Shown piece after piece: positions 1-29,935 of a stretch of 29,935 nucleotides of DNA. Numbering within the stretch: position 1 is the stretch's first letter; each line of letters starts with the position of its first letter. This DNA is from Clostridia bacterium. Lineage in GTDB: Bacteria; Bacillota; Clostridia; Christensenellales; UBA1242. Below the pieces are notes generated by a model. That model was not told where the DNA came from. It was given only the letters and a program-made list of their open reading frames with translations, and did no database searches. The stretch covers positions 1 through 29,935 of the forward strand of contig JAFULP010000007.1 in the NCBI GenBank assembly GCA_017473285.1, read 5' to 3'. A program made the translations under genes and the position numbers.

Positions 1-1
1 A

Positions 2-319
2 CAAAGCATTGAAAAGCGTAAAAGTGGTGCTGAAATGACTGATGCTGATATGGTGGCAATACTTCAAAAAACCATTAAGGAACTAACTGAAGAAGCTGAA
101 AACTATGCAAAAGTAAACAACATCGCTCAAGTGGAAGAAATTAATGCGCAAAAGGCAATTTTGGAAAAATATTTGCCTAAAATGATGAGCGAAGATGAAA
201 TTAAGGAAGTTATCAGCGGGCTAGAAGATAAGTCAATGCCAAGCATTATGAAACACTTTAAAGCAAACTATGCTGGCAAGGTAGATATGCAACTTGTAAA
301 CAAAATTGCAAGGGGTTAA
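2..319 (+). CDS. yqeY: GatB/YqeY domain protein, 5'-truncated by the window edge
   Basis: The frame is open from position 2 (QSIEKRKSGAE-MTDAD...). The LEKYLPKMMSEDEI and AGKVDM segments match the YqeY family. Confidence 0.8.
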   Translation, partial: QSIEKRKSGAEMTDADMVAILQKTIKELTEEAENYAKVNNIAQVEEINAQKAILEKYLPKMMSEDEIKEVISGLEDKSMPSIMKHFKANYAGKVDMQLVNKIARG

Positions 320-330
320 TAACTTAGTTG

Positions 331-353
331 ACTTTCTTTTCACAAAAGAAAGT
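331..353. terminator. Perfect 10-bp inverted repeat after yqeY, possible terminator
   Basis: actttctttt-cac-aaaagaaagt; the U-tail is weak. Confidence 0.45.
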
Positions 354-421
354 TACAAATAAACCAATATTAAAGCATTTTTATGAGATATTCATAGGGG
401 AATATAATTATAAGGAAGAAT

Positions 422-619
422 ATGAGACTATTTAAAAAGATTGGTGAGAGTTTAGCACTTAAAAAGGAAGAAAGATTAATTATAAGAGAAATGGCGCAAG
501 AACGACTTAATAAAAAGCGTGCGTTGGAACAAAAGCAAAAAGAATTTGACACAATGCTAGATATGCGTTTACCTTGCGAGAATATTATAGATTTAAAAAA
601 CAAAGTGAATACTTTTTAA
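422..619 (+). CDS. Hypothetical protein, 65 aa, charged and helical
   Basis: AAGGA Shine-Dalgarno (SD) before the ATG. The stop overlaps the next ATG (TAATG at 617-621). Confidence 0.6.
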   Translation: MRLFKKIGESLALKKEERLIIREMAQERLNKKRALEQKQKEFDTMLDMRLPCENIIDLKNKVNTF

Positions 620-1032
620 TGGATATGACTCCATTTTGTGCAATACTATTTCTGCAGAAAGGAATTCTACCAACAATAAAATTTAAGCAACTAACAGGAA
701 ATAACGCTGGAAAAGTTTATGAGTAAAGTAAATATTCTAATTTACTATATGGATCTCTTGATGCGATGGATAAAGGATATAGTGTTGGATTATTTAATCT
801 TTCTAAAAATAATAGAGTGAAACTATCAGTTGCTATAAACGGATATAGAAATGACCATATTGAGCAACATTTTGGAGAAGATACCAACCTTGAAAAAATA
901 TATGGAAAAACTATGACATTGCGTCAATTATTAATGAGATGGGAAACCGATATTAACATTGATGAAGATTTCGAAATGGTAAAGCGAGTGTATGATAGCG
1001 AAGATATTTTGGCTGAAGAATTAAGTAAATAA
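619..1032 (+). pseudogene. Hypothetical ~137-codon reading frame interrupted by one in-frame TAA (724-726)
   Basis: ATG 619 overlaps the upstream stop. ORF 619-726 and ORF 766-1032 share a frame with no other stop between them. ATG 766 has no SD. Confidence 0.5.
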
Positions 1033-1033
1033 T

Positions 1034-1555
1034 ATGCATAAAATTAATGATTTACAATTTTTTAAAAGTGATACAATTACACTTGCTAAAAATTTGATTG
1101 GCAAGTGGATTGTTACCAACATTGATGATGTAGAAGTTAAGGCACAGATTTGTGAAACTGAGGCTTATTTGGGTGTTAACGATAGTGCGTGCCATACCTA
1201 TAAGGGAAAACGAACTGAGCGGGTTGAACCTATGTGGCAAGGTGGCGGAACGATATATATTTACTTATGCTATGGTTTACATTATTTACTTAATATTGCA
1301 AGTTGTGATGTAGGGCAACCTGAGGCGGTGCTAATTCGTGGCGTGGTTGGTGCGCCGGGTCCAGCCAAAGCAACTAAACTGTTAAATATTAACAAAGATT
1401 TAAATGGACAAAGCATAGTAAATAATGCTAAAATTTGTATTATGGATGATGGTAAAAAGTATGAGTATTTAACCGCTACTCGTGTGGGAATTGATTATGC
1501 TTTACCAAAAGATAGAAATGCAAAATTAAGGTTTATTTTAAAAGAAACAAATTAA
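1034..1555 (+). CDS. mpg: DNA-3-methyladenine glycosylase (MPG family)
   Basis: Motifs ETEAYLG, ACH, YIYLCYGLHYLLNI, AVLIRG, GP and RVGI. Confidence 0.9.
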   Translation: MHKINDLQFFKSDTITLAKNLIGKWIVTNIDDVEVKAQICETEAYLGVNDSACHTYKGKRTERVEPMWQGGGTIYIYLCYGLHYLLNIASCDVGQPEAVLIRGVVGAPGPAKATKLLNINKDLNGQSIVNNAKICIMDDGKKYEYLTATRVGIDYALPKDRNAKLRFILKETN

Positions 1556-1615
1556 AAATAATCTTTTTACGCTAGATAAAGTGTTTAAAGTTTAAACATA
1601 TAAAGGAATAGAATA

Positions 1616-2059
1616 ATGAGAATAGTAATTCAAAGGGTTAAAAGCGCTAGATTGAAAGTAGATAACAAGTTAGTTAGCGAAATTGGTAAGGGCTACAATG
1701 TATTTGTGGGCGTAACTCGTGATGACACAATTGATAATGTTAAAAAGATTGCAAGGCGTATTGCAACGGTTAGACTATTTAAAGATGAAGATGGTAAACT
1801 TAACTATAATATCGCCCAAGTGGGTGGAGAGATATTGCTAGTATCTAACTTTACATTATGTGACAAAAAGGGCAGTGGCGGTGCAAGACCAGATTTTACT
1901 TTAAGTGCACCAAAAGATAAAGCGATTGAGTTATATCAAGCACTACAAACTGAACTGATTAATGAGTATGGATTAACGGTTAAAATGGGTCGTTTTGCCG
2001 AAACTATGCAAATATACACCCAACTAGATGGCCCAATTAATTTAGTGCAAGAGTATTAA
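1616..2059 (+). CDS. dtd: D-aminoacyl-tRNA deacylase
   Basis: MRIVIQRV N-terminus, SNFTL (variant of SQFTL), G-F and DGP motifs. Confidence 0.92.
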   Translation: MRIVIQRVKSARLKVDNKLVSEIGKGYNVFVGVTRDDTIDNVKKIARRIATVRLFKDEDGKLNYNIAQVGGEILLVSNFTLCDKKGSGGARPDFTLSAPKDKAIELYQALQTELINEYGLTVKMGRFAETMQIYTQLDGPINLVQEY

Positions 2060-2065
2060 TTTAAA

Positions 2066-2094
2066 TTTACTAAAAATCCCATTTATGATATAAT
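2066..2094 (+). promoter_or_regulatory. Sigma-A promoter for the small ORF and metG
   Basis: TTTACT-N17-TATAAT with extended -10 TG. Confidence 0.7.
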
Positions 2095-2113
2095 AATTTT
2101 AAGGAGAAATTAA

Positions 2114-2299
2114 ATGAGTAAAAATCAAACACCGAAATACGAAGTTGGTTTAATACAAAGATTATTAACCGCCTTAATTAAGGAAGATAAAATGCAAGGC
2201 AAGTCTAACGAAACTGTAAAAGGTGATTATTTAGAAAACGGACTTAAAGCATGTAAAAAATTTAATAAGGAACTTGATAGATCTACATTTGATAGATAA
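2114..2299 (+). CDS. Small hypothetical protein (61 aa) upstream of metG
   Basis: Strong AAGGAG SD, promoter directly upstream, 20-nt gap to metG. Confidence 0.6.
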   Translation: MSKNQTPKYEVGLIQRLLTALIKEDKMQGKSNETVKGDYLENGLKACKKFNKELDRSTFDR

Positions 2300-2319
2300 A
2301 AATTATAAGGAGAAAAATT

Positions 2320-4326
2320 ATGGAAAATAAAGAAAAATTTTATATTACAACAGCAATTGCTTATACTTCGGGTAAACCTCATATTGGAAATACATATGAG
2401 ATTATTTTGACCGACTCTATTGCGAGAGCAAAGCGAATGCAAGGATATGATGTTTTCTTTATGACAGGAACAGATGAACACGGCGAAAAAATTGAAATGA
2501 AGGCACAAGAAAAGGGTTTAACACCAAAAGCTTTTGTTGATAATGTGGCTGGAGATATAAAGCACCTTTGGGACTTTATGAATATTTCATACGATAAATT
2601 TATTAGAACTACTGATACTGAGCACGAAAAATGTGTGCAAAAAATCTTTAAAAAGTTCTATGAACAAGGCGATATTTATAAAGGTCATTACGAAGGATTA
2701 TATTGCACCCCTTGTGAAAGTTTTTGGACCGAAAGTCAATTAATAGACGGCAAGTGTCCAGACTGTGGCCGTGAAGTAAAACCTAGCAAGGAAGAAGCCT
2801 ATTTCTTTAAGATGAACAACTATGCTACAGGACTTTTAAAGCATATTATAACACATCCAGAGTTTATTACACCTGCTAGCAGAAGAAATGAAATGTTAAA
2901 TAATTTCTTGCTTGCGGATGAATTTGTGGGCAAAAGCGATGAAGAATTATTGACCGCTATTGAGCAGGGAACAATAAAAACTAAACTTCAAGATTTGTGC
3001 GTAAGCCGTAGCACATTTACCTGGGGAATTCCTGTTGAGTTTGACAGCAAACACGTAGTTTATGTTTGGTTAGATGCCTTAAATAACTATATTACTGGAA
3101 TTGGTTATGACACTGAAAATCCAAGTGAGCAGTACAAAAAGTTGTGGCCGGCAAATGTTCACGTTGTGGGTAAGGATATTATTCGTTTCCACACTATTTA
3201 TTGGCCAATATTCTTGATGGCTTTGGGCGAAGAATTGCCACAAAAAGTGCTTGTTCACCCTTGGCTACTACAAGGTGGCGAAAAGATGAGCAAATCAAAG
3301 GGAAATGTGTTATATTTTGATGATTTAGCATCAATCTTTGGTGTGGATAGTGTTAGATATTATGTGCTTCGTGAAATGCCATTTGTATCAGACGGCACAA
3401 TTACTTGGGAAATGTTGACAGAGAGAAATAATGCGGATTTGAGTAATGTTCTTGGCAACCTTGTAAGACGCACATTAAGTATGAGTAATCAATATTTTGG
3501 TGGAAAGGTTAGAAATTATAATGTTGCTGATATAATGGATGAAGACCTTAAAGCGATTGTTGTAGGTGCAAAAGCTAAAGTGTTTGCAAAAATTAATGAA
3601 TATAAGATTGCTGACGCTTTGGAAGAATTGTGGACAGTGTTTAGACGTGCAAATAAATATATTGACGAAACTGAACCTTGGAACTTAAATAAAGATGAAA
3701 CCAAGCGTGAAAGACTTTCAACAGTGTTATTTAACTTGCTTGAAGCAATTAATATTGGCGCAAATTTACTTGCTCCATTTATGCCAGAAACTGCAAATAA
3801 AATCTTTAATGAATTGGGTGTTACTGCCCGTGATTGTGATGAATTAGGCAACTTTGGGGCAACTGAAGAATTTAATGTAACCAACAATCCACAAATACTA
3901 TTTAATCGTATTAAATTTGAAGATATTAAACCAACTATTGATGAAATTGTGGCTAAGCAAAAGGCTGAAAATGCACCAGTAATTGAGTTTAAGGAAGCCG
4001 AACCTATCACTATTGATGATTTTGCTAAAGTGCAAATGAAAATAGGTGTAGTGTTGGCGTGTGAAGCAGTGCCAAAATCAAAACTTCTTCACTCTACTGT
4101 AAGGGTTGGCAATAAAACACTTTCAATTTTAAGCGGTATTGCAAAAGCGTATACCCCAGAACAAATGGTGGGTAAAAAAGTGGTAGTTGTAACCAATCTT
4201 CCACCAAGAGAAATGAAAGGATATCTAAGCGAAGGTATGATAGTGTGTGCTGAAGATGAAATTGGCAATATCTCATTATTAAGCCCAGAAAAAGATATTA
4301 TCGCTGATGGAAGCGAATGTTGTTAA
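2320..4326 (+). CDS. metG: Methionine--tRNA ligase with C-terminal tRNA-binding domain
   Basis: HIGN and KMSKS motifs, Zn knuckle CTPC...CPDC, YVWLDAL, VGKDI, C-terminal EMAP/Trbp-like domain; AAGGAG SD. Confidence 0.97.
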   Translation: MENKEKFYITTAIAYTSGKPHIGNTYEIILTDSIARAKRMQGYDVFFMTGTDEHGEKIEMKAQEKGLTPKAFVDNVAGDIKHLWDFMNISYDKFIRTTDTEHEKCVQKIFKKFYEQGDIYKGHYEGLYCTPCESFWTESQLIDGKCPDCGREVKPSKEEAYFFKMNNYATGLLKHIITHPEFITPASRRNEMLNNFLLADEFVGKSDEELLTAIEQGTIKTKLQDLCVSRSTFTWGIPVEFDSKHVVYVWLDALNNYITGIGYDTENPSEQYKKLWPANVHVVGKDIIRFHTIYWPIFLMALGEELPQKVLVHPWLLQGGEKMSKSKGNVLYFDDLASIFGVDSVRYYVLREMPFVSDGTITWEMLTERNNADLSNVLGNLVRRTLSMSNQYFGGKVRNYNVADIMDEDLKAIVVGAKAKVFAKINEYKIADALEELWTVFRRANKYIDETEPWNLNKDETKRERLSTVLFNLLEAINIGANLLAPFMPETANKIFNELGVTARDCDELGNFGATEEFNVTNNPQILFNRIKFEDIKPTIDEIVAKQKAENAPVIEFKEAEPITIDDFAKVQMKIGVVLACEAVPKSKLLHSTVRVGNKTLSILSGIAKAYTPEQMVGKKVVVVTNLPPREMKGYLSEGMIVCAEDEIGNISLLSPEKDIIADGSECC

Positions 4327-4337
4327 TAAAAAATAAT

Positions 4338-4373
4338 TTATCCACAAGTTGTACTCAATTTGTGGATTTTTTT
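4338..4373 (+). terminator. metG intrinsic terminator containing a perfect DnaA box (4338-4346)
   Basis: Stem atccacaa (4340-4347) / ttgtggat (4360-4367) followed by a T-run; TTATCCACA overlaps the left arm. Confidence 0.7.
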
Positions 4374-4554
4374 GTACATTTTTTATAAACTTTTTGGCGC
4401 AAAATACTTTTATTATATTAATAAATATGCTATAATATATTATATATAATAGGCAGATAGACTAAATATCTAATTTCAAGCAAATAATACCTATAAGGTT
4501 TTAAATTAGATTAAATTGCAAAGGTGATTTGTCTTATATGTTTAGGAGTGAATT

Positions 4555-6510
4555 ATGGCAGATGAATTAACTAAAGTTACACAGTATGATGAAAGTAATA
4601 TTCAAGTACTTGAAGGGCTTGAGCCAGTGCGTAAGCGCCCTGGTATGTATATTGGCTCTACCGATGAGCGTGGATTACACCATTTGGTAACTGAAATTGT
4701 AGATAATAGTATTGACGAAGCATTGGCTGGCTACTGTACTGAAATTAGCGTTACAATATTAAAAGACGGCTCAGTGCAAGTTATGGATAATGGGCGTGGT
4801 ATACCTACAGGTATTCACCCAAAGGAAGGGGTTAGTGCGGCAGAACTGGTACTTACCAAATTGCACGCTGGTGGTAAATTTGGCGGTGGCGGATATAAGA
4901 TATCGGGCGGATTGCACGGCGTAGGTTTATCGGTTGTTAACGCATTGTCTAGCACATTGCTTGTAGACATCTTCCAAAAGGGCGAACATTATCATCAAGA
5001 ATATCACCGTGGCGTGCCAACTGGTAGGCTTGAAGTTGTGGGCAAGATTGACAAGACTGGTACTTGCGTAACATTTACACCAGATGAGCAAATATTTGAC
5101 ACCACAATATTCAACTACGACACATTAAAGGTGCGTTTGCGTGAACTTGCATTCCTAAACAAAGGTTTGGTTATCAAAATTGAAGACCAGCGTGAAGGTC
5201 AAGAGCAACACAATGATTTTGTGTTTGAAGGCGGTATTAACGAATTTGTGCAAGAATTGACCGCTAGTAAGGAATGTGTGTTTGATAAGCCAATTTATGT
5301 AGATAAGATATATTCATACAAGCTCAAGAACGAAAATGGTGAAATGGTGCCAGCACAATGCGAAATTGAAGTAAGTTTCCAATATATTGACACATATAGC
5401 GAAAATATTCATACCTATGCTAACAATATCCGTACCGAAGAAGGTGGAAAGCACTTGGAAGGTTTTAAAAATGCTATTGCCAAAATCATCAATGATTATG
5501 CTATCAACAACCGTATGATTAAAGACACTCAAAAGATGAGTGGCGAAGATACTCGTGAAGGTTTGGTGGCGGTAGTGAGCGTAAAGGTGGAAGAACCACA
5601 ATTTGAAGGTCAAACCAAAACCAAACTAGGCAATGATGAAATTAGAACTTATACCACAAAGGCGGTAACTGAAGCGTTTGATATATATCTTGAAGAGCAT
5701 CCAAGACACGCCAAGGAATTAATCAATAAATGCTTGTTAAGCCAAAAGGCCCGTGAAGCGGCTAGAAACGCCCGTGAAGCCACAAGACGCAAGTCGGTGC
5801 TTGAAAGTACAGCCCTACCTGGTAAACTTGCCGATTGTAGCGAAAAAGACCCAAGCGTGTGCGAAATATTTATAGTCGAAGGCGACTCGGCGGGTGGAAG
5901 CGCTAAGCAAGGTCGTGATAGACGCTTCCAAGCAATTTTGCCATTAAGAGGTAAAATATTAAACGTTGAAAAAGTGCGTGAAGCCAAGGCGCTTGAAAAT
6001 GCCGAAATTCAAAGTATGATTACTGCATTTGGTTGTGGTATTGGTGCTGAGTGCGATTTGTCAAAGTTAAGATATGATAAAATCGTGTGTATGACCGATG
6101 CCGATGTGGACGGTGCACATATTAGAATATTGTTATTAACTTTCTTGTTTAGATTTATGCGTCCATTGGTGGAACAAGGTCATGTATACATTGCTCAACC
6201 ACCACTATACAAGGTGCAAAGAGGCAAGAAGGAAACTTATTGCTATAGCGACGATGAATTAAATCGAGATTTGGAACTAAACGGAAGCAAAGGTGCTGAA
6301 GTGCAAAGATACAAAGGTTTAGGTGAAATGGACCCAGAACAATTGTGGGACACTACTATGGACCCAGAACATAGAACTTTACTTCAAGTTAAGATTGATG
6401 ATGCAATACAAGCCAACGAAATTTTTGATATGTTGATGGGTGACCGCCCTGAATTAAGGCGTGAATTTATTGACCAAAATGCCGAACTTGTGAAAAATCT
6501 TGATATATAA
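4555..6510 (+). CDS. gyrB: DNA gyrase subunit B
   Basis: GHKL ATPase motifs (VRKRPGMYIG, DNSIDE, DNGRGIP, LHAGGKF), EGDSAGGSA, TDADVDG, RYKGLGEM. Confidence 0.97.
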   Translation: MADELTKVTQYDESNIQVLEGLEPVRKRPGMYIGSTDERGLHHLVTEIVDNSIDEALAGYCTEISVTILKDGSVQVMDNGRGIPTGIHPKEGVSAAELVLTKLHAGGKFGGGGYKISGGLHGVGLSVVNALSSTLLVDIFQKGEHYHQEYHRGVPTGRLEVVGKIDKTGTCVTFTPDEQIFDTTIFNYDTLKVRLRELAFLNKGLVIKIEDQREGQEQHNDFVFEGGINEFVQELTASKECVFDKPIYVDKIYSYKLKNENGEMVPAQCEIEVSFQYIDTYSENIHTYANNIRTEEGGKHLEGFKNAIAKIINDYAINNRMIKDTQKMSGEDTREGLVAVVSVKVEEPQFEGQTKTKLGNDEIRTYTTKAVTEAFDIYLEEHPRHAKELINKCLLSQKAREAARNAREATRRKSVLESTALPGKLADCSEKDPSVCEIFIVEGDSAGGSAKQGRDRRFQAILPLRGKILNVEKVREAKALENAEIQSMITAFGCGIGAECDLSKLRYDKIVCMTDADVDGAHIRILLLTFLFRFMRPLVEQGHVYIAQPPLYKVQRGKKETYCYSDDELNRDLELNGSKGAEVQRYKGLGEMDPEQLWDTTMDPEHRTLLQVKIDDAIQANEIFDMLMGDRPELRREFIDQNAELVKNLDI

Positions 6511-6520
6511 GGAATAAATT

Positions 6521-9010
6521 ATGAAAAAGAATGAAGTATTTGAAAAAATAGACAATACAAGATATTTTGAAAGAAATCTTGAACACGAAATGAAAGAGTC
6601 GTTTATGGGCTATGCAATGGCGGTAAATGTATCTCGTGCTATTCCAGATGTGCGTGACGGTATGAAGCCTGTTCATAGGCGTATTTTGTATGCTATGAGT
6701 GAAGAAGGATTGTGGAGTGACAAACCTTTTAGAAAATGTGCAAAGATTGTCGGTGATGTGCTAGGTAGATATCACCCTCACGGCGACAGTTCGGTGTATG
6801 ATGCATTAACTCGTTTGGCTCAAAACTTTTCAATTAACGAGATATTGGTAGATGGTCACGGTAACTTTGGTTCGGTGGACGGCGATAAGCCAGCGGCATA
6901 TCGTTATACCGAAGCTAGACTTAGCAAAATTTCAAATGAATTATTGCGTGATATTGATAAGGATACAGTAGATTTTTATCCAAACTTTGATAATACTCGT
7001 ATGCAACCAGTGGTGTTGCCTAGCCGTTTTCCAAACTTGTTGGTAAATGGTAGTGACGGTATTGCGGTAGGTATGGCAACCAATATCCCACCACACAATC
7101 TAGGCGAAGTGATTGATGGTGTGGTTGCACTTATTGACAATCCTGAAATTACTGTTGACGAACTTATGCAAATAATCCCTGCACCTGACTTCCCAACTGG
7201 TGGTCAAGTGCTAGGTCAAAATGCAATTCGTGAAGCGTATCGTACTGGTAAGGGTGGAATTATCATCCGTTCAAAAGCCGAAATTGAAACTTATGGTGAC
7301 GGCAAGCGTTATCGTATTGTGGTAAACGAAATACCTTACCAAGTAAACAAAGCAAAACTTATTATGCAAATTGCTGACCTTGTTAAAGATAAGCGTATTG
7401 AAGGCATTAGTGATATTCGTGATGAATCGGATAAGGACGGGCTTAGAATTGTTATTGAAGTTAAAAAGGACGCAAATGCACAAATTGTGTTAAATCAACT
7501 TTACAAGATGTCACAACTTCAAGTATCAAATGGTATTATATTGCTTTGCTTGTCACACAATAAGCCACAACTACTAAACCTAAAGCAAATTTTGGAAGAA
7601 TATCTTGAATTCCAAAAGGAAGTAATTACAAGGCGTACAACTCACGACCTTGAAAAAGCAAAAGAGCGTGAGCATATTATTGAAGGCTTGGTAATTGCAG
7701 TTAGAAATATTGATGAAGTTATTAGCATTATCAAAAAGTCAAAAGACAAAGTCGATGCAATGCAAAAATTGCAAGATAAGTTTGAATTAAGCGAAAAGCA
7801 ATCAAATGCAATCTTGGAAATGAAGTTGTCAAGACTTACTGGTTTGGAAGTGGAAAAACTTAATGCTGAACTAGAAGAACTTTGTGCAATTATCAAGGAA
7901 CTTAGCGACATACTTGCTTCACCTGTGCGCATTGCTAATATTATTCGTGAAGAAATATTGCAAATTAAGGACAAGTATGCTAGCCCTAGAAAGAGCGAAG
8001 TAAGCCTTGATTATGACGATATTGATATTGGTGACTTGATTGCTCGTCACGAAGTAATCATTTCACTTACTGAAGAAGGATATATTAAGCGCTTGCCTGC
8101 AAATGAGTACAAGTCACAACATCGTGGCGGTAAAGGTGTGGTAGGGCACAAGGCAAAGGACGAAGATGTGATTGTGGATATGATTAGTTGTAACAGCCAC
8201 GACGATCTGATGTTCTTTACTAATGTGGGTAAAGTGTATGGGCTAAAAGCATACACAATCCCAGAAGCAACCAAAACATCTAAGGGTAGAGCAATTATTA
8301 ACTTGTTGCCACTTCAAACGGATGAAAAAATTACTGCTATTGTAAATAACGCTAAGGATAAGCAATCATTATTTATGGCAACACAGCAAGGCTACATCAA
8401 AAAGACTGCTATGAAGGAATTTGAGTTGTTGCGTAAAAATGGTAAAATTGCTATTAAATTAATGGAAGATGACCAATTAGTAAGCGTGCAAGCAACTACT
8501 GGCGATGACGAATTATTGATTGCATCAAACAATGGCAGATGTGTACGATTTAAGGAAACTGATGTTAGAAATTTAGGCAGAAGTTCTCGTGGTGTTAAGG
8601 GTATGAAGATTGACAAGGATGAAAAGATTATTGATATGATAGTTTTAAATCCTGATAAAGATATCCTAACTGTTACTGAACTAGGTTATGCAAAACGCAC
8701 AAAGATTGAGGATTATAGATTGCAATCTCGCAGAGGTAAAGGAACAAAGGCTGGAAGATTTAATGAAAAGACTGGTGACATTGTAGCAATTAAACCAATT
8801 GATGAAAATCAAGATATAATTGCAATTACTTCAAACGGTATTGTTATTCGTACTCATGCTGACCAAATTAATGAAGTTGGTCGTACTGCATTGGGTGTAA
8901 AACTTATGAATACATCGGGTTGCAAGATTGTTGGTGTGTCAGTGGTTGAACGTCAAGAAGAAGAGCTGGCAGATGAAGATACAACCGAACAAGAAAGTAC
9001 TAACGAATAG
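6521..9010 (+). CDS. gyrA: DNA gyrase subunit A
   Basis: [25 protein letters not shown]; the GyrA-box QHRGGKG distinguishes it from ParC. Confidence 0.97.
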
Positions 9011-9021
9011 TAGGCTAGCAT

Positions 9022-9777
9022 ATGGAAGAAAATAAGAAGCACCCGCACTCCGGGCATAGGCAAAGATTTAAAAATAAGGCTTTTGATGGTGGCATCGAAT
9101 ATTGGCCACAACATGAAGTAATGGAATTGATTTTGATGTATGCAATTCCTCAAAAAGATGTAAATCCTTTGGCACACGATTTAATTAATCGCTTTGGTTC
9201 AATAGCCAATGTTTTGGATGCTGGTTATGAACAGTTGAGGGATGTGAAAGGTGTTGGGCACGAAGTTGCATTATATTTAACATTGTTGCCCGAAATATTT
9301 GATAGATATTTGGCATCTAAAGATACAGATAGCGTAGTATTAAACACGCCTGCAGATTGCGTTAATCATTTTAGACATATTAACAGAGTGAGAGAGGTTG
9401 AAGAATTTTATATATTCTGTTTAGATATCAAGAAAAGATTAATAAAAACTGTTAAAATGGATGGTGGCTTGTCGGCGTCAATTAGCATTTCGCTTTCATC
9501 ATTTGCAAAAGAAATTGCATTTGACGCTTGCAAATCCATAATTATAATGCACACTCATCCGGGCGGAGACCCACAACCAACACAATCCGACATTAATTCA
9601 ACCAGAAGATTAATGCATTCTGCTATGTCAGTAGGAGTAAGACTTGAGGACCATGTTATAGTATCGGATAAATCATATTACTCATTTTTGAAAAATGATA
9701 TAATTGATGATATGTTTAATCAAGTTAGCGCTCTCTTTAATCAAAGGATACACATAGGGGACAAAATAGATGAATAA
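9022..9777 (+). CDS. radC: RadC family protein (JAB/MPN domain)
   Basis: GHRQRF N-terminus, HhH segment (LRDVKGVG), HTHPGGDPQPTQSD and DHVIV. Confidence 0.88.
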   Translation: MEENKKHPHSGHRQRFKNKAFDGGIEYWPQHEVMELILMYAIPQKDVNPLAHDLINRFGSIANVLDAGYEQLRDVKGVGHEVALYLTLLPEIFDRYLASKDTDSVVLNTPADCVNHFRHINRVREVEEFYIFCLDIKKRLIKTVKMDGGLSASISISLSSFAKEIAFDACKSIIIMHTHPGGDPQPTQSDINSTRRLMHSAMSVGVRLEDHVIVSDKSYYSFLKNDIIDDMFNQVSALFNQRIHIGDKIDE

Positions 9778-9805
9778 AAAAATCACGGTAAATCCGTGAT
9801 TTTTT
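9776..9805. terminator. Bidirectional intrinsic terminator
   Basis: aaaaaatcacgg-taaat-ccgtgatttttt between convergent genes. Confidence 0.85.
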
Positions 9806-9808
9806 CTA

Positions 9809-10543
9809 TTAAGCATCAACGCCACAAATTTCTAACACTGCATTAGCAATTGCATTTGCTTTAGCAGATGAGTCACCAAGTTCTTGAGCGTTTAAGATTG
9901 GTTCTAGATATTCGTCATCTAAACCGTCTGATTGAATAGCATATGCCATTACAGATATCGTAACATTACAGTTTTGTAACACATCGCCCCATTCCTTGCC
10001 TGGGATTTTAATTGAATTTGGTTTAAGCACATTGATGTACACGCCGTCGGTTTCCCCACGGCCATCAAATGGATTAATACCAACCAAACAAGTATAACTT
10101 GCATCAATATTTTCGCAATTATACACAATATGTTTCCAAACTGAAGTATTTATTGCATCATCTTGGAAAGATATCGCTGGAGTATTATTTAATTTATCAG
10201 TTACATCTTCACCAGTGTCTACTTTCACAGCACTAAGTGAATAAACTACAACCATGTATGTATCTCTACTTGATTTGTTATACAAATTAAGTTCAACATT
10301 ATTTAAGTTGTTGCCCGGAACTAAATATTCTTCACCAAATGGAGCCGATATTGAAAATTCAGTGGTTTTACCAGTTGTGTCATGCAACTCAATTGCAAGA
10401 TTTGCCGTGGTAATAGTACCTTTTACCAAGTTGGTTTTACCGTTATAATATGAATATGTTACACCAAATGCTATTGAAATTAATAATAAAATACATAATA
10501 TAATTATAATAACATTTTGTGTATTAGACTTCTTTTTAATCAT
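9809..10543 (-). CDS. Secreted protein with SipW-cognate (TasA/camelysin-like) signal peptide
   Basis: Lys-rich N-region, hydrophobic helix, then GVTYSYY...ITTANLAI; C-terminal YAIQ-type segment; GGGGG SD. Confidence 0.6.
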   Translation of the reverse strand: MIKKKSNTQNVIIIILCILLLISIAFGVTYSYYNGKTNLVKGTITTANLAIELHDTTGKTTEFSISAPFGEEYLVPGNNLNNVELNLYNKSSRDTYMVVVYSLSAVKVDTGEDVTDKLNNTPAISFQDDAINTSVWKHIVYNCENIDASYTCLVGINPFDGRGETDGVYINVLKPNSIKIPGKEWGDVLQNCNVTISVMAYAIQSDGLDDEYLEPILNAQELGDSSAKANAIANAVLEICGVDA

Positions 10544-10618
10544 TTTACCCCCTGTAAAAATATTAAATCAAATGTGTATTAACATTGATGTTTAATAAGC
10601 CTAAATACTTATACAAAT

Positions 10619-10647
10619 ATTTTAACAACCTAAAAGCCAGATGTCAA
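10619..10647 (-). promoter_or_regulatory. Sigma-A promoter of the TasA-like gene
   Basis: TTGACA-N17-TAAAAT on the - strand. Confidence 0.7.
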
Positions 10648-10649
10648 AC

Positions 10650-10698
10650 AAAAAATAAACTAAAAATACAATATTTTAACAAAATATTACATTTTTAG
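10650..10698 (-). terminator. AU-rich 18-bp hairpin with U-tail
   Basis: On the - strand ctaaaaatgtaatatttt-gtt-aaaatattgtatttttag (tandem G.U pairs form only on -), then tttattttt. Confidence 0.6.
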
Positions 10699-10731
10699 TC
10701 TATATCTGGCATTTTTTACTAAATTTTTGAT

Positions 10732-10980
10732 TTAACCTTGCAAACCACGAGATTGTCTATCCATATCTTCAACCACAATATCGTGAATTTCGCCCAAACT
10801 TGCGCAATATTCCAACACTTGCCATGGTCTATTGGTGTGGAAGTGAATTTTAATTAAATCACTATCTCCGCAAACCAACAAGCAGTCGCCATCAAAGTTG
10901 GCGTTAAAATAATCTTTAATTTTATCTTCATCAAGATTAATTCCTTCAATTAATAATTGTGTATCATATCTATAATCCAT
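10732..10980 (-). CDS. Stand-alone FakA (DAK2-fusion/YloV) middle-domain-like protein
   Basis: YDTQ...LLVCGD..LIKIHFHTNRP..VLEY...G.I.DIVVEDM..Q resembles the FakA middle domain; AAGGAG SD. Confidence 0.7.
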   Translation of the reverse strand: MDYRYDTQLLIEGINLDEDKIKDYFNANFDGDCLLVCGDSDLIKIHFHTNRPWQVLEYCASLGEIHDIVVEDMDRQSRGLQG

Positions 10981-11027
10981 AAAACTTCTCCTTAGTTAAT
11001 TATACTATACTTTTTATATTTTTACAA

Positions 11028-11507
11028 CTATTTTATATTGATATCCACAATATGCAAACCCTTTAGTTCTAAATAGTTATAACTACTTAATGGTTTATCA
11101 AGTGCATCGTAAGAATGAGCGCATACATATATTTCACGATTAGTAATTTTAGTTATGATTACGGTATGATTAAAAGTGTCGGGATTTTGCCTAATTTGAA
11201 TGATGTCGCCTAATTGAAGTTTGTCAATGGGCATAACTTTGGTTTTAAAGCCGGGAGATAGGTTGGATAGCAAAAAGCGTTGTAAGTATTTAACACTGCT
11301 CCAACTGGGCGAACGATTATTTTTGTCGATATAAAACCAGCCATAGTATTTGTCATAGTTCATTTTACCACCGCCAGCCAGCAAGCATTGAGAGATAAAG
11401 TTTGTGCAATCGCCACCAATTCCGTCAAAGTGGAAATAAGCAGGATTGTATTTTAATGCATATTTTTTGGCATACTCTACGGCCTTTTCACGATTATATT
11501 CCAACAT
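11028..11507 (-). CDS. Amidase_6-family (putative cell-wall amidase) domain protein
   Basis: YNREKAVEYAKKY...YNPAY...GGDCTNFISQCLLAGG...W; start revised to ATG 11507, where the domain begins. Confidence 0.8.
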   Translation of the reverse strand: MLEYNREKAVEYAKKYALKYNPAYFHFDGIGGDCTNFISQCLLAGGGKMNYDKYYGWFYIDKNNRSPSWSSVKYLQRFLLSNLSPGFKTKVMPIDKLQLGDIIQIRQNPDTFNHTVIITKITNREIYVCAHSYDALDKPLSSYNYLELKGLHIVDINIK

Positions 11508-11624
11508 ACTAATATATACTGTATTTACAATAAAATGGTTAATGTTATTAAAAGAGTTTAATAACAAAACAATTTGATACTACATATAACTTAATAATTA
11601 TCAATTTTGCAAAAGGAGTTAATT

Positions 11625-13424
11625 ATGTGCGGAATAATAGGGTATATAGGAAATAAGTCGGCTGAAATTGAAAGCGTAAATTTGCTAAAAAATTTGGAAT
11701 ATCGGGGATATGACTCTGCTGGGGTGGCGGTAATATTGGATGGTGAAATTAAGGTGACAAAAGCGGAAGGCAAAATTGCAAATCTTGAGCAATTAATTGT
11801 GTCAACTGGGGCAAATATAGGGATTGCTCACACAAGATGGGCAACGCACGGTAAACCAACTGAAGTAAATGCTCATCCACATATTAGCGATAATAATGAA
11901 TGGGCGGTTGTGCACAACGGAATTATTGAAAACTTTGAAATGCTAAAACAGGAAATTGAAACCAATAGTGGAGTTAAATTTGCAAGCGAAACGGACACGG
12001 AAGTTATTCCACAAATGCTTGAGTATTTATCCACATCACATCAGTCTACAATTAGCACTTTTATACACGCTTGCAATAGATTAAAAGGTGTGTTTGCCAT
12101 TGCTTGTATTAATAAGAATATCCCAGATACCTTGTTTTTAGCAAAACGGAAAAGTCCGTTATATGTGGCAATTAATAATGATGAAATTTTTGTTGCAAGT
12201 GACCCAATTTGTTTTGTTGATAAAGCAAACGAATATTATACTTTAGAAGATGATGAGTTTTGCAAAGTATCATTAAATTGTGTTGAGTTTTATGATATAA
12301 ATGGCAACAATATTGCCAAGTCAACTATTGATATGAAAGACTTTGAGCAATTCAAAGGCAAGGAACAATATCCACACTTTATGTTAAAGGAAATAAATGA
12401 AACGCCAACTGTATTAAACAGAATTATGAAAACATATCGTGATAGTTTAGGCTTTGGCAAAATAACAAAAGAAGTTATGCAAGATATTAACAAGATTGTG
12501 ATTGTTGGATGTGGTACGGCGTATCATGCGGGATTGATGGGTGCTAAGTATATTGAAAAATTTGTAAGGATTGAGTGCAACATTTATATTGCAAGCGAAT
12601 TTATATATTCCAACCCCATAATAGATAAGCGTACATTATGTATATTTGTAAGCCAAAGTGGTGAAACTGCCGATACATTATCTGCACAAGAATTGGCAAA
12701 ATCCAAAGGCGCCTTAACCGTAGGCTTGACAAATGTATTGTATAGCGTGCTTGCTAAAAAGGTGGATATAGTTTTACCAGTTTGTGCAGGGCCAGAAATT
12801 GCAGTTGCCTCCACCAAAGCATATACTGCGCAAATTACAATACTATATATGCTGGCAAGATATTTGCAAAACATTAAGTTTAATAGTTTATTTGACTATA
12901 TTGCGCAAATCGATACACTTGCAAATCTTTTTACCTTACCCAATTTGCAACCAATACAAGATTTATCGAAGGAATTAGTAAATCAAAAAAGTTCATTTTT
13001 CATTGGAAAGGGGTTTGATTATGTATCCGCAGAAGAAGCCAGTTTAAAATTAAAAGAAATAACCTATATCAATAGTTCGGCGCACCCGGCTGGTGAGTTA
13101 AAGCATGGTTTTTTGGCGCTTATTGAAGATGGTTCGTACTTGTTTGTGATAGCAACGGATGAAGCGTTACTAGATAAAACCTTAAACAGTGCTCACGAAG
13201 CGTTTGCTAGGGGTGCTAAAGTAGTATTAATTACACAATTAGATGTCGATACTAGCAAAACCAATTTTGTATACAAAGTGTTGCAACAGCCTAAATTTGA
13301 TGACGAATTAATGCCAATCGTTTCAATAATAACTTTTCAACTATTAAGTTATTATACCAGTGTGGCAAAGGGAATAAACCCCGACCAACCTAGGAACCTT
13401 GCCAAAAGTGTAACGGTAGAGTAA
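11625..13424 (+). CDS. glmS: Glutamine--fructose-6-phosphate aminotransferase
   Basis: MCGIIGY N-terminal nucleophile start with AAAGGAG SD, HTRWATHG, SQSGET, DQPRNLAKSVTVE. Confidence 0.97.
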   Translation: MCGIIGYIGNKSAEIESVNLLKNLEYRGYDSAGVAVILDGEIKVTKAEGKIANLEQLIVSTGANIGIAHTRWATHGKPTEVNAHPHISDNNEWAVVHNGIIENFEMLKQEIETNSGVKFASETDTEVIPQMLEYLSTSHQSTISTFIHACNRLKGVFAIACINKNIPDTLFLAKRKSPLYVAINNDEIFVASDPICFVDKANEYYTLEDDEFCKVSLNCVEFYDINGNNIAKSTIDMKDFEQFKGKEQYPHFMLKEINETPTVLNRIMKTYRDSLGFGKITKEVMQDINKIVIVGCGTAYHAGLMGAKYIEKFVRIECNIYIASEFIYSNPIIDKRTLCIFVSQSGETADTLSAQELAKSKGALTVGLTNVLYSVLAKKVDIVLPVCAGPEIAVASTKAYTAQITILYMLARYLQNIKFNSLFDYIAQIDTLANLFTLPNLQPIQDLSKELVNQKSSFFIGKGFDYVSAEEASLKLKEITYINSSAHPAGELKHGFLALIEDGSYLFVIATDEALLDKTLNSAHEAFARGAKVVLITQLDVDTSKTNFVYKVLQQPKFDDELMPIVSIITFQLLSYYTSVAKGINPDQPRNLAKSVTVE

Positions 13425-13459
13425 AATATTGTCCATTAAAAACTAAATTATGTAAAAAT

Positions 13460-13485
13460 AAAAGCCCTAGTTAATAAGGGCTTTT
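13460..13485. terminator. Bidirectional terminator between glmS and the SOD-like gene
   Basis: aaaagccct-agttaata-agggctttt. Confidence 0.8.
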
Positions 13486-13494
13486 AAATGTTTA

Positions 13495-13992
13495 TTATGT
13501 ATATAATCTAATTTCGCCACAGGCAATTTTTGAACCTGAGTTGCCCGACGGTTGAGTGGCAAAATCATCTGGGGAAGAGTGAATAATTATTGTTTTGCCA
13601 ATAATTTCATTTAATGTAAACCTATCGGTTAACACCGCCAAAAACGCATCCCCATTTACGCTAAACAGTGGTGGCAAATCTCCAGCGTGATAAGGATGTC
13701 GGCAATTATTTGGGTTGTAGTGCATACCAGCGTTTGCAAATGGGTCTGCGCTATTGCCCGAGCAACTGCCACCTTCGTGAATATGCATGGCAAAAATTGG
13801 GCTTTGACAATTACCTGTTGGGTTAGGCAAACCTTCAATGTCCGCTACAACTAAAACGCCCGACGAAGTTTGATAAAACCACGCATCGCCTTGGATTTCG
13901 GGGTATAAAATACTTCCGTTTATTTGTGCTCTGGCTTGTGGACGCCGATTAAAAAGCGAATTAAAATCTGGAAAATTATTTTCTTGGTACAT
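13495..13992 (-). CDS. Cu/Zn superoxide dismutase family protein, no signal peptide
   Basis: HIH, GMHYNP, HPYHAGDL, IIIH, DD and ACG motifs retain the metal ligands. Confidence 0.85.
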   Translation of the reverse strand: MYQENNFPDFNSLFNRRPQARAQINGSILYPEIQGDAWFYQTSSGVLVVADIEGLPNPTGNCQSPIFAMHIHEGGSCSGNSADPFANAGMHYNPNNCRHPYHAGDLPPLFSVNGDAFLAVLTDRFTLNEIIGKTIIIHSSPDDFATQPSGNSGSKIACGEIRLYT

Positions 13993-14076
13993 AAAGATAT
14001 CTCCTATAAGTTATGTTTATTGTATATGACTAATTTTAATAAAAAGTGAATTAGATATATTTAAGATATAGCAAAA

Positions 14077-14106
14077 AATAAAACTAGGATTATTCCTAGT
14101 TTTATT
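14077..14106 (-). terminator. Intrinsic terminator of the orphan ORF
   Basis: 13-bp perfect stem aataaaactagga/tcctagttttatt with a T-run on -. Confidence 0.8.
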
Positions 14107-14146
14107 GGTGCACTACTACAAGTCTAAATTGAATTAAAAGTCAAAT

Positions 14147-14440
14147 TTAGACTGTTAAATCATTATCATTTTTTTGTTGTTTTTCTTCTTCCAAATATTT
14201 TTGTGCTCTTTCTTGTATTTCAAGTGCTCGTGTATAACCTTTCCTAGAAAAATGTCCGCTTCTAGGAACAATTCCTTCTTTAAGTATTAAAACTCTTATT
14301 TCTTCAAGAGAAAAATATAAACATCTTTTTCGGCGCGCATTTAATAAACTTCTTTTTCTATTATAAATGCTTAATCTTTCAGGATGTGTTAAAGAACCAA
14401 TATCTGCATGTTTAGGTGGATCGTTATCTATAGAACTCAT
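14147..14440 (-). CDS. Orphan basic hypothetical protein (97 aa)
   Basis: Start revised to ATG 14440 (TAAGGAG SD); it has its own promoter and terminator. Confidence 0.65.
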   Translation of the reverse strand: MSSIDNDPPKHADIGSLTHPERLSIYNRKRSLLNARRKRCLYFSLEEIRVLILKEGIVPRSGHFSRKGYTRALEIQERAQKYLEEEKQQKNDNDLTV

Positions 14441-14463
14441 AATATACTCCTTAATATGTTTAA

Positions 14464-14492
14464 AGTATATCATATTTTAATATGTTTTACAA
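14464..14492 (-). promoter_or_regulatory. Sigma-A promoter of the orphan gene, overlapped by an 11-bp direct repeat
   Basis: TTGTAA-N17-TATACT with extended TG; ttaatatgttt at 14451-14461 and 14477-14487. Confidence 0.65.
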
Positions 14493-14518
14493 TATCTAAT
14501 TTAAAATTAATATTAAAC

Positions 14519-14544
14519 AAACTAAATCGAACCCGATTTAGTTT
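14519..14544 (-). terminator. Hairpin downstream of the tRNA
   Basis: Perfect 11-bp stem aaactaaatcg/cgatttagttt, U-rich downstream on -. Confidence 0.7.
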
Positions 14545-14549
14545 AGTAG

Positions 14550-14624
14550 TGGTGCGCTTATCAGGATTCGAACCCGAACTAATGGTTCCGAAGACCATTG
14601 TGCTATCCATTACACCATAAACGC
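14550..14624 (-). tRNA. tRNA-Arg(UCG), 75 nt, CCA encoded
   Basis: Acceptor GCGTTTA/TAAGCGC, D-arm GTGT-AATGGATA-GCAC (A20, an Arg identity element), anticodon arm ATGGT-CTTCGGA-ACCAT (TCG at 14589-14591), T-arm TCGGG-TTCGAAT-CCTGA, ACCA end. Confidence 0.93.
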
Positions 14625-14630
14625 AAACAC

Positions 14631-14817
14631 AATAAATAAATCAACAGTGTTGGCAAACAATACATTGTTGATATTATCGGAAGTTGTCGTCAAGCAGCCC
14701 GAAGGGATATTTGACAGCAACTGATGGTTATACATACTTCGGAAGGCTAGATTTTAATCTAGCACACAATTTTAGTTGTGTTAAAATCAATTTTTTGATT
14801 TTACTTCCGATAGTTTA
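14631..14817 (-). ncRNA. Unidentified structured RNA or tRNA leader (four-way junction, UUCG hairpin, terminal hairpin)
   Basis: Multiple perfect stems in a non-coding stretch between a consensus promoter and the tRNA. It matches no RNA family I recognise. Confidence 0.6.
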
Positions 14818-14823
14818 TAATAT

Positions 14824-14852
14824 ATTATATCATAACTTAACAATATGTGCAA
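14824..14852 (-). promoter_or_regulatory. Sigma-A promoter driving the structured RNA and probably the tRNA
   Basis: TTGCAC-N17-TATAAT with extended -10 TG. Confidence 0.75.
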
Positions 14853-14896
14853 CATTTTAAAAATGGTTAAAGGCTTGCTGGGTAAAAATTTAATTA

Positions 14897-15490
14897 CTAA
14901 TACACCAATACTATTATATAATTGCGAAGGACAAAGAAGATAATGCTTTGTAAAATAAGTAGAATTATAATCATTATCAGTATTGTAAAGCAATTGGAAA
15001 TAGCACACTTAAAATAAAATGGCTCATTTTGAAACTCAATGCAAATTAAAAATAATTCAAGCAGTAAAAACAATGTGACAGCCATAAACAGTAGCATACA
15101 AAATGCAACTACTAAAGTGTTGATTATTCCATATTCTAATATAAAAGCAATTAGAGTTAAGGATTGGGCATAAACATAGTAGCCATAAAAGAAAATACCT
15201 ATACTTATTGTGTACTTTTTACAGCACGAACATATTATAATAATTGCAAATACGCCAATGGTAAATAGATTGGTAAACAACATTCCACCAAAGCCCGTAG
15301 AGCCACGCAAGAATTTGACAATTACCACATTTGAAAAACTGATAAGCAACGAACTATTGCTAAACTTGATGCCCGCCATAACAGCGCAAAAAATACAAAC
15401 ACCGGTCAGTATTATAATAAAACTAACAAAAGCACGGTGCTTTTTGATAGGCTCAATAAGTGAGTATGAAAATTTGTGGGGAATTTTCAT
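14897..15490 (-). CDS. Polytopic membrane protein (about 5 TM), possibly SpoIIM-like
   Basis: Highly hydrophobic, 197 aa. The size and the FFYGY...LEYG pattern loosely recall SpoIIM; the family call is tentative. Confidence 0.55.
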   Translation of the reverse strand: MKIPHKFSYSLIEPIKKHRAFVSFIIILTGVCIFCAVMAGIKFSNSSLLISFSNVVIVKFLRGSTGFGGMLFTNLFTIGVFAIIIICSCCKKYTISIGIFFYGYYVYAQSLTLIAFILEYGIINTLVVAFCMLLFMAVTLFLLLELFLICIEFQNEPFYFKCAISNCFTILIMIIILLILQSIIFFVLRNYIIVLVY

Positions 15491-15518
15491 ACAATATATA
15501 TATTAACCAAAGGGCAAA

Positions 15519-16388
15519 TTAATTGCTAAATTTGTCAAAATCTGGAATAAAACATTGATTTGCACTATCTAAGTCTTGATAAAAGCCATTGTCAAAATCT
15601 AATTTATTTAAATGGTTAATCACACGCTTGTATTCAATTGGTTTAAGCGGACGATTGTATTTAGGGCTGTTTAGTGCAAGATGGCAAGGAGTGTATTGCC
15701 CCATAATGCTTATAAAAGTGTGCTTGCCTAGATTATTAAACACCCAATCAACAACCTTGAAACTATTATCAATTTCGTTAGGCAAGACAAGGTGGCGGAT
15801 GATAACACCTTTTTGCATAATGTCATTATCAATAATATCATTAGGTTGATTTTTGCGCATTTGAAGTATTGCTTGTGTGCAAACTTGTGGATAATCTTTG
15901 GCTTTTGAAAGATTAAATGCCAAGTCATTGTCCATATATTTCATATCTACAAGATATATGTCTACAAGATTTTTAAGTTTTTTAATAGTTTCAACACTCT
16001 CATATCCGCTACTATTCCACACCACAGGAATGGACGGCTTGTATAATGTCAATGCCTTAATTATTTGTTCGCTATAATGTGTAGGAGTTACAAGGTTAAT
16101 GTTGTGAGCACCATTACTTTCAAGTTCTTTCATAATATCAATAAATTGCTCTATAGAAACACTTTGCCCTTTGCCACCAGAACTAATCTCAGCATTTTGG
16201 CAATAAACACACTTTAAATTACAGTGCGAAAAAAAGATTGCTCCACTTCCCTTATCGCCTGAGATTATAGGCTCTTCCCACATATGAAGCATATATTTTG
16301 CTATTTTGAAGTTGTTATTAGCGTTACAAAATCCAACATTTGTATCACGATTTACATTGCACCTTCTAGGGCAGATATTACAATTCAT
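15519..16388 (-). CDS. Radical SAM protein, PflX-like
   Basis: N-terminal CNICPRRC...GFC, CNLKCVYCQN radical SAM motif, LVTPTH, RHLVLP, MGQYTP. Confidence 0.88.
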   Translation of the reverse strand: MNCNICPRRCNVNRDTNVGFCNANNNFKIAKYMLHMWEEPIISGDKGSGAIFFSHCNLKCVYCQNAEISSGGKGQSVSIEQFIDIMKELESNGAHNINLVTPTHYSEQIIKALTLYKPSIPVVWNSSGYESVETIKKLKNLVDIYLVDMKYMDNDLAFNLSKAKDYPQVCTQAILQMRKNQPNDIIDNDIMQKGVIIRHLVLPNEIDNSFKVVDWVFNNLGKHTFISIMGQYTPCHLALNSPKYNRPLKPIEYKRVINHLNKLDFDNGFYQDLDSANQCFIPDFDKFSN

Positions 16389-16394
16389 ACTAAT

Positions 16395-16422
16395 ATTATA
16401 CTTGGATTTAGGTTTTTGTCAA
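16395..16422 (-). promoter_or_regulatory. Promoter positioned for a leaderless start (radical SAM gene)
   Basis: TTGACA-N16-TATAAT-N6-ATG, no SD. Confidence 0.75.
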
Positions 16423-16506
16423 ATACCCAAAAGTAATAATTGAGATTTTGGGAAGGTGCACACAAGATGATTTGATTAAAAAAATGGATAAATTTTGAAA
16501 AAGGTA

Positions 16507-16535
16507 TTGAAATCGCTTCAAAATTGTTTTATTAT
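16507..16535 (+). promoter_or_regulatory. Promoter positioned for a leaderless start (secreted hypothetical)
   Basis: TTGAAA-N17-TATTAT-N6-ATG (16542), no SD. Confidence 0.65.
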
Positions 16536-16541
16536 ATGGCT

Positions 16542-17474
16542 ATGAAAATAAAATGTCGAATTTTGTCAATTGCTGTCGTAGCTGTTGCAGCTGTTGCTTC
16601 CATAGTGAGCGCAGTAAAGATATCAAGAAAAACCAATGATAGAGTTGTGTATGCGGACTCTATTAGTTTTTGCGGTATGATTGGTGGTGCTGAAATTTAC
16701 ATTGATAATGAGTTGGTTGTAGACGACAATTTAATTACAATAACTCCTAGTGACTGTACTGTTACGCCTGAATTTACAATTAAAAAGTCGGGCAATAGTG
16801 AAGAAGTTGAGATTAGTGAAAGTAAATATACATTTACATCAGCGGGCAAATACACACTTGCTTGCAAAATAAAAGCAAACGAAAATTATTATTTAAAAGA
16901 CACCATTGCTTTGACCGTTGTGGACAATCCGTCAACCACAACCAGTATGTATATCAAACAAGAGAACAAAATATCGCTATATGTTGACGATGAAATAGAT
17001 TTATCATCAGTTGCCAAAACTATTTGTCCAGCCGACGCAACGGTGGAAATAAGTTGTGATGAAAATTTATCCATCAACAACGACATTGTCACTGCAATCA
17101 ATAGCGGACTTGGCAAAATTGATGTTGTTTTAAAGTTTGATAACATAGTTGTATGTAAAACAATTTCTATAATTATAAAACCAAAAATTATTGAAAACGA
17201 TATCGCATTAAGACTGACAGTTGGTGCTAAGAAGATAGAAAATGATACAATAGAAATCAAACATTCAAAACTTAGTTTTACTATGGCGTATGAATTAATT
17301 AACATTGACAATCAATTTATTAATTGCTGGGTTAATGACGATGTTGTTAAAATACTTAATTGTAATCCTATGATAATTGAGTTGTTGCCGCTAGAAATTG
17401 GCGAAACAATTTTGTACATAAGTCCAGTGGGATATGATAGCATAGTGTTTGAAATTGTAATAAAGATTATTTGA
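16542..17474 (+). CDS. Secreted or membrane-anchored beta-rich hypothetical protein (Ig-like repeats possible)
   Basis: N-terminal hydrophobic helix, then Ile/Val/Thr-rich beta-strand patterns; start revised to ATG 16542. Confidence 0.7.
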   Translation: MKIKCRILSIAVVAVAAVASIVSAVKISRKTNDRVVYADSISFCGMIGGAEIYIDNELVVDDNLITITPSDCTVTPEFTIKKSGNSEEVEISESKYTFTSAGKYTLACKIKANENYYLKDTIALTVVDNPSTTTSMYIKQENKISLYVDDEIDLSSVAKTICPADATVEISCDENLSINNDIVTAINSGLGKIDVVLKFDNIVVCKTISIIIKPKIIENDIALRLTVGAKKIENDTIEIKHSKLSFTMAYELINIDNQFINCWVNDDVVKILNCNPMIIELLPLEIGETILYISPVGYDSIVFEIVIKII

Positions 17475-17499
17475 CACAATTGATAAATAATAGTATAAT
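17471..17499 (+). promoter_or_regulatory. Perfect sigma-A consensus promoter of the ferredoxin
   Basis: TTGACA-N17-TATAAT; the -35 overlaps the upstream TGA stop. Confidence 0.85.
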
Positions 17500-17520
17500 A
17501 ACTAAAACAAAGGAGAATAT

Positions 17521-17691
17521 ATGAAGGTTAATAAAGAAAAGTGTTTGGGATGTGGAGCGTGTGCTTCAATGTGCCCAGTAAATGCAATAGCTATGAAGGG
17601 TGGCAAAGCCGAAATTAATAAAAAGAAATGTATTAAGTGCGGTACTTGTATGCAAATTTGCCCAGTAAACGCAATTACGGATGAAGATTAA
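17521..17691 (+). CDS. 2[4Fe-4S] ferredoxin, 56 aa (absent from the ORF track)
   Basis: MKVNKEKCLGCGACASMCPVNAIAMKGGKAEINKKKCIKCGTCMQICPVNAITDED has two CxxCxxCxxxCP motifs; AAGGAG SD. Confidence 0.93.
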   Translation: MKVNKEKCLGCGACASMCPVNAIAMKGGKAEINKKKCIKCGTCMQICPVNAITDED

Positions 17692-17704
17692 TAAATGTTT
17701 ATAA

Positions 17705-17737
17705 AAAAATAAGCCCTATTATTAGGACTTATTTTTT
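17705..17737. terminator. Terminator between the ferredoxin and argS
   Basis: aaaaaataagccct-attatt-aggacttatttttt; the single mismatch is a G.U pair on -. Confidence 0.75.
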
Positions 17738-17744
17738 GTTTAAT

Positions 17745-19424
17745 CTACATTTCTTCCACAGTTTCAATACAAATTAGATTAAATGCTGTGGATAAAACAT
17801 CTTTTACTAATGTTAATAATTGTAATTTTGCCTTTACTTGAGCCATATTGTCATCCAATATTTTGCAAACTGTATAATATTTATTTAAAGTTTTGCACAT
17901 TTCCATACAATATTTCAACACTACACTTGGGTCACGCTTATCGATGGCAAGTGATAAGATATTATCAAGTTGGCAACAAGATTTGATAAGTTCAAAGGCT
18001 TGAGTTTGATTTAAACATGAATAGTCAGGTTCGACACTATCTAATTCCAAACCTTGAGCCTTGCGCAATATGCTCATAATTCTAGTATATGTATATTGCA
18101 TATATGGTGCGGTTTCGCCTTCAAAACTAAATGCACGGTCGATATCAAATATAGCATCTTTGTTACGGTCAATGTTAATAGCATTAAAACTTAACACACC
18201 TTTAGCCACTTTCATAGCCACATCTTCAGGCTTTTCAATGCTAAAAGTACGATTTTTTATTACATCTTTTGCTTTATCAAGCACATAATCAATCAAATCT
18301 ACCAGCACGGCTTGCTTGCCATGACGGGATGAAATTTTGCCACTAGGCAAACTAAATCTGCCATAAGATATATGTTCAAGTGAACTGCTAAAAGGCATAT
18401 CCGCTAGTTCTAATACTTTAAAGAATTGGGCAAAGTGAAGTTTTTGCTCAACAGCAGTTAGATACAGCATTTTATCAAACTTATAAGTGTTGTATCTATC
18501 GATTGCAGCAGCAATATCACGAGATGCGTAAATGCTAGCTCCGTCACTACGCTTAACCAAGCAAGGTGGCATATCAAATTTGGACAAATCTACAATAGTA
18601 GCGCCTTCACTGATTGACAACAAACCCTTCTCATCAAGCATTTTAACCACATCATTTAACTCTTCAGCATAACTTGCTTCACCTTTCCACGAATCAAAGT
18701 GAATACCCAAAATATCTAGCAAGCGCTCTGCTTCTTTTCGTGCAACTTCAATAATTTGCTGATAAATAGGATAAATTTCAGCATCTTTATCTTCAATTTT
18801 TTTGGATAGGTCACGAGCCAATTGTTGCAAATTTTCATCATCGGCTTCAGCGGCACAGAATTTAACATAGTATTCTTGCAAGGCATCAATACCACGAGTT
18901 TTTACATCTTCATCGGTGCCCCACATTTGAAGCCCTGCAATAATTTTGCCATACGGTGTGCCATAATCGCCAATATAATTAATTCTAACTACCTTGTAGC
19001 CAAAATGTTCAAACAATCTAGCCAAACTTTCGCCCAAGAAACTGTTTTTTAAATGACCAATATGCATATATTTGGCAAGGTTTACCGAGCAATAATCAAT
19101 GCACACTACTTTATCGTTTGAGTTATGCTTAGGTACAACAAAGTTATTTAACACATTTTTACTTACATTTTCTTTGTTTAAAAAGAAATTTACATAACCT
19201 GCCACGCTTTCAACTTTTTCAATATTTGAGTTGTCAATATTTAAACTTTTAGCAATTTCATCGGCAATAATCATAGGGGCTTTACGCAAAGTTTTAGCAA
19301 GCGAAAAACAAGGCAAGCAATAGTCACCTTTAGTTTCGTCAATGCTTTCAATTAGCAAGCCATTTAAATCACCATAATCTTTTAATTGTTCTAATACTGA
19401 ATATACTTCTTGTTTTAAATTCAT
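17745..19424 (-). CDS. argS: Arginine--tRNA ligase
   Basis: GDY, GYVNF, DYCSVNLAKYMHIGH (HIGH motif), YIGDYG, GKISSRHG, FEGETAPYMQY. Confidence 0.96.
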   Translation of the reverse strand: MNLKQEVYSVLEQLKDYGDLNGLLIESIDETKGDYCLPCFSLAKTLRKAPMIIADEIAKSLNIDNSNIEKVESVAGYVNFFLNKENVSKNVLNNFVVPKHNSNDKVVCIDYCSVNLAKYMHIGHLKNSFLGESLARLFEHFGYKVVRINYIGDYGTPYGKIIAGLQMWGTDEDVKTRGIDALQEYYVKFCAAEADDENLQQLARDLSKKIEDKDAEIYPIYQQIIEVARKEAERLLDILGIHFDSWKGEASYAEELNDVVKMLDEKGLLSISEGATIVDLSKFDMPPCLVKRSDGASIYASRDIAAAIDRYNTYKFDKMLYLTAVEQKLHFAQFFKVLELADMPFSSSLEHISYGRFSLPSGKISSRHGKQAVLVDLIDYVLDKAKDVIKNRTFSIEKPEDVAMKVAKGVLSFNAINIDRNKDAIFDIDRAFSFEGETAPYMQYTYTRIMSILRKAQGLELDSVEPDYSCLNQTQAFELIKSCCQLDNILSLAIDKRDPSVVLKYCMEMCKTLNKYYTVCKILDDNMAQVKAKLQLLTLVKDVLSTAFNLICIETVEEM

Positions 19425-19436
19425 AACAATATCCTT

Positions 19437-19784
19437 TTAATTAAACAAACTTCCCGCTGTTTTGCTATAGGCTCTAACCAGTCCGCCAGCACCCAATTTA
19501 ATTCCGCCAAAATACCTAACTACTATTACAAGCGTATTTTTACATCCACGCTTTTTAATAACATTCATAATAGGAGCGCCCGCCGTACCTTTAGGTTCGC
19601 CATCATCACTACACTTTTCTAGTACCTTATCCACACTATACACATAAGCGTAACATATATGAGTGGCTTTTTTGTGTTCAAGTTTAACTTTGTTTAAAGT
19701 GTCGGCAATATTCTGTTCACAACTCAACGGTTGCATAATGCCTATAAAGCGAGATTTGTTAATAATGAGTTCGCTAGTTTTCAT
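19437..19784 (-). CDS. yigZ: IMPACT/YigZ family protein (N-terminal UPF0029 domain only)
   Basis: KSRF, ATH.CYAY, SDDGEP.GTAG, VVRYFGGIKLGAGGLVRAY; start revised to ATG 19784. Confidence 0.88.
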   Translation of the reverse strand: MKTSELIINKSRFIGIMQPLSCEQNIADTLNKVKLEHKKATHICYAYVYSVDKVLEKCSDDGEPKGTAGAPIMNVIKKRGCKNTLVIVVRYFGGIKLGAGGLVRAYSKTAGSLFN

Positions 19785-19791
19785 AAACAAT

Positions 19792-19820
19792 ATTTTATCA
19801 TATAAATTTTGATTAATCAA
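19792..19820 (-). promoter_or_regulatory. Promoter positioned for a leaderless start (yigZ-argS)
   Basis: TTGATT-N17-(TG)TAAAAT-N7-ATG, no SD. Confidence 0.65.
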
Positions 19821-19913
19821 TATTTATAAGCAAACAAATTTAAATAAATGGTATTTTAATTATAATAAACGCTACCAACCATATCATAATTGCAACTAAT
19901 TGGCTAAATATTA

Positions 19914-19942
19914 TTGTAAAAACAAATAAAATTAAGTATAAT
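19914..19942 (+). promoter_or_regulatory. Promoter positioned for a leaderless start (lepB)
   Basis: TTGTAA-N17-TATAAT-N6-ATG. Confidence 0.7.
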
Positions 19943-19948
19943 AAGGAT

Positions 19949-20602
19949 ATGTACAAGTTGCCACGGACTAAAATAAATTTGTTAAGAGCAATAGCAGTCG
20001 CTATAGCAATTTTTGCCATAGTAGTTAGTGTGTGCACGGTGTTTAATGTGGTGTATATTAGGACATATGTAAATGGCAAATCTATGCAACCTACGCTGAA
20101 CACCAGTTTTGATATTACTGACAAACGAGATGTGGTGTATATTAACCGATTTGCAAAAGTGTCAGCCGACGATATAGTAGTGTTGGACTTGCGTAATCAT
20201 CCCAATTTTAGTGGTTACACCGTTAAAAGATTGATTGCAACCGAGGGTGATATAGTAAATATTGTGTACAATAGCCAAAGTCAGGAATATGATTTGCTAG
20301 TAAACGATGCGGTGTTTTATTCAAAACCAAATTTAGGTGGTGGATACAACACATACAATAGTTTTTTGCAATATATTGAAAACCATGAGCAAGATGCAAG
20401 CCGAATTTATAAGGAAAATGATATCGCACAAGGCGTAATTGTTAAAAAGGGCGAAATTTTTGTGCTGGGTGATAACTGGGAGGTTTCAAAAGACTCATCT
20501 TTAGTTGGTCCACTTAAGAAAAATACTATAGTGGGCAGAGTGGATATTGTGGTAAAGCCACATCAAAACGAATTTGTGCAAATATTAAAACGAATATTTT
20601 AA
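19949..20602 (+). CDS. lepB: Signal peptidase I (S26A)
   Basis: N-terminal TM, GKSMQPTL (catalytic Ser), VKRLIA (Lys), VLGDN...SKDS, VGRV. Confidence 0.9.
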   Translation: MYKLPRTKINLLRAIAVAIAIFAIVVSVCTVFNVVYIRTYVNGKSMQPTLNTSFDITDKRDVVYINRFAKVSADDIVVLDLRNHPNFSGYTVKRLIATEGDIVNIVYNSQSQEYDLLVNDAVFYSKPNLGGGYNTYNSFLQYIENHEQDASRIYKENDIAQGVIVKKGEIFVLGDNWEVSKDSSLVGPLKKNTIVGRVDIVVKPHQNEFVQILKRIF

Positions 20603-20715
20603 AAATTATTAATTAAAATAATATAAAACATTTGAAATTTGTTATCAACATATGCTATAATAGAAATAACAATTAAAGTTTTAAATCAAATTAAATATTT
20701 AGGGGGATCTATATA

Positions 20716-21321
20716 ATGGAACAAGTATCGATGTGGTGCGGAATTGCGGGTATAGTTATTTCAGTGTTTGCTGTAATCATACTATATCTTACCAGAAGCA
20801 ATATCATAGATTTGCTGGATAGGGATATAATTATGTACGACAAAAACTATGAACTTAAAAAGGATGCGTTGGAAAATGCATTTAATTGTTTGGATGCGGT
20901 ATCTCAAAATGGGATTGAAATCAAAAGTAATCCACAATATGCTCAAAGGGCAAAAGAAGCGTATAACGGGTTATTGTGTACATTAATTTCACCAAAATTG
21001 TATCAAGAATTTTATCGTTTAGCGGTGGACAAAACAACAACTGGATACACTATTCAAGACATTGAAAAATTTAAAATACATTGTCGTAAGGAATTGGTTG
21101 CCAAGCATAAAAAGAAAAATGAAGGGTTTAAAGGCTCAACTTCGGGCGAATTGGCTGATAATAACGTAATATCTACTCCAACCCAACCAATGTCAGCCCC
21201 AAGCAGACCTACTCAATCTATGCCACAACAACGCCCTTCACAACTAAGACCTACTCAACCTATGCCACGCCAACAAGTGCGCCCACAAGGCACAGACAAG
21301 CCACAACAAGACAACGATTAG
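20716..21321 (+). CDS. Membrane-anchored hypothetical protein with Pro/Gln-rich tail
   Basis: N-terminal TM helix, GGGGGA SD, low-complexity C-terminus. Confidence 0.75.
   Translation: MEQVSMWCGIAGIVISVFAVIILYLTRSNIIDLLDRDIIMYDKNYELKKDALENAFNCLDAVSQNGIEIKSNPQYAQRAKEAYNGLLCTLISPKLYQEFYRLAVDKTTTGYTIQDIEKFKIHCRKELVAKHKKKNEGFKGSTSGELADNNVISTPTQPMSAPSRPTQSMPQQRPSQLRPTQPMPRQQVRPQGTDKPQQDND
21205..21288 (+). repeat. Imperfect 42-nt in-frame tandem repeat (RPTQxMP units)
   Basis: agacctactcaa(t/c)ctatgccac at 21205 and 21247. Confidence 0.7.
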
Positions 21322-21338
21322 GTGTAATTTTGATAATA

Positions 21339-21372
21339 AAAAAACTTCACTTCATTAATAGTGAGGTTTTTT
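21339..21372. terminator. Terminator between convergent genes
   Basis: aaaaaacttcact-tcattaat-agtgaggtttttt. Confidence 0.75.
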
Positions 21373-21382
21373 GTTTAATTCC

Positions 21383-22486
21383 TTATTTTGTATGAGATTT
21401 TTTAAGGTATTCGTTTATCAGTGGTTGAAGATTGCCGTCCATCACATCTTGAACATCGCTTATTTCATAATCGGTGCGGTGGTCCTTAACCATTGTATAA
21501 GGTTGAAAGATGTAACTACGAATTTGGCTTCCCCATTCAATTTTCTTTAATTCTCCCTTGATGTCTCGCATTTTTTGTTGTTCTTCTTCCAGTTTAAGCG
21601 ACAACAATTTACTTTTTAATATTTTAAGTGCGTTTTCACGATTTTGCAATTGGCTTCTTTCGTTTTGACAAGTAACCACAATCCCACTAGGCAAGTGGGT
21701 AATTCTAACAGCCGAATCAGTAGTATTAACATGCTGCCCGCCAGCTCCCGAACTGCGATAAGTGTCAATTTTTAAATCATCATTATTAACTACAATATCT
21801 CCTTCGCTAGTAATTTCAGGCGCCACTTCCACGCTTGCAAAGGTCGTATGACGGCGCTTTGATGCATCAAAAGGCGAAATTCTAACTAATCTATGAACGC
21901 CCATTTCGCTACGAAGTTTGCCATAAGCATATTCACCTTTGGCTAGGAAAGTTATGCTTTTTAGCCCAACACCACCCCCGTCGATACTATCAACAATTGT
22001 TACATCAATATTATTGTCGTTGCAATACATATTGTACATACGATACAACATACTTACCCAATCTTGAGATTCCGTTCCGCCAGCGCCCGAATGAATTGTA
22101 ATGATTGCATTGCAAATATCATACTTGCCATCCAAAAGAGTGCGTATACTTAAATTATCAATTTCTTCTGCCAAATTTACCACTTCGCAATAAATTTCGT
22201 TCAAAGATGATAAATCATCGCTTTGTTCTAGCATATCTTTAAGTTCGGCTAGACTTGCAAGACGATTTTGCAAACTATTAACCTTGTCAAACAATGATTG
22301 TAAACTTTTAATTTCCTTGTTAGTGTTCATAGCAAAATCTACATTGGACCAAAACGATAGTGACTCCCGTTCCTTTAATAGGCCAGCAAGGCGCAAAGAC
22401 GACTCCTTTAGATTAAGACAGGACTTGGTTAATTCAAACTTTTCAATCAAATTACCAATTTCTTGTTCGATATTTTCAATATTCAT
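21383..22486 (-). CDS. prfB: Peptide chain release factor 2, uninterrupted ORF
   Basis: SGAGGTE, VRISPF (RF2-specific SPF), GAGGQHVN, WGSQIRSY. Confidence 0.95.
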   Translation of the reverse strand: MNIENIEQEIGNLIEKFELTKSCLNLKESSLRLAGLLKERESLSFWSNVDFAMNTNKEIKSLQSLFDKVNSLQNRLASLAELKDMLEQSDDLSSLNEIYCEVVNLAEEIDNLSIRTLLDGKYDICNAIITIHSGAGGTESQDWVSMLYRMYNMYCNDNNIDVTIVDSIDGGGVGLKSITFLAKGEYAYGKLRSEMGVHRLVRISPFDASKRRHTTFASVEVAPEITSEGDIVVNNDDLKIDTYRSSGAGGQHVNTTDSAVRITHLPSGIVVTCQNERSQLQNRENALKILKSKLLSLKLEEEQQKMRDIKGELKKIEWGSQIRSYIFQPYTMVKDHRTDYEISDVQDVMDGNLQPLINEYLKKSHTK

Positions 22487-22505
22487 AACATCATTCCTTT
22501 ATAAA

Positions 22506-22534
22506 AGTATACAAAAACAATATTTAAATGTCAA
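22506..22534 (-). promoter_or_regulatory. Sigma-A promoter of prfB
   Basis: TTGACA-N17-TATACT. Confidence 0.75.
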
Positions 22535-22537
22535 AGA

Positions 22538-22562
22538 AAAAAAATAAAAACCCTTTCGGGTT
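22538..22562 (-). terminator. GAAA-tetraloop terminator after the PAP2 gene
   Basis: On - aaccc-GAAA-gggtt followed by a long T-run. Confidence 0.75.
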
Positions 22563-22576
22563 CATATTTTTTAAAC

Positions 22577-23338
22577 TTATTCGTTATTTTTGTCATCTAA
22601 ATTTCCAGCATTACTTGTTGGATTTTCACCACTTGTTTCTTGACTTTGTGGCACATATATAAATTCTTCTACTTTTTCAGTTGTGTTATTACTTTGAGTG
22701 TTGGCTACTGGGTTTGATGCCTTTGTGTCTTTAGGACGGAATAAATCAAACTCTCTTAACCACACAAAGAACTTGAACTTACTAGCGTAAATAAATTTCA
22801 CAATCAAATACGAAATTATAGTAACAACTGCTCCAACAACCAATCCGCCAAGGCAATCGGTAAAATAATGTACCATTAAATAAATTCGGCTACTAGCCAT
22901 AGCAATTGGTAGCAACAATATTGGCCAACTATACTTTTTGTTGGTTGTTAAAAATATTGCCACGGCAAAGGCGGTAGTTGCAGTTGTGTGCCCTGATGGG
23001 AACGAATGTCCGCTTTCAAAATTTGCCCCCGCATCTAACCACCATTTATAAAAATCACTACTTACATTTTCAAACGGTCTTGCTCTGCCAATAGCATTTT
23101 TTAATATGATATTAGTAAACACAAAGCCTAAAGCTACAGCAAGTAATATTGTCCCGCCAATTTTTCGGGTACGCTTAAACAATGCTAAACCTAGCCCAAC
23201 AAGCAAAAACAATATGCCAGCCTCAGCAATATAACTTATACCCTTCATGCAAAAATTGGCAAACTCACCGCCAATTGAGTATATTTTATGAAACAATTCT
23301 GCAACTTGGTGGTCTATTTTAAAAATAAAATCACTCAT
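22577..23338 (-). CDS. PAP2 family phosphatase (candidate undecaprenyl-pyrophosphate phosphatase)
   Basis: K-x6-RP (KNAIGRARP), SFPSGH, SR-x5-H-x3-D; start revised to ATG 23338 (AAGGGGTG SD). Confidence 0.88.
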   Translation of the reverse strand: MSDFIFKIDHQVAELFHKIYSIGGEFANFCMKGISYIAEAGILFLLVGLGLALFKRTRKIGGTILLAVALGFVFTNIILKNAIGRARPFENVSSDFYKWWLDAGANFESGHSFPSGHTTATTAFAVAIFLTTNKKYSWPILLLPIAMASSRIYLMVHYFTDCLGGLVVGAVVTIISYLIVKFIYASKFKFFVWLREFDLFRPKDTKASNPVANTQSNNTTEKVEEFIYVPQSQETSGENPTSNAGNLDDKNNE

Positions 23339-23353
23339 AATCACCCCTTAAGA

Positions 23354-24640
23354 TTATTTTTGTTCGGCAATAGTTTTATCTTTCAAAATAAAGAATATTG
23401 CAATTAACAGTGGCAAACAAGTAAATAAACTGCTAGATATATCTTCAAAGAAGGCGTTTAGTAAAACTATTCCTACTGGCAAGTAACAATAAATATTTTT
23501 ATTAAGTTTTAATTGTTTAAATATAAACACTAGCATAGCAATTAGCATAATTACGCCCACAATCCCAAATCGATAAAGCAATGTAATAAAGAAGTTGTGA
23601 GGAGTGTATTTACCCACGCTGTCGGCTGTAATTCCGCAACCAAACAGTACATACAAAGGTGAACTTGACCAATATTTAAAATATGTTTTCCAAATGCCAA
23701 AGCGTCCTGTGGTTGCTGTGTTTATATCGGCTGTTTGCTTTCCGCCATAAAATCTTCCAATAATCAAGTCAAGATAATTGTTAAATATTATCGCAAGTAA
23801 GGCAACAATAGCCAAACCAGCAACTAAAAATAATACAAATCTTTTTTTGTTATTTGATTTTACAAAACCTAAAATAGTTGCAAGCACATAAGTGATAATT
23901 GTTATTAATAAAAAACTTTTAGAAAATGTGCAAAATCCTATAAAAGTTATAACCAGAACTAGCCAAAACCACTTTTTAATATCAAGTTTGTTAATCAAAA
24001 ACAATGTTAGCAAGCAAGTTTGACACAATGAACAATATAGCGCCAAAGCATTAACATAATTAAAATATCCACCAAATCTAACATATGAAGTTGTTTCCAT
24101 GTATGGAGCAACTGGCAATATGCCACAATTGTAGGAAATTATTGATAACATTGAAGAAGTAATTAAACCTAAACTCAAAATCAGAGTAAGTTTTTTAACA
24201 TTAACATTTCCAACAAAATATATAGTAGCAATGCTAAGTATTATTCCAAACCCTTGCCAATATTTATATACTTTGAATTTACTTATACACAAACCATACA
24301 CAAAGGCAATCAAGCACAACGCTAACACCAAACTAACAAAACAAATATTTTTTTTATTTTTATTTTTGATTGCCAAAATTAATTGCTTAATTAATAATAT
24401 AGCCATCATTAAGTCAACAATTTTTAAAAACATTGACTCAATATTAAAACACGCCATATAGCAAGAGGCGTACGCCCAAAAACACAACTTATCGCTATCA
24501 TTTAGCACAAACAAACTAAGTAGCATCAGTGCAATTAGCATCACAAAAAACATTGAAGACAAAGTCGACAAAAATGCAAAAAAAGTATATGCTATTAGCA
24601 TGTAATAAAATATTTTAGGATTATCTTTAGTTAAAATCAT
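23354..24640 (-). CDS. O-antigen ligase/polymerase-like membrane protein (Wzy_C/WaaL), copy A
   Basis: About 12 TM helices, RFGG..N, TFSKS, TGR..IW, GCG, PHNFF...GIVG. Confidence 0.78.
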   Translation of the reverse strand: MILTKDNPKIFYYMLIAYTFFAFLSTLSSMFFVMLIALMLLSLFVLNDSDKLCFWAYASCYMACFNIESMFLKIVDLMMAILLIKQLILAIKNKNKKNICFVSLVLALCLIAFVYGLCISKFKVYKYWQGFGIILSIATIYFVGNVNVKKLTLILSLGLITSSMLSIISYNCGILPVAPYMETTSYVRFGGYFNYVNALALYCSLCQTCLLTLFLINKLDIKKWFWLVLVITFIGFCTFSKSFLLITIITYVLATILGFVKSNNKKRFVLFLVAGLAIVALLAIIFNNYLDLIIGRFYGGKQTADINTATTGRFGIWKTYFKYWSSSPLYVLFGCGITADSVGKYTPHNFFITLLYRFGIVGVIMLIAMLVFIFKQLKLNKNIYCYLPVGIVLLNAFFEDISSSLFTCLPLLIAIFFILKDKTIAEQK

Positions 24641-24676
24641 TAATACCTTCTTAAAAATATTGTTAAGTTACTATAC

Positions 24677-24705
24677 ATAATAGCATAAACATATCAAATA
24701 GTCAA
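24677..24705 (-). promoter_or_regulatory. Sigma-A promoter of ligase copy A and PAP2
   Basis: TTGACT-N17-(TG)TATTAT. Confidence 0.7.
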
Positions 24706-24714
24706 TCGTAAATT

Positions 24715-25986
24715 TTAAATCTGTGTGTCGGTATGCTGGTTGATACAAATGGTTGCCAAAGCAAAAGGTATAAAGTTAAATGTGTTATAACTCAAATCTT
24801 CAACTATGCAAATTAATAAAATTAATATTATAGGTAGATACTTTAACTTAAAATTCCCATTATTTTTGCGCAAAACTGTTGAATATACAAACAATAACAA
24901 TATCGCAAACCCAATTATTCCCATTTTGGATAAATATCCAACATAAAAACTATGGCTCGAAAATATTGTGTTGTAATCATAACCAAATCCTAAACCGAAT
25001 AATATTGAATATAAATTTTTAGCCCAAGGCTTAATATAAATTATCCATTTATCCAATCTTCCAGTAGTTAGGCGGTCAATGATATTGGAATAACTTGTAT
25101 CGCCAAAAAATCTTTCAAACATTATCACCCCATAATATAAAATAAATGGGCTTAATATTATAAGTGCAAATAAACAAATTGTTAATAATCGCTTTTTGTT
25201 TTTGCAATTTTTAAATTGATTAATAAATATTGTTAATAGTGTTATTGAAAATATTATAAAAAATGTTTTAGAAAAAGTTATTATTCCAATCAATGACAAA
25301 GCGGTTATTAATAATAGTGTGTGGCTTGATTTAAGTTTTTTGTTTAGCCACAATACATATATTGATGCAATACAAATGGCGCAACTTGCTCCCAAGGTGT
25401 TGCACACTGGTGAAAAAGCACAAAAGCGTCCACCCGCATGAAATGGGAAATGATACAATCCTGCACCATACATCACAAACGATAAAACACTGGCAGTAAT
25501 TATTCCATAACTATAAGTTAAAATAATATTATAATTTAATTTATTTTTTAATAAATAAAATAAAAATAAAAAATTAACTACATTTAAATAATAAATAAAA
25601 GAAATATTGATACATTTATTTAAAATAATACTATAAAATAGCGGAAAAATAATTAAAATTAAATAAAATATAATTATTTTAAAATATTTATTTATTAACT
25701 TATTTTTATTTAAATATATTAATTCTTTAATTAAAACGATAAATATTGATAAGCAAATAATTGAAGAAAATAATTCCACGCTATAGGTCACCCGCATATA
25801 AAGTGACATATACATTATACAATGTATTGATTTGTCCGTTGGCATAAAAATTGGAACTATCAGCCACATCAAATACCATACAAATTCAAACCCTATTGCC
25901 AGTGTTGAAAATACACAAAAAATTGTAAATAATATATTTACATATAATACTTGATGTTGTTTAAATTTGTCAATGGTTAATTGCAT
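24715..25986 (-). CDS. O-antigen ligase/polymerase-like membrane protein, copy B
   Basis: Same architecture as copy A: RF...N, TFSKT, TGR..KW, GLGFG, SHSFY...GIIG. Confidence 0.75.
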   Translation of the reverse strand: MQLTIDKFKQHQVLYVNILFTIFCVFSTLAIGFEFVWYLMWLIVPIFMPTDKSIHCIMYMSLYMRVTYSVELFSSIICLSIFIVLIKELIYLNKNKLINKYFKIIIFYLILIIFPLFYSIILNKCINISFIYYLNVVNFLFLFYLLKNKLNYNIILTYSYGIITASVLSFVMYGAGLYHFPFHAGGRFCAFSPVCNTLGASCAICIASIYVLWLNKKLKSSHTLLLITALSLIGIITFSKTFFIIFSITLLTIFINQFKNCKNKKRLLTICLFALIILSPFILYYGVIMFERFFGDTSYSNIIDRLTTGRLDKWIIYIKPWAKNLYSILFGLGFGYDYNTIFSSHSFYVGYLSKMGIIGFAILLLFVYSTVLRKNNGNFKLKYLPIILILLICIVEDLSYNTFNFIPFALATICINQHTDTQI

Positions 25987-26094
25987 TTTAATTCCGTGTC
26001 AAATAAATTTATATAATCATTATTATATTAAAATTCCGCTTTGTCAAGAAAACAAACAAAAAACACATTGAAAATATCAATGTGTTTTATCTTA

Positions 26095-26394
26095 TTACTC
26101 ACCTTTGAATGGTAGTAAAGCAATATTTCTAGCACGCTTAACGGCAACTGTGATTGCTCTTTGGTGTTTAGGGCAAGTGCCAGTTTGGCGTGAAGGTAAA
26201 ATTTTGCCTTTTTCTGTAACAAACTTCTTAAGTGTAGCGATATCTTTATAATCGATAGCCTTATCTTTATTTTCACAGAACAAGCAAACTTTTTTCTTAT
26301 TTTTATGTTTGAAATATTTTTTCTTTTCTACAGGAGCTTGTGTTTGAGCAGGTGCTTCAACAACTTCTGTAGCAACTTTTAATTCTTCACTCAT
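26095..26394 (-). CDS. rpsR: 30S ribosomal protein S18 (Zn-binding type, N-terminal extension)
   Basis: CLFC...IDYKD...GKILPSR.TG.C.KHQR..AVKRAR..ALLPF. Confidence 0.96.
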
Positions 26395-26410
26395 AATGTA
26401 CTCCTTTTAA

Positions 26411-26818
26411 TTAAAATGGTAAAGTGTTATCGTCATCATCAATTGGTTGCAATCCAGTGTCAGGTGTAGGTATAGCGCTAGGACCATCAACAGTTGCATC
26501 ACCCTTTGTTGACAAAAATTCAATTTCCTCAGCGGTTATATCAGTTGTATAACGCTTTGTGCCGTCGTTGCCTTCATAAGAATGGTTTTGAATACTGCCC
26601 ATAACGGCAATCTTGCTACCTTTCTTTAAATATTTTGCGCAATTTTCAGCAATTGCTCTCCATGCAACAACATTGAAAAAATCTGTTTCTCTAGAACCGT
26701 CAGCGTTTGCAAAACGGCGTGATACCGCAATAGATATTCTGCACACAGAAATACCTGAATTTGTGGTAGATAATTCTGGATCTCTTGTAAGATTTCCAAT
26801 TAAAAATACTTTGTTCAT
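26411..26818 (-). CDS. ssb: Single-stranded DNA-binding protein
   Basis: MNKVFLIGNLTRDPEL, ETDFF.VVAW, acidic DDDDNTLPF tail. Confidence 0.96.
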   Translation of the reverse strand: MNKVFLIGNLTRDPELSTTNSGISVCRISIAVSRRFANADGSRETDFFNVVAWRAIAENCAKYLKKGSKIAVMGSIQNHSYEGNDGTKRYTTDITAEEIEFLSTKGDATVDGPSAIPTPDTGLQPIDDDDNTLPF

Positions 26819-26838
26819 AAAGTGCTCCTTTTAGCAAA

Positions 26839-27120
26839 CTATTTTGCAACTACGATAAATCTTAAAACGCCTTCAGTAATTCTAAGTGTGTTGCTTACTA
26901 CGGCTGGAACAGATGCATCAGCACTAAAATTAACTAATACATAGTAACCATCATGTTTCTTGTTGATTTCGTAAGCCAATTTCTTATTGCCAATTTTGTC
27001 AACGCTTTCAACAACGCCACCATTTTTAGTAATAAGGGTATTAACTTTTTCAATCATAGCGTCACGCTCTTCGTCATTACCAGTATTAACTAAAATGTAC
27101 ATAAGTTCGTACTTATTCAT
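26839..27120 (-). CDS. rpsF: 30S ribosomal protein S6
   Basis: MNKYELMYI...G.KKLAYEI.K...GYY; start revised to ATG 27120 (AAGGAGG SD). Confidence 0.95.
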   Translation of the reverse strand: MNKYELMYILVNTGNDEERDAMIEKVNTLITKNGGVVESVDKIGNKKLAYEINKKHDGYYVLVNFSADASVPAVVSNTLRITEGVLRFIVVAK

Positions 27121-27125
27121 ATTAA

Positions 27126-27175
27126 CCTCCTTTTGGACTATTGGTCTTAAAATCAAGTTTTAAGACAAGGTATGG
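27126..27175 (-). ncRNA. S6:S18 autoregulatory leader (rpsF leader)
   Basis: On - CCTTG, hairpin gtcttaaaa-cttga-ttttaagac, CC, then TAGTCCAAAAGGAGG; this is the known Bacillota rpsF leader layout. Confidence 0.75.
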
Positions 27176-27192
27176 TTTTACATACGCATTTA

Positions 27193-27221
27193 ACTATAAC
27201 ACACTTTTAAAATTTAATCAA
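27193..27221 (-). promoter_or_regulatory. Sigma-A promoter of rpsF-ssb-rpsR
   Basis: TTGATT-N17-(TG)TATAGT. Confidence 0.7.
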
Positions 27222-27302
27222 TAGTTTTTGTAAAATTTTCTTAATTTAAATATTTATAAATAAAATTTGAAGTTGTACAAATAATATTAGTAGGAGTTTT
27301 AT

Positions 27303-28451
27303 ATGAAAAATTTACGAAATTTGGCAATATGCTTGGCTTTAACATTGATAATGGTTTTAAATTTGGGTGCTGGTATGGGGCAAACTTATGCAAGCAATTA
27401 TGTGCCAGAAGTGGAAACCAAGGCTAGTATACTGATTGATATGGACTCAAACAATGTGCTATATGAAAACAATGCAACCACTCGTATGCCAGTTGCAAGC
27501 ATTGTAAAACTGATGACCATAATGCTTACTTTCGAGCAAGTGGAAGCGGGGGCTATTTCATTAGATGATAAGGTTATGGTTAGTGAAAATTCATCGGGAA
27601 TGGGTGGCTCGCAAATATTTTTGGATGCAAATTGCGAATATAATTTAGGTGAACTGCTAAAAAGTGTTATTGTATGTAGCGCCAACGATTCGTCGGTTGC
27701 ACTTGCCGAACATATAGCGGGCAGTGAAAGTGGTTTTGTGGATAAAATGAATGCTCGTGCCAAGGAGATGGATTTGAATAACACAAATTATATAAATTGC
27801 ACAGGATTGCCTGCGGATAATCAATATTCTTGTGCATTAGATGTGGCGAAAATACTAAAAAATGTATTGAGTTATGAAAAATATCACGAATACTCAAGCG
27901 TGTGGCTAGAAAATTTTGAACATCCAAGCGGTAGGACTACTGAGATGACTAACACTAACAGATTGTCAAGATTTTATGAAGGATGCATTGGTGGTAAAAC
28001 TGGCTCAACAAGTGAGGCGGGATATTGTCTGGCTGTTGGGGCAAAGCGTAACAACTTAAGTTTGATTTCGGTAGTCCTTGGCGCAAATACAACAAAGGAA
28101 AGATTTAAAAGCGCAAGTGATTTACTAAACTACGGTTTTGCAAACTATGAAAATCATACAATCGACACAAATGGATTAATTAATATTTCATACAAGGATG
28201 AAAGGCAACTTAATGTTAAAATTGATGGGGCATGTAGCATATTAACTAAAAAAGGTGAGACGCCAAATTATACAATTAATTGTTATGTGCCAAGTAAAGT
28301 TAGTAAATGTGATTTGGGACAAGAATTAGGATATATTGAAATTATTGTTGACGGGCAAGTTTATTCAACGCTAAAAGTGCTTGCCGATGAGCAAATTGAT
28401 GAACCAAGTTATACGGATAATTTAAAAGAAATATACAAAGATTTTATTTAA
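27303..28451 (+). CDS. D-alanyl-D-alanine carboxypeptidase (S11, DacF-like)
   Basis: Signal peptide, ASIVK (SxxK), SAN (SxN), KTG; NTNRL segment typical of DacF-like enzymes. Confidence 0.9.
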   Translation: MKNLRNLAICLALTLIMVLNLGAGMGQTYASNYVPEVETKASILIDMDSNNVLYENNATTRMPVASIVKLMTIMLTFEQVEAGAISLDDKVMVSENSSGMGGSQIFLDANCEYNLGELLKSVIVCSANDSSVALAEHIAGSESGFVDKMNARAKEMDLNNTNYINCTGLPADNQYSCALDVAKILKNVLSYEKYHEYSSVWLENFEHPSGRTTEMTNTNRLSRFYEGCIGGKTGSTSEAGYCLAVGAKRNNLSLISVVLGANTTKERFKSASDLLNYGFANYENHTIDTNGLINISYKDERQLNVKIDGACSILTKKGETPNYTINCYVPSKVSKCDLGQELGYIEIIVDGQVYSTLKVLADEQIDEPSYTDNLKEIYKDFI

Positions 28452-28512
28452 AAATATTTAAATAATTCAAAAATGTAAAAATATTAAAATAATACAAAAT
28501 ATTAAATAAAAT

Positions 28513-28540
28513 AAAAATAAGGCGATTTAGCCTTATTTTT
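28513..28540. terminator. Bidirectional terminator
   Basis: aaaaataaggc-gattta-gccttattttt. Confidence 0.85.
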
Positions 28541-28660
28541 TAGTATATTTTATAAGCAAAATTAAATTTTCAAGAATTTTTTAATTATTTTAAAAAAATT
28601 ATCAAATAATTAATTAAAATATTTTTTATTGTTTAAATGAAATAAATTGTCAACAGTTAA

Positions 28661-29644
28661 TTAAAATATATTTTCATTTTTTGGTGGTAATGAATTAATT
28701 TGTTGAGATAATTGTTCAATTATGTATTGCAAATCTTGCACAGTAAATGTAGGAGTGGTAAATGCGGCTGCGGCTTTGTGCCCTCCACCGCCAAAGTGTT
28801 GCGCCAATACGCTAACATCCAAATCTTCACGTCCCCTAAAACTTACATGCGTTTGATTGTTGCGTGGAGTTATAAGCACGGCACCTAATGCGTGCTTCAT
28901 ACAAAACGCTTGATTAATAATTGGATTTAAATCTTCTTGAGTGCCACCAGTAGATGCTAATTGTTCCTTAGTGATTTCCATAATCATAATGGTATCATTG
29001 TTATAAAACTTGGCACTATTCATCGCCATTGATAGCAGTTTAAACTGGGGCATACTATTAGAATTTAAAAAGTAGCGTATAATCTTATAGGTATCTATTC
29101 CTTTATTAATTAAATCCAAAACGGTTAAATATGTGTTTTTAGTCACAGAGTTGGTTGACAGGTTGTTGGTGTCGGTTATGATGCCCGCAAACAATTTACC
29201 CGCTGTGGATTTTGGCAAATCAAAGTTGGCATCTTTTAAAAGGTTATATATATTTTCACAGTTTGATGATATTGGATTAACCAAATTGGTTTGGGCAAAG
29301 CCTTTATTGGTTGCATGGTGGTCAATACAAATAGTGTGGGTTGAATTGTTAAACACATCAATATATTTACCAAGACGACCAATGCTGGCGGCATCCACGC
29401 ATATGCAAACATCGTAATGATTTAGTGGTTGAATATTAAAAGTTAAATCTTTAGTAAAGGGTTTAAATTCTTCAGCGATTGTGTCGCATTCAGCAAAACT
29501 GTGAACGGTGCAATTGGGGAAATTTAGGCTAATATAATCGCCGATGCTACTAATAGAACCAAAACAGTCCCCGTCAGGGTTAATATGACCTATAATGGCA
29601 ACATTTTTGGTACCAGATAGCATTTTGTTTATTTGTTTAATCAT
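28661..29644 (-). CDS. nrnA: DHH/DHHA1 phosphoesterase (NrnA-like oligoribonuclease/pAp phosphatase)
   Basis: GH..PDGD, DHH, TDT, GGGGH..AA. Confidence 0.88.
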   Translation of the reverse strand: MIKQINKMLSGTKNVAIIGHINPDGDCFGSISSIGDYISLNFPNCTVHSFAECDTIAEEFKPFTKDLTFNIQPLNHYDVCICVDAASIGRLGKYIDVFNNSTHTICIDHHATNKGFAQTNLVNPISSNCENIYNLLKDANFDLPKSTAGKLFAGIITDTNNLSTNSVTKNTYLTVLDLINKGIDTYKIIRYFLNSNSMPQFKLLSMAMNSAKFYNNDTIMIMEITKEQLASTGGTQEDLNPIINQAFCMKHALGAVLITPRNNQTHVSFRGREDLDVSVLAQHFGGGGHKAAAAFTTPTFTVQDLQYIIEQLSQQINSLPPKNENIF

Positions 29645-29831
29645 AATTACTCCAGTTAATAAGCGAAACTATTTAATAGTCTACGATATTATATGATAAT
29701 AAAAATAGCATCAACATTATAACACAATCACAAGGCTTTTCAAAACAAAAAAGCAAGAATATTGTCAAAAAATCTACGCACTAACATACGATTAAATGTT
29801 GTTGTAGGTATGCGATGCAGGACAAATATAT

Positions 29832-29897
29832 GGTGGATAAAATATATGCAATTAACCTTAAAAGTTATCCACATTTGGTTGATAACTCGGTGGATAA
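29832..29897. promoter_or_regulatory. DnaA-box cluster, candidate part of oriC
   Basis: ggtggataa (29832-29840, 1 mismatch), ttatccaca (29866-29874, perfect), tggtgataa (29877-29885, 2 mismatches), ggtggataa (29889-29897, 1 mismatch), all intergenic. Confidence 0.65.
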
Positions 29898-29935
29898 CTT
29901 TTGTAATATGCTTAAAAATAGGTGATTTTTGAGTG

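Follow-up and report, generated by a model that had tools for sequence, protein, structure and literature searches.

On the minus strand of the window, the 29,935-nucleotide stretch of a Clostridia bacterium contig analysed here, a tRNA-Arg gene is preceded by a sequence that folds strongly and in which one segment has two possible pairing partners. The question raised by the locus is whether this sequence controls the tRNA gene or lies in front of it for other reasons. The original prediction proposed an attenuator- or riboswitch-like leader, or an sRNA of about 190 nt with read-through into the tRNA; a degenerate MITE was its alternative. The comparisons described below make it highly probable that positions 14816–14671 (minus strand) are one copy of a gene-less, folded, mobile interspersed repeat of about 146 bp, and not a regulator of the tRNA.

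Layout of the tRNA-Arg locus

A promoter lies upstream of the folded sequence (Table 1), and an overlapping match at the same site, TGCACA-16-TATAAT, is listed by a promoter scan. The TTGCAC-17-TATAAT arrangement with its preceding TG recurs ahead of the tRNA-Arg gene in a relative whose locus lacks the folded unit (G003, locus L040), and a similar promoter is present at the unit-less tRNA-Arg locus of a second relative (G048). Since the promoter is kept where the unit is missing, it is tRNA-Arg's own, ancestral and no part of the repeat, and the unit was inserted later, about 7 nt past the -10 box, at roughly the transcription start.

Table 1. Features of the tRNA-Arg locus and of the repeat unit within it (positions are those of the window)
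Feature	Position	Strand	Basis or remark
Sigma-70-type promoter, TTGCAC-17 nt-TATAAT, TG-extended -10	14824..14852	(-)	sequence reading; outside the repeat
Full repeat unit, about 146 nt, AAACTAT... to ...CTTCCGATAATAT	14671..14816	(-)	BLAST, nhmmer and covariance model; ends from alignments and occupied/empty comparison
Module A, four-way junction	14736..14814	(-)	folding
Conserved single-stranded linker GUAUGUAUAACCA, running on into UCAG, 13 nt	14723..14735	(-)	near-invariant columns in alignments A1 and A2
Module B, long irregular hairpin, apex CCCUUCGGG	14682..14722	(-)	covariation
Conserved 3' tail ACTTCCGATAATAT	14671..14684	(-)	family alignments
AT-rich local leader hairpin with UUUAUUUAUU tail	14640..14672	(-)	outside the repeat family
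tRNA-Arg, anticodon TCG, encoded CCA	14550..14624	(-)	ARAGORN; Rfam tRNA, 63.6 bits
Intrinsic terminator of the tRNA transcription unit	14518..14545	(-)	terminator scan: 12-pair stem, then TTTAATATTA

Neither sequence reading nor the promoter scan gives a usable promoter between the unit, or the last hairpin that follows it, and tRNA-Arg. This agrees with the prediction that the tRNA has no separate promoter adjoining it, and it implies that the tRNA is made by read-through. The last hairpin (14672–14640) had been described as terminator-like. Both the hairpin and its tail are present, but the terminator character is not borne out: the U tract is interrupted, the hairpin alone folds at -7.1 kcal/mol, and it is not reported by the terminator scan. 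It has no further copy in the genome. As a terminator it is a weak candidate at best, and this weakness permits read-through into tRNA-Arg.

The repeat copy lies downstream of the ancestral tRNA-Arg(TCG) promoter and ahead of the tRNA gene. From that position it would most likely be transcribed passively, forming the first part of the pre-tRNA leader. RNase P cuts pre-tRNA at the 5' end of the tRNA, and the unit would probably be discarded at this cut.

Fold of the unit and its two pairing partners

The minimum free energy (MFE) fold of positions 14815–14626 (190 nt) is a perfect four-way junction followed by two hairpins, at -52 kcal/mol. Shuffled versions of the same stretch reach -29.3 ± 3.6 kcal/mol (z = -6.28), and none of 200 folds as well. 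The repeat unit comprises five parts, in order the 5' end AAACUAU, the four-way junction, a conserved linker, the long hairpin and, as its tail, CUUCCGAUAAUAU. Written as DNA, its plan runs through AAACTAT, a closing strand, three hairpins, a second closing strand, AGT(A/T)TG(A/T)ATAACCATCAG, the long hairpin and CTTCCGATAATAT. The outer ends are AAACTAT... at the left and ...CCGATAATAT at the right, and as DNA motifs the ends read AAACTATCGGAAGT... (5') and ...ACTTCCGATAATAT (3').

In module A, the closing stem pairs 14814–14812 and 14810–14804 with 14745–14739 and 14738–14736 (3 + 7 bp), and the three hairpins lie at 14803–14782, 14781–14764 and 14763–14746. Module B has a conserved internal loop, CAAAU/GCUUG, and an apex that varies across the family. 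The first 10 nt of the 3' tail are an inverted copy of the unit's 5' strand (14812–14803).

The pairing in module B is conserved among related units. Across 27 units, its 16 pairs are paired in 89.8% of cases, compared to 77.0 ± 1.0% with partners shuffled; compensatory (double) changes occur at 10 of the 16 pairs, none of 500 shuffles is as good, and slid controls reach 26–50%. For the junction, whose arms are aligned non-structurally by MAFFT, conservation was assessed by single-sequence folds and a permutation test. When folded alone, 24 of 30 units give a closed multiloop and 19 consist of the closing stem and exactly three hairpins. The arm sequences are wholly different between subtypes, while the architecture is kept. 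The closing stem covaries, with a mean longest run of 6.8 for a unit's own partner versus 5.4 ± 0.3 for permuted partners (0 of 2000 permutations as high). The structure is a trait of the family.

Two other readings of the folded segment were considered and set aside. The 72-nt cloverleaf is not recognised as tRNA-like by ARAGORN or by the tRNA model. A short reading frame crosses the linker and hairpin; on inspection a coding role was rejected, because the frame is broken by a stop codon in one hairpin subtype (B') and the substitutions match paired helices.

The elements of the proposed switch exist as predicted. The 5' strand, UAUCGGAAGU at 14812–14803, can pair with the proximal CUUCCGA at 14745–14739, and it can also pair with the distal ACUUCCGAUA at 14684–14675, its perfect 10-nt complement; the UUCG-type hairpin is present as well, at 14722–14682. 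In a cis-acting attenuator or riboswitch leader, the 5' strand would toggle between the two partners and so control read-through of the last hairpin into tRNA-Arg. Such a role would suit a tRNA which, having no second promoter before it, depends on read-through, and two related units (L007 and L016) use the distal pairing in their MFE fold.

The folding ensemble of the window's leader, however, does not behave as a two-state switch. The proximal optimum lies at -52.0 kcal/mol and the best structure in which distal pairing is forced at -47.8 kcal/mol, a gap of 4.2. Base-pair probabilities from the partition function are 0.96–0.99 for the seven proximal pairs and 0.002–0.009 for the ten distal ones; the proximal fold makes up 96–99% of the ensemble. 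This fold also forms first during transcription: in co-transcriptional MFE folding the junction is closed at all tested transcript lengths from 14739 onward. Moreover, the last hairpin, itself weak and outside the family, is identical in the proximal and distal conformers.

Comparison within the family likewise speaks against toggling. Of 30 units, only the 4 with the 5' strand TATCGGAAGT have a distal complementarity of at least 8, in runs of 10 or 11; in the other 26 the longest complementary run between the 5' and 3' ends is at most 6. Covariation links the 5' strand to its proximal partner and not to the distal site, which hardly varies across the family. Taken with the locus comparisons given below, a switch acting on the tRNA is scarcely credible. 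The apparent switch is instead a by-product of the anatomy of the element. The two unit ends are inverted repeats of one another (TATCGGAAGT ... ACTTCCGATA), and the 5' end pairs in addition with an internal copy, thereby closing the junction. Descent accounts for the two-partner design: the ends are, or were, inverted copies, and the 5' end has since co-evolved with its internal partner.

Copies, insertion sites and choice of strand

A covariance model (R1) built on the hairpin half finds nine copies in the genome from which the window comes (G000; 889 kb in 105 contigs), and two further ones, degenerate or partial, are recovered by nhmmer on C9 and C86. The figure of nine is a lower bound because several copies lie at contig ends; the repeat fragments MAG assemblies, many copies being placed at the ends of contigs. 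The hairpin half and its flanks recur on four other contigs (C37, C68, C64 and C101) at 79–96% identity. The junction half recurs on C37 at 87% identity, followed there by the different hairpin type B', which is found again on C64, C2 and C73. Elsewhere the hairpin type of the window is preceded by a different junction type, A'. As junction and hairpin types recur in other combinations, the units are mosaics of exchangeable modules, and these modules are swapped between copies.

Units also occur in head-to-tail arrays of two to four with a period of about 145–149 nt, and in one MAG four tandem units lie directly upstream of a gene. At array joints, seen at six loci (C64, L016, L027, L097, L102 and L103), the tail of one unit and the head of the next form a palindromic joint.

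The copies are not tied to tRNA genes. No unit was found within 1.5 kb of the orthologous tRNA-Arg(TCG) gene in any of 29 other species of the genus; the element is thus missing at 29 of 29 orthologous loci. The other copies lie beside genes that are unrelated to one another and share no common function, and they occur in either orientation. The search for copies had been put forward as a test that could refute the switch, and it returned nine copies in this genome and more in other species, genera and families. With one dominant fold, dispersed copies and empty orthologous loci, neither the attenuator- or riboswitch-like leader nor the sRNA of about 190 nt controlling tRNA-Arg is upheld.

The limits of the insert are best seen at the C73 copy, which lies between infC and rpmI. 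Eight relatives whose flanks are 81–90% identical to those of G000 have no insert in the corresponding spacer (G048, G055, G066, G058, G075, G022, G044 and G063), and in G003 this spacer holds a diverged family member. The left end of the insert falls in an A run that includes the infC stop codon, with ...GTAA before the boundary and AC TATACG... after it; the right end reads ...AAATTAT, followed across the boundary by AAAAGGAG, two bases before the rpmI Shine-Dalgarno sequence. Comparison of the occupied site with the eight empty ones gives no target duplication beyond an ambiguity of 1–3 A, and the two flanks of individual copies are not identical to each other. Family conservation stops at AAAC on the left and at ATAATAT (or AAATTAT) on the right. 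These limits agree with the occupied/empty boundaries and disagree with the TA-flanked boundaries drawn earlier: the 8-bp inverted ends flanked by TA are present (14810–14803 and 14684–14677), and the prediction of a degenerate MITE was essentially right as to the kind of repeat, but the TA...TA boundaries at 14812–14675 are too narrow.

Among 44 solitary units, the right flank has A at positions +1, +2 and +3 in 31, 31 and 27 cases, respectively, and left flanks mostly end in TAT. This bias suggests a preferred target resembling ...TAT^AAA..., which is also the sequence of the head-to-tail joint. The units would spread as DNA, inserting at AT-rich T^A sites with no duplication of the target, and would also stack head to tail. 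Many copies end 2–25 nt before a Shine-Dalgarno sequence or begin right after a -10 box. Insertion at the boundaries of promoters, 5'-UTRs and stop codons could alter the expression of neighbouring genes.

The family is patchily distributed. Covariance-model matches are found in 12 of 64 genomes of the genus (Candidatus Onthoplasma, placed within Christensenellales in the NCBI taxonomy), with 9, 9, 7, 4, 3, 3, 2, 2, 1, 1, 1 and 1 copies. Of 151 genomes sampled from the order, G000 and three others are positive and the remaining 147 are not; the three positives outside the genus have 5 copies (another genus of the same family), 14 copies (a different family) and 1 copy (a third family). The 14-copy genome (G170) measures 1.8 Mb and carries pairs and one triple at a spacing of about 147 nt. 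An exact-pattern scan of species-representative genomes gave 18 loci, all from MAGs that bear the name Candidatus Onthoplasma sp. or Clostridia bacterium and that come from animal and human guts. The exact unit-to-unit joint is carried by 28 metagenome contigs, often at contig ends and in arrays of two or three. Searches of viral contigs and of phage and plasmid records gave no match to the repeat. In the window, Rfam 15 gives only the tRNA, with nothing overlapping 14816–14671 at E up to 10, and at five other unit loci only tRNAs are reported at E up to 0.1. Judged by Rfam and by the phage and plasmid collections, none of which gave a match, the family appears to be undescribed.

A distribution of this kind, patchy, crossing family lines, with highly similar sequences and variable copy number, points to mobile DNA and is at odds with a conserved regulatory RNA. 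Mobility, too, may be read from the patchy distribution together with presence and absence at orthologous sites.

Could the units nevertheless be multi-copy functional RNAs, either released as unit-length sRNAs or acting as portable 5'-UTR or intergenic modules of mRNA stability or translation, with their spread a secondary matter? Several features would suit such a role. Compensatory changes preserve every helix even though the arms differ, and the linker and 3' tail form near-invariant single-stranded segments. Between co-directional neighbouring ORFs that are both at least 100 aa long, units are in sense orientation in 12 cases and in antisense in 5, and many units are placed close before a Shine-Dalgarno sequence or directly after a -10 box. 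Elements of a related type, bcr1 and BOX, are transcribed (PMC3184786, PMC3049150). Yet antisense copies do occur, no terminator or conserved -35 is found within units, and neighbouring genes share no common function. Close relatives have anywhere between 0 and 14 copies, and the orthologous sites lack the unit. Conservation of helices would be expected equally if a protein recognised the folded single-stranded or cruciform DNA.

Nor does folding distinguish the strands. The antisense strand has the lower energy in 56 of 58 units, an advantage that is largely due to the higher G content of this strand; shuffled antisense sequences are likewise more stable. Excess stability over shuffles is -9.8 kcal/mol for sense versus -12.0 kcal/mol for antisense (z of -3.5 versus -3.8). 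Assignment of a strand by thermodynamics was therefore abandoned, the bias being largely compositional and the z-scores equal between strands. The helices are almost entirely Watson–Crick. The similar excess stability on both strands favours a DNA-level element, whose folds would be recognised as DNA or merely tolerated. An RNA-level role is quite unlikely, and is retained because bcr1 and BOX, which are transcribed repeats, show the same compensatory change (PMC3184786, PMC3049150).

For the window, these results mean that the locus carries no tRNA riboswitch or attenuator, and annotation as a regulatory RNA is unwarranted. Mobile DNA is scarce in gut Christensenellales with genomes of about 1 Mb, and the family is a structurally conserved, gene-less element that has spread across genera and families of such bacteria.

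Candidate recombinases and related repeats

The units carry no gene, and the mobilising enzyme would be supplied in trans. No Y1/HUH transposase (PF01797) was found in six carrier genomes (G000, G003, G066, G129, G170 and G132), while control genomes were positive, and G000 has neither a TnpB zinc-ribbon nor an RVT_1 match. A 496-aa integrase of G000 was also considered and rejected, its close homologues lying mostly in unit-less genomes and showing no co-occurrence with the repeat across the genus. Failure to find an enzyme says little in either direction, because MAGs lose plasmids and phages.

A classical MITE is an internally deleted IS whose 8–10-bp inverted repeats are recognised by a DDE transposase, with duplication of TA. 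The element resembles one in being small, gene-less, intergenic, multi-copy and variably present between relatives; the window unit and three others have perfect 10-bp inverted ends, many G170 units match at 9 of 10, and G000 has two rve-family transposase genes. This origin is nonetheless very unlikely. The occupied and empty sites differ by no target-site duplication, family conservation runs past the TA on both sides (AAAC, ATAT), and the 5' and 3' ends are not complementary to each other in 26 of 30 units. The rve-type IS copies of G000 have surroundings without the unit end motifs, the end 10-mers occurring in units only, and the carriers G003, G066 and G129 have no rve match.

A different kind of enzyme is suggested by the joint of two unit ends, ACTTCCGATA-ATATAAAC-TATCGGAAGT, which has 10-bp inverted arms around an AT-rich spacer of 6–8 bp. 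The joint is physically formed in arrays, and the window unit carries one half of it at each end. The point of insertion coincides with the midpoint of the spacer, and the flanks still show some resemblance to the spacer half that is missing. Of 11 positions in the left arm, 9 agree with the arm ACTTCCTAGAA of B. subtilis dif (PMC3025954). Over its whole length the joint matches this dif at 20 of 28, a score that about ten unrelated sites in the AT-rich G000 equal. A 351-aa tyrosine recombinase encoded on C92 has its best matches to XerS, XerC, XerA and XerD, below the curated cut-offs. In XerS and XerH systems a dif-like site flanks the recombinase gene, and nothing dif-like is found in the flanks of the C92 gene. 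The site in G000 that most resembles dif (C102) has no conserved counterpart in 63 relatives, and neither a joint-like site in unit-less relatives nor a Bacillus-type dif in the genus was found above control level.

The leading guess, itself less likely than not, is that a Xer-type tyrosine recombinase acts on the palindromic joint of two unit ends. The fuller picture that could be built on this is rather unlikely as it stands: the units would be gene-less circles or array members of about 146 bp, whose joined ends form the core site for the host's single Xer-type recombinase. They would insert and excise at loose ...TAT^AAA... sites chromosome-wide, not at dif, and the junction and hairpin would serve as a folded-DNA accessory. 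If a housekeeping recombinase does move the units, Xer-exploiting elements would be extended to miniature, multi-site forms.

The joint invites comparison with elements that exploit Xer, namely IMEX such as CTX or TLC, the gonococcal island and dif modules. As in these, it has the core geometry of a tyrosine-recombinase site, insertion leaves no target duplication, and the host genome encodes a Xer-like recombinase (C92). IMEX, however, integrate at a single chromosomal dif site, whereas the units occupy nine or more loci in G000 and up to 14 in G170, and they carry no genes at all. REP/BIME and the IS200/IS605-derived PATE share with the family folded palindromes with compensatory change, arrays, a short preferred target and the lack of target duplication. 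REP units are 20–40 bp long, are tagged with GTAG or CGTC and require a RAYT/Y1 transposase. The six carrier genomes contain no Y1_Tnp gene, in contrast, and the arrays are strictly head-to-tail.

By analogy, the closest in behaviour are bcr1 and the BOX-type repeats. The bcr1 repeat of the B. cereus group (group A) is about 155 bp long and cruciform-like, shows compensatory change and has positions that are not conserved (PMC3184786). Like bcr1, the family consists of gene-less, intergenic, multi-copy units of about 150 bp with no transposase of their own, with a cruciform-like fold of independent stem-loops kept by compensatory changes and with positions that vary between relatives (PMC3184786). 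It differs in lacking a duplication where bcr1 has 5-bp flanking direct repeats, and in its four-way junction plus hairpin, its head-to-tail arrays and its inverted ends. BOX, which together with RUP and SPRITE belongs to the MITE-like repeats of pneumococci, shares exchangeable sub-units, variable unit number and strong structure, and is likewise intergenic and co-transcribed with its neighbours. In BOX the parts are combined as boxA-(boxB)n-boxC in one element, whereas here whole units are stacked; the host lineage and end sequences also differ, and the present units have no similarity to any Rfam family. The distribution of BOX, RUP and SPRITE suggests that they are parasitic elements with slow turnover (PMC3049150, PMC3184786).

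The infC–rpmI spacer, a possible recurrent target site

The spacer between infC and rpmI is occupied in the window's own genome (G000) by a repeat unit of the B' hairpin subtype. In G003, a related genome, it holds a strongly diverged relative of the unit, with the 5' end TAAACGGAAGC, the 3' end AACTTCCACATAT and internal hairpins unlike those of the G000 unit. The same site lacks any unit in eight other species. The presence of different family members in G000 and G003, with the site empty in these eight species, suggests that one target site has been used repeatedly by the repeat family.

Directly 3' of the G000 unit, rpmI (encoding L35, ...PKIKTRKAAAKRF) has CTG in the position of the ATG of eight relatives (ATTATTCTGCCAAAA in G000 versus ATTATTATGCCAAAA in the relatives). 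Either rpmI uses a non-canonical start codon here or the assembly is wrong at this position.

Further units and arrays

In another related genome, G051, the tRNA-Arg locus has an exact unit-to-unit joint ~1.6 kb away, yet the covariance model under strict filters detected no repeat unit in this genome; the count of 12 carriers among the 64 genomes of the genus (Ca. Onthoplasma) is therefore an underestimate. At a separate locus, L027, four tandem units form an array that stops 26 nt short of an ORF of 663 aa. The product of this ORF, with the N terminus MGITAEVL... and an HCGH motif, resembles aminoacyl-tRNA synthetases of class I. No T-box is visible at this locus.

Features in G000 and related genomes
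Feature	Location	Remarks
rpmI start, CTG	G000:C73, ~9600 (L034)	
Diverged unit, infC–rpmI spacer	G003:C2 (L124)	
Unit-to-unit joint	G051:C1:138576-138601 (L120)	
Array of four units	L027:5500-6200	
tRNA 5'-part copy with structured sequence	L038:810-1002, L040:1576-1772, L042, L044, L058, L065	relatives' tRNA-Arg loci, outside window
tRNA 5'-part copy, diverged form	L051, L057	relatives' tRNA-Arg loci
rve-family (DDE) transposase ORFs, intact	G000:C42:4054-4350 and G000:C96:24035-24379	301 and 358 aa
dif-like site	G000:C102:1696-1723	28 nt

Partial tRNA copies at the tRNA-Arg loci of relatives

An exact duplicate of the tRNA 5' part is found ~190–270 nt upstream of the tRNA-Arg(TCG) gene in at least six to eight other species. 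It spans the acceptor strand and D arm, often also the anticodon arm up to GGAACC. Joined to it is a structured stretch of ~150 nt, richer in GC, in which CCCAC...GTGGG hairpins are conserved and which has a GAACTAATGGTTC hairpin at its end. This arrangement, which is absent from G000 and matches no Rfam family, may represent a miniature tRNA-targeting insert or else an RNA headed by a tRNA half.

Downstream, at two of the relatives' loci (L044 and L046), an intact tRNA-Arg is followed by a GC-rich insert of ~80 nt and then by a duplicate of its 3' end (GAATCCTGACAGGAGCGCCA). This arrangement resembles a scar left in the tRNA gene by an integrase-type insertion. Partial copies of the tRNA 3' half also occur in other genomes.

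Transposase genes and a dif-like site in G000

Two intact rve-family ORFs are present in the otherwise very small genome of G000. Their DNA sequences are not similar, and repeat-unit ends were not found near either. The best G000 match to the dif site of B. subtilis, on contig C102, is conserved in none of the 63 relatives when up to three mismatches are allowed, and is therefore probably not the chromosomal dif. It is partly palindromic, one arm being similar to the repeat-unit ends, and is identical to B. subtilis dif at 22 of 28 positions.

Follow-up and report, generated by a model that had tools for sequence, protein, structure and literature searches.

Bacterial genomes harbor several kinds of short, gene-less and structured intergenic repeats, including Correia/NEMIS, RUP, BOX, RPE and ERIC, which are often co-transcribed with their neighbors and among which BOX is modular (PMC3184786). 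The bcr1 element of the Bacillus cereus group, a group A repeat of ~155 bp, is flanked by 5-bp repeats, occupies non-conserved positions and displays compensatory changes that keep a cruciform-like fold (PMC3184786). The repeat unit described here, of ~148 bp, is a small structured interspersed repeat of the same general kind, and its family is without description in Rfam or in the literature that we searched. Judged by description, bcr1 would appear to be its closest described element, the likeness being one of kind only. Both are non-coding, ~150 bp long, found in Bacillota and present in many intergenic copies, at positions that vary among close relatives; both have a 5-bp A/T-rich flanking repeat and a branched, covarying fold, and for neither is a transposase known. 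The lineages of the two are nevertheless unrelated, and our unit adds a strict four-way junction with a separate hairpin, mixed head-to-tail arrays and dif-like joints. Moreover, bcr1 is known to be transcribed, whereas the metagenomes found to contain the present organism are DNA metagenomes only. Bacterial MITEs invite a similar comparison, as our unit was likewise found to be short, non-coding, multi-copy and present or absent between relatives. Unlike MITEs, it has terminal inverted repeats that are short or subfamily-specific, it has no parent insertion sequence among those searched for in carriers (Y1_Tnp, TnpB, IS110), and its multi-helix architecture is conserved while its sequence varies, rather than being one long hairpin made of two ends.

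The copy from which our description starts lies on contig JAFULP010000007.1 of a Clostridia bacterium (GCA_017473285.1), in a stretch of 29,935 nucleotides that was analyzed as a whole and is hereafter called the window. The lineage is that of family UBA1242, genus Onthoplasma, which comprises farm-animal gut bacteria with genomes under 1 Mb, among the smallest of the animal gut, and a coding density of ~0.9 (PMC12306168). The genome that holds the window (G000) is an assembly of 889 kb in 105 contigs, 85.6% complete. A sequence-only reading had drawn attention to a perfect cloverleaf in the leader of a tRNA gene and had proposed that it was an undescribed structured RNA, perhaps a tRNA mimic or a processing signal. 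We consider it likely that this cloverleaf is instead module A of a non-coding, non-autonomous repeat of ~148 bp, mobile now or until recently, which rides as a passenger in the tRNA-Arg leader. The mobility of the repeat is supported by its multi-copy dispersal, its arrays, its filled vs. empty sites, its TATAA border and its compensatory pairing. What stands of the original proposal is that the structure is real, that its pairing is under selection and that it belongs to no Rfam family; what falls is the tRNA mimic and any device tied to tRNA-Arg.

The letters and the fold given for the cloverleaf were exact. Module A occupies positions 14739–14810 on the minus strand as a 72-nt four-way junction, in which a closing stem of 7 bp and hairpins of 9, 6 and 7 bp provide 29 pairs, 29/29 of them Watson-Crick, with zero unpaired bases at the junction. 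RNAfold returns this junction as the minimum-energy and the centroid structure alike, at -26.4 kcal/mol against a shuffle mean of -6.4 ± 2.2 (z = -9.0). Not one of 200 dinucleotide shuffles reaches this stability, and chance falls far short of explaining the fold. The covariance model for module A (R2), built from 19 other copies with the window copy excluded, recovers positions 14740–14809 of the minus strand at 29.3 bits (E = 0.003 in 484 kb). The remark that the cloverleaf fits no RNA family was borne out as well, in that Rfam is empty for it at gathering scores and at E up to 10; in the scan of the window, tRNA alone passed threshold and the next best match reached 10.6 bits (E = 7.5). The tRNA itself is matched elsewhere, since the Rfam tRNA model and ARAGORN recognize positions 14550–14624 only and ignore 14739–14810, even when E up to 10 is allowed. 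The geometry is also not that of a tRNA, with arms of 7/9/6/7 bp vs. 7/4/5/5 with junction linkers; D-loop and T-loop bases and CCA are absent, and the 3′ continuation reads AGTATG.

Around the window copy, the features follow one another on the minus strand. The native tRNA-Arg promoter (14824–14851) lies outside the repeat, with its first hexamer at 14851 (TGCACA by our scan, TTGCAC as originally placed) and a TG-extended TATAAT ending at 14824; the promoter scan recovered it with 10/12 matches plus the TG, in agreement with the sequence-only reading. Next come the TATAA pentamer of the unit's 5′ border (14816–14820), which the 5′ flank profile of 49 units marks as an insertion target or direct repeat, and the whole 148-nt unit (14671–14818) of module A, linker, module B and tail, whose borders were set by alignment of other copies and which is missing from the empty allele. 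The native leader of the tRNA (14625–14670), with its own small hairpin, is again outside the repeat, and a diverged form of it appears in the empty allele of run X1. It leads into the tRNA-Arg(UCG) gene (14550–14624; ARAGORN, and Rfam tRNA at 63.6 bits) and a terminator-like hairpin (14518–14545), found in a terminator scan as 12 pairs followed by a T-rich tail, which closes the series of promoter, element and tRNA. With the promoter upstream and the tRNA and terminator-like hairpin downstream, the cloverleaf thus lies inside a short promoter-to-terminator unit together with the tRNA. The neighbors of the unit in the window are radical SAM and SOD genes.

Such a position is what one would expect of a tRNA mimic, or of a signal dedicated to processing or regulating the tRNA-Arg(UCG) precursor: the cloverleaf stands in the tRNA-Arg leader, directly behind that gene's promoter, and units also occur ~145 nt upstream of the tRNA-Arg(TCG) of another MAG and ~316 nt upstream of a tRNA cluster in G050. 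Apart from the failure of the covariance model and ARAGORN to recognize the cloverleaf and the deviant arms described above, a role of this kind is contradicted by the distribution of the unit. The cloverleaf is but half of the ~148-nt repeat, of which the window's genome holds 8 further units at 7 further loci, and a tRNA gene adjoins 0/7 of these; the neighbors are instead NrdR, FabG, a deaminase, a subtilase, GltX and infC/rpmI/rplT. In L071 the unit occupies a different position relative to the tRNA than in the window. Upstream of tRNA-Arg in the relatives G003 and G050, the promoter is kept (TTGCAC/TTGCGC-N17-TGnTATAAT) and the element is absent, both genomes carrying the family elsewhere. 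A dedicated tRNA-Arg role is therefore effectively excluded, and we assign it only a vanishing probability. As a passenger, by comparison, one unit would have inserted between the -10 box of a pre-existing tRNA-Arg promoter and the tRNA. In tRNA maturation, RNase P cuts at the tRNA 5′ end. From its position, the window unit would be co-transcribed as an extra 5′ leader and discarded at that cut.

The unit has a fixed order of parts: TATAA, A(C/T)TAT, the 5′ strand of the closing stem, the three hairpins, the 3′ strand of the closing stem, a linker ending in TCAG, the module B hairpin and the tail. In the window, the linker between the modules (14721–14738, minus strand) is single-stranded and belongs to the most conserved parts of the 37-copy alignment, its final CAG being nearly invariant; it is also kept in diverged copies that have a different hairpin. 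Its antisense, CUGAYG, resembles the core of a hammerhead ribozyme, an identity that we rejected on inspection, as it lacks A9 and stem II and is unmatched in Rfam. Module B (14682–14722, minus strand; 88.5 bits with its covariance model, R1) comprises an outer helix, YAAAT and GCTT internal-loop strands, and an inner hairpin. Both internal-loop strands are conserved, as is a pyrimidine-pyrimidine mismatch in the inner hairpin, and the outer helix varies freely (e.g., TTGCTGT/ACGACAA, ATTACAC/GTGTAAT, AAATTAT/ATAATTT). The 3′ tail, CTTCCGATAATAT (14671–14683, minus strand), is conserved, with the family consensus CTTCC(G/T)A(T/A)A(A/T)TAT(AA), and the alignments show it to be an inverted repeat of the first bases of module A. 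One 5′ strand in this stretch has two alternative partners, namely the 3′ strand of the closing stem and the inverted-repeat tail. Terminal inverted repeats of 9–11 bp (TATCGGAAG / CTTCCGATA) are found in the window's subfamily and in G022, and they shrink to ~5 bp in the commonest (GTGATG) subfamily, a length that speaks against a textbook MITE.

Compensatory change was found in both modules (R1 and R2 alignments). Across 37 copies of module B, double changes affect 9/16 pairs, with a covariation score of 0.386 vs. 0.197 in shuffles (0/500 as high) and at most 0.167 for slid partners. Across 74 distinct copies of module A, they affect 26/29 model pairs, with a score of 0.346 vs. 0.134 in shuffles (0/500 as high) and at most 0.129 for slid partners, figures obtained from a model-guided (R2) alignment that is fitted to the structure and hence leans towards it; a sequence-only MAFFT alignment of module A across subfamilies was too poor for scoring pairs. 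The closing helix of module A is paired in 96.6% of alignment cells, and hairpin 2, which aligns poorly between subtypes, in 45%. Of 106 distinct module A regions, 68 fold by minimum energy as a closing stem with exactly three simple hairpins, in spite of a variety that extends to 33 different closing-stem sequences and 43–51 versions of each hairpin. Because module A both folds and covaries across copies, the four-way junction is a selected architecture of the whole family and not a quirk of the window locus.

Within the window's genome, the ~75 nt that lie 3′ of the cloverleaf recur in several copies. Pattern search yielded 9 strong module-B copies of two subtypes, plus a weak tenth match at C9, and in front of every module-B copy stands a ~70-nt module A, different in sequence and again hairpin-rich. 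Contig C37 bears a second copy of the window's own cloverleaf type at 87% identity, in which hairpin 2 has changed sequence and kept its pairing. The same genome holds another hairpin-rich repeat family of ~130–190 bp, and a self-BLAST of the assembly returned no repeat above 680 bp. Beyond this genome, R1 found 37 module-B copies in 8/64 genomes of the genus, four more of which hold weaker but genuine diverged copies, and 18 copies outside the genus, in three genera of which two belong to other families of the order; a 1.8-Mb genome among these holds 14 copies. The exact module-B pattern, run over 185,579 species genomes, returned 45 stretches, all in uncultured Clostridia, Candidatus Onthoplasma or Christensenellales MAGs, and these contain 71 R1 matches. 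Overall, the family amounts to >120 units, spread over ~25 uncultured Christensenellales MAGs of UBA1242/Onthoplasma and a small number of further genera. The viral contigs, phage records and plasmid records that were scanned gave no match. Across the order's families the distribution is patchy, and copies from distant carriers are highly similar.

Several loci can be compared in filled and empty form. In G000, a unit separates the stop codon of infC from the ribosome-binding site of rpmI; the same site is empty in 8 relatives (80–90% DNA identity there), in which the two genes abut. At the deaminase locus (C37), 4 relatives have 10–30 nt in place of the G000 unit, with TATA(A/C)C as the sequence of the empty sites. 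For the tRNA-Arg locus itself, a contig from run X1, one of the DNA metagenomes that contain this organism, joins position 14657 to 14819 and is without 14671–14818, that is, the 148 nt of the unit; its 19 bridging letters, 2 excepted, correspond to the 3′ flank 14658–14670 in diverged form. This empty allele is seen in one low-depth contig, at a depth of 2.5 and with 30 nt on the shorter side. Metagenome coverage of module B is ~3x that of the flanks, as is expected of a collapsed repeat. All three filled/empty pairs fit a 3–5-bp duplication, with one mismatch each, and insertion beside a fixed pentamer may account for them too.

The same ambiguity attends the borders of the family as a whole. 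The 5′ flank of 49 non-internal units reads T.78, A.59, T.65, A.86, A.65, and further out there is only AT-rich background; the two bases that follow the terminal TAT are A.82 and A.77 in the same 49 units, followed again by AT-rich background. These profiles indicate that the unit is bracketed by TATAA, either as a 5-bp direct repeat or as a fixed target. In B′-type units, the 3′ TATAA is nearly constant, in contrast to a 5′ flank that varies (NNTAA). A rough count based on ORFs gives 57 single loci and 18 arrays of 2–4 head-to-tail units with a period of ~148 nt. Arrays may combine unit types, and one pair of types is found in one order in some arrays and in the reverse order in others, which argues for separate insertions at unit joints and not for block duplication.

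At these joints, the tail of one unit, a shared TATAA(A) and the head of the next unit combine into two ~11-bp inverted arms around a 6-bp core, and these arms are nearly perfect palindromes in the window's subfamily. The tail CTTCCGATAATAT supplies the left arm of this palindromic, dif-like joint. The joint at C64, ACTTCCGATAA-TATAAA-TTATAAGAAGT, has the layout ACTTCCGATAA-TATAAA-(C/T)TAT..GAAGT (~28 bp), which is dif-like, and the palindromic consensus matches it with 1 mismatch. It is identical to the B. subtilis dif at 21/28 positions (7 mismatches), the reference string being the sequence that occurs in PMC3025954, and only 3 other sites in the genome (1.78 Mb, both strands) come as close. 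Palindromic, and with its inverted arms flanking TATAAA, the joint resembles a tyrosine recombinase core site, and it is for this reason that we favor site-specific recombination as the mechanism, unproven as it is, whether by a host Xer-type enzyme or by an unknown recombinase. Recombination at unit joints would build the mixed arrays, and occasional action at TATAA pseudo-sites would found new loci.

Such a mechanism would bring the unit near the IMEX that depend on Xer and dif, such as CTX-phage with its attP(+), and near the attC sites of integrons. In CTX attP(+) and integron attC, the site is presented by a folded single strand. The joint shares with them two ~11-bp arms around a 6-bp A/T core; mixed tandem arrays meet at the joint, a host Xer-type recombinase is present, and presentation by a single strand would be possible. 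Unlike IMEX, the unit occupies many TATAA sites, has no arm-like flanks, is gene-less and measures only 148 bp. To our knowledge, canonical Xer-dependent elements integrate only at dif. Integration at a host dif is not what we found, as the units are scattered over many loci with nothing but TATAA in their flanks, and the absence of arm-like sequence beyond TATAA, together with the many insertion sites, argues against a simple Xer model. One conserved tyrosine recombinase of ~355 aa (contig C92, 7313–8386, in G000) is found in 61/64 genomes of the genus, in carriers and non-carriers alike, so that its presence does not discriminate. A search for the genome's own dif site gave nothing convincing, either beside the xer gene or among palindromes. 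C102 was considered as that site and rejected, as it is not conserved in the genus and its counts are no better than those of a reversed-pattern control. The specific proposal that the folded single strand of a 148-bp gene-less unit would present a dif-like site to the host Xer-type recombinase, and so insert at joints and at TATAA pseudo-sites, is one that we put forward tentatively, by analogy with these systems, and regard as unlikely.

The near-constant 3′ TATAA of the B′-type units and their variable NNTAA 5′ flank would also suit a different enzyme. A REP/BIME-like element, or a PATE derived from IS200/IS605, would be moved as single-stranded DNA by a Y1 HUH transposase through sub-terminal hairpins and inserted 3′ of TATAA without duplication, and the flanks fit insertion after a target pentamer, as do the hairpins with conserved mismatches near both ends and the single TATAA shared between head-to-tail array units. 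Some genomes of the genus do encode Y1 transposases. The unit also resembles REP/BIME/REPIN repeats (RAYT) in being extragenic and palindromic, single or arrayed, and compensated in its pairing; it differs in having no Y1 HUH in the carriers searched and no GTAG/CGTC tag, and in being four times longer and branched. Y1_Tnp was found in 0/8 clear carriers of the genus and in none of G170, G129 and G132 (98–100% complete), although the same search matches its control genomes and some other genomes of the genus, and the Y1 loci of those other genomes show no module-B match. TnpB is absent from the five carriers searched, G.T wobble pairs have no strand bias, and the empty tRNA-Arg allele fits a short duplication better than a model without duplication. 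Movement by a Y1 enzyme accordingly strikes us as quite improbable.

Other enzymes fared no better as partners of the element. A retron, a DGR or a group II intron was rejected for want of an RVT_1 match in 5 carriers, a TnpB omega RNA for want of TnpB in five carriers, and an IS110 bridge RNA for want of an IS110 transposase in five carriers; in the RT, TnpB and IS110 searches, control genomes gave matches. Serine recombinases occur in some carriers, two of them 2–3 kb from a unit, and were rejected as G050, which has 7 units, has none. That no candidate enzyme is tied to the element speaks against reading it as a mobile repeat.

Alternatively, the units might constitute a structured non-coding RNA family, made up of small RNAs or of cis elements such as stabilizers, RNase processing sites or protein scaffolds, selected at the RNA level and spread by duplication. 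The extensive compensatory change in both modules is what such a family would show, and the conserved linker, internal-loop motifs and pyrimidine-pyrimidine mismatch would equally suit a protein-binding RNA. Several hairpins are capped by UUCG- or UAAC-type loops, most copies have a -10-like TATAAA ~7 nt 5′ of the closing stem, and the window copy is certainly within a transcription unit. As for the orientation of the units, between co-directional genes 20 are sense and 11 antisense, which favors sense, and a further 9 lie in convergent and 9 in divergent settings. Both orientations therefore occur, and in G022 a unit stands antisense directly behind the consensus promoter of a hisS-like gene. 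Neither do wobble pairs single out a strand, as G.U pairs number 73 in sense vs. 100 in antisense for module A and 82 vs. 86 for module B. With G.U equally common on both strands and no enrichment in the sense, neither RNA strand is marked as the functional form. The earlier suggestion that the cloverleaf could fold on either DNA strand agrees with these counts and with the occurrence of copies in both orientations to neighboring genes. The folding energy of the antisense is the lower, which we ascribe to loop composition and not to wobble pairs.

We saw no terminator 3′ of units and no conserved -35 before single units. A promoter carried by the unit itself was considered and rejected on inspection, as the -35-like TTGACG in module B is only 11–16 nt from the -10-like tail and the spacing differs between subtypes. 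Also at odds with an RNA family are the patchy spread across the order with highly similar distant carriers, the insertion polymorphism between species of 85–90% DNA identity at the infC-rplT locus, which points to mobility and away from an inherited gene, and the absence of a match in Rfam. An RNA family in this sense we hold to be doubtful. A mobile repeat, in which a single-strand fold, be it of DNA or RNA, and the conserved linker and tail would be recognized by the machinery of propagation, remains the probable explanation.

The finding bears on annotation, on the biochemistry of recombination and on the genomes concerned. In annotation, this family gives rise to false calls of riboswitches, small RNAs and tRNA-like elements, and R1 and R2 could be used to mask or model it. 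The pairing of a perfect four-way junction with a dif-like palindrome is a compact natural substrate for studying gene-less movement without a transposase of its own and a possible diversion of Xer from dif. Were the Xer reading true, no smaller Xer parasite would be known, and the unit would be the first to have spread through a whole genome rather than remaining at dif. The window copy contributes a clean insertion into a tRNA leader. For the bacteria themselves, the family means that gut genomes of less than 1 Mb tolerate a proliferating 148-bp element inside essential transcription units, such as the tRNA-Arg leader and the infC-rpmI gap.

At 8520-8800 of the stretch L009 and at the orthologous sites in G050, G051, G052 and G063, the deaminase gene and its downstream ORF form a divergent pair, which the unit parts in the genome carrying the window (G000). 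Where the unit is absent, these genes lie only 10-30 nt apart, and the spacer is not one that they have in common with G000. Such close spacing fits separate observations of the sequence-only reading on leaderless divergent genes in this genome. For the infC-rpmI region, the relative G003 returned two differing matches: one (G003:C2:21322-22105) apparently spans the unit, with 79% identity across it, whereas the other (G003:C28:1-563) begins past the unit and is 88% identical. The pair points to a mixture of strains in the G003 MAG or to a second allele there.

With respect to the host's own Xer recombination site, a nearly identical 28-mer, (A/G/T)ATTCCTAAAATACTTAA(T/A)ATATA(A/T)CCT, occurs once per genome in G019, G053, G065 and G006, and could be the true dif site for some members of the genus.

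G000 also holds a second repeat family, unrelated to the unit, that is hairpin-rich, measures roughly 130-190 bp and has TATGAA(A/G) motifs together with short GC hairpins as its building blocks. Copies lie at C37:15950-16136, C41:1863-2051, C58:5601-5748, C2:15065-15202, C2:9201-9330, C17:757-892 and C85:2549-2714, and one of those on C2 sits about 190 nt upstream of that contig's unit. Decayed copies of the unit itself are found in L067, from a CAMLSW MAG with a reduced genome, within ORF-free and very AT-rich stretches of 1.6-2.4 kb (2380-4700 and about 5200-7600). The palindrome TTGTTTCACGTGAAACA, a possible operator, occurs three times in the same stretches.

In four relatives (L104 of G003, L102 of G051, L106 of G075 and L108 of G049), a partial duplicate of the tRNA-Arg(TCG) gene lies about 170-200 nt upstream of it. 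This duplicate is the gene's own 5' half, bases 1-41, extending through the anticodon loop, and is followed by an insert of about 115 nt, conserved and structured-looking, and then by the complete tRNA. Together, the half-tRNA and insert resemble the scar, or the cargo, of a small element for which the anticodon loop is the target. A similar partial duplicate, in this case of the tRNA 3' end, is present in the DNA downstream of the tRNA in L108 and L111.

Units also neighbor tRNA genes elsewhere: tRNA-Arg(TCG) of another MAG (L071 5795-6091) has one about 145 nt upstream, and in G050 (L047 1416-2483), another is found about 316 nt upstream of a six-tRNA cluster. Promoters that are strong and have a consensus TATAAT may be preferred TATAA targets of the unit.
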